DNA of 63,638 nt, filler included, from Reticulomyxa filosa (lineage: Eukaryota; Protista; Foraminifera), in assembly GCA_000512085.1 (NCBI GenBank). It is 19 parts of 19 records of this genome, joined end to end, with 100 filler letters (N's around TTAATTAATTAA, not from the genome) between each part and the next. Parts side by side here need not be neighbours in the genome. Positions count along the whole stretch, not along the records: positions 3,767 to 5,309 come from ASPP01018406.1; 18 more parts are not named here. One strand, written 5' to 3'. Positions 1 through 63,638 of the stretch are shown here, piece by piece. Numbering within the stretch: position 1 is the stretch's first letter; each line of letters starts with the position of its first letter. The translations under genes were made by a program, and so were the position numbers. The notes under the pieces were generated by a model. The model searched no databases and was not told where the DNA came from. It saw only the letters and a program-made list of their open reading frames with translations.

Positions 1-809
1 AAAAAAAAAAAACTAGTGGCATTGGGACTTCCAGTGCCATCTGGAAAGCATCCGATGGACCAAATGGGACCTGAAATAAGTCCATACTCGGTTCCGACCC
101 ATCGAATTGGATTGTCGCTTACATTTTGTCCATTGAAAACGACCATATTGGGCTGATATTTTTGGATCAATTGCTGGACTCTTGGCGTGAGATCGGAAGT
201 GCCTCCATCAAACCAGAACTCTGTGAGTTCTCCATATGACGTGAATAACTCCGTCAATTGCTCCATTGCAATGTCTTCGAATTGCTGTTGAGTCACTTGC
301 ACTTGTCCTGGCAATAATGTCGTATTTTGCACCATGTGATTATCCACGTTCAAATAAAAATTGTTCGTCAAACTGTAATAAAAACCATAACCCAAATTGT
401 TTTTCTTCATTTCATCCACAAACAATCGCACTATGTCGTGTGGGTATGATGAAAATGCCACTGAGTAATTGTACATATGTCCTGTCGATGGAATTGTCAC
501 ATTCGTTGGCCAAAGACAAAATCCACATCCATGCTTCGCTGTTAACACTGCCGACTTTGCTCCCAAATTTTTATATGAAACGGCCCAATTGCTTATGTTC
601 AGTGCATAAGGGTTAAAAGATAGAGGATTCCCTGACATGTTCCAATTCTCCGGGTTGCAAGAGGGATCACTGTCACCGTAGTACGTGCCCATGTTAAAGT
701 GGGTCAAACCCACTATTTCGTTTGTTTGATATGATACTTGATATTGGGTTGGAATAACCACATCACACCAACCCAATTGTAGCACTAACCAAAATACATA
801 CAAAAACAT
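1..809 (-). CDS. alpha-L-fucosidase (GH29), 3'-partial (runs off window start)
   Basis: Manual translation from ATG 809, missed by the ORF track because there is no stop: signal-peptide-like MFLYVFWLVLQLGWC, then THFNMGTY, LTAKHGCGFCLWPT, GYGFYYS, YGELTEFWFDG (nucleophile motif) and RWVGTE. Confidence 0.85.
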   Translation of the reverse strand, partial: MFLYVFWLVLQLGWCDVVIPTQYQVSYQTNEIVGLTHFNMGTYYGDSDPSCNPENWNMSGNPLSFNPYALNISNWAVSYKNLGAKSAVLTAKHGCGFCLWPTNVTIPSTGHMYNYSVAFSSYPHDIVRLFVDEMKKNNLGYGFYYSLTNNFYLNVDNHMVQNTTLLPGQVQVTQQQFEDIAMEQLTELFTSYGELTEFWFDGGTSDLTPRVQQLIQKYQPNMVVFNGQNVSDNPIRWVGTEYGLISGPIWSIGCFPDGTGSPNATSFFF

Positions 810-1375
810 ATATATCAATCACACTTTTGTTTGTAACACAAAAACTCCTTTCGTCCAGAAGACGAGCATTTAAACAATGTGTACGCTACTCTTTCTCACT
901 AAAGAGAATAACATTAGCTATGTAAGAGGTTTATGTATTAGTGAACTACGAGACGGACACATTTCATTTCAATAGAGAAAATGAAAAAAAATTTATTGAA
1001 TGAAATAACTTTTTATAAATTATTTTCATCTTTTTTTTTTTTTTGCAAAAGGACTTTTGTGTTTATTACTTTAATCAATTATACTAATTAGTATAATTAA
1101 TTATTTTTCTAAATTTTTAAGAGATTCACTGTTTTCTTAAGAATTTTTTAAGCATATGTCCCCTTTTTTTTTTTAGATATAGAATTGAAGATTGTTTTAT
1201 TACTTTTTTTTTTTTTCAAAGATGGTCTTTGAATAAATGGAATCTGTATGGGATAACAGTAAACTTATACGAGTAATTCGAACACTAAAGCAAAAACGAG
1301 TGTCAAGTAACTCTGCAAACAAATTACAAGTGGAGAAAAAAAAAAAAAAGTACAAAACTTGGGATGGCATAAAGT

Positions 1376-2718
1376 TTAGGAAGAAGAGCAGGAAGAATTG
1401 GAGTTAGTGATGTGGAAAGTGGAATTTTCGTCATAATGTTTGGGGAGTCGTTTCAAAAAAAGTTTAACCAAGCATGAAACAGCGTGAGATATATCGTTGT
1501 GATCCTTTGGAAACTCGTGATAGATAGACCACAGCAAATGAGGACAGCATCGACTCATAGCCTTCACTCCAACAATTCCATGGCACCATTGCTCTATTGT
1601 ATCGAGCAGTTGTTTTTGTTTGTCTTTGCTGTGTTTGGCCTCCCTCATTGACATTGTCAATTTTTCTTTTCCTTCCTTTCCGCTCAGTACTTCTCCAATT
1701 ATGTCCACCATTTCATTTTCATTAAAATGTTGTACCTTTCATTACGTGCACACATACATACGTATACATAAATAAATAAAAATACGTATATAAAAGTGGA
1801 GGGAGGGGGGGGAAGGGGGAGGGGAGGAAGGGAAAAAAAAACTTGTTCACAATAATTATACTTCCATCCATCTTTATTTTTTTGAGTAAGTTTTTTGGTA
1901 GACGCGGTAATGTCGGAATCGGGTAGTGCATGTGGAAACGACACCCGCAGATATCGGACGCCACGACTCTTGGCAAAGGAGGTGAGATGTGACTCTTCCA
2001 AATATTCTGTAACTTCAACTTTTCGTGACAAACAGGCGGCCATGCGATCGTCGGCCAAAGAATCGGGTGCACTCGAATTAGTATTGGCATTAGCATTAGC
2101 ATTAGCATTGGCTTGTTCATTGTATTGCGTTAGGTAATGACATGCCATTTCGATCGTGCTTTTCCCAATGTCTGTGTCAATCTTCCAAACGGGTCCAAAT
2201 AACGTTGTCATCTTTATTATGCCACGCTTACTTGGGTCCTCTTTTTGCTCGTCGTTTGGCCGTCGTCGCTTCCGTTTTGAGCCTGTCTCTTCGTTGTTCT
2301 CTTCCTTTGTTTCGTCTCTCGTCCGCTTTGCGTTCTTTCTCTTTGCTCTGTTACTATTGCTATTGCTATTGCTATTAGTATTACTATTGTCGTTAGTGCT
2401 GCTTGCATTGCTAACGGAAGGGGTGTCAACTATGTTGACTGTTTCAGTCATGACCGACTGATTGCTGCTTCTTGTTAAAAATACCATGTCGCCAAACTTA
2501 AGGTTCAATGCACTAAGTAGGGTGACATTTGACAACTCTGCTTCGTCAGCCTTCCCGTGTATTTTCAATTGCTGGGCGTGTACGTCGGGCATGTCGTTCA
2601 GCTCTTCGGAAATCTGCTGTTTCAAATGCCCCACTGTGGTACTGTCTAGAGGGGTTTTTATCTGCACACGATCACAGCCTTTTGCATGGCGTATACGGAC
2701 CATGAAAGGTGAAGACAT
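1376..2718 (-). CDS. protein with an N-terminal ubiquitin-like domain and a low-complexity linker; one intron (1736-1842)
   Basis: MSSPFMVRIRHAKGCDRVQI...TVGHLKQQI...LLSALNLKFGDMVFL fits a Ubl pattern. Removing the GT..AG intron joins the frame to ORF 1376-1711. Confidence 0.6.
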
Positions 2719-2951
2719 TTTTTTTTTTTTTTTTTTTTTGTGTGGGTCTTTGAAGGGGGTTTCCTTTGCGTCTGGTGCTTGCGAGTAACCGGAGATAGTT
2801 GTACAGTCAGTTATTTTTCTAATAGCTTGCATTAAAAAACGTAAAAAAAATTGAAAAAGTTGAAGCTTGAATAGATTTTTGTTGGGGGTCGTTGAGTAGG
2901 GTTTTTTTTTTTTTTGTAAGAAAAGAAAATAATTGAATAAGGAGAAAGAAA

Positions 2952-3606
2952 ATGGACGATTTTGACTGTGATGTCATGCCCTCTCCTCATGATATGGATG
3001 AAATGGGTCTGGAATCACCAATGGTTCTTAGTGCGTCTCCAAGCCCTCGCGATGGCGGGCAATTTTTGGACCAAGCGGAAACCCCAAAGGAGACAAGCGT
3101 ACAGGACAAAGACAAGACGCAACACTCTGAGTCGCAAGCTAGCAGAGAAGGTAGCGACAAGCAAGTGACAAAGGCGATTCACACAGTGAAGCGTTTAGAA
3201 AAGCAGCGTCGGCCAAGTAACATAACAGTATTAGGAGCACTCGTGAAGCAGTTGTTTATGGAAAAGAAAATAGCCGAGGACGGCGTGCCCGTTCAAGTGG
3301 TTGACAATTTATTTTTAGGAAGTATCGGGGCGGCGATGAATGTCCCCTTTCTGTCAAAAGAAGGGATTTCCCATATTCTGTGTGTGGCCAATCAAATTAA
3401 GCCAAAGGCACCTGAGAAGTTTGTGTATAAGACTGTTGGTAAGTTATATAATGTGTATATGCGTATACATATTTTGTATGTACATAATGTATAAATAAAT
3501 AAAAAGACATATTGGATGCTCCTGATTGTCCTATATTGGAACACTTTGATGATACGTTCGAATTTATCGAAAGTGCGTTGTCGAAAGGCAAAATATTAGT
3601 GCACTG
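2952..3606 (+). CDS. dual-specificity protein phosphatase, 3'-partial
   Basis: PVQVVDNLFLGSIGAA...GISHILCVA. After an intron: DILDAPDCPILEHFDDTFEFIESALSKGKILVH(C). The next intron starts within the HCX5R motif. Confidence 0.85.
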
Positions 3607-3666
3607 GTTAAGCAAGAACCAAACTGAATAAACAATAACAATATATATATACATATATATATATAT

Positions 3667-3766
3667 NNNNNNNNNNNNNNNNNNNNNNNNNNNNNNNNNN
3701 NNNNNNNNNNTTAATTAATTAANNNNNNNNNNNNNNNNNNNNNNNNNNNNNNNNNNNNNNNNNNNN
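3667..3766. other. artificial contig-join spacer, first of 18 (the others start at 5310, 8860, 10458, 12465, 22764, 23918, 27839, 29195, 39633, 41676, 46668, 50008, 51151, 52763, 55563, 59326, 60473)
   Basis: Identical 44N-TTAATTAATTAA-44N linker that places stop codons in all six frames. Confidence 0.98.
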
Positions 3767-4084
3767 ATCGTGAACTGCCTGTTCGCCGTCATCCTGGGCG
3801 GCGGTCTCGTGCTATTCAAGAAACCGCTGCTGAAGCCGCTGTTCGGCGCGGCTTTCAGGCTGACCGACGAGGGCTGGTATCAGCTCACGATGCGCTGGAC
3901 GGTGTTCTTCTTCGTCTTGGCCATCGTCAACGAAGTCATGTGGCGCAACTTCCCGACCGACACGTGGATCGCCAGCAAGATGTTCCTGAGCTTCCCGCTG
4001 ACGCTGGTCTTCGCCTTCCTGCAGATCCCGCTGCTCCGGCGCTACTGGGACGGCGACGACAATCCCTTCGCGCGCGGAAGCTGA
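3767..4084 (+). CDS. yciB: intracellular septation protein A / inner-membrane protein YciB, C-terminal part (bacterial)
   Basis: KPLLKPLFGAAFRLTDEGWYQLTMRWTVFFFVLAIVNEVMWRNFPTDTWIASKMF...LTLVFAFLQIPLL matches the IspZ/YciB C-terminus. Codon usage is GC-rich bacterial. Confidence 0.85.
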   Translation: MVNCLFAVILGGGLVLFKKPLLKPLFGAAFRLTDEGWYQLTMRWTVFFFVLAIVNEVMWRNFPTDTWIASKMFLSFPLTLVFAFLQIPLLRRYWDGDDNPFARGS

Positions 4085-4113
4085 GGTTATGAAGAGCGAC
4101 CGCCACCTGCTCT

Positions 4114-4194
4114 TGTCATCCTGAGCGAAGCGAAGGATCTCACGTTAGCCACGGAGTGCGCTGGTCGCTCAGCTCGGTCCTTCGCTGCGCTCAG
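4114..4194. repeat. REP-like extragenic palindrome with its right arm truncated by the IS
   Basis: Left arm TGTCATCCTGAGCGAAGCGAAGGATC (4114-4139) and right arm GGTCCTTCGCTGCGCTCAG (4176-4194) are complementary at 17 of 19 positions. The expected terminal GATGACA is replaced by IS sequence. Confidence 0.8.
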
Positions 4195-4211
4195 CAACCA
4201 TTAAGAATGCA

Positions 4212-5169
4212 CTATGCGGCGACGCGGCGAGATGAGATCCACGGGGTGCCGCGGGCGACGACGGCGTTGACCTGGATGAGCATCTTGCGCGCACAGGCGA
4301 TCATGATCTTACGATGGGGTTTGCCGGCGGTCTTCAGGCGTTGACTACAGCGCCTTGATGGCCGGATTCCAGCGGAAGGCGGCCGCGAGGCTGGCGGCAT
4401 AGAGCGCGCGACGCACCCGATCGCGGCCGCCGCCGATGCGGCTCTGACCTCTCCATTTGCCCGACTGCCGCACGAAGGGAGCCAGCCCCGCCAGGGAGAC
4501 GATCGGTTCACGCTCGAGACGCCCGAGTTCGGGCAGCAGCAGCAGCAGGCTGAGCGCGGTGCGCTCGCCGACCCCGTCGACGCTCTGGATCAGTTGCAGC
4601 CGGGCCAGCAGGTCAGGCTCGGCGGCGATGCTCTTCATCAGCAGGATCCGCTCTGCCGCCTCGCGCCGTTCCAGCCGCTCGACCTCCCGGCGCAGGAAGC
4701 GGCGCACATGCGCCAGATGCGCGGCCTCCAGGCGCGTCTTGGCCCGCACCACGTCGTCCTCCAGCTGCTCGATCAGCCGCAGATGCTCGGCAAGGGGAAC
4801 CAGCCGCGCATCCGAAGCCTCGTGCACCTTGTCGAGCAACGCCGCGCAGGTGGCGATCAGCGCCGCATCCAGCGGGTCACTCTTGGCCCGGCGCAGGCGG
4901 TATTGCGCGAACGCCCGGACCTGTAGGGGCTGCAATACCGCTACTTCGAAGCCGGCCTCGCGCAACGTGCCAGTCACTTCCTGCGAGTACGAACCGGTGG
5001 ATTCCAGACCGACCCGCACGACCTGCGCCGCGCGGAGCCATTGGATCAGCTGGCGGTGGCCGGCTGCACTGTTGTCGAACGCCATGCGGTCTGCCGCGCC
5101 GTGCAGCGCCACGTCCAGCCGCGCCTTGCCGATGTCGATCCCGGCTACGACCATGCTAACATCGCTCAT
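4212..5169 (-). pseudogene. IS110 DEDD recombinase/transposase, 318 aa if a single-base insertion at 4345 is removed
   Basis: GIDIGK (D), LESTG (E), AKSDPLDA (D,D), DGVG and LAGLAP..RQSG (catalytic Ser region). The C-terminus YQRLKTAGKPHRKIMIACARKML continues in the shifted frame (ORF 4212-4511). Confidence 0.9.
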
Positions 5170-5309
5170 CTTCGTCCATCCTGCCTCGTCTTCGAACCTG
5201 GAGTTCGGGCAACCATCCGGATCGGGTGAAGAGGCCGGCCGCGATCTTGCTGAGCTCATCCCCCAAAGGGATCAGACGACGTCGATCCGACGACCGGCCG
5301 CGCGGGCCC
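5169..5309 (-). ncRNA. predicted IS110 bridge RNA (target-binding loop about 5233-5299, donor-binding loop about 5169-5232), 5'-truncated
   Basis: Two stem/internal-loop/hairpin modules with identical spacing. Guide segments match the insertion target (CTGAGC; YGTCATCC with wobbles) and the IS right end (ATGGTTGC). Confidence 0.85.
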
Positions 5310-6383
5310 NNNNNNNNNNNNNNNNNNNNNNNNNNNNNNNNNNNNNNNNNNNNTTAATTAATTAANNNNNNNNNNNNNNNNNNNNNNNNNNNNNNNNNNN
5401 NNNNNNNNNCAATCATCTCTATAATGTGCCGTTTTAGGTGTCAACTTTACTTTATATTCTAATGTATATTGTTATGATGAATATTTTAAGTCTTTTTATT
5501 ATGCCCTTCAGAAACTCGACATCACGTAGATATAATTTTTTAAAAATGATAATAGTATCTCTTTTAGAATTTGAGAAAAACACGCTTCTTTATTTTGAAA
5601 CTTCGCCTTCAGTAGTGTAGAGAACCTGGAGCGGAAAAACACGTTTTAAGAAAGTAAGAAGGCGTTTTTGGAAATTAAATTAAAACGAAAACAACTTTGT
5701 TTATTTGGAGTCATACTGACTCCATTGTGACGTAAGTAGTCTCACTACAGTAGCTTGTAAAAAAAATAGGAAACCTAAAATGCTACTTTATTAAGATGAT
5801 TTTTTTTATTTGATATTTGTGATACAATTCAGCGTAAAATTGTTATGACAGCTAAAGACTCAAAAAGATTATTCAATGTCAGAAGTGAAATTAAAGTTTT
5901 TTATCAATAACTAGGATTTTGAAATTGAAAAGATGTCACTACATGCACAGGAAGTGATGAAATTTGTTATGTGTGAAAAAAAGGAGTACAAAGTTCTAGT
6001 GGTAGAGCGGTTATAGAAAGGCCAATGTTTGTGAGTGTAATATCACAGTTGGGAGTGCTTTGGTGCTAAAAGTGTTGGACTACTTGCAAAATTGGTATGC
6101 ATTAATTACCATTATACGAAATATTACCAAATGTGTCTATTTTTTTGAAACTACTGTAGTACGACGCGGAAAATTGATTTTGGAGGCAAACTTTAAACAT
6201 GACGCAATCAGGTTAAAAAAAATTAATCAAAATTAAGTAATATTTAATCTTATACGACAGAACAAGGATTGCCAGTTAGTGTCTTAAAAGAAAAAAAGTA
6301 CGTTTTTCCTTCTCATATGTATTTTTTTCTGCAAACTGTTCTTTATTTTGAGTTTATCCGAAAATCAAAATTATTCCTGTGCA

Positions 6384-6508
6384 TGTAGGATAAGTCCCTA
6401 TTATACAATCTCAAATACTAAGAACGGTGGACCCCCGGTGGGTTAAAACCCTCTTCACAACACAACTCACTTTTGTGTTTTCTTTACTTGTTTTCCTTTC
6501 TTGTGTTG
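6384..6508 (+). repeat. interspersed repeat, copy 1 (TG-starting, possible mobile-element terminus)
   Basis: Near-identical to 46543-46667. Similarity begins abruptly at TGTAGG. Confidence 0.85.
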
Positions 6509-7569
6509 AAATTATTTTTGTTAATTTAATTTCCTTTTACTGAAGTTGCTTTTTGGAACTAAGTTCCTTTCGTATTACACTTAGTCGTCAAACATAGTTT
6601 GTAAGGAAGGCCCCACTGTTTAATGTCAAGGTTCAAGTGAACCTTGAAATCCTTGTTCTAAGACTTTCTAACAACTTACTTCTCTTTTTTCTCTTCTTGT
6701 TTCGCTGTTGGTGTCATTTATCTTTTAATTTAATTATTTTCTATTAAACGGTCTCAGAGATCATTATCTTTTCGTACTACACTTTGTACCAGTCAGTGCT
6801 CCCCATACTCACTTCACTTAATCTCACCAAAAGTGTGCTCACATTAAACAATTTATACAGAATTGCAGACCCTAATGCAACCCAAATGTAAAAAAACAAA
6901 TCAAAACACTTGTAAATCGTACGCTATTCTCACGTCTGAGTAATAGATGTCATGTGGATGTCGTTTGTGGTTAACATAAATCAATATCTACTGAATTTTA
7001 TGAAGATAAATTCACAAAATAAAAAGAAAATAAGAAAGAAAAAGTGTTATTTTGAAGAAAAAGTTTAGCTCATTGGAGCTTCACAGTTCCTTTGGAACTT
7101 GGCCATATAGAATAGGAACTTGCACAACGTTACTATAGTATTAACAGAAACAGTTGAAAATATCCAATTGATTTGAAGTTTGTAGTACACGACTCATAGT
7201 CATAGTTGACTCCATCGTTTTATTTAAAGAAGTTTCTTTTAATCCTTGAATTATCTTTTACGCCCATTTAATCCTCAGACTTTTCTAGCATCAGTTTTCC
7301 TAGTTTGAGAAAAAACAAGAGAAACATTTGACGCATTGAATATCTAGATATTTACTTTAAAAGAAATTTCAAAAAATGAAAAACATTTCGATTAGCCATA
7401 GCATTTGCTTTCTTTAGTTCACAATTTTTTATTGATAATATTGTCGAATTGAATTTCTTAACAACAAGTTTCGTGTGACAGGCAACTGCAGAAACGAAAG
7501 GGTTGGGCTGTATTCATATTTGGATTTTGATACAAGAAAAATCATCTCGATCTAAACTGATTGAGAGAT

Positions 7570-8808
7570 ATGAGCGCTCCCTCTTCGGAAGAAGAAACTA
7601 AAATACGCGCTCTTTTGACTAAATTTCTCAAAAAAGAGGACGTAGACAAACTGGTGAATCATTTGTTGAACACCGTCGAGTGTACAGAGTTGGATGATGT
7701 TATTGATCTTTCAGCGAAGATTTGGCAAGAAATCTTTGGGAATGTGAAGATAGCGCCTGTACCAAAGAAGAAGTTACTGAAAGAAATAAATAAAAAGCGT
7801 CCTGAGTCAAAGCAGCTGGATGTTGACCAAATTGTTGATGCAATGGAAACAAGGTTTGTAATGACTTTGTATACGTGAGTGTTTTACTCAACACACGTAA
7901 ATAATAATAAAGTAGCAAAAAAGAAACGAAATCGATTGCAACTACTTCGGACGAAAAGAAAATTGTGAATGAAGAGGTCAAGGATTCACAGTTTAAAAAA
8001 ATAGAGTCGTTAGTTATATGGAAAATTTTTGTGTTGCCCAAATTAAACAGTCACTAAAACTCTTTCTTCATATCTTTACGCTTTCACTGCGCAAAATAAC
8101 ACAAACACAGCCCAGAAGATCGTGTAATTGAACCACAGCAACAAATAAGCGATAGTTCAAACATCACAAAAGAAATACCAGTGAATCCGATCCCAAAGTT
8201 ACGTAGTCCTGGAGGGAGGACATAATACTCGCTCCGGTTTAAAGAGTTGATATACAAACACTATTTTGTCTTTTGTGAACAGTAACAAAGCCATATCCGA
8301 TATAGAAGAAGGGGTATGTCTTTAAGATTTTCTATTGCAATAGCACAACAAAATTATTTTTTGGCCTCTGAAAAACGATAGAAAACTGCTTCGGTCTTCC
8401 CAATAATCCCCTTTCCTCTAGGAATCCGAGCACTAATGTTGAACATCATAAAGAGTATGCCGTCATTCATGGAGTTGAAGGTGATTCGGGGTTGATCATA
8501 CTTCAGGTATGTAAGTTTATGTGACATTTACAAAGTTTTTTTCTAAAAAACTCACAAAGATAACCAATTTAGCTAATGATGGAAACAATTATGCACAGAA
8601 TAATACCCGAATAGAGTTCAAACTCAATGACCAAAGATGGTCTGACTTGAAACTTGAATTGGGAGATGAAATTGTATGTCAGTATGAAGTGGCAGGAGAT
8701 AAGACACATATCAAGTCTATTAGATTCCCAAGGTTGTACACGCTGACTCTCTCTGGAGATGCACAAGCCACCTCCCCTCATTCTTTGCAGGATGGTAGTA
8801 CGGAACAA
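7570..8808 (+). CDS. hypothetical multi-exon protein with a possible SAM-like N-terminus, 3'-partial
   Basis: ORFs 7561-7878 and 8521-8808 are linked through GT-AG-bounded segments. Helical N-terminus ECTELDDVIDL...KKKLLKEI. Confidence 0.45.
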
Positions 8809-8813
8809 GTATG

Positions 8814-8849
<36 letters not shown>

Positions 8850-9288
8850 CTTTTTTTTTNNNNNNNNNNNNNNNNNNNNNNNNNNNNNNNNNNNNNNNNN
8901 NNNTTAATTAATTAANNNNNNNNNNNNNNNNNNNNNNNNNNNNNNNNNNNNNNNNNNNNACCCACAATGTAAAAAAAATAAACCACAATCATATTTGATT
9001 ATGGAATATTCTCGTTTGTCATTTTTTGCAAAAAATAGTGGTCGGTACTTGTTTGTTGCACGGCATTTGTACTTGTGCGTTGTCCTGGACACGATCGCGT
9101 TTATAATCAATATAAAATAAAATATGGTTTTGAGAGTCAAAAGCACCCTCCAAAATGCACTGCATTTATGATTAAAATGATACCAAAAGTGGCTTGGTTG
9201 TTTATGTATTGTATTGCTTATCCGGTTTCAATCTGTACCCAATTGCGGGTACGTAGAATGTTTTCTTCCTCGGTCAAGTATGAATCGG

Positions 9289-10457
9289 TTATGTTATCTG
9301 AAACAATTCGTCCAAAAGTTTCCAAAAAGCTTGTCTCCAAGTCAATCGGTAACGGTATACTATTCCAAAAATGTTCGCTTTTCGGGTTCCATATGAATAG
9401 TTGTTGTAACTATTCGACAAGGCCATCCAATTTAATGAATAGTTGATCATTTTATCGGACACAGTGATGGTCTCTGTGGGTCCAATCCTCTCCCTCTCGT
9501 TCGAATATAAAACGTCCTTGAACACGGATTTGAGCTCATGTCCCAAATGCACAAATATACAGAGTCCATTTCGCTCAATTGTTCAAATGGTAACTCGATT
9601 TCTTTTTCTCCTTTTTTAATTTTATTCAAACAAAAAAATTTATCAAATGTCAAATTTTTTTTAAAATAAAAAAAATAAAATAAAAAACCTTTGATATCTA
9701 ATTGCAATAAATATCCTTCTTGATGTGAAAGTCGATTGACGAGCAAAAAGACGTAATGCAAAGACTTGGAGTGCTCGAGAATGACAAATTCAGCGGGGAC
9801 ACTTAGGACTGGACTCGGCAGAGATCGATGGGTCTCTTGATTGAACTCACAAATGGTATGCACACGCAACGTGTAATTATTGGGAGATGGAGTCAATGGC
9901 ATCCACACTTGCTGACACATGTGCGATTGTGCAGAGGTCTTGTGATAATGCTCACTAAACTCAATTTCATATCGAACTATTCCAATGGCTTGATAGGGCG
10001 AACTCCAACAGAGCCATTTGGAGGACTCGGAATTACTACGACTACTACTTTGATGATAATACATTCGAACCTGACTGGGAGGGGAGGGCTCAAAACCAGA
10101 TCTTTGCATAAACACTGGAGTTTTGAAGACTACTGGCCAACTCTCTTCCTTGTCTCATTTGTGTCGCATTTCATTGCACTGATCGTCACTACGTACTCTT
10201 GGTTTTCTTTTAATTCCACGCTCTTCCATTTACATTCGTTCTTCACTTGTCCCATCACTTCACCTTTCAAATGGTTATATTCACGGATCACATATTCAAT
10301 CGTCGTCTCCGTTGTCTTTTCATCGCTTGCTTCGAATATCGCCGGCTTCCAGCTCATATTCACACTCGTGAAAAAAAATGCAGTCACGTGAGGGAATAGA
10401 GGTCGCACTGGCAGATGCTCAATACTCATAATCTCCTCCAAACTTTTATACGTCTTC
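9289..10457 (-). CDS. fibronectin type III-like domain protein, partial, multi-exon
   Basis: SVNMSWKP...EYVI...LKENQEYVVTISA and WLCWSSP...IVRYEIE...NYTLRVHT...RSLPS resemble FN3 repeats. Confidence 0.45.
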
Positions 10458-10557
10458 NNNNNNNNNNNNNNNNNNNNNNNNNNNNNNNNNNNNNNNNNNN
10501 NTTAATTAATTAANNNNNNNNNNNNNNNNNNNNNNNNNNNNNNNNNNNNNNNNNNNN

Positions 10558-12464
10558 TGTTTGTGTTTGTGTTTGTACTTGTGTCTGCACTTGCACCACT
10601 TTTTCTTTGGTATCGACACTTTCATTGGAGCCCTTGACTGGCTCCGTATTTCGTTCTTCTTTCTTGTCGATAGATTGAGAAGGATCGCCTTTGTTTACTC
10701 TTTTGGGTGGTGGCATCGGTGGTCCGGACGTAAACATTTGTGGGGGTAGGATTCGGATTGGGTTGGCAATTAGCACATCAATCTTCGGCTCTACAATATA
10801 ATATGCATTATATATATATACATATATATAGTATATGTGTATGTACGAGTTTTAAAAATAGAATAAGAGAAATTTGTAACGGTTTTTCACTCCATTCCAT
10901 TCATCTTCCATACAATTAATAAAAAATAGTTCCAAGCGATTGGATTGAAATGGCAACAATTCTCTCAAATTTTTTTTTGTTGCTTCCCACACCCGTTCCA
11001 ATTGTTTAAAGTGCTTTGTGAGCAATCCATTGTTTGGCATGGTTCGATCTTGCACGATTTCCACCAATAACTCGCCAATCACTCGAATCTATTTTTCTCT
11101 TTTTTTTTTTTATAACGTCTGTTGAAAAGAGAAAAGAAAATAATTAACTGTGAATACACTCAATCGATCTACTCTTTCCAGTGCAGACAAGAGCATTTCG
11201 ACAATGTCAATTGGATATCCAATGTCTTCTTCCAAGCCACGACCAAGCGCCTCTTTTGTGGCACTGTAAGAGATATTGCAAGCAGGAGAGACACCTTTGT
11301 CATCTTCACTTCGATTGGACGCCGTGTGTGGAGTGGAATGTGTTCTCATTACGACTCCATCGTCCTCATTCGTATCTGTTAAAAATGCAAATCGTCCACG
11401 CTCATGTTTGATTGTATCTGCAAGAGACTCTTTGGTTTCTTCTGCTTTCATGTGATCGCTTGTAACGGGCGATTGTTGTTGCTGGGCTTGCTTTTGAATT
11501 TGTTGCATCAAAATGCGTTCTTGTCGCAAAGCCAATGGAGAGGGCAGAGTGGCCGATAAAGGCCTTGTCTTTGGAGAAGAATCTGCGGATCGTGACAACG
11601 AATGACGTCTCTGAAGCTCTCTTCCGCGATTGCTTGGATGCAATGTATGCAAATCCAAAGGATGTTTGTCTTTTCTCAATTGAATTCTTTTTTTTTTTTT
11701 TTGCAGATTTTTGCGATCGATTGTGATTGTTGTTGGAATTGCCATCGGAGCAGACTTTTGTTTTTTCATTGCCTCTATGTTTCCTTCTTTGCCATCATCG
11801 CTCTTTGTCGTTGCTTTTTCACTGCCATTGTCATCCTCGTCATTGTCATTGTCATTGTCATTGTTATCATTGTCGTCTTCATCTTCATCTTCGTCATCGT
11901 CCTTGTTATCTTCCTTTTCTTTGTAATTTTTCCGATCCGAGCGCAAGTCGGATGCACTTGTGGACAACTTTTGTCGAAACGACTCCAATTCGCCACAACT
12001 GCGTGTCCTCTTGTGATTATCCTTCACCGATCCACTACGACGTCGTTCTGTATTTGCAAGAGGACCACAAGCACAACACCTAAAACAACACGATCAACGC
12101 ACGCACGACAGAGAGAAGCGACGTTGAATCAGACCTGCGGTGGCGGTGGTAACGTTTTGAAGCGACGTGTTGGACGTGACTTTGTGCAATGGCTTGTGTT
12201 TGCTTTTCATCTTCGATGACGCGGACGTGTTCATTGGATGCGATTCCAATTCGTCCAATCGAGTGGTAATTGGTTTGGTTTCTGGCAATGGCGAATTTCG
12301 CATTGATTGTGTGGCAAACGAGGAAATATTGTTCTTTTTGCCTTTTTTCCCAGTGTCAAACAGTTCTCTTTTTCTTCTGCGCTTTTGTGGACATATTCCC
12401 GCTTCGATCAACAAGTCTTCTGAAGTTGAGGGGTTTCTTTTTTTTTTTTTTTTTTTCAAATGAC
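10558..12464 (-). CDS. hypothetical low-complexity protein, internal multi-exon fragment
   Basis: Consecutive minus-strand ORFs (12094-12459, 11110-12027, 10852-11082, 10558-10776) separated by intron-like sequence; contains a D/N tract. Confidence 0.5.
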
Positions 12465-12766
12465 NNNNNNNNNNNNNNNNNNNNNNNNNNNNNNNNNNNN
12501 NNNNNNNNTTAATTAATTAANNNNNNNNNNNNNNNNNNNNNNNNNNNNNNNNNNNNNNNNNNNNATACATACATATATATGTATGTATATGTGTTTATGA
12601 CATTACGTAACTATGTTAATAAATTGATAATTTTTTTTTTGTGGAATATATACATACCTATATATATGTGCATATACAATACATATAACATTGCTGAGGT
12701 TTTCATCAGTGAGTTAATAATAAAACATACGTTTGTGTGTGTGTGCTGATGGAAATACTTTGACAA

Positions 12767-13291
12767 GGTGACGGCGGTGGTGTTTGTGGCGTCTTTGAGC
12801 AGCTATGACGAGCGACTGTTGGAGGACGAAAATGTGATAGTCATGCGTGAGACATTGAATTTGTTTGAGGAGATTTGCAATTCCAAATGGTTCACCAAAA
12901 CGGCGATGATCTTGTTTTTGAATAAACAAGACTTGTTCATTGAAAAACTTAAGCGTATCAATTTGCAAGTGTGCTGGGATGATTACCGCGGAAACAATGA
13001 GTTCACTGACGCTATTGAGTTTATCAAAAATGCTTTTCAAGCCAAAAATCACCATAAAGATGAAAAGCACGTATACATTCACGTACGTTACACGTTGCAC
13101 TTCGGGGCTTGTTGAAGAGGACTGACAAGGGGCTTTTTTTTTTGCTTTTTTTATTTGATTAAATGTTTGTTTTTTTTGTTAAAAAAAAAAAGGTAACAAT
13201 GGCAACTGATCCTGACAATGTGAAGAGAGTCTTCAATGATGTCCAACATATTGTTATAAATTACCAGCTGAAAACCGGGGGGCTTTTATGA
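12767..13291 (+). CDS. heterotrimeric G protein alpha subunit, C-terminal exons
   Basis: VTAVVFVASLSSYD...LFEEICNSKWF...ILFLNKQDLF (G4). After an intron at about 13084-13192: VTMATDPDNVKRVFNDVQHIVINYQLKTGGLL*. Confidence 0.93.
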
Positions 13292-14551
13292 TACATGCTC
13301 GAATGCACACATACAAAAAAAAACTCTCTTATTTGTGTTGTCAAGATATTGTGAATGTGCATTGGACTTTCTCGATCAATATCCTTCCTTGAATGCACGT
13401 TTTTTGTTTGTTTATGAGTTTTTTTTTAATGCACAGTTGTAGTTGTTGCTTTCCTGCCTTTGAGTTTCTTCCAGACGGATTCGAAGTTTTTTGTTTTTCT
13501 TGAAAGCTGGTATATACTGTCCAGCTAAACACCATCATTTCTATCAACATTCAAATTATTTGCTTTTCTTTTTTCTCCTTCTTTTTTCCCTTTCTTTTAA
13601 ATTTGAACAAACAACGAATGCATCAAATGAATTGCTACACTTTGAACGTTGCCCGCACTCTTTTTGCATATTCATACGTTTAATTGCACATTCCAATTTT
13701 ATCTTGTCAACATTTTTCAAGTCTCTCTGCATGAGAAAAAATATTTTTAAAATGCACAGACGACAGTGCTATTTTCAGTTTGGCGAAAGTAAACCCTTTC
13801 ACAAAGTTTAACTCGAAACGTCCACAACAACTCCTCCTAAGTCGGAGAACCTTTGTGTCGCGAAAAAGTGACGTGGAAGATAATTATTTTGCACTTAAAG
13901 TAGATCCATCAATAGTTCCAAGATAAACGTTCAACATTTGTTCGTAAAATACTTTCTTTTGTGAAAAGTTTATAGATTTTTAAAAATTTTGAAATGTAAA
14001 ATTGTGCCAGGTTAGAAAAAACAATAATTTGCATATTAATTACTGGAGGAAGTAAAATGTTTAGAAAGGCAACTAAGCAATTTTGAAGTAAGATTTTGCT
14101 GTTTCTGAAACTTTTGAATGGTTTGTGTTAAATTTTCTAAGCAGATATTAAAAACAAAACATGTGTTCACAATATAAAATTTAGAGCTGAAGGCTTAGAC
14201 ACAACTAAGCATCCAATAAAAGACTTTTTCAAGTGTAATGAAAAATAGAGCCTCATTATCGAAGTGATGATATATACTGCCGAGACTTGCAACACTATAA
14301 GACTGATTTGCACTTTTGGAAAGTTAACCAATTTTCTCACTTTCATGAAAATTTTTTTTGGATAGAATCTGATACGTATCAATTATGAATATTATTTATG
14401 CCTAATCATACAATAAAAATTCATTGCTAACACAAAACATTTATTTCATTCTTAATCTCTTATTTTTGTTTGAAAAATAATTCTATTGTTGTCTTCAGCT
14501 AAATTATTTCCATAATGTTTTTAAATACAACACTTGTCTGAGTGGTACTTA

Positions 14552-15726
14552 TTATCCCCAAGTTCTAATTGTTTTGTCCAAAGAAACAGACATGATTGTA
14601 CTGCAATCTGGTGAAATATCCACAGCCAGCACAGTATCAGGATCTTCCAATTTTTGTATTTCATTACCTGATTTTACATTCCATAGACGAATAGTCCTGT
14701 CATCTGAACAAGACACAATAGTTTCGCTATTTGAAAAATATTTTGCTTCATTCACAGGTCCTGAATGTCCGTTTAATACTTTCAATTCTTTTCCTGATTC
14801 AACATCCCATATTCGAATTGTTTTATCAGCCGAACAAGACACAACAAACTGACTGTTTGGCGAAAATCGTGCACGCACTACAATATCAGAATGTCCTATT
14901 AGCTCTTTTAACCTTTTACAGGATGTTGTGCACCATAAGCCAATAGTATTATCATTAGATGCAGACACAAGCATTTTTCCATCTGATGAATACTGAACAC
15001 TCCTTATAATACTTGAATGTCCAATTAACGTTTGAATTCCTTTTGCAGAGGCAACATCCCACAGTCGTATTATTTTATTAGACGAGCATGATGCAATAGT
15101 TTTACCATCCGGAGAAAAGTCTACAACAAGTACAGAATTATTATGTCCTTCAAATTTCATCAGCTCTCTTCCTGATTTTACATCCCATATTCGAATTGTC
15201 TCATCGGTTGAACACGATATAATCGTATTACCATCTGGTGAAAATCTTGCATTATTAACCCAGCCATAATGCCCAGAGAAAGTTTGCAATTGTTTGCCTG
15301 AGACTGCATTACATATTTGAACACTTTTGTCAGCTGATGACAAAAGAATCTTATGACCATCTGCCGAAAAGGCTATACTTGTTATCCAATTGCCATAATT
15401 TCGTAATACTTTTAAAAATTTAAAATATTTCGACTGTGTTTCAAATATCGATTGTAAATAATAAATATTTCAACCAAAAATTAAAGAAATATAAAAAATA
15501 ATGTTTAACATATTTGAAAATAATTTTGTCAAAATAGTTGATCCATCCTAATTTAATATTTAAAACTCGAATCCAATTTTGAAGTATCAATTTGATATCG
15601 TTTTCTGACTGATTTATCAAATTCATGTTCGTGGTTGAGTATAAAGACAAAAATAGTTTTCTGAAATGTTTGAACAAAGTTTACCAATGATGACAACGCT
15701 GTTGCTTCTTTGTTAGTAAGATTCAT
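14552..15726 (-). CDS. WD40-repeat protein
   Basis: About 7 GH...FSPDG...D.TIRIWD repeats, preceded by two short exons including the module ILQNWIRVLNIKLGWINYFDKII. Confidence 0.88.
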
Positions 15727-16139
15727 TTTTTCAAGCTCTTAGATGACAGAAAAAAACTCTGAACTTTCCTAATAACGGGATAAACACAGTAAAGTACTGT
15801 ATTTATGAAATAATAATTGTTGTTACTAAAATTACATGTATTGTTGATCAAATTCTACTACACAATAAGCCAAGTCAAGGTTTGTAATTTTTTATTTCGT
15901 CTTCTGATTCTATATTCCACAGTTGGACTATTATCCAAGGTTTACTAACTCTGGTGTTCTCTTTTTTTGTGGTTAGTATTAAACGACAGATGAACAAATT
16001 TTAAACTTTTTTCTTTTATACTTTAAAAAAATTAATCATAAAGATCTTTCAAACTTGTAATGATTATTGCCAAAACAAAAATTTTAACATTTACAATTAA
16101 CCAAAATTAAATTTTTAGTTTTGATTGAGTGTAATTTTG

Positions 16140-17299
16140 TTATCTCCATATTCGGATTGTTTTGTCAGAAGAGCATGATACAATTGTATCACCACCTGAT
16201 GAAATACTAACATCGAATATTAAACCTGAATGACCTTCCAATTTCTGTATTATTTGTCCTGATTCAACATCACACAAATAAATTATCTTATCATCCGAGC
16301 AAAATACAATAGTTTGACCATCTGGAAAATATTCTACACTTCTAATACAGCATAAGTGATTAAATAATACTTTTAATTCATTTCCAGTTTTTACATCCCA
16401 TATTCGAACTGTATTGTCAATTGAACATGATAAAATTGATTTACCATCTGGCGAAAATTTTGCATTAGATATGTCTCTTGAATGTCCTTTTAATTTTTTC
16501 AATACATTATCTGATTTTACATCCCATAAACCAATTATTTTATCTCGAGATGATGATACAGCCATTTGACCATCTGGTGAATAATGTACATTCCATACAG
16601 TTTGTGAATGACCTGACAAGACTTTAACACATTTCCCAGATTCTATATTCCACAATCGTATTGTATCATCACTTGAACATGATACAATATTTTTACCATC
16701 TGGAGAAATTTCTAGACCCCATACCCAATTTGAATGCCCTTTCAATTCTTTCAATTTCTTTCCTGATGCAACGTCCCACAATTGAATTATTTTACTTGAT
16801 GAACCTGAAGCAAGTATTTGTCCATTAGGTGATAAATCTGCAACTTTGATTTGAAAAGGAATATCTTCAAAAACTTGAATCTGCTTTCCTGATTTAATAT
16901 TCCATATTCGAACAGTACTATCTTCCGATGATGAAATAATCTTTTGACAATCAGATGAAAATCTTACACTGTTTATTTCATCATTGTGCCCTCTTAAAAT
17001 TTGCAGCAATTGAAAATCTTTAGCCTATGTTGATTACATTGAAATAAATATTTTATATTGAGAAAATAAAATAAAATAAATAACATTTAACATATTTAAA
17101 GACAAATTTGTCAAAATCATTAATCCATCCTAATTTAATAAATGAAATTCGAAGCCAATTTTGGACAACAACTTCCACAATCTTTTCTGACTGTTTTTTG
17201 ATATAGTACTACATATATTTATCAAATGCAAACCGCCTGAAATGTAAGTGAAGAAGAACTTACCAACTGTGCTGCTGTAGTCACTGTATCAATATTCAT
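16140..17299 (-). CDS. WD40-repeat protein, tandem paralog
   Basis: 289-aa WD40 exon with the same upstream exon layout, including VVQNWLRISFIKLGWINDFDKFV. Confidence 0.88.
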
Positions 17300-17639
17300 T
17301 TCAATAAGTTTTGAATTTTATTGACCCCCCTTGAAGTACTTATTAAAATATCCTTGTATGATAATCTGAAGTGTTAAAAAGTGTTTAATTTTTAAAAGAA
17401 AAATTTGTAAGAAAATGAGTTAATACAATCTAAAATATCAAATTGCAAAATTTGAATTACTTTTTTTAAAATCCTTTTTTCGAGAAAAAAGAGTTGAACA
17501 TTTCCTCCTTTTATATCATAGGAAACTTTCAGGAAAAAAACAAAAGAATGTTTACTTCAATGAAAGCTTCATTGGTAAGCTTCTTTTAAATCGTAAAGGA
17601 AGCTAGTTGTCTTTTGTTTGTTGTAAATATAAATTAGTC

Positions 17640-18545
17640 AAAAGAAGAAGAAGAGATTGAATTAATTATTCAGTATTGGATTCGAATATTAAATGTTAAA
17701 TTAGGATGGATCAATGAATTTGACAAAATTGTTGTCAATTATGCAATAACATTCTTCATGTTTGATCCGTTTTGTTCAAAATCTAAATTAGTAAAAACAT
17801 ATAATGGACATAAAAATTGGGTAAATAGTATCGATTATTCAATATTTGGTAATGATAAATTTCTTTGTTCTGGATCAGATGATAAAACAATTTGTGTATG
17901 GAATGTAAAAAATAATAAACAAATTCAATCATTTAATAAACATTTAAAAGCAGTAAATTGTGTAACATTTTCACAATATTATTATAATAATTATAATCGT
18001 AATGTTATTTGTTCTTCATCATATGATAATACAATTCGTTTTTGGAATTTTAAAGATAATAGACAAATACAAATAATAAATGGATATAATAACTGGATTA
18101 GTGATATTAAATTTTCATCATTTAATAGTGGTAGATATTTATGTTATGGATCTGATGATTCAACGATTCGTTTATGTGATATTGAAACATCTAAATTATT
18201 ATATGTTTTTTATGGACATAAAAATACTATTTGGTGTATAGATTTTTCACTATTACAAAATAATGAAAGTAATAGTATTGGTATAATTGGTGGTAATGGA
18301 TATACAATTTGTTCAGGATCAGATGATAATATGATTTATATATGGGATATTGAAACAACTAAACAATTCAATATATTCAAAGGACATACAAATTATGTAA
18401 GAGTGTAAAATATGGAGTAAATGAATTAAGAAATATAATATTATCAGGATCATTTGATCAAAGTGTTCGTTTATGGGATATTCGATCTGATAAACAAATT
18501 GAAATATTTAATGGACATACAAATGGTGTAACTTGTGTTGAATAA
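17640..18545 (+). pseudogene. WD40-repeat pseudogene
   Basis: WIRILNVKLGWINEFDKIV module followed by WD repeats. A frameshift near 18400 gives a stop at 18408; WD sequence continues in another frame and then breaks off. Confidence 0.7.
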
Positions 18546-19307
18546 TTATGTTAGATAATCAATACTCCACACAATATTAGTATGCACAGTAAATGTTTTG
18601 AGTAATTTGGATGATAAACGAAATATTTCAAACATAAAACGAATAGTTACCTATGTTGAATGGAGGAACATAAAAAATAAATATTTTCAATTGATGAAAA
18701 ACAAAAAAACGTAACATAATTGGCAATAATTTTGTCAAAATAATCGATCCATCATAATTTGATCTTTAATATCAAACAATTAATTGTATCTCTTCTTCTT
18801 GCTAATTCACAAATAATATACAAAAATAAAATGAAAAATGAACATTGAAAATTTAAAGTCAACTAACATAGAAAGCTTACAAATTTTGGTTGAGTTAAAA
18901 TTTGTTTTTTATTGCTCTGAGTAGTCATTCTTTTTTTCAAGATTAATGAAAGGTTGTTTAATTATTAAAAATTTTTTTATTCTTTTTTTAAAAATTCGGA
19001 CCCTTTGGAAATTGATATTGATAACTTTGTTTCTCTTCTATCAAGCAAAACAAATAGAGAGCATGACCAATCATACTGAAACAATGTACATTATTTATCG
19101 TTTCTGCACATTTTTCAATTTTTTAACAATTTGTTATTAAGATGACATATTGTATCGTTTTTATTAATCCCATTTTATTCTTTTTTTTTGATGTATACTT
19201 TATTGTCGCGTAAAATACTTTTATGCTGTCTTACAAAAGAGTCATGTTACAGCCTCTTTTTTAAAAAAACTAAAAACCCTTTAAAAAAATTCTGCAACAT
19301 TAGCAAT

Positions 19308-21487
19308 ATGGCTAATCAAACTATAATACAAAAATCTACTGAACAAAGTCAACATATTGTTGCTTCAGCTCCCTTTCAAACTTTGCAGGATTTGCCCATC
19401 TCACTCCCTTGTTCTCAGTGTGTGTTATACAAACACGAAATCCTCATTTGCGGGGGTTATGATCGAAGAGCTTGTTATTCTTATCATACACTCAAAAACG
19501 AATACAAGTTTATCTGTGAGTATCCAAGTGATATTACATTACTTGGACACTGTGTAGTGAAATTAGCAAATAAAAACAAGAAAGACAGTAATAAAATCAC
19601 TTTGTTATCTTTTGGTGGATCGCATCAACATACATTGATGATGAAATATGCAAATGTTTGGAATGATGATAATAAATTAAAGAAATTAAATCATTACAAT
19701 CAATGGATTCCTTTCACGGACAATCATAATCATCCAGTTCACATTGAAGAAGATTATAATAATTTTAAAGGATTGAGTGCATTGATTGGTGGAAGCAACA
19801 ATCATTTGTTATTTATTGCTTATTTTATTCATAATATTAGTGTATTTGATTTAAATACATTTCAATTCATTAAACATGATACTTTACCAATTCGAGATTT
19901 GATTGAATATCCTTGTTTTGTATCAAATTCAGAAAATGGACAAGGACAAGAGATAATGAAAACAAATAAAAAAAAAAATTATGAAATGCTGTTGTTTTGT
20001 AAAAAGGGAGGATTATTAATTGAATATGATGAAGATAACAACAATTTTCAATTTCATAAACTACCAGTTTGTAAGGATATTGCACCACTCAGTGAATATG
20101 CATATGTACGTGTCAATGATACCATCTTATTCTTTGGTGGATATGGCCAAAGTGCTTCAAAATCAGTGCATAAGTACTCCATAAAAGAAAAAAAATGGAT
20201 TACATTTAAAGATATGTTCGTCCCATTGTGTAATTGTTTTGGGATATTGAATGAAGACAATACTTATATACATATCGTTGGAGGATATCATATTAAATAT
20301 AGTATATTCACACACATAAAAATAAAACTGAGTGAATTGATAGATCCACCACAGTTGGTAAGCTTCCTTTTTTTTTTGTATTTAAACACATAAATGAATT
20401 TTATTGTATGAAACTGATTGAAAAACAATCAACAGCAAATAAATGAAATAAAATTTGTTATTCAACATTGGATTCGAATTTTAAAGATAAGATTGGATGG
20501 ATTGATGATTTTAACAAAATTATTAGCAAATATGTTAAGTAATGTTTATATACATACATAATAAATGATTGATAATAATATAATTCAGATTTTCAAATAG
20601 GTAAATGGTTTTAGATTGTCGATGACTTTACAAGGACATGACAGTACAGTGAACAGTGTACGATTTTCTGCAGATGGTCGAAACATTGTTTCTGCATCAT
20701 ATGATCACACTGTTCGAATATGGGATGTTGCATCAGGAAAACAGCTTCAAACTTTTAGAGGACATACCGGTCGAGTATTTGCTGCAAGATTTTCACCTGA
20801 TGGACATACTATTGTTTCATGTTCAGGTGATGGAACAATTCGATTATGGAATATAAAAAATGGAAATGAAGTAATGAAATTTAAAAGTAATTCTAATAAA
20901 ATATGGGATGTAGACTTTTCTCCAGATGGAAAATATATTGTATCAGGCTCGCAAGATAATACAATACGATTATGGGATGTACATTCTGGGATTGAAAAAA
21001 AACAATTATTAGGACATTCAAGAGGTGTATTAAGTACACAATTTTCATCAGATGGTAAGATGATTGTATCATCATCAAGTGATAAAACAATTAATTTATG
21101 GAATGTGGAATCTGGTGAAATATCGAAGCAATTCAAAGGACATTCTGAGCGTGTAATGCGTGCAAAATTTTCTCCAGATAGTAAATTTATTATTTCCTGT
21201 TCATTGGATAACACAATTCGAATATGGAACATCGAAACAGGAATGAAATATTGCACATTTAAGGACACTCAAATCATGTGAATGATATAAAATATCTTCC
21301 AGATGGTCAAACAATTGTATCGTGTTCAAGTGATAATACAATTCGATTGTGGAACTTAAAATCAAGAACGAAAATACAAATATTAGAAGGGCATTCTCAA
21401 GCTGTGAGATGCGTGGATGTCTCTCGAAATGGAAATACAATTGCATCAGTTCTACAGATTGTAAAATTCGAATTTGGGAATAATTAA
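19308..21487 (+). pseudogene. Kelch-repeat plus WD40-repeat gene with frameshifts
   Basis: Kelch exon 19308 to about 20356 (EILICGG, LLSFGG, ILFFGG, IHIVGG), linker-module exon at about 20436-20533 with a 1-nt deletion, and WD40 exon 20601-21487 with shifts near 21245 and 21450. Confidence 0.7.
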
Positions 21488-21879
21488 GATCACATAAATA
21501 ATAAAATTTTCTAAAGTGAGATTCATTATTATTCTTGAACTTTGCTGTCTTAATATTTCAAACATTTTTTTTAAGTTGCATTATAAGTAAAATTGCAGAT
21601 AACGAATTAAATTATTGTCATTAAAAAGTACACTATTTCATTTGCTTGCAAAACGAATATTTAATGAAAGAAGAGAAATAAATAAAATGCTTCATTATCT
21701 TCTTTCTCATTTCAACAAACTTGTCAAAATAGAATTGGATGTTAAACGATTATTTGTATCTTTTCTTTTTTCAATAAATTGAAATAAAAAACAAGTCATC
21801 CACTTGAAACAATTTTCTAAACTGGAGTGAAATTTTTTGTAACATTAATTGATTTCAAAGGAAAATTAAAAGATTTAAA

Positions 21880-22763
21880 TACTCATTTTAATGAATGAAT
21901 GTCCTTTGAATTTAATTAATTGTTGGTCTAAACCATTTGGCTGTAATCACACATGCTTCAACCACAATTTAAAGATCATTTAATCACAAATATGGAATTA
22001 CATTTTGATTTAGTTAATTAATTATTCGAGTCTATGAAACAAGAAATTCAATTAAAAGATAGCCAAATCAAATGGAAAGAGATTCTCAACAAGAATTTCT
22101 CAAATATCGGGCAGATATTGAACTAATGACAAGAGGTTTCAATGCCAAAGAAAAACAAGTTTTATCTGACAACGAAAAAATTGTCAAATCATTGAAAGAG
22201 AAGAATGTCAAATTAACTCAAGATTATGAACAATTGATTCAAAAATTAAATAATCAACACAAAGAAGAAAAAGAAATTAATCAGTCTTCACTTTATCGTC
22301 TTCAATTATTGCCTTTGATTTATTTCGTTCATCATTCAGATTAATCAATACATTCACTGGACATATTGATGTATAGAGTATTGACTATTCAACATTTGAT
22401 GATTGTCAATTCATTTGTTCTGGATCATCTGATAAAACAGTTTGTGTATGGGATTTTGATAATAACAAACAAATTCAATCATTTAATGAGCATTCAAATG
22501 CTGTGTATTGTGTAAAATTTTCACCATATCACTATCGAAATCATCGTCAAAATGTTATTTATTCTTCATCATTTGACAAAACCATTCGTTTTTGGGATTT
22601 CAAAGATAATCGACAGTTACAAATATTCAATGATCATACAAGCGCTGTTTGTGGCATTGAATTTTCACCATTTAATATGGCAAATATTTATGTTCTGGGT
22701 CATATGACGAAACAATTCATTTATGGGATATTGAAACATCCAAACAATTAAATGTATTCAGAG
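21880..22763 (+). pseudogene. coiled-coil plus WD40 pseudogene fragment
   Basis: Decayed zinc-finger-like piece (CWSKPFGCNH), coiled-coil ORF 22072-22344, and WD repeats broken by frameshifts. Confidence 0.65.
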
Positions 22764-24050
22764 NNNNNNNNNNNNNNNNNNNNNNNNNNNNNNNNNNNNN
22801 NNNNNNNTTAATTAATTAANNNNNNNNNNNNNNNNNNNNNNNNNNNNNNNNNNNNNNNNNNNNTATTTTGCATTGAATTATTTCTGCAACATTCAATGAA
22901 TTACTTTCATCACAAAAATACTATCTCATTTCATAAGTAATTGGATAATAATTTTTGTTTGATTTGCTAAATAAAAAAAAATTTGAAAAAAATAGAATTA
23001 ACAATATCTGTAATTGTTCAAAATTAGAGTTTGGTGCGTAATTGGAAATCAGTTTTGATAAAATCTTTTCTATTGTTTTTAAATTTGGATGGAGATGTTA
23101 ACATCTATTATTTTGTTAAGTTGTTTTCATTGCAAAAGTATATTTTGTAATTTTTTAACATATAATTTGCACGTCCGTTCACATGCCCATCTGATTTTGA
23201 AATATGTATCCGATTGAAAGGAAAAAGAAATTTTATTAAACTGCTAAGAGATACAACATTTGAACGAGTATATGAAAAAGGAATGAAAGAATTGCAAGTA
23301 CAAGTGATAATTTATTGGGATTATGTTATCACTGATGAAATTTAAACATAAATATCCAGATTCGATTGAAGATTGGAGTCACAATACAGTGGGTCGTTTG
23401 ATGAATATAAAAACAATTTCATTAAATAAATGTAATTTGGTGACTGGCCATAAAGGTCATGTAAAACATCAAAGTCTATTTTGGTGAGAGTGGATAATCG
23501 ATGGATGTAAACAGTTTCATCGAATAAACCTCATCCAAAGAATGAAAGTTATTTCATACAACCATATTTAGTTGTATATTTTCAATGGAATGGTTTAAAT
23601 ATTGATCAAAATAAAGAACGGTTAAAAGGATATATTAAAAGTGTAACCAAATTGAAAGACAGTGATTGCAAAGAAAATATGAAACATTTATATTGCAGTG
23701 ATAATAATAAGCATGTTTTCCTCTCCGTTAGAGAAATTTGTCATTGATTGTAAAGCATTGACCATATCATCCAATTCAAACAAATATAGAAAATTGTTAT
23801 ATACAAAGTCATAACGTCGGATATCGAATTCGTTTGAGTGATGTCGTTCATCGTGGTTTTGTAATCAAGAATGTAATTATCCTTTTTTCCAATAAAACTA
23901 ATTACAACGTAGCAATANNNNNNNNNNNNNNNNNNNNNNNNNNNNNNNNNNNNNNNNNNNNTTAATTAATTAANNNNNNNNNNNNNNNNNNNNNNNNNNN
24001 NNNNNNNNNNNNNNNNNTTTGATATGTGATATGTGATATATATTTCATTT

Positions 24051-25002
24051 GGATAGAGTTTGGTATAACCTATCCCGATTGGTGGGTCCCAAACGTAGAG
24101 GTAGCCATAACAGACTATTTTGTTAGAGTGGATGTACATAAACACCAACTTGTAAAAAAGCAATCGACGATTTCTACTTGTCCGTCCCTCGAAGCAGCGT
24201 CCAAGTCGTTGCCGCCGATCTGATCCAAAATCCACACACATGGGGACAGCACCAAACCTTGGAGCACACATGGCTATCCACAGACAGATTGTCTTTAGAT
24301 ACACTCAACATCCGTTGGGTGTGGCATGGTACTACTTGTTGTTGTTTCTTTGTTACATAATATACATACACGATAATTATATGATGATGTATATGTATAT
24401 ATGTCCATTAGGGTGTCCCTCCAAAATAGTCTCTTCAATATGCAACAAAGTTAATTCCAATCCTCTCTTTTGCAGAAGACAACACAAAAAAAATACGCTG
24501 TGTGCAAATATATCCATCAATGTTTATGTAGGGCTTTTTGCGCGATTACAATAGCACACACATGTATGGAAAAGGGGTGTATTTTGCACGGGACGCAAAT
24601 TACCCTGTCAATTATGGTTATGCCAAGTATTTTGTGTTTTCTCTTCTATTTCTTCCCTTTTCAGACTAACCATCCACTTCTTTTTCAACAAGGTTTGACG
24701 ACGTTGACAAATGCGCTCATCTACTGTACTGTCGCGTCATTTGCGGAGAAATCGCACTTGGACAGAAAGATTTTCTAAGACCGCCTTCCAAACCTTCTGG
24801 AAATAAGAAAATTGATATCGAATACGAGACCATGGTCAACTCGATTTCGAGTCCAACCATCTTTGTTTGTTGTACCGATTGTCAGGTTACTGCTCTCATT
24901 CAATGTACACTTTTGTTTGTATATTCATCAATACTATTGTTTTCGCTTTGTTTTGAATAGGCCTATCCTGCTGTGAAACTAGTTCTAAAGAAATTAAAAT
25001 AA
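24051..25002 (+). CDS. PARP-catalytic-domain ADP-ribosyltransferase, 5'-partial, multi-exon
   Basis: Spliced reading: IQNPHTW...RWVWHG...ICNKGFLRDYNSTHMYGKGVYFARDANY...LLYCRVICGE...YETMVNSISSPTIFV...DCQAYP. There is one apparent frameshift in an A-run near 24155. Confidence 0.85.
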
Positions 25003-25366
25003 ACATTATTGTTGGTTGTTTTGTTCGCAAGTCCTTATTTTTGTTTCATCCAATACTTTTCCAAATTACGTGAGATTTTGAGAAAGTCTTTATTCGCTAT
25101 TTCTCTTGTTTTTTTTGTTTCCCTTGACGGATCTTCTTATGAAGAAATGCAATCTTAATGGCATAACTACTTGTTCAATAGAGACTTGTTATTCGTTCAG
25201 ATCCAAGACAACAACAGCAACAACAAGAGCAGGAACAAAAGTCATTTCATTTATGTTCACGCCCAAATGGACGATAATTTTTATCCGAAAGAGAAGAAGG
25301 GGTTCGCAACAAAAAAAGCTTTCGTTGTTGATTGCATTTGTGTCCGGCATTGGAATAGCAGCAACA

Positions 25367-27790
25367 ATGTTCCTAAAGCCAAATCAAAGTATTTGGGATA
25401 GGCTGTCACAATGTCTTTTTGGCTTCTATACAGAAGAGGAAATTCGAAAGATATCAGGTTGTGAAATAACTGAAGTAAAAGGACTCAATATGATGCTCGG
25501 AATACCTGAATATAATGGACTACACGACCCTCGTATGGGCCCAATGAATAATGAGAACGAAAGGTGGGAATTTTTTTTCCTTCTTTCTTCTTTGGCCATC
25601 ACCAAAAAAAACCGTGTTTCAAGGGAGCGCAAAATCGCATTTCACATGTGCTTAAAATGAATAGATGTCCAACTTGTTCACAGTTTTATAAGGATTGTAC
25701 TGGACACCTTGGATACATAGATTTGTATACACCAATGTATAATCCAATGTTACTCAAATTTGTGGAGCAACTAATGAACCACAAGTGTTACAATTGCCAT
25801 TATTTGTTGTTGACCAACATTCAAAGGGAATGTCTGGAGTTGAAACTGAGAGTACTCGAACAAGGATACACATTTGACGTAAGCACAATGGACTCGGATG
25901 TGTTGCGCTTAACTGAGTACCATCACCCCATTAGCCCCAAGTACCTTCTACCGAAGGAACAAATTCAAGACAAAGAGATTAAAAAGAATAGCGAGAAAAA
26001 TGTCAACAATGACGACAATGACAATGACAATGACAACGACAATGATAATGACAATAATAATGACAATAAAAATAGCGACAGTGATGACAGTGATAATAAT
26101 GATGATAATGATGATAATGACAACAACAACAACAAAGATGTAGCACAGGTGACTGTGTCAGCATCTTCTGCTCAGGAGTTGGATTTCGAGAAAATGATGG
26201 ACCCTGAGAGTGGTCTTGATATCATGGATATGGACGTAACTTTAGAAGAACAGTCCAAAAGAGTACAGCCGGACAAACCATTCGAAGACGAAGGAAGGTA
26301 TCAAGGCACGCCTAGCAAACTTCAACAGACCAGACAAAATATCTTCGAGTTGCGTTGTTTGTCTTTGTTATTTTGTTTTCTGGCTGGTATCACATTGCTT
26401 TTTTTTTTTTTTTTTTTTTTCAATCGTCTTTTTCGCTCTGTGACAAAAATCGCAGATTGGTGTTTTCGAAATGGAGACAACCTAGCAAATGTGCCAATTG
26501 TGGCTGTATCCGTGTCGTTTTTAAAAAAGAACAAAATTGCCACATTGTCCAACAACCTATGAATAAACGAGTTTTGCATGGAATATATTCATACGCACAT
26601 GTCATATATGTACATGTATATATATGTATATTTATATATGTCTATGACATATTTTCTTTGTTCCATCTAAATTCAACGCAATAACATGACTATTGATCCG
26701 ATAAATACAGAAAAAAATATTCGAAGAAAACGGTGTGCCATTGGTAAAAGTGGAAAACGAAAATGAAATCGTGGACCCCTATTCTCCACGAACAATGTAT
26801 CCACCAGAGACTATGATACATTTGAAAAAATTATGGGAAACTGAAAAGCCAATCATGGAGCGTTTGTTTTGTGTGCCCAATATTAACTCTGCTTTTCTTA
26901 ATCCCAAACCATTGATCCAGTGTAATTACAAACAATTTTTTATTAAAACATTGATTGTCACGCCCAATCGATATCGACCTTCGAATTACGTTTCCGGAAG
27001 GACGATTGAACATTCACGCAATTCTTGCTATCGAATAGCATTAAGGTTTTTGTTGTTTGTTTGCATTTCTATACATCACGAATGACAAATAATATATACA
27101 AAAAAAAAAAGGCTCAGCCAGTCCATTAAAAAACATGTGAAAGATTCCAATCAGATCACTCAAAATCCATTGATACAAAGATATCAACAATATGTCTATC
27201 AATTGGAAAAAGATGCCGTAAAAGAAGAAAATAAGGATCCAGACAGTAGTGACTCCGAAAATGAAAAAGTGGAAATGACCGAACAAGAAGTTCGAAAAGC
27301 AGAGGCTTTATTGAAATCCCAACAAACATATAACATGATTGTCGCAAACGAATTGGAACAATTGCAAATTGCTGTTAATAAGCTATGTGATTCTACCAAA
27401 GGAGGCCTTACTTTTGGCAGTTTGTTGTCTATTTTTATTTTTATTTTTCTTTTTTTGTTGTTACATTATTTTATTATTTATTTGTAACAGAACAAAAGAA
27501 AAGAGCCATTCACACACAATTACATTGATTTTGTAAATAATAACAAATGCATTTGTTTATTGTCTTGCAGAAGCGGATCAAATCGACACACTTGGAGTGC
27601 GTCAGTTATTAGAAAAAAAGCACGGTCTATTTCGAATGTTCATGATGGGCAAACGTGTCAACTATGCTGCAAGATCCGTTGTTAACCCCGATCTTTGGAT
27701 CAAAGCATCAGAAATTGGAGTCCCTCTTTTCATTGCAAAGACTTTGACATATCCTGAAAGAGTTACCCCTTACAATTATCAAGTATTACG
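25367..27790 (+). CDS. RPA1: RNA polymerase I largest subunit, 3'-partial, multi-exon
   Basis: [26 protein letters not shown]...[24 protein letters not shown] and [29 protein letters not shown] (Pol I-type signature). Confidence 0.93.
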
Positions 27791-27795
27791 GTTAG

Positions 27796-27838
<43 letters not shown>

Positions 27839-27938
27839 NNNNNNNNNNNNNNNNNNNNNNNNNNNNNNNNNNNNNNNNNNNNTTAATTAATTAANNNNNN
27901 NNNNNNNNNNNNNNNNNNNNNNNNNNNNNNNNNNNNNN

Positions 27939-27982
<44 letters not shown>

Positions 27983-29050
27983 CATTGACAATCTTTCCTT
28001 TTTAGACATTTATTAAGATGGAATCATTAGTCACTTTCATCATTTTGCTGTTATGAAGGGTTCTTTTTATACTGATCTGCATATTGCAATACCTCTGTTT
28101 ATTGTAAGCATAAAAGAATTGTGTTATTCAACGAAAATAAAGAGGAAAAAAGTGAATCATTGCAAGTTGGAAATCCAAAAAAAATCATCAGAGTTCAATG
28201 CTCATATTCAATAGTTGAATGATACTTTTCGAGTCAAACGGTCTGATTTCATTATCAATCATTTTTGGTATTTTTTTACAAGATGAGCGGTATGAAAGAG
28301 AAAGGTTAAATTTTGCCCTTTGCTCAAACATAAACGGAATGGAATGGGATATTTTATTCGCAGATCAATATATTCAACAAATAATATGAAGACATGCCAT
28401 TGGTTTGAACCTTATTTCTCACATATTAAGAAGTGCCCAAGAAAGTATTGCTACAACAGTTTTACTTGAAGACGGATAAGTAAATAAATTTATTTTTTAA
28501 ATTTTTGTTTAGACACCTAATACGTATTTCTTAGTGCCGTGCAATCAATTATTTGTGTTGTTATTTGGATTAATTATCAAGTTTTTTAAATATGGTGTAC
28601 GACCCCAACGACCGTTCAACCGGATTTTTACGCGAAAAACATAAGAATACGGTCAAATGGTCGTTATGTAAAACTTTCTTGCTAGTTTTTCACATAGTTG
28701 CACCAAATAAGGTATAAGTGTCAAAAGTTAACACAATTCCTTTGATATTCAAGATGGATAGCCTTTGCTGTCCCGACAAGCTTGCGTCAAATGCCTTTAC
28801 AATTTTGAACAGCAAGATCTTTTTTGCAATTGTTATGCATTAGTATAATGCAAGGTATTTGTACAAAACATTACGGATTGCTTTCAGTTTTACTACTCTA
28901 TTGTAAACACCGTTTTTAAAAATTAACTGTTCTTCTCTTTCGTTTTGAGGGGGCACAGGTAAGTAGAACCGTTCACTTTTTTAAAAAAAAGGGGTTTATT
29001 GATCTCATTAATAGATTAAAGAAGAAGGAAGTAAAACTATTTCTAGGGAA

Positions 29051-29194
29051 ATGGATGACAAGAAAATTGAAGAGCTTGTCTCTTCGTCACGACAGATGTG
29101 CTTCAATAAAGCTTGGCTTTTACAACTGAATCCCCTAAATAAAATTGAAGATTTTATTTGTTTTATTTGCAAGCAAATTGCCAACAACCCCATT
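29051..29194 (+). CDS. N-terminus of a RING/TRAF-like zinc-finger protein, partial
   Basis: [11 protein letters not shown]...[13 protein letters not shown], cut by the contig end. Confidence 0.5.
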
Positions 29195-29294
29195 NNNNNN
29201 NNNNNNNNNNNNNNNNNNNNNNNNNNNNNNNNNNNNNNTTAATTAATTAANNNNNNNNNNNNNNNNNNNNNNNNNNNNNNNNNNNNNNNNNNNN

Positions 29295-30513
29295 TGATAC
29301 ATTTGAATGGCTTTCAAAAACTCTTGCATGCTTTCTTTGTTATTTCCATTTTTCATTTGTAATTCGCCCAACAAACTATGGATTTCTGTTAACATTGTTC
29401 CATTCTCTTTTATCGCATTTTCATTCACGTTTGGATTGGACTTCATTTTGGCAAGGGAAAGTTCACACAATACCCTGGCCGTCTCCAACGCTTCCCACGC
29501 AATTTCTCGGTCATCTCCACCACCCATTGCCATCGCCATTATTTCCGAAAAGGCATTTTCATTCAACACGTTATCGATTATTGCTTTTTCATTGTCATTG
29601 TCATTGTCATTACCATCATTATTGTCATCGTCATCATCATCATCATCATCATTGTCATCATCATTGTCATCATCATGATCATCATCATGATCATCATCAT
29701 GACCATGGTCATGTTCATCCTTCATCTCTTCAGCGGTGGTACGCGTAACATCTTGTTCCTCGGCTGTCGTCTTCACGCTGTCGCCAATTGTCTCTGCTAA
29801 CCCGTTCGTCGAGTCCTTCGTTTCTTCTTCCCGTATATGTGTTTCTTCGTCGTCTGTGGCTTCGTCCTTTTCCAATCCTGTGTCTTCCTTCTCTTCTCCT
29901 TTGTTATTTGCACTCACATCTCCATTCATCTCTTGCTTTCCATCTTCATCCCCATTATCTTCTTCTTCTTCTCCTTCCTCTTCATCATCTTCATCTTCTT
30001 CTTCCATTGGCTGTTCTGACGCTTTCCAACCATATTATATATACATATATGTACATGCATATATAATATGATATGTAAATATAACTCCCTATTTCTCCTT
30101 CTCTTTTTTTTACAACATGTACGTACCCATTGCGTCGTCCTTTGAGTCGGCCAACTTCAACAAGGCTTTCCCGTATTGCAGGAAGTACTTACTTAATTCA
30201 CCCTCTGTTGTCAAATGCTTGTTCGCTTCTGACGTTCTGTTCACGCCATTTTCACCCGCATGTGCACATTTGTTCATACATTATAATATATTACAGAGTT
30301 TGGAAAATCCCTCTTCCTCCGTTGTCTGCAAGGTTACAGTAGATATTGACTCAACAAGAATTCCAACACTTGAGAGAGGAGAGAGACCGCATCTTCAAAA
30401 TTTTTCTCTTTTAGTAATGATTCTGATTTTTCATAATATTCTGCATAATTTTGTACTGTTATAGCAAGAGGTGGAGAAATGCTTTCCTTTTCGCTGGCAG
30501 ATATGACAGACAT
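29295..30513 (-). CDS. NASP/Hif1/Sim3-like SHNi-TPR histone chaperone, 3'-partial
   Basis: Exon 1 MSVIS...NFEDAVSLLSQVLEF, then YFLQYGKALLKLA, a long acidic insert, DREIAWEALETARV and EIHSLLGELQM. This is the interrupted-TPR architecture. Confidence 0.8.
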
Positions 30514-31555
30514 GATAGATTTATTTCGTTATGGATGGGAAATCCTTTTTTACAGAAAAGTTTGGCAAACAACGAGCTTGATACTTCAAAAAAAACTTAC
30601 TAAAGGCTAAAGCAGACAATAAAGGCAACCGTATGCAGCAGTTAATTATACGTTGTAATTTAATAAGTAATGATTATTTCTGAATGTAGAAAAAGTAATG
30701 GAGAATACAAGCCAAACTAATGTACAATTGTTACGAAATAGGCTTTCAAGTCCTTTTCCAAGTTTTTTTCATTTTGGTACGCCTGCGCTAAAACACAGAA
30801 GTACTCGTTCAAACGGAGCGTCAAAGTTCCTACGAGACCACTCGCAAAGGTAGCGAATGGCTAAGACTACCTTCGTTATATTATTTATTGCAAGGCAAGC
30901 GTTGAGAAGTTTTGACCATCTTTTTTCAAAATTTTTTTTGTAGAAAAAGACTTACACTGTGTCTGTACACAGCACTTTGCTGGGAAACCTTAAGGTTGTC
31001 ACAGAATCAAATTCTTCTTTTTGTTATTATCAAAACAAATTAAAAAGAAGATTTCAACACTTTGTAATGAAATATTCTGTAAAATTCAATTTTCTAAAAT
31101 TTCTGTTATTTTATTGACGTTGTAAAAAAAGTGATACAAGGAGAATTCTGGAAATTGCATGACGATATCCAAAATTTCCAAAAAATTCAAACAAAAAATG
31201 CTGACGCTTGTAGTGATAACAAAATGGATAATTGAACAGTACCACCAAAAAATGATAAAAATATCAGAAATGTGTAAAAAACGCTCCCGAATGGATTTAC
31301 GTTTCAAAGACAAAACACTTTTTTATATTTTATAGTTCAGAGTTCGTTTTTGCAAATGCATTCAATAGATACAAAAATTAGGACCTTAAATGAATGATTT
31401 GATATGAAGAAAACAGTAAGCTGACTACCCTAAAAAACTTTGTTTTTTTTTTGCACTAAACAAGGCTTTTGTTTCTCGCGTCATTTATCAATAAACCGGC
31501 CGAAGGCGTCAATTACGAATAAAGCAGAAAGATCTGACTTAAAGAAAAGGATATC

Positions 31556-31780
31556 ATGCCAGAGCGTCTTCCTTATTACAAGTGGCTGCCTTTGGTAAAT
31601 TTCACGATTGCAACTGCTGCACTATTGTTTCAAGTGGGGATCCTGTATCCGTGGCATAATGAAATATCAAAACAAGTCGATGAACTAATTGCCGTTGACG
31701 CTCAGCGCGCACAAGCCTCGGTGATAGGAACACCCGCACAAGGGAGCGTTGGTGCAGCTTCGCAAACAAGTAAGAAATGA
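31556..31780 (+). CDS. small single-pass membrane protein (FQxxxLYPWH motif)
   Basis: Intronless 74-aa ORF, more GC-rich than its flanks, with one hydrophobic helix ending LFQVGILYPWHNEIS. Confidence 0.65.
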   Translation: MPERLPYYKWLPLVNFTIATAALLFQVGILYPWHNEISKQVDELIAVDAQRAQASVIGTPAQGSVGAASQTSKK

Positions 31781-33559
31781 AATAAACCTTTTTTTGTTGT
31801 TGATATATCGATCTTTTTTTTATCGAGGTTATTGTGTTTGTTTTTCTCTCGGACGTTGTGTTGAGCCAATTTATTTGATTGTATTTTTGGGGTAACAAAG
31901 TTCTTTTTTTTTTACTTTTTCTCCCTTTCAAAACACAATACCGCGTCTCAGACGCTTGTTGCGCTGATTACTACGCAGCACATAAGCTTTTAAGAAAAAT
32001 TTTTGAATAAGCAAGGAAGTGAAAAGATGTGCCGGTCCCTTTATTACTTTGTTTTTGCAGGATTGGTAAGGTCGAATGGACCCAAGGGAAGCGAAAGAAC
32101 GCAGCGTTCAAATACGTATACGGGACAGGGAATTTTTTTGTCACTTACATATTTTCTAGAATTTTTTGTGTAAATAAATAAAAGTAGTAGGAATGTCCAC
32201 CTTTTGTCTCCTTTAAAAAGTGGATTTGCGGATATTTAAAAAAATCCCGATTGAAAACGGAGTTCTTTCGCACAACATACTATTTGTATTATTCCCAAGC
32301 CTTAGTTGAATGCTGCCTCAATACAAAAATGATGTAGTGACGACGAAAAGGGCAATATTTGATTGGTCTCAATTTAAAACATTATTCATTTGTTGTTTGA
32401 ACTGGACATCAACAAAAATTAAATGGCTTGGAATTAAAAAGCTTCGCAAATTGAGCTTTCCACTTTTTTTAAAAAAGACAAATTTTATAACGGTGTTTCA
32501 GCATCAAAAAGTGCCATAAACATCAGTGGCTTGACTTTCGACACGATACCATTCGCTACTATTGGTTGAATGTGTCCCAATTTGTTGCAACATTTGGTCT
32601 GGCGAGCAATCGTGTGCATATTTTGAATCAATTTTCTTGCGGAAAGATTCACAAAGGCATTCTTTCATTATTTTTGGGTTCGTTGCACATAAGTTCATAC
32701 TTTATCTTCTTTAAATAGCTGTTTTAACGCTCTTTCACTCTTGCAAGGTTGCGTGTCCACATATTCATGTATTGCGGTCATTACCACTGTGTATGTGTAT
32801 CCTTTTTTTTCCATTCGATAGCAGTGGTGTCTAAAGTATTTTAAGAAAAGTTTACCACTTTCAAATCCTTAGTGAACTGCTTTAAATTTAAGTTTTAAAC
32901 CCACTTTGCTCGGAATAAAGGTATTCGAACACAAGCTCTTACATTTTTACCTGCTTTGGCTTTTCATCCACTGTCGCGTACACTGTTTTTTGGTCCAACC
33001 CTCAAAACACGGTAGGTTACAAAAAAAACTGAACACGTCGTCGCACGAAGACGGTCGATTTTCTCTACCGAAAACAAACATCTGGTACTAATTTTCAATA
33101 TTATTATAAAACTTTGGTAAGTAATATTATTTGTTTGTTGCTTTTTCAAATGCTTGTTGTTTTGGTATTATCGAACTTGTAAAGTTATGTTTTCAAAGCT
33201 TTTTTGAAGATTTAAGTTGTTTTCAATGATCGATATATAAATTCACAAGTATACGTGATTTGGTATGATTGAAAACACGATTTTCTTATTGTTGTTTTTG
33301 ATTGTATTATAGGTACAGCATTTTTTTGGTATTGTAATCCACTAAATATCCTTCATTTTACATTGTTCTGTTGATATTGATGTTTTCTGTTAATTGTATC
33401 GTTGTAAGGAAAAACTAGCTAGCAATTTTGTTATTTATTCAAAAGATAGACTGTACGTTTGAATCTTTCATATACAAGACATATAGCAATTGTGTTCATT
33501 TGTGTCGAAAAACATAATTGTTAATCAACAAGAAATGTCCAGTTTTATCAGTCATCCAT

Positions 33560-33958
33560 TATTACACTTTGATGATGCCTTCAAAAACACCCCCCAATTT
33601 TACCTTTGTCATGATAGTCGTGTGTCTTACACAAGGTACATGACTCTTTGTGCACCATCACACAATCTTGCACACCACTGTTGTCAACGCGAACTGGAAT
33701 ATTGCTTCTAACCCTCAAATGAATGTGTTCCTTGTCCAATCCTGCCGGCTTATATTACTTAATGGCGGGATTCAGCCAAACATCGTGCAATCGATTGGGC
33801 AAGTGTCCGCACAGTTTCGCAAATTCGTTGTCGCGATGTAAATTCCCAGTCATGTTTTGGTGTCCTTAGGATTAATACCATAGACCGTGAACAACTGGTA
33901 TGTTGCGCCTTTGATACACACGCAACGTTACATATCTATTAATCAATAGATATTCACA

Positions 33959-33995
<37 letters not shown>

Positions 33996-35300
33996 TTTAT
34001 TTATTTATGCACGCGCAATGTATGGATTCGTTGAAAAATATTGTATGCAACAAACCCACTTTGTGGAAAATAGAATGATCTAAAATCAGTTTGCTCTACA
34101 TAGCGTTTAAAGTGTTTTCTTTGGTGTCTGTAGAAGATCCCATGTAATAATCTCGCAGTCACAAATGAGTGTTCCCTTAGTCGACTCGAAGAATCTGTTG
34201 ATGAAAGTGTTCAATGGCATACCATCCCCAACTGAGTTTTGGATTGGTAATGTCAAGTTTCTTATCATTGCTCGTGAACAAGCATTTGCTTAAAGCAGGA
34301 AATTTCGGATTGAGATAAGAAGAGCCATTTTCTTTTTTTTCTTCGTCCTCCTTGCACATTTCATAACAAGTATACAAATCAAAGCCAGTCAGAAGTTGTT
34401 GCATGAAATTTTTGATTTGTGTTTTTGGAGACTTTCAAATTGGGGTTTATTCATTTCTTTGCATTGATGCTGCTGCAAAATGTTCGATCAGATTGTCGCC
34501 CAAGCGCTCCATATCTTACCAGCGGCCTAAAAAAAAAAAAAAAAAAAAAAAGGGGTGGCACAAAACGCCAGCATAGTTTCATCATCGTCCAACAGATTCA
34601 AGTTTTTAAACGTGGCAATGCTTTCATAAGCTTTGTTCAATCTCATTGAATTGTTTGTATGTAATGCAATATTCAGTCGAATATAGCTAATCAATTTCTC
34701 GCCAACATTCTCTGCTTGCACACTTACTTTGCCTTTCACATCTTCTCCTTGCGCCAATTAGTCTACATTTTTAAATCATACCAAAAAAAAAAAAAAAGTA
34801 TTAATATAAAAAAAAATGAATAAAAACAAAATAAAATAAAAATAAAAAAATTTTATTTATTTAATATACCTAATTTATGAGCTTGATCTTCAGTGATGTC
34901 TTCAACGAGTGACCATGCGTTTTCCATGTCCATAGCAACAAATTGATGCCATCCGAACAATTGCTTTTTAAACTTTTGAAAGCTTTCGACAAAAACTCTC
35001 GCTCGGTTTCAATAGCTTCGTAAATATGCGTCCGATTTCCATTCGTGGTACTTGACCACAAAGTGACTCCCCAACAAACGCTCTCCAAACGAATTGCTCT
35101 TCAAATCCAATGTTCGGATTTGCTTCATCAAATTTTCTATCTTTGTCGTGGTTGATCTTCGATTCAAATGGCTTGGCCTGGGCCTGCTCTTTGTCCACTT
35201 GTCCTCTCATGCCCGTTCCGCTCACATTCAGATCGTCGTACATTAAGTTCTTCTTCGCCTTGAATTTGCTTTGCCCACTGTCCTTGTCTTTCGTTATCTG
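33560..35300 (-). pseudogene. heavily degenerate multi-exon gene, possibly with a TBC/Rab-GAP remnant
   Basis: Coding-like fragments broken by many stops and shifts. The fragment GLEAIFQFALT resembles the C-terminal TBC helix. The assignment is weak. Confidence 0.3.
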
Positions 35301-35851
35301 CTTCTAACTCTTCCAACGCCTTCGAATCGTTTCAAACAACTGTTGTCTTCATTCGTTGTTAACAACGACCTGTTCCGTCGACGAACTAACAGTTGCCCTC
35401 CTGCACTCGGGCCTGTTGGGCTGAAGCGTCGAATACTCAGTACACCGGGTGATGACACAACACATGGCATCGATTTCAAGATGAGAGAGTTTATAACATT
35501 CGATATTGCATAAACACTATTCACAAGATTTGTGTGAATTTTTTTTTTGTAATATAATTACCCAAAATTAATGTTTTGAACTTTTTAATTTACTATTTTT
35601 GATAAAACAATATATACTTTCTCTAAATGATTTTCGAAAAAAAACATTAAATATTTTTCAGTATAAATGTTAATATCAATTAGTGATATGAAACAATTTT
35701 TTATTGTAAAATGAAATTAAATATATTGTAGTCTTGTAATAAAATGAAAGTTAAAAATTGTTCGATAAATCATTTATTAATAAAAAATGTAAAGTAAATT
35801 TTAAAAAAAAAGAATTGTATTGAAAGAACTTTTTATTTATAAGAGATTTTT

Positions 35852-35982
35852 AGACTAATTTGTATGTGACTTTTGTTCACCTTTAAAAAAAAAATCTATT
35901 ATCATAAAATTATATTTTTTTTAGCTAATTTGTAGGTGACTTTTGTTCACCTTTAAAAAAAAATATATCTTTTATCATAAAA
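35852..35982. repeat. imperfect tandem duplication of about 70 bp
   Basis: CTAATTTGTAKGTGACTTTTGTTCACCTTTAAAAAAAAA...TTATCATAAAA occurs twice. Confidence 0.8.
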
Positions 35983-36895
35983 GATAGTTCACAACAAATA
36001 GATCAATGGAACGAAAGTTGTGTTTAAGATATACTCCAAGAAATACACTAAAACGACCATTGACACGTATGACAAGTTTCAACAAACATGCACACCATCT
36101 CATATCAAACACTATCGCTATGCAAAGCACAGGATTTTTACCGTATTAAAAAAAAACTGTGAGCATTACGTTTTGATGCTTTTTGTTTCTTTTTTGGCAA
36201 TTATTTGACCATACATATATAAAGCTTATGCTTTACTTGTTTTTTTACTTTCCTTTAACTTGTCTTTATTTAAGTGTCGTGTGTACGTGGAATGTCAATC
36301 GACGGAAAAAAACCCATACAACATTTGTAAATTTATTCTGGGAAAATATCGATATTAGAAACTTCCTTTTTTCTCTACTAATTTTTTTTACTGTTTTATT
36401 TTTTTGATTTGGTGAAGTAGTCCTTTTATTATAATAAGATAAAAGGGATTTTGGATAAATAAAAACAAAGATATTTCCAATGTCAGTAATTGGCACTGTT
36501 AAATTATTAAAAGAAGTGGCAATTTTATGTTTAAATGTGAGGTAGATTAAAATTCAAAAATTTGTAACTTTCATAATGTCAAGGGAGCTTAACTCAAAAA
36601 AACGTTCCAATAAGCTCAAAATGCTTTTTGGAGGAAAATAATGATAAAAACAAATGAAGTGGGTACAACACATCAAACAAAAAGGTTTTAAAAAACTGAA
36701 GAAGGAGGGGGGAGTCAAAAAGAGGGGAGCGACAAAGAGAGTTTTGGATTTCAGCTTATATGTGCCCCTCTAAACTTTCTTCTCAAAAAAAAAAAAAAGG
36801 TACAACGTTTGAACTTGTTGTAAATGAAAATTAGGGAGTGTAAATATATGTTATCAAACCATTTCAAAAAAAAAAAAATTGAAAGGGATGAGAAT

Positions 36896-37745
36896 CTATT
36901 CCATGTATTGATCACCATCCTCATCATACATGTCATCGTATATGTCATCGTTGTTATCATGTTCATCTCCCAATAAGGCCTCATCCGTTAACACACGCCA
37001 CTTACGTTGCCTATCATCACTTGTAGTTGCAGCTGCACCTTTTCTTGTGACTCGTTCTTCGTCGTCATCATCATCATCATTAAAATCATTTTTTATTCCC
37101 ATATCTATATCACCATCATCATTATCATTATCATCATCATTATCATTGTCATCATAATTATGGGATTTAGTCGATAATGTAGATCGTTGTTTATGTTTGT
37201 ATCGGTCTGGAATGGATGAGTCATACAATGTTTCATGTTTGCTCTTATTGAGTGTTTTCAATAGATTGCTTCGCGATTCTTCTTCTACTTTCATTGTTTT
37301 GTATGACATTACATCTGTCGATGTGTCGATTCCACTCAACGATTTTTTCAGCTCTCGTTGTTGCTGTGCCACGGCACGGAAAAATGTCACCACACCACGT
37401 GTCGCGATCTTGCGCAGCAACGTCTCGTGTGCTATGTTCGTTACAATCGTTGGCTTTTTGTAATTCGCGTCACGCATCGCTCGTCTTTCGGATGCTCGCT
37501 TCTTCTCTTGTCTTCGACTCTCGACTTCTTCTTCCAATGCCTCCTTATCTTTGTTGCGATATTTCGATAATAGCCTTACATCCTACTTTTCCCCATACAC
37601 ACACAACCGTCCATTCCGTTGCCGTCCGTCAACTGTAACTTTTGATCATTCCAGTCTTTTTATTGCAATACAAACAAAAGATGTTTACCGATTCTTGCAG
37701 AATTCTATCTATCAGATCACCAAATTGAGACTCTTTTGCTGCCAT
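36896..37745 (-). CDS. RRP15: RRP15-like ribosome biogenesis protein
   Basis: HETLLRKIATRGVVTFFRAVAQQQ and C-terminal WRVLTDE. First exon MAAKESQFGDLIDRILQES is followed by a GT donor. Confidence 0.8.
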
Positions 37746-38646
37746 TATATATTTATGGTTATTTATGAAAAAGGGTCTCTTTTACAGAACTTTTCTTTTT
37801 TTAAAAAAACACTTAGACCCGGTTTATCCAATTTAATAGACACTGTAGTGCGAGGCACTATCTCTTGGAAGTAACCTTTCAATGGGATTTGAAACCCTCT
37901 TAACTTTCCACATACACCAACTTATCCGCATTACATATTAATTTTATTAATTGAGTAAATTGTGATATGCATGTGTATGTTAAAGTGTAAAAATTTCATA
38001 AAATATGCTGTCTTTCGATTATTAAATCAAATATTTAATGAAAAATAGAAACTATGCGTTCTTATGATCGTTTCAACTTTCAAATCTAATACGGACATTG
38101 AAATGTTTACAAAACGGACAGTTGCTTCAATTATTTGTGGTCGAAAAGTAGCCAAATCTTGCTTGCAAAAAAAGGATAATAGTACTATCTATTATTCCAC
38201 TCAAAAGTTTCCGCTACCTCTCCCTTCCCGCTTATTGAATGCAATCGGCATTTTCTTGTTTTCTTTAATAATTAAAAAATTGTTTGTTATTTAAATAATG
38301 TTTATATTTTTTCTTTTGAAATACACTTTAGTACTCTCATATTTTTTAGCACGCTTTTTAGCTATTTTGACAATAAGATATGTTTTTTAGCTTTTGGATT
38401 GTATCATTCGGTTCAATTGCGACCGAAATCAGACAAGAAGAATTATATCAATAAAACAAAAGGGCTAGGCGTTTTCTAGGTGACTTGATCTGTCATTTCG
38501 ACAAAAATAAAAGCAGCCGATCAATAAAAAAAAGAGAAAAGCAAAGCAGTTTACGCGTCTTAAAAAAAGAGAAAAAAAATGAATACAAAATCAAGCAACG
38601 CTTTTCGTTTTTTTTTGTGCGCAGGCGGGAGAAAAAAAAAAAAGTA

Positions 38647-39632
38647 ATGAGCAACCGGATCAAAGTAACGAACTTGCCCTACAGCTTCACTGAAAAAGAC
38701 GCGTTGAGCCTATTCGGGGGTAAGTCCTCAATTAACGACATTGAAATCGAGCACGACAAAACGAAGCAGCAGTCAACCGCGCTGATTGAATTTGGAACTG
38801 TGAGAAGTGCTCAACTCGCTGCAATCAGTTTATTTTTTTTTTTTTTTTTTTTATTGTATTATTAATTATGTATCATTTTCTTTTTCATAAAAAAAAAAAA
38901 ATATATATATATGTATATTTAGCAAAAGATCAAACAATATATGATGATTCAACAATTCGAGTGTATGTAATTTGGTGTGGAAAAGAAACGTTGGCAACGA
39001 TAAAAATTTCCAATGTGTCATCGTATGTTTTTTTTTTTTTTAATACATATACATATATATATTTATATATTTATATACATATATATATGTATATGTAATT
39101 TATATGACAATGAAGGAATTTAACGAAAGATGAGTTGTATGATTACTTTATTCCATACGGGGAAATTGTGAATGTAACATTGGGCGAACTCCCGAGTGGA
39201 CATGCCAACGAGAGCGAAAGGGACACGGAAATGGTGGCTTGGATTTCCTTTGCGGAAATTGCCAACGCGCTGCGTGCCCAAGAGATGGACCGCTCCATTA
39301 TCCATGGCGCCAAAGATGACAGTGGCATTCGTGTTCAGTTGGTTAACACCGACTCGCGAGTTGCGATCAAGCCATTCTTTTTTTTTTTTTTTTTTTTGTC
39401 TTGGATAACAAATGCACAAGGGAGGGACCTCTCCACTCATATATATACAAAACAAAGAATTTAAAATGGAAACGTAGTCCCTTCAAGTACGTGCGTCATC
39501 CTTTGCCATACACAACACACGAAGCGTTCAAACAAAGTTGGGAATACCATCCAATACAACAATCCAAGTCTGAACCAATGCCAGAGATCGTTTTTGTCTC
39601 TATTCAATATATTATATATATATATATATATA
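38647..39632 (+). CDS. RRM-domain RNA-binding protein, 3'-partial, multi-exon
   Basis: RIKVTNLPYSFTEKD...ALIEF and IKISNVS...LYDYFIPYGEIVNV...AWISF form two RRMs. Confidence 0.7.
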
Positions 39633-39873
39633 NNNNNNNNNNNNNNNNNNNNNNNNNNNNNNNNNNNNNNNNNNNNTTAATTAATTAANNNNNNNNNNNN
39701 NNNNNNNNNNNNNNNNNNNNNNNNNNNNNNNNTTTTTTTTTTTTTTTTCGGAATAGGGACGCTCCCTGCAAAATTTTTTAACGATATTGTGAAACATTAG
39801 ATATTACAGAAAATTCTGAAGAAATTTCTGGGATGTCAGAATTTATTTTCACAGTGATAAAAGCAGAACATCA

Positions 39874-41665
39874 TTGGACAACAAGAAATCTAAGAATTCT
39901 TCGTTGAATGAGTTGCCAAATCCAAACAATGGCAGATGTTCGTCATCCTATCCAAAAGATGAACATAGTGAAATGGCAGAATCGGCAAGCAAGAAAATGC
40001 GATTGATTCAGGCCACAACTGTTGTGCAATTACAGATCCAACAAGAAAGCAAAAGGAAAAAGGATGAATTGAATGACGACAACATCTGGAAGCAGAGCAT
40101 CAATGTGTTGTGTACAATCCACAGTACGCAACTGAACAAAAGAAAGAAGAAAACGGTAAGTGGAAGACCCAGAGATCAACCGATTTGTGCTTTTGAAAAA
40201 CATCTCTCCAAGTGAAAGTGAAGAAGAGATCGCAGAAGCACTGAAAGACATGGGATACAGCTTGAAAAAAGTGGAAAGATTCAAAGGTCTCCCGATGGCG
40301 AAATCATTACTTGGAACATCGAATGATGTGAAAAAAGCATTGCAAGACAAAGAAATAAGAATTGGATACAGATTGGTAGCTGTTCGATAAATACCGAAAC
40401 AGACCAAGATCACATTTCATCCAGTGTTTTGGTTTGAATCATTTCATCACAGAAAGAAACCAAGCAAACAAAAATGCGTCTTGTGTCATGGAAAACATGC
40501 TAGTAATTCTGTTATGTGTCCAGCCATTCGAAAAGTTCGAGAAAAGATTGGAATTCACTTCTCAAGAAGAGAGAAAGTGGTTATTTTGAAGAAAGAGAAG
40601 AAAAACAAAGAAAAACATCAAAGATCGAGATCGACAAGTCCAAGAAACCGATCAAGACGAAGTTTCAAAACTTCGAGCTCAGTTGCAAGAAACTGTCAAA
40701 CATTTGTCGGCGATTGTTCAAGCATTGTCGCCACTCCTTCATCAGCAAGAATACGAACAACAACAAGAAGAATAAGAACAAACCAGCGATGTTGATTATG
40801 AAGAATGAACGATCTCGTAATTCTTCAAAACAACATCAACGGCTTCTACTCGAAAGCCCAACTGCTGGAGCAGAATCTCCAACCACACATTTGTCTCCTT
40901 CAGGAATGTTTCAGGTCGGAGAACAAAGAAATCAAAGATCAACGGTTCCAGAATTGGTACAATCAATTCTGGAGCGAAACAGTTAGAACAGGTATGTCGT
41001 CGAGATTTGCATGCCAAACAACATTCCTTCAACAATCAGTAAGACAAGTTCCAGATCGCATGGTGGTGTTGGAATGCTCATCACTCAGCATGGTTAGATG
41101 AAAACATAGATGAAGTTGGTGAACGTGTTTCGGATTTCATCATTAACAATAATTTGAATATTCTGAATTCCAATCACACATTTGAGAAGAAGGATGGGAA
41201 GATTGTCATTGTCATCCATTGACATCACACTGTGTTCGTTATCACTATTCCATCTCTGCAGCAATTGGAGAACAGACAATGATGAATTGAATGTGCATTC
41301 CGATCACTTGCCAATCACATTCAACATTCGAGCAAGTTGGACATCTCCACAGATCAAGAAACAAAAATTGGGAATTGTATCGTCAAGTAGAATGGAAAGA
41401 TACATTGCCACAGTGGTTTCCAGATGATCCACAGTTGTTGGATTATGCAGTGGAATCATGGACAAAGTGTGTTGTGGACGCAGGAAAAAGAATAATTGGA
41501 ATGAAGACAGTGTGGAAAGGAAACAAGCCTTGGTGGAGTGATTCTCTCCACATAAAGAGAAAAGAAGTCCATCGATTGAAGAGAGAATTTCGAAGAAATA
41601 GAAGTAGACATACGTACAAGACATACAAATAAGCTGCAAATGAACTAAAACGGAGATTACGACAT
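39874..41665 (+). mobile_element. decayed non-LTR retrotransposon (LINE): gag-like ORF1 plus APE endonuclease, 3'-partial
   Basis: ORF1 fragments FVLLKNISPSESEEEIAEAL and CVLCHGKHASNSVMCP (zinc knuckle). ORF2 fragments LQNNING, ICLLQE, IDITL, SDHLPI and KPWW. Multiple stops and frameshifts, no introns. Confidence 0.85.
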
Positions 41666-41883
41666 TTTTTTTTTTNNNNNNNNNNNNNNNNNNNNNNNNN
41701 NNNNNNNNNNNNNNNNNNNTTAATTAATTAANNNNNNNNNNNNNNNNNNNNNNNNNNNNNNNNNNNNNNNNNNNNTTTTTTTTTTTTTTTTTTTTTTTTT
41801 AAATAAATAAAAAAAAAAAGGGGGAGGGGGGGAAGTGGGGAGGTGTATATGTATATGCACATACCATATATAATGATTGGTTA

Positions 41884-43026
41884 GAGTCGGTGCAGTAACG
41901 ACCACCTCGATAAACAAATACTATCCCTATCTGTATAACCCGACCAGCGACAAATTTGCAATTAAAGATATCGGTGCCTTTGAATCGAACTTGGAGCAGT
42001 ACACCAGACCATTGAGCAGCTACGTATACCCACTTGTAGTTGCTGGCCTATTGGGACTGGCTGTTCAAAAAAAAAGTGCAAGTGGGGAAACCCTTGCAGG
42101 CATTGCCTCTGGCTTTGCGTCGGGAGGTACATTTGCATTCGGCTTGGGAGTGTCTGGAATGTGTGAGCCCGACAAAGTGAGAGCCTTCTTAGATGCGAGG
42201 TCTGCTTTCGTCGATAATGAATTTACACTTGGAGTGACCAGTGTCCACAAAAACCTGAACAAACAAGGGTGGGACCCCACTCTGGCCATCGTTGCCGGCA
42301 CTGGCATGTGCGTCGCTCTTCTCACTTTCCCACTCTCATTCTCTCGCTTGCGTCGAGGTGCGTTGCCGTTGTTCGCTTCCAAATGGAATGTTCCTACGCT
42401 CACCACTATTGATAAAAAATTACTTATTGGCTCTTCCATTTTTGGAATGTTTCGAAATTTGTATTGTATTGTATTGTATTATATTATATTATATTATATT
42501 ATATTATATAATATTATGTTGTGTATAATTATTACATCCTCCATTGCTTGTTTTATACTTATACCTAAATGTTGTGTGACTTTGTACAAAATCGGATCAT
42601 TCGTATCTCTTTCTCGACGATTGACAAGTGGGTGGGGCTTGACGTTGAGTATATATGTATATATGTATATATATATGTATATATCCAATTCATTTGAATA
42701 TATTTGCTTTGACAACAAAAAAAGTTTTGGGTGAGTCACACAAAGCTTTCATCTTACACACCTAATAAAAACACATATCATAAATCTCACTGCGCAACTT
42801 ATTTGATACTCAAGTGGCATGTGCCCAGGTATTTTTATTTTTATCTTTATTATATGTTGTCTTGAAATATTTGCTTCTTCAATATTCTATTGACACAATC
42901 TCAAACAACACAGGACCTGGCTTGGTAGTTTTGCAAAGCCCAGATCACTCTGCTTTTGTGCATCTCTGGCTTGCTGGAATGATCACTGGAATGACAGCTT
43001 CACCGTATCTTGCTGTCTTGCTTTAA
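41884..43026 (+). CDS. YeeE/YedE sulfur (thiosulfate) transporter family protein, 5'-partial, with two micro-exons
   Basis: FAFGLGVSGMCEPDKVRAFLD, WDPTL and IDKKLLIGSSIFG. Splicing restores FGIGWGLTGMCPGP. Confidence 0.88.
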
Positions 43027-43572
43027 AAAAAATTTATGCCAATCTTTGTCCAACATTTCATTTGCAAATGTATTACGTGCTGAAACATTTGCAGCATCAA
43101 CTTAACATTAACTTGAATTTGATTGATTTCTTGCCATCTTTCAATGCATTCCGATTTTTAAAGTTGTGATAAAAGTAAGGTTGTTTTGATTATATACGTT
43201 CTCAACGTGCTTTTGAAAGTAAAATGTTCCAAAACACTCGTACCTTAAGAACTTGACTAGTCTACAAAGGAAAATCCATTTTTTTTTTTTAAGGTGGGCG
43301 AAAATGTGGAATTGTACAGACTTTTCTGGAGCATAAAAAAAAAATCAAGCTTTTCTATCTTTTCAAAAATTTGTAAAAAAACTATAAAAATATTAAAATA
43401 TTTGAAATTGACAAAAAAATTGTACGATGAAGTTATTTTAAAAAAGATGATTGAATTTATGTTAAAAAGCAAGTAAATTAATAGTGTTCTTAAGAAATGA
43501 CACTTGGAAGTCCAAAAAAGGATATCCTTTATATAAACTTCCTTGGACAAAATCTGGTGCGATATAATAAAA

Positions 43573-45433
43573 ATGCAAACATCAAATCAGAATGTGGGAC
43601 AAAAGCTGAGCACCATGCCTTTGCTCAAGGGTAATTTGGGCCCACGACAAATGTATATTGGTCATTTCCAGGGCAGTCAAACGCCAGACTTTCGCAAATC
43701 GAGAATGTTGGCATTGCGTGAGGAGTCATTGAAGACACAGTTGGAGAGGATCGAGAACAATCCAGACTTGAAAAAGACAGTGAAAGAGGAGATGATAAAG
43801 CAGCTAAAATTTAGTGAGAACGAGAAGCGGTTGGATTCCCGAGACTTTTGGTTTCAGTTTACAGAAATGGACAATGATGACGAAGTGAAAAAAGACATCA
43901 AAGAAAAAGATAATAAAGATAGAGATAAAGACAAAGACAAAGATAAGGATAACAATAATAACACGAGCACAACTAACAATGGTACAAATGACAACAACAC
44001 AACCGCGAATAATAAACGCGCAAAAAGCAAAGGCGGCAATGCGAACCGAATATTTTTGGGTAAGCCGACGGTAGGGAGAGATACGCACAATTACGTATAC
44101 TGTGTGATCGAAGTTCAGGAAGACTACGACGAAGCTACGCAAAGTAATAGCAGAACAGCGCACGTGTACCCTGCGGACATGATCGAGTTTGGACTGGAGT
44201 CGTTGATGGTCAGTAGCGAAGACATGACAAGTGAAAAGTTGGAAAAAGAGTATCGACGACGAATGCGCAAGTTTCAAACAAACCTGCAAACGGGCGAGTT
44301 TAAGACCTTGTCTCGACTCTTTGGACATGATAAGCTAGCCGATGACGACGTGACCACAAGTAAGCGCGTCGCCAGCAACAATGCCAATAGTGAAGGTCCC
44401 CTCACTGACTTGGAGCAAATTGTTATCAAAGAGTTGGAAGTTGGAAGTATATCGACTTCCAATATTACTGGTATTTTTTTTTTGGAAAAAAAAAATGACC
44501 CATTAAAAAAAAAAAAAATGATCATTCAAAAAAAAAAAAAAAAAAAGGGATTGACGAACAGAAAGACGATCACTTGAAAGCGAAATTCAAAAAATACAAA
44601 ACTCGAGGGAACTTGGAAGAGCTGCCTGATTTCAATGAGGTAATGTCAGACGATGAAGACGAAACCAATCTGGGGGATGTTGATTTGGTAGACGACCATG
44701 AAAAAGATGAATGGACGAACGAAGATGCCGAGGACTCAAGTTCAGAGGAAGACGAACAGTATAAAAAATTAAAAAATTACAACATGAAGATGTTGAAAAT
44801 AAAGAATTTGAAGTTGCTTCATTTTGTTTGTTTGTTTTTTTTCTTGAATTTGCATTTGATCACATTGACAAAAATTCAGTTTATTTTTTTTTTTTTTGGG
44901 GGGGGCGGGGGGGAACATAATTATGTGAAAAGGTCCCAGTGAAAAAGGACGGGGAAAATGGAAATGACGCCGATGATGCCAATAATGAAAAAAAAGATGA
45001 TGAAGCTTTGTGGAGCATTTCGGACGATGAAGAAGAAGACAAAGAGGCTGCAAATAAACCACTTGTAGGGCCGGGAAAACGTAAAAAAAGAGACGATGAA
45101 GAAGGGGAAGACACTGCACAGGGCGGAACTGAGGATGATAAAAATAAAGCCTCGAAACGAAGACGATTGAACGACGGATCGGTGTTGTCTGGAACTGCTT
45201 TGATACCTCCGAAAGAAGACTCCAAACTACAAAATCTGAGAGAGGACGTCTTGTCCATTTTGAAAAAATATGCCAAATCTGGAATTGATACCCACGATTT
45301 GTGGGAAAAACTGAGGGCAATACACTCCACAGAAAAAGGAAAGTTCAAAGAGGAGTTGGCCAAAATTTTGAAAGAAGTTGGCACCAGAAAACCTAATTGC
45401 CAATTATGGTTTTTAAAAAAACAATATCAATGA
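43573..45433 (+). CDS. probable TFIIF large subunit (RAP74/Tfg1-like), three exons
   Basis: IFLG...NYVY...HVYPA...MTSEKLEKEYRRR, acidic DFNEVMSDDED, and a C-terminal winged-helix-like segment EDVLSIL...ELAKILKEV...WFLK. Confidence 0.6.
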
Positions 45434-46542
45434 GTTCATTAAAAATACTTCTATTTATCATTAACAACTTGCCATCAATTCTTCATCTTCTTTTTTTTGA
45501 CAACAAAATAACCTGCCTCTTTTTCCAGAATGTTTATGATTTGACTCCTATAAAAAAAATATATCATTTATTCATTTTTTAGTTTTAGTGTTGTCCTTGC
45601 AATCGAATCAAGATAGAACAAATTGCAATTTCTTAAAGCTTTTTTTCACCAAATCGTTCATTAGAATCATGAATATTATAAACATTTCCATTTGATAAAT
45701 TTTTTATCATTGAATTGTCAACATTTTATAATATAAGTAAATTCATTTCTTGTGGTGAGTGCTGACTGTCACTTTAACTGGCACAAAGTGTAATACGAAA
45801 AAAGTTTGCTCTTGATATACCTTTCAATAAAAAAAGTAAATTAAATCAAAAAGAACAACAGCATAGTTTATATTCTTTGTTATTGTGTTCACATGTAGCG
45901 TTCATGAACTATTTTTTCGAATTAGTTCTGTACTTTTTATTTTGAGATTTACTGAACAGGTAAGATGAATAACAATATATTGCCCAACAAATTTCTGAAC
46001 AACTTTGCTTTGTTTCTGACACTTTGATCTCCTATGAGTAATAATACATATTCTACATTTTAGTCTTTGGTAGCAATTTTAGTATATCTTTCTACATTTA
46101 CATATAATATTGTAGTTACTCAAAATATTGACTATCTAGTGCCAAATCTGAACGCGCGTTCAAACTTTTCATGTTCTAATTTAATGAATGCATTAACTTA
46201 CATAATACTATTCTGGACAAAATAAAGTAATAATTGAACCTAAAAAATTATTTAGTTTATCTTGTGGAGTCATAAGTCAACTGCATGTGCGACATTGAAG
46301 TATAGAATTATTTGTTAGTATCTTACTAAATCTGTTTACTATTATACATATATATGCGAATATATCGTTATTGTTTTATTTTCTAAATTTCTTTTGTTTT
46401 TAACTAAATTTCTATTGTATTTATTTACTTTTTTTTCCAAGCTTAACATTTGTAAAAAATAACTGTCTACTAAAATGCCAATAACTAATTTATTGTCTTA
46501 ACTAAATATTTTTAATTTATTATATGTAGTGTTATATAGTAA

Positions 46543-46667
46543 TGTAGGGCAAGTCCCTATTATACAATCTCAAATACTATTGGAACGGTGGGACCCCCGG
46601 TGGGTTAAAACCCTCTTCAAAACACTCACTTTTGTGTTTTCTTTACTTGTTTTCCTTTCTTGTGTTG
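46543..46667 (+). repeat. interspersed repeat, copy 2 (cut by contig end)
   Basis: Near-identical to 6384-6508. Confidence 0.85.
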
Positions 46668-48888
46668 NNNNNNNNNNNNNNNNNNNNNNNNNNNNNNNNN
46701 NNNNNNNNNNNTTAATTAATTAANNNNNNNNNNNNNNNNNNNNNNNNNNNNNNNNNNNNNNNNNNNNAAAAAAAAAAAAATCAATAACCATTAAATGCCG
46801 GATCGATCCCACAGAATCTCGAAAATAACACCATGCCAATCTATTTACGAAAAACACAAGTATTTAAGAAAGATGAAATACCAATATTAATTAAATAGAA
46901 TTAACTATAATGTGCGGTGTAATGTCGTGTAACGGCCGTCGTCAGCCCGAGAATATAGGCGCAAATGTCGTCGTAATGTCTCCTTCGTCCCTATGTTAAC
47001 ACGGACACAGCCGGTAACATCAAGGAGGGAGACTGCATATCATGTCCATCCACAGATGGACATCGCCACATCAGTCCTGCAAGTAACAGTATTGTCGGTG
47101 GTGCAATAGATGCAAACCTCTAATGTGGCCTTGGTTTGCCAGCAGAGCACCGACGCGCCTCTTGCACGCACTTTGTCGCGAATAAATCGCGATCAAGTAA
47201 GCGCTGTAGTGCGCTGACGGCTGACTTGGCTCCAAACAGCATCAATACTGGAATATGGAACACAGGAACCAATCGACCACAGCCACCACAAGATACATCC
47301 ACAACCGAAATAATACAGGAATCCATAACCAACATACGCTCGAACTCGAAACCACTCTTTCAACCGCAAGCTCATCTTCGACTCCTTTTTTTTTTAATGT
47401 GGTTTTTCTCAGCTCCAGATTTTAGGTTTTCAACAAACAAAAAAAAAAAAGAAAAAACTTGCTTATTCAACTGTTTTGATACGAAATTGACGAGGAACTA
47501 ACGATATTTCATCACTGCCGCTGACTGGACACGAACTTTGCTTTGAAACTGTAGAAAAAAAAGGGACCAACAGCACACTTAAATTTTTTATTGCGAAAAG
47601 ACAAAATTGTAACTGCTATTGAATGTACAAATGAATTTGAATTCACTGTAAACAGTACTTTTTTGAAAAAAATTACTTTAAACAAAGTAATGTAAGGATA
47701 TTATTGCAATCTATTCATATGGAATTATTTTACAAATATGGATTTGATGATAATTTCATTGCAAGCGTTTGGCACATTTAATTACTCAAAGTGGTAGTGT
47801 AAGATTATTAGAAAAGATTCTAATCAGACATTTGATGTTGGAAATTGCAAATACATCACAGATTTCATAACATTAAATTTGTATGTTCAAGCTTTATTTT
47901 ACGAACACACTAGATCATGGAAACCAGATAACGAATATATCATTGAAAGTGGCACACAATTTGTATATAAATACTTATGCAAATTCAGTCCAGAAAAAAG
48001 TAGAATAAAATGAAAAGCTATTGCATCATAAAGACACAAATCTTTTCAAGCTCTTCTCATGTTTTGGCTTAAAATAATATATCGAATGCAAATCAATAAT
48101 CTTTCAATTTATTATCAAAAGAGAATAATTTGGAATTTTAATATTTGCTAAAATAGTCGTTTTGTTTTACATAAGGTCAAGGTATCGTAAGATACAGAAA
48201 CCTAGGTTTAAGAACTGTACTTGTGACAATAGACTACATGAACAAAACTAGAGTTGGTAATCATATTTTACTTTTTGGAAAACTGTATTTTTAGTTTCGT
48301 GTTATATGCAAAGATATCAAAATAAATATTTGTGTACACGTGCAAATAAAGTATATAAGGAATATATTTTAACAAATAGTCAAATTTCAATGTTTCAGAG
48401 GTATTTTTAAAATTCAATGTAATTACAAATTTTTGTGAATAGTGTTTACTATACTTAATTTTTTTGAATTTTATAAGTCACTGATACTGTGTTTACAATG
48501 TATAATGCGTGTGAATTGCATTTAATCATGAATTGGATTTCGTTTCGTGTTACTGTGGTACTCGTTTAGAATTTGTCATTATTTTTTCAATAAAAAACAA
48601 TTAATATTCGTCTTAAATAAAACTCACAAATACCTATTTTTTCAACAATGTGTTTCAATAATCTTCAAAAGATAAGTATTTTTTCTTTGTCGATCAGATG
48701 GAATCGAAAAAACTAAAAATTCATATAACCTAATCTTATAAATATTATTTATCTTAAGAATGTGTTTATCAGCTCCTTCGAGCGATAGTAATAAAACACA
48801 GGGCAAAGTAGTGCTGACGTGTTGTTAAATATCCCTGTTTTTCAAAAAATAAGTTTTTGCATCGTTTTATTCTCCAAATACTGTAGCA

Positions 48889-49890
48889 ATGGCCCGTTTT
48901 TATGCAGACATTTCAAAGCGCTATGACAGTTGATTGTCTTTTTTATTAAAAAATGCTTCCTCCATTCTTTCTGCTTATGACCAAAAAGAGCACAAAAATT
49001 TCCGGAATATTCTTTGCAGCTTGAAGACAGACACAATGTGTGATTTTGCCAACAGAACTTTTTGATAAAGACACATATCATTTAAATCGCGCTGTGAATG
49101 TGAACGTCACTGGCGACAAAGTGGTATGTAGTGAACATCTAATCAATAAATTAGTGTTATTCTTATTTTACTTAATAAAAATTTGTCGATCCCTTTCAAA
49201 CTTCAATTTTTTGGGGGGGGGGATGGGGGGATACATATGGAAAACGAGATAGAATTGGACACTAGAAGCGAAGGCAGACGCCAACAACAAAGTTGATTCC
49301 AAATTGACTGTGAAGCATGAATTATTCGAACGAGAAAACTTTCAACTGGAAACAAGCGTGACCAAAAATCCCAAATTCATACTTACGTCAACACGTCTGC
49401 CTTTTGCAAAAACCAAATTTAGGTTATTATGTGTTGCCACGTATTTTTTTTTAATTTTTATTTATTTTTTTATTTTGTCCGGAGGTGTGTTGTTTTCTCC
49501 TTTCACAGAAGAAGGGGGGGGAAAAAGAAGAAAAGTTCTTCTCCTTTTTTTTATGTTTTTTTTTTTAGTGGATATTTTTTTTTTTTTTTTGGTAAGGAAA
49601 AGGAAACTTGAATGTATTTGAATGTTATATAGCGTGTCCGAGCCAAAAGCTGAAGTTGAATTTTCGAATCAACTGGACAAAGTTGCTTGGAGTGTAAAAG
49701 TAGGAAGTAACTGGAAAAGTGCAGCAATGGAAGCCGATTCAAGTGTTGCATACAAAGTAGTAGACAATGTTACACTCGGTGCTAAGTTTTCTGTGGAAAA
49801 AGAAGCTCTGAAAACCGCATTCGGCATAAAAGATTACAATTTCAAATTTGAATGGCAAAGAAACTCGGACCAAACTTTGGTCATTGACAC
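48889..49890 (+). CDS. mitochondrial porin (VDAC-like), 3'-partial, multi-exon
   Basis: Spliced N-terminus MARFYADISKRYDKLFDKDTY resembles the VDAC N-terminal helix and is followed by amphipathic beta-strands (VTLGAKF, IKDYNF). Confidence 0.65.
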
Positions 49891-49974
49891 GTTACGTTTG
49901 AAAATCAATCATTTAAAAAAAAATTCAAATTTTTGGGGGATACGCATACTTCTCTACTTTTTTCCCCTCCCCCC

Positions 49975-50006
<32 letters not shown>

Positions 50007-50107
50007 TNNNNNNNNNNNNNNNNNNNNNNNNNNNNNNNNNNNNNNNNNNNNTTAATTAATTAANNNNNNNNNNNNNNNNNNNNNNNNNNNNNNNNNNNNN
50101 NNNNNNN

Positions 50108-51150
50108 ATCATCACCAAAATCTTCATCACCAAAAGAAAAATCAAAATTAATATTAAATGATACATCAGAACTATTAAGTAAATTATGTATTGGTTCTGT
50201 ACAACAAAAATTAGAACTTCAATCAAATGTAAATGAAGAATTAAAATTATTAGACGACGCTACAACATTATTAGGAAAATTAGATATCACAAATGAATTG
50301 TCAAAACAATCATTAGGTGATACAGAAGAATTTTTTGGTAAACTAGATATAGATTCAAGAAAGGATCGATTAACATTATCGTCAAATGATGAAAAGATTT
50401 TATCTACACAATATGTAGAAAATATTGAATTATCACATGATATTGGAAAAACTGAATTACATTCAGATGTTGGAAGTACTGAATTATTAATAGGATTGGA
50501 AAAGACTTCATCTCCTCAAGCTTTGATAAATACTGAATTATTAGCAGTTGAAAAGTCTATATCCCCTCCAGCTGTGATAAAGACTCCTTCACCGCCACTA
50601 TCTGTTAGAAAGACTTCGTCACCACAAGCTGCTGAAAAGACTTCATCACCGACAGCTGTGATAAATACTGAACCACAACAAGATGTGAAAAAGACTTCAT
50701 CTCCGCCAGCTTTGATAAAGACTTCTTCACCGACACTATCTATTAGAAAGACTTCGTCACCACCAGCTGCTGAAAAGACTGCATCTCCGCCAGCTGTGAT
50801 AAATATTGAATCACCACAAGATCTGAAAAAGACTACATCACCTCAAGCTGCAATAAAGACTTCTTCACCACAATCTGTTAGAAAAATTTCATCACCACCA
50901 GTTGCGGAAAAGGTCGAATCACCAAAATATGTAGGAAAGACCGAATTTACACAAATTTCAACAAATATTTCATCACCACCAGCTGTTGGAAACATTATTC
51001 CATTTCAATCAGATTTGAAAAAATCTTTATCACCACCAGCTGTTAGAAATGTTTCATCTCCATTATATATTAGAAAATCTACATCGCCACCAACTGTGAG
51101 AAAATCCGAATCCCCACCATATGCGAGAAATGATTTATCACCTCAATATT
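50108..51150 (+). CDS. Ser/Pro-rich repetitive protein fragment (KTSSP repeats)
   Basis: The frame is open across the whole contig. 9-10-aa units are nested in a 46-aa (138-bp) period. Confidence 0.7.
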
Positions 51151-51859
51151 NNNNNNNNNNNNNNNNNNNNNNNNNNNNNNNNNNNNNNNNNNNNTTAATT
51201 AATTAANNNNNNNNNNNNNNNNNNNNNNNNNNNNNNNNNNNNNNNNNNNNTATAGTTAACTCGTTAGTGGAGCAACTAACACGATGAATCCAAAGAAGAT
51301 TGATAATATAGTGATACAAATCATAGCAGGCAATTGATCTTTAATAAAACTAGCAACGTACAACAGAGCGGCAATGCTAACAGTTTGAACTAGTAGAATG
51401 CCGACATAATAACAACAAGTTGACTTCTGGCATTTAGAGATCATTGAGTTTAAGTAAATCTTAGCTTGTCTTTTTTTTCTTGCATGTTCATCTAATGTAA
51501 AAAGATATATTTAGTTTTTTTTTTCTAAATGGTAATGAAAGATGTTTTAAAAAATATTTTAAATGGATTTTAACAATATATTTAATTTTTTTTAGAAAGA
51601 GCATATATGAAATGAAAGATCTAATAGCTGAAGACTTTTTCGTCAATTGTATATTTGTAGATTTAAATACTAAAGTTGTATGATGACTGATGAAAGTATT
51701 TAAAAAAAAAAATATCAAGAAATAAATTGTGTTTTACCTTCTGATGAAGAAAGCCTAACATGCTCAAAAAGTGTTGCTATACAACAGTTTTCATCAATTC
51801 TCAAAATTTGAAAAAAGATCAATTTATGTATTTTTTTTTGACGAAATCACTAGGGAGAA

Positions 51860-52762
51860 CTAATGTGGTTTTGTGCTTGTGGGTCTCTGAGCAAAGTCTC
51901 TACCAACAGTTCCCAACAGAATCAAGCGATCTCCTGATTGACAAACAGGGTCGACATTTCTGCCGATGACAACACCATCTTCTTCAGCTACATAACGATG
52001 CACTAAATCACCAAAAATATTTCGAACAATTGCAATGACTTCGCCTTTCTTAACCCATTGATTGACAGTGGGCTTCACTTGTAAAGTGCATCCATGTTCA
52101 GCATAATACCAATGAGATTTCACACAAATTGTGGGAAACATTTCCGGTGTTTCAACTGATTCATGAAGCATACCCAAATAAGATAAGACGTTCTCAACTC
52201 TTTACAAGATATAATAGTGAATATATGTATTATGTATACATGCTTATCACAAAAATAAAGGTGTGTGTGTTTGTAGAGTCTAATGAAGCGTTACCCTTGC
52301 AATGCATGCATAATGTAAGTTTTTTGGAAGGAGGACGGATTTCCAATTTCAACAGTAATAGCAGGTTTTCCTAAACTCATAGCAGCTTCTCTCAGACTGC
52401 CATCGGATCCAGTGTTGTGAACAATAATTTGAGGTGCCTGTAACAAAGCCATTTGTTTGCACACAGAGTGAGTCATATCGGTACGAACGTACAAGCTATT
52501 TTGTCGTCCGTGTGACGCAGTGTGCAAATCAATCAAATGAGTGGTTTTTGCGTACAAATCGTTCCGTGAAATACCACGCATATTGATTTCCGCGATAGCC
52601 ATTTTTTTGACCAGGGAAACAACGATTTAAATCTTGTCCACTGCTAAAGTTGCGTGAACGGGCAATAAACCCAGGAGGATTGGCCACTGGAACCGCGACA
52701 ATAACTCCACTCAATTCTTCAACATTTATGGCACGAACTAATTGATGAATTACACTGACACC
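51860..52762 (-). CDS. succinylglutamate desuccinylase/aspartoacylase (M14-like) family protein, 5'-partial
   Basis: VPVANPPG..R, DLNRCFPG, IDLHTAS, ITVEIG and a biotinyl-like C-terminus. One intron at about 52205-52294 and one frameshift in an A-run near 52546. Confidence 0.88.
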
Positions 52763-52862
52763 NNNNNNNNNNNNNNNNNNNNNNNNNNNNNNNNNNNNNN
52801 NNNNNNTTAATTAATTAANNNNNNNNNNNNNNNNNNNNNNNNNNNNNNNNNNNNNNNNNNNN

Positions 52863-52897
<35 letters not shown>

Positions 52898-53036
52898 CGG
52901 GTCTAGGACCTTTTTTGTTATTACTATTAATGCTAGAACTTAACTAAGAGCAGACAAAACACCCAAAAATAAGACGCGGTTCGAAAGTACCAGAAAAGCC
53001 AGTATAATCCCATATTACCGTTTGACATCTGACACA

Positions 53037-53360
53037 TTATCCCAAAAAGCGAAGCGCACATTTGTGTGATAATGTCCAATACACTACTTTCATCACGCAG
53101 CTACTATTCCACACTCTTGTTAGTTTGTCAAAACTGTGGTATCCTCCAATTAGAAATGGAACCCCAAACAGCCATGCTACCAGTCCATAGATTATGGTCA
53201 GTATCTCACTCAGTGAATAGGACCTATTTTCCTCACTGTTTATATCCAAGTTTTGAGCGTTACCAACCGCCAAACTCAGTGCAACGACGACCGTGGGCAA
53301 AATTATGCACATTCCAACAAAAATGCCCAAAGTGATCCAAGGGGCTCCTTTCTGTTTCAT
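53037..53360 (-). CDS. hypothetical membrane protein, probably the first exon
   Basis: 107-aa ORF with two hydrophobic helices. Confidence 0.4.
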   Translation of the reverse strand: MKQKGAPWITLGIFVGMCIILPTVVVALSLAVGNAQNLDINSEENRSYSLSEILTIIYGLVAWLFGVPFLIGGYHSFDKLTRVWNSSCVMKVVYWTLSHKCALRFLG

Positions 53361-53672
53361 AATGCCTAGAACAGATCTTAATATAAAATTTTCTTAAAAA
53401 CAACCCAGCCGGGGGAGTGGTTTATCAACTTGCGAACCTTTGACGAAAAGGTGTATAGACGTTAGAAAGTTCAATTGTTGTAGCGACAAAGAATATCAAG
53501 TATTCATCTGTAAGGTTTTTCGATTGACAAACTTCTGGCTTGTTGTGCGACTGAGTTTAATTGTAGAAAAGTTGTATGAATATGGTTTATTATCTTTCTA
53601 ATAAAAAATTTGTCGCCGAATTTACTGTTTTTTTTTCCCTTATAACAGCAAAGCTTTTCTTTTTATTTTTGT

Positions 53673-54661
53673 TTAGGCAAACTTATTTCTCAAATCGACA
53701 CCACTTAAAAGACTATCATGCGAAGCGTATTGTTGGTTGGAAATATTGTCTGTGTGCGTGACTGTTTTCCAGCCATCATGAGGTGGTCTTTTGTTGTTTG
53801 CAGTTTGTTTTGTCTTTTGTTGCTCAAGTTGTTTTTCTCTTTTTTTCTGCTGTTGTGCTTTTTTGTGTGCGGCGTTGGCTTTCTTCGATGCATATGCAAT
53901 AGCGGAATCATTTTCATTAGCCTTTCGACCTCCAAATTTGTTGATGGCTGTCAAGGCACTATTTCTTAATTCTTGGTCCTATTTTGTTTGAAAAAGAATT
54001 GTGAATAGAGGAATGTTAAATTTTCAAAGAGATATATAAAATAAGATTTTTTTTTAACTGTGAACAAAAGGAAAATTTGGTTGTCATTATTTCTCCATAC
54101 AGTGTAATCACCAGCCCAAGCTCGCAGACGATCAGTCAAAGTTGCTGACGTCAGTTGAGTACTGTCATCGACAACAATCATGCGCTCCGGTGGACAAGAT
54201 TCGAGAATATCAAACCTCTCTTTTCCGATTTGGTATTCATTGATAGCATCACTCAACAAAACTTTTGGAATAGCGGAGCGATCCTTTGTTTTCGTGACAA
54301 TAACGTGGACATAATTGGAGTTTTTGTCCTCTCGACCCTGATCAGTTTCGCCGCGAAGGTTGTAGTGTGGCAGCATGGTAAGGATAATGGCCCTTTCGTC
54401 TCGTGAGAGTTTGGGTAAGTAAATGCTAGTGGAATCCAGTACATCACAGTCGGAATGCAACGACGCAAACGCCTTCATTCCCTCCGTGTTGTCCTCCAAG
54501 AAACTGGCCAGAATTTTTTCCATGCGCAACACAAAATGGGGATGTCGCAGATGGCCTTTTGAAGAGGAAGATGTCGAGGGTTCATTTTCACTCATCTGGC
54601 GAAGACAACGATCAAGGAATTTAGTTGGATATGGAACACGATCTTTTTTGTATTGTATAAG

Positions 54662-54695
<34 letters not shown>

Positions 54696-55562
54696 ACATA
54701 TGTTTGCCATCATCAAATTAGAATCAATCAAACCATTCTTATCAACACACAAATAACATCAATTATACAATACAAAACTGGCACTCGCTTTTTCTTCTTC
54801 AGCTTGCTTAGGATTGGCCTTGATGTTGAATGCTTCTCGGAGTCGTTTGTTTCGTTCTGCAATTTTGCACACATCTCCGCAGGCAATGGCGCGAATATCG
54901 GCTGGCCTGCGTCCGCCACAGTATTGCGTGTCTTCGCGCCCTCCGCACACGCACATGATACGAACATGCTCTTGACACAAGGAAGCATTGCATGCTTTTG
55001 TCGGATGGCACTTTTGAGCGCATTTGTGACCGCACGGCAGCGGCAGGTCACATTTGCTACTGCAGCCTTCATTGGCCATTGTGTATGCCTCCAAGTCGTT
55101 GACACAGTTGTCCGAGTGGCATGAGCGTTGGCACGTGTGGACATTGCAAGGCAGCAATTGTTCGCACGTATTTCCACAAGACACTGTTTTTGTCCAACAG
55201 TGGATATTGTGCACTAATATGTTGTGCGTTTTACAAGTGATCGATAAATGTTCCGTGCATCTGTTGCAAGGACCTTATTTGCATACCCACTCCCCCCCAC
55301 TATATATTCAATGCTTTGAATTAGTTTTTAATTTTTGATAAATTTAAAAAAAAACATACCAAAGTGACAATATTCACTGCATCGATTGCCACATTCCAAC
55401 ACTTTGTTCCAAATATTTTTGCACTGATGCAGCGCCACGGTTCCACAAAGGATCAGGCCGTGAATGCGTGATTGCCTCAAGCACATGATAAACCATCTCG
55501 GAGGGTAAATCCACACGGCTGGCAAGGCCCGCTGTGATAAAGACTAGACGGCCGCATTGCAA
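53673..55562 (-). CDS. NF-X1-type zinc-finger protein with an R3H-like domain, 5'-partial, multi-exon
   Basis: Repeated C..LPC..H.C...CH motifs (CEQLLPCNVHTCQRSCH, CDLPLPCGHKCAQKCH), ERNKRLREAF, and R3H-like LPKLSRDERAII. Confidence 0.85.
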
Positions 55563-56799
55563 NNNNNNNNNNNNNNNNNNNNNNNNNNNNNNNNNNNNNN
55601 NNNNNNTTAATTAATTAANNNNNNNNNNNNNNNNNNNNNNNNNNNNNNNNNNNNNNNNNNNNATTTCCTATTTCTTCACAAACACAACAACATTATTGAT
55701 AAAAGTGTATATAAATATACATATAAACATACTTTTTTTACTCCTTTCGGAGACGGAGTGGATTTCAACCCCGATTTTTTTTTCATTTTTTATTTTTTTT
55801 TTGTGGAGATTGGGAACATGTACTCGAACAATCTTTGCCACGGGGAAACATATAGTACAAAGCACACGCTTAAATGTATCTAAAAAAAAAGATAATATGA
55901 CAAACCTATTGCTATCCTTTTGGAGACTGGAGTGGTTTCTACCATTTTTTTTTTTTTTTAGCAATATTTGATTGCCTATTTTTAAATAAACAAACACAAT
56001 ATATATATTAAGTTAGACAAAAACAAAAGAAGAGACTTACATTATGTGACATCGATTTTTGCAATGCAGCGCCAACAGTAATTGCCATTTATTCTATGAT
56101 CACTCCAAGTCAACAATTTGGCCACATTCTCCTAAATATTTTTATATACAAATCAAAAAAAAAAATTTGATATTATTGTAACAACAAAAGAAACAAACAA
56201 AATTAACTTTGGTATGTTACATGACAACGTCGACGCTTGGATATCAAATTGGAAACATTTGCATTTATAATATAGCATTCACTGAATGTTGTTATCACGA
56301 TAAATTTGAGACAATGTTTGAAGGATTAGTTGCAATATTTAGAAGAGTAGTTACAATGATTATAGCAGTTGTAGCGATGTGTTGATATAATGGCGCTTGC
56401 AATATAAATCAGTTTTTGCAAATGTGTACAAAGATTGCATTACATGTGTAAGTTCAATTGAAGGCCAGGCCTTTGCTGAAGTAAAGCTTCTTGGACAAAG
56501 ATGATAGGCATCACGTCTGACTTGTTTGCCTGATGCGTTATGCCCACTCAATCCATTTGCGCCAATAGCGCTTCAATCAGTTCAAAGGCATAAGCCTAGC
56601 AATTGGGTGATGACAGATGACTTTAATCGCACTTTATACCAGCGGTAGGTCAATGTATTAAAGTCAGTGTCGTTGCCCACGTACACTTACAAATGATCGC
56701 ATCTTCGCAATAATTTTTTTGTGCTGTCATTTGGTATATCCAATTTTTGTTTGTTTGTTTTTATATTTTTTTAAAAAAAAAAGAAAAAAAACTTAACAT

Positions 56800-57620
56800 T
56801 GCAGAATTGTCGGCGAAGTTGTGGGTGCACCAATTTGAAATTGCATTGGACATTGAGACTGTGGAAAAACAAATTGCCATCGCATTTAGTTATGTATACG
56901 AGCCGACGTTGCAAAGAGAATAGTTAATTGCAAATAACACATTCAATCATAATCGATTCTGATTGTTGGCACAACACGTATTTTTTATTTGACGGCGTTC
57001 TTGTCACCACTTCAAATTCTCTATCTGCAAATACCATGCTGTTTTGTTTTATTTTAATTTTTTAAAAATCAAATCTATTATATACGTAACCCTTTCTCCC
57101 CATTACTATCTCTGATATAAATAACCAATCTTTTTTTCATGAACATATTTTTTTTTTTATTTGATCTTTCTACCACTATTATTTACCTGTGTGACAATGA
57201 TTTAAATATCAATTTGCAAAAAGTCGCCGAGATAATCAAAGTTAATTGTGGCATATTCATGTACGGTATTTTAATGCATAAATTCTTCTTGGATATTTTT
57301 GTATTAATCAGCAGCTTGCTTGTTGGACAACGTACACTTTCGTTTTCTAATACCATCGACCGCTTGTTGAAAATGTGCAAATTTGATAAGATTATCAATG
57401 TGTAGATTTGTGCACAGTACAAACATTTCCACGTCTTCGATGCCTGCACGTTGTTGAGATAGTAATTATTCCATAATGTTGCAAACATGTTGTGACAATT
57501 CGAGTGTGTTTGTCTGTTCGTTACGTCCTTGATTGGATTGAATATCACATTAGTTATACTTGATAACACTAAGAATGTATTTAATACATGCAAGGCCATC
57601 AACACCAACGTCACTTTCAT
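56800..57620 (-). pseudogene. decayed Cys-rich gene, possibly RING/IBR (Ariadne-like)
   Basis: Fragments CHNMFATLWNNYYL and VRCPTS with interrupting stops. Weak. Confidence 0.25.
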
Positions 57621-59000
57621 GCTGTCACGAAATAAGCAAAGTTCTTCACCTAATCTTTTCTCTTACGTTTGTCCCCTCTTCACTAGTACCGGACATAATC
57701 AAACGAAATGACATCAAATGAGCAATAAAGCCATTTTAAGATGAAAACAAAAAAAATTTGTGACAAACGATTTGAAGAAATGCCGAATCAATTAGGAAAA
57801 TGAAATTTGTTGTCTTTGTTTCATGTACATTTGAAAAAAAGTTAGTGTTTTCCTCATTTCCAATTTCTTTTCAAATTAGTCACAACTTGCTCGTATAAAA
57901 GGCTAGCAGACAAAAAAAATAATCTCCAAAAAAGATTAATAAAAAAAATAAGATCACAGCGATTTTAAACAAAATCAAGAACAAGTGTTTCGTAGCCGTT
58001 GAACATGTGAAAAATACTCCATATTTCATACTTCTAAGCACTTGTAAATGCGTTTGTCGATTTAATCGACGAAGTGAGTGCAAGGTGCAGCTGAGCCACA
58101 ATGAGTGGATCGAAGATGTTGAATCCATATGTGCGCAGCTAGGAAATGAAGGGTTGTTTGCCAAACGAATCGACCCACTCGAGTATACTCACGTCTCAGT
58201 CCGCTCTGTATGTTAAAAAAAAATTTGTGCATACATCGAGTTGTTTGTTAAGTGACAATATTATGTATGCATTAAAGAGGAAGTTATTTCAAGGATGGAA
58301 TTGACACAAACTCTTCAACAATGGGCATGGTGTGTATGCATGCCATGGAGTCACTGACATTCATTTCCGTTATAATGCCAAATTGTTTCAGCTCGTGGTA
58401 ATGTCTGAGTATTGATAATCAATGATTTGGAATGAAAGAGGTATTAGATGTTTCCGTTGTCAAATGCATATCCAGTCGCGCGAGAAGATTCAACGTTCAT
58501 AAATTGACAGAGTATAGATAATGTTCGTAAAACGACAGTACTTGTATCCATGTATTTATATGAATAGAAAGTATTCAATGACCTAGTTTTTTTTTACTTT
58601 TAGTACGCATTGAAATTTAGCACTTATTTAAACTGAATTCATCATATTGTTTTGTTTAATATGGCTTGTCTTTGCATGGTGAACCATATTTGAAAAAAAT
58701 GTATTTTTATGAGCATTCATTATACTTTGGTTGCTATTCTTTTCTTCATTAAGATATTATTGTAATTAGTTTTATTAAATACAAAATTTTTGCATTCTTG
58801 ATTACGAAACCATTCATAAACGACACCATCCAAACGAGTTCTATATCCAATACTGTGGCTTCTCTTAAATTCAAGCACTTTTTATTTAGAAGAAGAGGCT
58901 TTCAACAAAAAAAACTCTACAAGCTTAAACAAAAACTCTTACAAACTTTATATAGGCCCCTTCATCAAAAGTTTTTAACGTTTCCGAGGAAAAAGTTACC

Positions 59001-59325
59001 ATGAGCGATCAAAGAAGAGCAGAAGAGGAACTTCCACAAACTTCAAGTATTAACGAAGAAAAATATGACAATGGCAAAGCACAAAGTGAAAACGAACAAT
59101 TAAATTCAATCAAACATATGAATATATTTGAAATGGAAATGGATTATTTATCTCAAATTGCATGGGAAGGATTGAAATGTGGACAGGCAATCATTTCTTG
59201 TGAGATCCAACAAAAAGTATTACATATGATAAAATATAAATATCCACGTAAAGATATTTCAGTAATATCTCAATGGTCTCGAATCAGTTCATTTGGATTT
59301 GTTCAAGGACAAGAATCAACATCAA
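59001..59325 (+). CDS. hypothetical protein N-terminus, partial
   Basis: ATG-initiated frame open to the contig end; no recognised motif. Confidence 0.4.
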
Positions 59326-61433
59326 NNNNNNNNNNNNNNNNNNNNNNNNNNNNNNNNNNNNNNNNNNNNTTAATTAATTAANNNNNNNNNNNNNNNNNNN
59401 NNNNNNNNNNNNNNNNNNNNNNNNNCTCGATTGTTGTTGTCATCAACATTGATGCAACGAACAACAATACCTTCCTTTCTATGACAACAGATTCATCATC
59501 ATCAGAACGTGCTTTTGTATATGGATCAATATTTCAAATCGAATTCGAGAAGATACATGTCATAGGTTATTTTTTAACAAATGTATATATGTATATATGT
59601 ATTATGTATATATGTATTATGTATATATAATTTTGTTTGTTTGTTTTGTGAAAGAGATAGCTGTGAGTGCGTTGACAAATATCATTTTGTATTATCATAA
59701 TCTTTTTCATCTTAGATGAAACATTTACTTAAAATTTGTCAATAAGATATTTTATCATGATAGCGTTTTCGATATTTGAATCTATTTTTAGATGGCTTAT
59801 ATATTGTACAATAAAAAGTGACAGCTATTGATTGACTTATGTTGATAATTTGATTCCACTGGAATAATAGTAAATGATATTTGTTTCATGTTGAAGCAAA
59901 TTCGTAGCTAAAATTGCACTAATTGAATACAAAATAAACACTCAACATTTCCTATAGTTACTGTAAAGTCAATTTCAGTTTTATGTAAACGTGACTGTTG
60001 TGTTTACATTGTTTTTCTCTCAATTGGTACCATTCAACTTTGAAAAAAGCCAAAGGAATTAATTACGACAGAAATTTCATCAAACATATGGAAAACTATA
60101 TTTCTTGAATGTCCATTTCAGTCAATTCCAATCTTTTCTTTTGTGGCAATTGTGTATTTTACTATTTTTTGATCACAAATTTGAAAAATCGATTTTTGAC
60201 ATAAGTTTCTTAACAAGACTAATACATTTTCAAATGCAAATGTTATTAATTTTATTATAAAAAGTGTATTGCATGTGATGATGTTTGAGAGTATAATTAA
60301 ATTTAAAAATTGTGATTATAATGCGAAAATACGCCCAATTATTGCCCAAGTCAAGGGCATCTTACTTATATAATTTTTTTTTTTTTTTGAAAAAATCATA
60401 ATTTTTGGCCACAGAAAAATATTAATCACATGCCCTATTTATGTAGCATGAATCACACTTCTTTTTTTTTTTNNNNNNNNNNNNNNNNNNNNNNNNNNNN
60501 NNNNNNNNNNNNNNNNTTAATTAATTAANNNNNNNNNNNNNNNNNNNNNNNNNNNNNNNNNNNNNNNNNNNNCAATGTCATATTTAAAAACTACAAGACT
60601 TGTAGATATTTTTTTTAAAAAAATTAGCTTTAAATGTTTGTTTTTCATTAAGAAAATCTATCATCTTCATAAGGTGGCATTTTAGGTGTTCAGTTTTTTT
60701 TGCAACATACTGTATATTTTAACAAAAGTGTATTAATTTTAGAAAGAGACAGGCTAAACATAAAATAATTGCAATTGTTTTGTTCAGAACGACAACGATT
60801 GTTCTTGATTATGTACAAAATCTTCAATACTATTTCAATCACTAAATAAAATGAGTTAGCCATACGTATTATTTATTAATGAAGCGTAATATTCCTTAAA
60901 AACGGATTTTGCATAGAAAATTTCTTTAAACTCACTATCTCTTCCTTCTTCCAAATTAACTTTGAATTATGAAAAATTTTTTAAAAAAATTAAGCTGAAA
61001 GAAAGTGAGATATTTCCATTTGATTAAACAGTTGTGTCTTGAAGAAAATGTACATATTAGGTGAATATGATTTTTCAATCATAATATACGGCAAGGCATT
61101 ACAAAAAGTTCTTATTTTAATAATTGTTTTTTATTCTTTTTTGCTTGTAATATCTCTATTCTAACCCTAAATTTCAAACAAATCAATCACATTTCTTAAT
61201 TTTTAATGATTTTTTTCCCTTTTTAAAAAATCTAAACATTGTTGCCTCGTTTCAACTTCAAGACAAGCGAACACAAGACAATAATCAAAGTTGTCAAAGT
61301 CCATCGTTTCAACTGGAAGGAAACTAGTATTTTCGTTCAAATTTTTTGATAAATGTTACAAATTTTGGAACAATTTTTTAAACAACTTTGTTTTTGGTAT
61401 AGCCTTAACAAAAAATTGAAGTATATAATTAGT

Positions 61434-62886
61434 TTAAAAAAAGTCACCACTATCTTCAACGTCACTTTTACTATGACTAGGGCCTTCATCCGAAGGTTGT
61501 TCTGACAAAACATCCATATAATCTTTTTCTAAAAAAGCTAAATCTTCACGAGCTTCCATAAATTCTCCCACTTCCATTTCTTCACTGAAATACCAATGAA
61601 GAAAAGCTTGTTGAGAAAACATAACATCAAACTTTTGCACAATTCTTTTGGCAAACATTCTGGAAATACCAGTATTATTTCCAATCATAACAGCATTTTT
61701 TGTAAAAGCAGAAATGTCATCCTGCTCTAAAATAGCAGCACGAGTAGAATTCACTCCGATTCTAAGACCAGTCGGACACCATTCAATTAAAAACATTTTT
61801 CGAGTCGACTTGATCCAGTTAGTAATAGCATTTACTTCACCCATTCGAAAATCTCCACAAAAATCAAGAGAAGCAGCCATATATTTATCTTCTTCAGGAT
61901 TGAATTTAGTATATTCAACAAACCAATTCGCAGGATTAAAACATTCAGCTACAACTTTATCAGCACTAGTAAAAACAGTTGTTGTATCTGTTTTTGATAC
62001 AATTGGACTCATTCCTGCTGTCAGAAAATGTAATCGTGGAAAAGGGACTAAATACTGTGCATATTCACTTGTATCTTTATATAATTCTCCATCAAATCGA
62101 ATCGACGAAGTCATCACAGATACTACTTTAGCAATTAAATAGTTTAAATGACTTACATCAGGTTTTGGAATATGTAATTTGCTCTGACAAAGATTATATA
62201 TAGCTTGATTATCCAATACCAGTGATACATTCGTATTATCTATTATCCAATGGGTTGCCAACAATGCATTATAAGGTTCAATCACATAAGTTGACAATTG
62301 TGATGACGGATATATTTCAAATCCTATTATTGATTTTTTTCTATAATCTACTGCAAGTCGTTCCAAAATCAACGAACCTAACCCTGAACCCGTTCCTCCT
62401 CCAACACTGTGAAATACTGCAAATCCCATTGTATTATCACAGCTATCTATTAACCCTCGAAAACGATCATTCACTTTATCAATTATTTGTTTTCCAATCG
62501 TATGAAAACCTCGTGCAAAATTATTTGCATCTTCTTTTCCAGATACAAGCAATGAAGGAAAAAATAATGCCTTAAATGGCCCGGTTTTCATCTCGTCAAT
62601 TAGATCAGGTTCTAAATCCACCTTTAACAATACCACGTGCACATATATTATATTAATAATTTTTTTTCATACTCCTTAAACAACCCGATTTCCTAACTGC
62701 TATATTTCTTGCCTGAAATCTACGATCACTAGTTTCCTCAAAAAATACTTTGCGTGTATAAATAGCATCCTTTGAATTCAAATTTCCTGTTTTATCGATG
62801 CCATATTCTGCACAGTATTGTTCCCACACTACGTTCCCAAGCTGAATACCTCCTTGTCCAATTTCCACTGTTATTATTTCTCTCAT
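61434..62886 (-). CDS. divergent alpha-tubulin, one intron (62622-62697)
   Basis: MREII, VDLEP, GKEDANNFARG, GGGTGSG, EPYN, LVPFPRLHF, WCPTG and GEFMEAREDLAFLEKDY. Confidence 0.93.
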
Positions 62887-63638
62887 TTTTCCAAAGAAAA
62901 GAAAACACGCAAATTGGCCAATGACAAGTCAAAGAGAAAAATAAGAAGTAATGCTAATATTCAGTAGATTTTCTTATGAATTTGACTTCAAAATCAAACT
63001 ACAAGGGAGTAACCAAGTTTAAGTACACTAAAAATGGCAAAAGATACACAAACTGTTATTTGATCACTTAGTTTGGATCATCTAGTGAGTTTATTTTTGT
63101 TCAATAGTTATTGATCCACAGCGATATGAAAAATCTCTTTTGTGTTGTTTATCGCCGGTCGTCTGAAAATATTGCGTATAAGTATATTTCGCAAGTTTGT
63201 CATTATCACATATAATTACCCACGTAACACAGCAGATTATAGCTTTTGAAATTTTTCAAAGTCCGAAAAAATACTTCAATTATTCAATATAACTACAACA
63301 AAAAGATTAGAAAAAGATTGATGAAACAAAATACCAGTAAAGAACAATTGGTTGTTCAAAAAAAGACAAAAACATCGAAGTAAAAATATGCTGTTCAGTC
63401 ATAAAAAAATTGCAGAAGCAATAACTTATAAAACCATTTTTGCTTGTTTGGTGCACTCAAAAAAGGAGAAAAAAACATATACCATGCATATCAAGATCTT
63501 TACTCCTAAAAATTCAATAGAACATAATAACAAAAACACAAAAAAAGTAACACATCTTCACAAGTCAAGTTCAAGTGAAATTCGGTCTCGAAACTTCGAA
63601 TTTCAAAGAAAAACAAAAAAAACATTGTAAAAAAAAAA

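Follow-up and report, generated by a model that had tools for sequence, protein, structure and literature searches.

An IS110-family element in one arm of an intergenic palindrome downstream of yciB, and its probable placement by a bridge RNA

The window analysed here is a stretch of 63,638 nucleotides compiled from the Reticulomyxa filosa assembly GCA_000512085.1. One of its parts, the 1543-nt piece at positions 3767-5309 (ASPP01018406.1), comes from a Reyranella-like bacterium. The piece begins in yciB/ispZ, with the C-terminal 104 residues of the IspA/YciB septation protein, and 29 nt separate the stop codon of this gene from the start of a two-armed palindrome. The second arm of the palindrome is interrupted by an IS110-family insertion sequence (IS) on the minus strand, with about 140 nt of non-coding sequence upstream of the transposase gene within the piece (Table 1). 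The edge at 5309 falls inside the IS. The piece therefore holds the right-hand 1115 bp of the 1180-bp element, whereas the first 66 nt of the left end and the left flank lie past the edge, and the left target of the window copy is inferred. An exact look-up with the truncated transposase of the window found no matching contig, so the left flank was not recovered.

Table 1. Positions of the features on the ASPP01018406.1 piece, numbered along the window
Feature	Position	Strand	Basis
3' part of yciB/ispZ (intracellular septation protein A)	3770..4084	+	Pfam PF04279 IspA, E=1.1e-25; ORF list
Palindrome remainder, 81 nt of the 88-bp two-armed repeat	4114..4194		Inverted repeat; constant 81-nt remainder in 9 canonical sites; intact L029 orthologue
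Unoccupied candidate target TGTCATC-CT-GAGC, free arm	4114..4126	+	Sequence; same left-target variant used once, in L004
Core dinucleotide CT at the IS right-end junction	4193..4194	-	CT at both ends in 12/12 complete copies; right end 14/14
IS110-family element, element positions 67-1180 of 1180	4195..5309	-	98-99% nt identity to L001-L007; multi-copy alignment
IS right end, 17 nt after the stop codon, terminating ...AATGGTTG	4195..4211	-	Matched by the left donor guide
Transposase (recombinase) gene, DEDD/RuvC-like and Tnp (Ser) domains	4212..5169	-	Pfam PF01548, PF02371
Bridge RNA donor-binding module (predicted)	5176..5224	-	Fold; consensus structure; guide matches to the IS ends
Bridge RNA target-binding module (predicted): outer stem, internal loop, inner hairpin	5233..5299	-	Fold; compensatory pairs; guide-target covariation

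The inverted repeat reported by the search tool has arms of 17 nt at 4121-4137 and 4178-4194, which are 94% complementary and can be extended by eye to about 4139 and 4176. As a single strand, the palindrome folds into a long hairpin, and each arm is also able to form a small local hairpin, ATCCT-N11-AGGAT. The arms are of two types, the A-type with the head GTCATC and the inner end GGATC, and the G-type with the head GTCGTC and the inner end GGACC, and this A-type/G-type pairing is seen in empty and occupied palindromes alike. The free arm of the window is A-type (TGTCATC at 4114-4120, CT at 4121-4122, GAGC at 4123-4126), and the occupied arm belongs to the GGACC type. The latter is cut after ...GCGCTCAG at 4194, and IS110-family sequence begins at 4195. 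The AG at 4193-4194 on the plus strand corresponds to CT on the minus strand, on which the junction reads ...TTCTTAATGGTTG, CT, then GAGCG.

A genome scan with the transposase revealed seven copies with 98-99% nucleotide identity on NZ_OZ257251.1, the complete chromosome of a Reyranella sp. metagenome-assembled genome (MAG), as well as a 90% copy in a Rhodospirillales MAG, one contig-sized copy and elements less closely related. Four additional insertion sites, on other contigs of the sample from which the Reyranella MAG was derived, came from an exact-protein look-up. The comparison comprises 12 other complete copies at distinct sites, most of them from this MAG and its sample, and two copies with the right end only. 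The window copy differs from one of them, L001, by seven substitutions and a 1-nt insertion. The ends of the element were set where the similarity of the flanks starts and stops in a multi-copy alignment, which yielded a unit of 1180 bp running from CGTCTTAGC... to ...AATGGTTG, with CT at either side. Comparison of the two ends showed that terminal inverted repeats are absent, and the duplication is limited to the 2-nt CT core.

In all 12 complete copies, the left flank is [T/C]GTC[G/A]TC-CT, represented by TGTCGTC at six sites, CGTCGTC at five and TGTCATC at one, and the right flank is CT-GAG[C/T]. GAG opens the right flank at each of the 14 right junctions, followed by C at 13. The first-pass annotation of this DNA had placed an IS110 element at the CT core at 4193-4194 (minus strand), in one arm of a repeated palindrome, and had proposed looking for further copies at the same offset; its coordinates are right, and both the complete and the right-end-only copies share the offset. 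Its prediction that the left junction reads GTCATC-CT and then IS holds for the general form, GTC[G/A]TC-CT, but GTCATC itself is the exception (1/12, against 11/12 for GTCGTC). When the flanks are joined, the 88-bp palindrome is restored: the palindrome remainder and the displaced heptamer add up to 81 + 7 = 88 bp at nine sites, the window included. Three sites carry instead a repeat of 121-149 bp that has only the 13-nt head in common with the 88-bp palindrome, and one site (L007) has the head alone. The longer repeat is a second targeted palindromic family, with inner GTCGAAGGACCTCTTTTC... arms and the same 13-nt head, CGTCGTCCTGAGCG (L005:3975-4095, L006:3975-4117 and L112).

An empty counterpart of the window site was recovered by a metagenome scan with the YciB fragment. 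In L029, whose YciB is 96% identical, an intact, IS-free 88-bp orthologous palindrome lies at 10326-10413, flanked by yciB and a NUDIX gene in convergent orientation. The spacer is almost the same as in the window and unlike those of the paralogues, and at the point at which the window changes to IS sequence, ...GCGCTCAG is followed by GGCGACA. Intact palindromes without IS are also found downstream of yciB in L057, L058 and L082, and these four are the only palindromes in 769 kb of yciB-centred metagenome loci, which contain none except beside yciB. The heptamer displaced in the window, however, was probably not GATGACA as first proposed. Because the head of the occupied arm is GTCGTC in the paralogues and GTCGCC in the L029 orthologue, GACGACA or GGCGACA is expected for a G-type arm. 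Given that the junction offset recurs in all other copies, that the palindrome length is constant and that an empty orthologue exists, the junction in the window is not a product of chance.

The palindrome is not a fixed component of the yciB locus. It is absent downstream of yciB in L022, L025, L034 and L072, relatives as close as L029, and since some close relatives have it there and others do not, the 88-bp palindrome is itself variably present. In L028, L030 and L031, the position is occupied instead by an intergenic insert of a different kind, ~150 bp long and carrying hairpins (GGCCGAGCAGA.CTCGGCC, GGACATTGCTTGCAATGTCC), which may be another small repeat or an RNA. An exact look-up with the genes adjoining two other insertion sites retrieved occupied contigs only, and no empty allele within the sample.

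The regular association of the element with the palindrome could be explained in another way, namely that the palindrome is no target but a part of the mobile unit, either as a terminal structure or as cargo carried by the right end of the IS. The palindrome, or at least its head, does adjoin the right end in every copy. However, the spacers of the palindromes vary widely between sites, although the IS copies beside them are 98-99% identical, and the longer repeats and the solitary head of L007 share only 13 nt with the canonical sites. In addition, the palindrome occurs intact without any IS in the four yciB loci described above, and the 7 nt to the left of the IS complete it exactly. This explanation is thus largely refuted, and we regard it as barely credible. 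We give just as little weight to the idea that the juxtaposition of yciB, palindrome and IS is an assembly chimera formed at a repeat. A short piece that ends inside an IS is typical of repeat-broken assemblies, and the 1-nt indel of the window could be an assembly or sequencing error. A chimera would nevertheless need to have formed precisely at the CT core, at the very offset of the 12 complete copies, and next to 81 nt that represent the yciB-locus copy of the palindrome, with the spacer of L029 and not that of a paralogue. The evidence therefore favours a genuine insertion into the palindrome.

The element encodes a recombinase of the IS110 family. Pfam identifies the DEDD_Tnp_IS110 (PF01548) and Transposase_20 (PF02371) domains in the window, and the intact 318-aa protein scores 161 bits against NCBIfam NF033542, 'IS110 family RNA-guided transposase', for which the cut-off is 140. 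The intact protein aligns end to end with the structures of IS621 (8wt6, E=1.8e-26) and ISCro4 (9t56), and the Asp/Glu/Asp/Asp residues and the serine of the SG motif are kept in the columns aligned to both. In the window, an extra G at 4345 generates a premature TAG at 4347-4345 (minus strand), and the C-terminal 44 codons lie in another frame that runs to the TAG at 4214-4212. The sequence is CTGTAGTCAAC in the window and CTGTATCAAC in all relatives (within 4350-4341, minus strand), and the frameshift is therefore private to the window copy, reflecting either decay or a sequence error. If the insertion of the extra base is real, this copy would be non-autonomous, though it could still be mobilisable in trans.

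Because only 17 nt follow the stop codon, a guide RNA must lie upstream of the gene, which is the arrangement of the IS110 subgroup, and a 3' RNA of the IS1111 type is excluded. The left end (206 nt of an intact copy) folds with z=-3.8 into a GC-rich hairpin, followed by a module consisting of a stem, an internal loop and a hairpin, and then by a second module of the same kind. The consensus structure across relatives, in which the window copy was included, has the same fold with four compensatory pairs, and the window is identical to L001 across the aligned stretch of the left-end RNA. Neither this RNA nor the palindrome matched a family in Rfam, and the RNA is therefore identified by analogy and by covariation.

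The two internal loops contain the sequences expected of guides. On the 5' side of the first loop, the left target guide (LTG) CGUCGUC at 5281-5275 has the same sense as the left target. The 3' side contains the right target guide (RTG) and handshake bases, GAGCUCAGCAA, at 5257-5247, in which GCUCAG is the complement of CT-GAGC, and CAA that of the terminal TTG of the IS. In the second loop, the left donor guide (LDG) GGAUGGUUGCC at 5218-5208, on the 5' side, repeats the right end AATGGTTG-C, and the right donor guide (RDG) AAGACGAGGCA at 5192-5182 is the reverse complement of (C)CT-CGTCTT. The sequence C-CT-CGTCTT combines the final base of the left target with the core and the left end of the IS, and the G that follows the RDG pairs with this final C. 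The second core base has no Watson-Crick match in the left guides, as the LTG ends in ...UG and the LDG in ...CC, against CT. A further GTCGTC, in the outer stem of the target module (GGCCGGTCGTCGG), was considered as a guide and rejected, since relatives that have other targets retain this segment of the stem unchanged.

A perfect 14-bp GC-rich hairpin lies directly 5' of the target module (L001:2839-2870, left-end positions 45-76), and the window holds only its 3' edge, at 5300-5309. The Methylobacterium relatives keep this hairpin through two compensatory changes, GGGCCCGG to GGTCCTGG with the 3' side matching. Possibly, it forms the 5' portion of the bridge RNA or insulates the element from read-through. 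Scans for promoters and terminators in and around the element yielded nothing, including no convincing sigma-70 promoter in the left end, and the scan of the reconstructed circle junction gave only 6/12 promoter matches, so that no junction promoter is claimed. The co-directional arrangement of the IS with the upstream gene was considered as a sign of read-through expression and is uninformative, because sites between convergent genes give this geometry with either arm.

Related elements allowed the guides to be compared with their targets. The recombinases of elements in Methylobacterium (L010 and L012), on a Defluviicoccus vanus plasmid (L102) and on Sinorhizobium meliloti pSymB (L101) are 47-53% identical to that of the Reyranella element; these relatives are annotated only as 'IS110 family transposase' in their records, and the same annotation is given to the nearest annotated relatives in plasmid records, which do not exceed 51% identity. 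The scaffold of the bridge RNA is highly conserved in the Methylobacterium, Defluviicoccus and Sinorhizobium elements (79-83% nucleotide identity for Methylobacterium), and their donor ends are AATGGTTG-CT-CGTCTT or close to it, as in the Reyranella element, whereas guides and targets differ at covarying positions. Guide and flank change together across five lineages, four of which are more distant relatives. While the Reyranella LTG CGUCGUC corresponds to the target GTCGTC, that of Methylobacterium L010/L012 is CCUCAUC with the flank CCTCATC-CT, and its RTG is one base longer, matching CT-GAGCC. L011 has CCCAACC against CCCGACC on the left and GUAG against CT-AC on the right, and the Sinorhizobium LTG CCGGCAC corresponds to CCGGCAC-CT. 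In Defluviicoccus, 5/7 left positions are matched, together with ACG on the right. Of all the evidence that site choice is guided by the RNA, this covariation is the strongest. The right junction of the Sinorhizobium element (L101:1660-1690) reads AATGGTTG-CG-CT-TCTCC, 2 bases beyond the prediction from the donor guide, and its target is a different GC-rich hairpin repeat (CTTCTCCCCGCAAGCGGGGAGAAG).

The guides also bear on the choice between the two arms. Eight palindromes have one arm of each type, and the IS occupies the G-type arm in seven of them (the window being assigned by its GGACC) and the A-type arm in one (L004). The 7/8 bias hints at a preference for the G-type arm but carries limited weight (one-sided binomial p about 0.035), and the ratio becomes 5:1 when the two palindromes whose unused A-arm has a mutated core are set aside. 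The G at position 5 of the LTG faces C in GTCGTC and T in GTCATC, forming a G:T wobble in the latter, and in the GTCGCC head of L029 and L006, a G would stand opposite the U at position 6. Position 1 of the left target, T or C, is evidently not read by the guide. Among the 12 left targets, 11 match perfectly and one has the G:T wobble, and because the perfect match is used 11:1, the GTCATC variant is tolerated rather than preferred. The suggestion of the first-pass annotation that wobble positions cover repeat variants is chemically sound, with a direct precedent in IS621, but concerns a variant used at 1/12 sites. Its claim of an unoccupied target in the left arm of the window holds in that the sequence is within the range of used targets, and TGTCATC-CT-GAGC is a plausible second target.

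None of the 13 sites is doubly occupied, and 9 free arms retain a usable head. This could mean that the hairpin or cruciform of the repeat, recognized by protein or by its structure, mainly sets the site, RNA pairing being secondary, and that an insertion destroys the structure and thereby protects the other arm. A 2026 preprint on ISPpu10 describes a target-encoded stem-loop as an extra specificity determinant, and each arm is able to form its local hairpin. Nevertheless, the covariation of guide and target in five lineages is predicted by RNA guidance and not by structure alone, the head in L007 was used without a palindrome body, and a lack of double occupancy is what chance would give when IS copies are few and the free arm is disfavoured. 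We thus consider recognition mainly by structure improbable, and guidance by the bridge RNA remains the preferred explanation. Alternatively, the use of a target may need the whole palindrome to be extruded as a hairpin or cruciform, in which case the first insertion, by parting the arms by 1.2 kb, would shield a second arm that is still competent in sequence. This is a speculative proposal of low probability; if true, a bridge recombinase would show target immunity that depends on structure.

All insertion sites are intergenic, mostly between convergent genes, which fits the safe-harbour reading advanced at first. The repeat itself is usually found 5-30 nt from a stop codon. At least seven copies of the palindrome are present in one Reyranella MAG chromosome, every one located via the IS. 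Within about 160-190 kb around ten IS copies, no further palindrome was detected, and the sequence fetched there contains only two near-cognate heads, both inside genes. The repeat is probably sparse, with at most about a hundred copies per genome, and not a classical dense REP. The description as a multi-copy intergenic repeat accordingly stands with respect to copy number above one and strict intergenic location, but does not extend to REP-like density. One-mismatch sites within genes (L115:16019 and L119:9021) are unoccupied, as is a near-cognate GTCATC-CT-GGGC inside yciB at 3788-3800 (+) of the window, which differs at base 2 of the right target.

REP and REPIN repeats occur in hundreds of copies per genome and are characterized by an association with RAYT (a Y1 transposase) and a conserved GTAG-type head. 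The present repeat has the head GTC[G/A]TC instead of GTAG. The term 'REP-like' is fair for its architecture, a short imperfect extragenic palindrome with inverted arms, while REP-like abundance and RAYT association are unproven. A literature search with the repeat sequence produced unrelated primer matches only, and nothing on a 'CGTC-tagged repeat class'. The 13-nt head is common to at least two Reyranella repeat families, and the Methylobacterium repeat has a similar head, its target CCTCATC-CT-GAGCC...GAAGGATC resembling that of Reyranella. One speculative possibility, of low probability, is that an enzyme mobilising these repeats recognizes the head, and that this IS110 lineage has tracked it.

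Taken together, we estimate a probability of about 0.9 that a bridge-RNA-guided IS of the IS110 subgroup has integrated into an 88-bp intergenic palindrome, at the head of one of the arms, between yciB and a gene that is, by orthology, the convergent NUDIX gene. By analogy with IS621, transcription of the non-coding left end would produce a bridge RNA whose first internal loop pairs with the target and whose second internal loop pairs with the abutted ends of the IS in its excised, circular form, AATGGTTG-CT-CGTCTT. The DEDD/Ser recombinase would then exchange strands at the CT core, leaving CT at both junctions with nothing else duplicated. The element would prefer a GTCGTC-headed arm, the perfect match to its guide, and would occasionally use a GTCATC arm through the G:T wobble. 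The element ends, the consensus of the targets, the empty site, the fold of the RNA and the guide-target covariation were obtained from the sequences compared here, whereas the strand paired by each guide, the circular intermediate and the catalysis are adopted from the literature. For IS621, base pairing is described between the left guides and the bottom strand and between the right guides and the top strand (PMC11208160), and the handshake bases pair with non-cognate DNA after strand exchange (PMC11208158). The natural target of IS621, ATCAGGCCTAC, differs from the loop-encoded ATCGGGCCTAC by an A-for-G, which places a G:T wobble in the left target (PMC11208160).

The present element resembles IS621 of E. 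coli in many respects. Both have a DEDD/RuvC-like and Ser Tnp recombinase, aligned over the full length, and a bridge RNA upstream of the gene in which the target loop precedes the donor loop. They share the CT core and the lack of terminal inverted repeats, target a repeated extragenic palindrome, accommodate a G:T wobble in the left target, and have handshake bases after the RTG and the RDG (PMC11208158). However, the identity between them is low, and the likeness is recognisable only by profile or pairwise HMM alignment. The target is GTCGTC-CT-GAGC here and ATCGGGC-CT-AC in IS621, and the guides differ correspondingly. The RTG pairs 4 nt beyond the core, compared with 2 in IS621, the left guides mismatch the second core base, and an extra conserved GC-rich hairpin is present 5' of the target module. 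Finally, the repeat of the host appears to be sparse, as opposed to hundreds of copies for IS621.

In Pseudomonas putida, ISPpu9 and ISPpu10 are likewise multi-copy elements, with several identical insertions per genome that each lie in a REP-type repeat (PMC12288879; ISPpu10 preprint), and the targets of ISPpu10 are often convergent pairs less than 200 bp apart (ISPpu10 preprint). The several near-identical copies per genome, each in a REP-type repeat, and the paired convergent targets are shared with the present element. In contrast, the host class, the repeat sequence and the guides differ. Furthermore, the stem-loop of ISPpu10 is located 5' of the left target, whereas the local hairpin described here spans the core and the right target.

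Insertion into REP repeats, multiple copies, convergent target pairs and G:T tolerance are thus already documented for IS621, ISPpu9 and ISPpu10. The element is an uncharacterised member of the IS110 family, of a kind that is itself well understood, and the current understanding of IS110 biology is unchanged. It provides a clean natural example of bridge-RNA targeting in an under-studied alphaproteobacterial lineage, with 12 sites, an empty site, a full guide-target map and covariation across five related elements. The left targets, with 11 perfect matches against one G:T wobble, constitute a natural read-out of mismatch tolerance, and the element may be of some use in cataloguing natural bridge RNAs for genome-engineering scaffolds.

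Follow-up and report, generated by a model that had tools for sequence, protein, structure and literature searches.

A probable IS621-type bridge RNA in the left end of a frameshifted IS110-family element inserted into a REP-like palindrome

The closest described system to the element considered here is IS621 of E. coli, which combines a bridge RNA with a recombinase (Durrant et al. 2024, PMC11208160; Hiraizumi et al. 2024, PMC11208158; PDB 8wt6). There, the left guides of the RNA pair with the bottom strand of their substrates and the right guides with the top strand, both overlapping the core, and an rG:dT wobble is tolerated (PMC11208160); further, under the handshake rule the dinucleotide 3' of a right guide pairs with the non-cognate substrate at positions 6-7 (PMC11208158). 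RNA binding, the synaptic complex and guide reprogramming have all been described for this system (PMC11208160, PMC11208158, PMC13626964). ISCro4/IS622 (PDB 9t56; bioRxiv 10.1101/2025.05.14.653916) belongs to the same family and has the same architecture as the present element, but is a distant orthologue, one already engineered and put to the test in human cells. The ISPpu9 and ISPpu10 elements of Pseudomonas putida (PMC12288879, bioRxiv 10.64898/2026.03.19.712850) are likewise multi-copy IS110 elements occupying one position of a repeated extragenic palindrome, although, as compared by description, their host and target sequence differ. The IS1111 group with its seekRNA shares the recombinase superfamily and RNA-guided site choice; however, its RNA lies in the right end and its subterminal repeats are longer, as opposed to the left-end RNA and 17-nt right end seen here. 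Description of the class dates to 2024, and 'RNA-guided' already forms part of the NCBI name of the protein family.

The element lies in the window, i.e., the whole stretch of 63,638 nucleotides that was analysed, in a piece (3767-5309) that also includes a REP-like palindromic repeat and an ispZ/yciB-type septation gene, of which only the 3' end is present. It is an IS110-family element on the minus strand, where it reaches the piece edge, its other limit being at about 4193. On that strand, 5169-5309 is very probably the 3' 141 nt of a bridge RNA, some 180 nt long, that the left end of this element encodes, a degree of confidence that we attach to the explanation as a whole, namely the element, its bridge RNA, the guides and a mechanism drawn by analogy with IS621. 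The likeness to IS621 covers the encoding of the RNA in the left end, the order of its parts (5' hairpin, target loop, donor loop), guide polarity, the CT core, the handshake logic, a REP-type target, a recombinase with DEDD residues and a serine, a long left end paired with a very short right end, and RNA length (about 180 nt here versus 177 nt in IS621). On the other hand, the recombinase is distant, the primary sequence of the RNA is unrelated, and a small GNRA hairpin is added at the 5' end of the RNA. Additionally, the right donor guide here is an uninterrupted run of 8 nt, whereas IS621 pairs nine RNA bases discontiguously with seven donor bases; the left guides cover the first core base only; and, unlike IS621, the element here is known from sequence alone.

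A scan of species-representative genomes recovered seven copies of the element (L001-L007), all on one Reyranella MAG chromosome (NZ_OZ257251.1), together with relatives down to 33% identity, and a metagenome scan contributed 35 further loci; exact-protein look-ups of the truncated ORF of the window, in its 274-aa and 304-aa forms, matched no contig. All seven sister copies have 1182 bp in common and their divergence begins at identical points. The window holds the right-hand four-fifths of this 1182-bp IS110-group insertion sequence on its minus strand; the window piece ends inside the element, and the left junction is taken from the sister copies in the other genome. At that junction the sister copies read (C/T)GTC(G/A)TC-CT followed by CGTCTTAGCAAAAACGG, the element side starting with CGTCTT, and at the right junction they read TTAATGGTTG-CT, the element side ending in ATGGTTG, followed by GAGCG(A/C)AGCGAAGGA. 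The joined ends of an excised circle, i.e., the donor, would thus read ATGGTTG-CT-CGTCTT. A second contig from one sample (L057), with the same neighbouring genes as the filled locus and without the element, furnishes the empty site, ACGTCGTC-CT-GAGCGAAG, where CT occurs once and is followed by GAGCG, as against a CT at both junctions of the filled site. Together, the seven sister copies and the empty site define the target as (C/T)GTCGTC-CT-GAGCG and point to precise insertion at the CT core. In keeping with the site-specific insertion of the IS110 group, the core is present once in the empty site, and, also as in that group, long terminal inverted repeats are absent: the left end measures 206 nt and the right end, core excluded, 17 nt, and the donor sequence is flanked only by a 3-bp inverted repeat, TAA...TTA. 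The empty and filled loci (L057 3420-3560 and L058 3436-4727) represent two related strains in one sample with the element absent from or present at the same locus; their contig coverage compares as 64x versus 934x, and the empty-site strain also differs in the partner arm of the repeat.

In the window, the septation gene is represented by its C-terminal 104 residues (3770-4084, plus strand; Pfam IspA, E = 1e-25), the gene being cut by the piece edge, and some 110 bp separate its stop from the insertion downstream. Beyond ispZ lies a REP-like palindrome, and the element interrupts one of its arms. This repeat occupies 4113-4194 as a palindromic pair, TGTCATCCTGAGCGAAGCGAAGGATCTC on the plus strand and an imperfect inverse, cut by the insertion at 4194/4195. 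Its partner arm holds an intact target copy, GTCATC-CT-GAGC (4115-4126, plus strand), and in most loci the target is likewise one arm of a palindromic repeat whose partner arm keeps an intact target on the opposite strand. On the minus strand, the junction comparison places the 17-nt right non-coding end at 4195-4211, terminating in the left donor ATGGTTG (4195-4201), and, along with the empty site, the CT core dinucleotide of the right junction at 4193-4194; beyond it, the right target and the remainder of the interrupted repeat arm (GAGCGCAGCGAAGGACC) follow at 4176-4192, as seen in the sequence and the sister copies. The same repeat lies beside most sister copies; it is thus a dispersed extragenic repeat of the genome which serves as the natural landing pad of the element.

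The recombinase gene begins with an ATG at 5167-5169 (minus strand), and its ORF (4345-5169, minus strand) covers residues 1-274 up to a premature TAG at 4345-4347. The product matches the Pfam domains DEDD_Tnp_IS110 (PF01548) and Transposase_20 (PF02371), its intact form scores 161 bits against the NCBIfam model NF033542, 'IS110 family RNA-guided transposase' (cut-off 140), and full-length matches are obtained to the recombinases of IS621 (E = 1.8e-26 to structure 8wt6 and about 4e-26 by sequence) and ISCro4 (PDB 9t56; E = 3.4e-25). The DEDD residues D12, E56, D98 and D101 and the serine of the SG motif, S236, are all present and align with the catalytic motifs of IS621. These sequence features support its assignment as an IS110-family recombinase with a predicted N-terminal DEDD RuvC-like domain and a serine-bearing C-terminal Tnp domain; the 108 members of its protein cluster are all labelled just 'IS110 family transposase'. 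Relative to the seven intact copies, the coding part in the window shows seven substitutions and, at 4345 (minus strand), one additional base, a G when read in the sense direction. This 1-nt insertion causes a frameshift, which creates the TAG and removes the last 44 residues; the rest of the gene, i.e., the last 44 codons and the stop, is found out of frame at 4212-4344 (minus strand) by ORF comparison. The context of the extra base is not homopolymeric, and it may yet be an assembly error. With its recombinase broken, the copy in the window would at best be mobile in trans via another copy.

Turning to the RNA, a covariance model (R1) built from an alignment of ten left ends matches the window at 5167-5310 (minus strand) with 140.8 bits (E = 3e-34), and the bridge-RNA stretch of the window (5169-5309) is identical to that of the intact sister copies, including L001. 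In those copies the RNA runs about 35 nt further 5', which completes a 14-bp hairpin and brings in a small GNRA hairpin, such that the RNA encoded in the 206-nt left end has four parts: the GNRA hairpin, the 14-bp hairpin, the loop that binds the target and the one that binds the donor. The window retains the 3' half of the 14-bp 5' hairpin, SL1 (5300-5309, minus strand), whose partner strand lies beyond the piece and which reads GCGCGGGCCCGGATGG-CC-ATCCGGGCCCGCGC in the sister copies. Fold and alignment delimit the target-binding loop module at 5233-5299 (minus strand), with an outer stem pairing 5284-5299 with 5233-5246 and an inner hairpin at 5258-5272, and the donor-binding loop module at 5169-5232 (minus strand), with an outer stem pairing 5219-5225 with 5176-5181, a UCUUC/GAAGA extension and an inner hairpin at 5193-5207. 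The minimum free energy fold of the reverse complement of 5165-5309 recovers both two-sided internal loops. The sequence is G+C-rich and its single-sequence fold is no more stable than those of shuffles (z = 0.23), so that the lone sequence yields the pattern and not its significance, and the weight rests on the comparative data. A scan of Rfam release 15 with the window piece and the full RNA of L001 returned chance-level matches, none near a gathering score.

The first-pass annotation of this DNA had proposed an IS621-type bridge RNA upstream of an IS110 recombinase, and this placement is borne out by the family assignment of the protein, the guides and the comparative structure of the RNA. 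All strings and coordinates it gave are present in the sequence, as is the shared layout it described for the two modules (stem, 2, 8, 1, a 5-bp hairpin with a 5-nt loop, 2, 6, 3, stem); both modules also appear in the predicted fold and are conserved in the ten-sequence alignment. The extent it assigned, 5169-5309, is right in position, but the RNA is longer than this, its 5' hairpins being cut by the piece edge.

The four guides can be read individually on the minus strand. The left target guide, CGUCGUCUG (5273-5281), which includes the module 1 string CGTCGTCT (5274-5281) and the seven scored bases CGUCGUC (5275-5281), is same-sense with the left target (C/T)GTCGTC-C and hence would pair with the bottom strand. 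Across nine insertion sites it matches 7/7 positions in five, 6/7 in three and 5/7 in L004, whose site, GTCATC, adds one rG:dT wobble of the kind tolerated in IS621 (PMC11208160). The right target guide, GCUCAG (5250-5255), is the complement of the core plus right target, CT-GAGC, and CTGAGC, i.e., core plus right flank, is found at 4189-4194. In the donor loop, the left guide AUGGUUGCC (5208-5216) is same-sense too, its substrate being the right end ATGGTTG together with the first core base, and matches at 7/7 positions in all copies: its stretch AUGGUUGC (5209-5216) corresponds to ATGGTTG-C, and the DNA string there, ATGGTTGC, recurs at 4194-4201 as the right end plus the first core base. 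The right donor guide, AAGACGAG (5185-5192), is the complement of CT-CGTCTT, which comprises the core and the first six left-end bases of the element, as observed in the left ends of L001-L007, L009 and L023. In total, 29 guide positions are matched in the element of the window, and each of the four guides agrees with its substrate in the polarity known from IS621. The left guides match the first core base only, that of the target loop by a U-G wobble, and in the clade of the window the second core base is matched by neither of them. Further, the handshake dinucleotides are as the IS621 rule (PMC11208158) would have them: in the target loop, CA (5248-5249) is the complement of donor positions 6-7 (TG) and not of the cognate target TC, while in the donor loop the G of GC (5183-5184) pairs with target position 7 (C) and not with donor position 7 (G), such that both dinucleotides pair incompletely with their own substrate. 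Position 7 is invariant in the data set, and the handshake therefore represents consistency with that rule rather than co-variation.

The donor deduced in the first-pass annotation, ATGGTTG-CT-CGTC, agrees with the junctions of the seven sister copies, and its CGTC, which had been derived from the loop motif GACGAG alone, proved to be the real left end. GACGAG itself lies within AAGACGAG, the right donor guide being 8 nt rather than 6 nt long. Likewise, in the proposed target TGTCATC-CT-GAGC, the CT-GAGC half agrees with the sister junctions, whereas the usual left half is GTCGTC, an exact match to the guide; the two wobble pairs invoked for the left target hold for the GTCATC variant of the repeat only, the general target being matched exactly.

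The comparative evidence comes from the alignment of ten left ends, which belong to three clades (the Reyranella, Methylobacterium and Acetobacteraceae types) with 50-92% recombinase identity. When the loops are kept unpaired, pairing holds in 96.5% of cells and both sides have changed in 15 of the 49 pairs (helix 2, the 14-bp hairpin, having seven compensatory pairs), as against 32-51% paired cells and 2-4 doubly changed pairs in controls in which the partners were slid by 1-3 columns; none of 500 shuffles reached the observed pairing values. The alifold consensus consists of the GNRA hairpin, the 14-bp hairpin and the two loop modules. R1 also detects the same RNA directly upstream of recombinases with just 31-40% identity, e.g., in L014 and L015 (E = 6e-13) and in L016, L050 and L051 (about 1e-10). 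At the level of sequence comparison, it is thus confirmed that the stems keep their pairing via compensatory change across relatives of 33-92% identity.

The guides of these relatives change together with their flanks, as the first-pass annotation had anticipated for homologues, in about five independent events. The Reyranella and Methylobacterium recombinases are just 52% identical, and the two clades have in common the donor module, ATGGTTG-CT-CGTCTT with its contiguous 8-nt right donor guide; the donor and donor loop of the Methylobacterium clade are as in the clade of the window. Its left target guide is CCUCAUC with a left flank of CCTCATC, and its right guide GGCUCAG with a right flank of GAGCC; that is, as the guide goes from GUCGUC to CUCAUC between the clades, the left flank goes from GTCGTC to CTCATC alongside. 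Among close relatives in the third clade, CCUCAUC and CCUCACC guides track CCTCATC and CCTCACC flanks. L040 and L041 carry ACCUCAG with GAGGT where their relatives carry UCCUCAG with GAGGA. L031 is retargeted on both sides, with guides CAGGUCC/GGGAGAG at the site AAGGTCC-CT-CTCCC; it retains the left donor half of its clade, ACAGTCG-CT, with a slightly different left end (TGTATATC versus TGTAAGTC). Over 12 non-core positions, guides match their own targets at 10.4 positions on average and the targets of other types at 6.6, a cross value kept high by the many elements that aim at related, REP-like repeats, which is also why the independent events number only about five. Donor guides vary between clades as well, matching their own ends 7/7. 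In clade E (L014, L015) a UUCGU guide matches the flank TTCGT by eye; the scores from automatic extraction for the left target guide of this clade were in the wrong register and were disregarded. In a more distant clade the right donor guide is discontiguous, CUUA-GG-CAAG with CT-TG-TAAG, in agreement with what is reported for IS621 and as opposed to the contiguous version in the clade of the window.

An Acetobacteraceae relative with 52% identity (L011 2434-2790) has a right end of about 340 nt, versus 17 nt here, and ATGGTTG as its left donor, as in the window; between its right target and the guide just 4/7 positions match, which may reflect an off-target or half-match insertion. A metagenome copy (L022 1-80) carries unrelated sequence in place of both 5' hairpins with its loop modules intact, scoring 143 bits against R1 with a 20-position gap; truncation of its left end or a chimera in the contig may account for this. 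At L029 1033-1264, a plus-strand covariance-model match of 136 bits overlaps one of 35 bits on the minus strand, the latter probably arising from the palindromic 14-bp hairpin (compare L001 2789-2886). In a distant clade of 31-34% identity (L016, L044-L046 and L050-L052, with L016 coming from a Verrucomicrobia MAG), the right end reads ACAGTTGA-CT, and the right flanks, TGTCC, ACCGG, CCTAA, GCCGC and CCGGC, all differ, such that the right target is seemingly far less constrained there.

Older models of IS110 and IS1111 elements invoke subterminal repeats, and the guide-like matches could in principle be DNA-level repeats of this kind, read by the recombinase protein with no guide RNA involved. 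The 3-bp inverted repeat TAA...TTA around the donor and the inferred status of the transcript would accord with such a view. Nevertheless, two of the four matched sequences belong to the host target and not to the element, and they change along with the guides; compensatory changes in the stems constrain an RNA and not a duplex DNA; and the mixed polarity, with left matches in the same sense, right matches antisense and both overlapping the core, is the geometry of RNA-guided recognition (PMC11208160). We therefore regard protein-read repeats as very improbable. It is less probable still that the region is a structured 5' leader regulating translation of the recombinase, in which the start codon region is sequestered by the module 2 outer stem and the guide matches are incidental. 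The 3' strand of that stem (GGAUGGACGAAGAUG) does run into the ATG, and a dual role is possible; but a leader role would add to guiding and not supplant it, and an incidental origin cannot account for 29 matched positions together with the co-variation of the flanks in the relatives.

An equally slight chance attaches to the stretch being protein-coding, as an N-terminal extension of the recombinase from an in-frame ATG at 5259 that would give a 304-aa ORF. While 30 extra in-frame codons are indeed available in both the window and L001, the Pfam domain begins at residue 9 when counted from the ATG at 5169, the alignment with IS621 begins at that same point, and the variation is compensatory in the stems rather than codon-like; moreover, alignment gaps of 1 and 2 nt in the stretch rule out an in-frame 30-codon extension as coding. 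A guide-bearing bridge RNA thus remains much the most probable account of the region.

With respect to its expression, contigs from RNA libraries of sludge, soil and sediment carry parts of the element. Two short metatranscriptome contigs cover the bridge-RNA stretch alone (L001 2840-3005, 165 nt, and 2842-2983, 142 nt), being assembled and strandless with uninformative ends, and they may stem from library DNA, with starts in a perfect palindrome where assemblers break. Read placement showed no circle-junction joint; a two-piece contig in run X1, considered as a circle, was rejected as another insertion site beside a repeat. A promoter scan of the element found no sigma-70 consensus promoter in the integrated left end, and the candidate at the reconstructed circle junction, TTGCTC-17-TAGCCT, is weak (6/12 positions); the position of its TAnnnT hexamer is constant across reconstructed junctions in the clade of the window. 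As expected for a promoter rebuilt upon excision, the distant relatives L013, L031 and L014 show a clear TTGAC(C/T) -35 box in the right end. We therefore infer transcription of the bridge RNA with IS621 as the model.

By analogy with IS621, the RNA would be made and bound by a recombinase tetramer, bridging target and donor in a tetrameric synaptic complex. The donor loop, through AUGGUUGC and AAGACGAG, would read ATGGTTG-CT-CGTCTT, the joined ends of the excised circle, and strand exchange at the CT core would then insert the element with the shared CT as the sole duplication. On the same analogy, changes to the guides would be expected to redirect insertion, making the system reprogrammable.

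Searches of the literature found no paper naming this element or linking Reyranella with IS110. The mechanism, family-wide bridge RNAs and REP targeting are all published, and the element opens no new question in these respects. A more speculative reading, to which we give only a small chance, is that the clade represents a natural retargeting series, in which the donor module is kept while the target loop follows the repeat of each host, and that the frameshifted copy of the window persists non-autonomously, with other copies either moving it or drawing on its RNA. What the locus does offer is a bridge RNA whose guides are legible one by one in the raw sequence, to the point that an unseen element end was predicted correctly from the loop. 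Being compact (1182 bp) and multi-copy, with a defined target and donor, an empty site and retargeted relatives, the element is a well-documented candidate orthologue for bridge-recombinase work.
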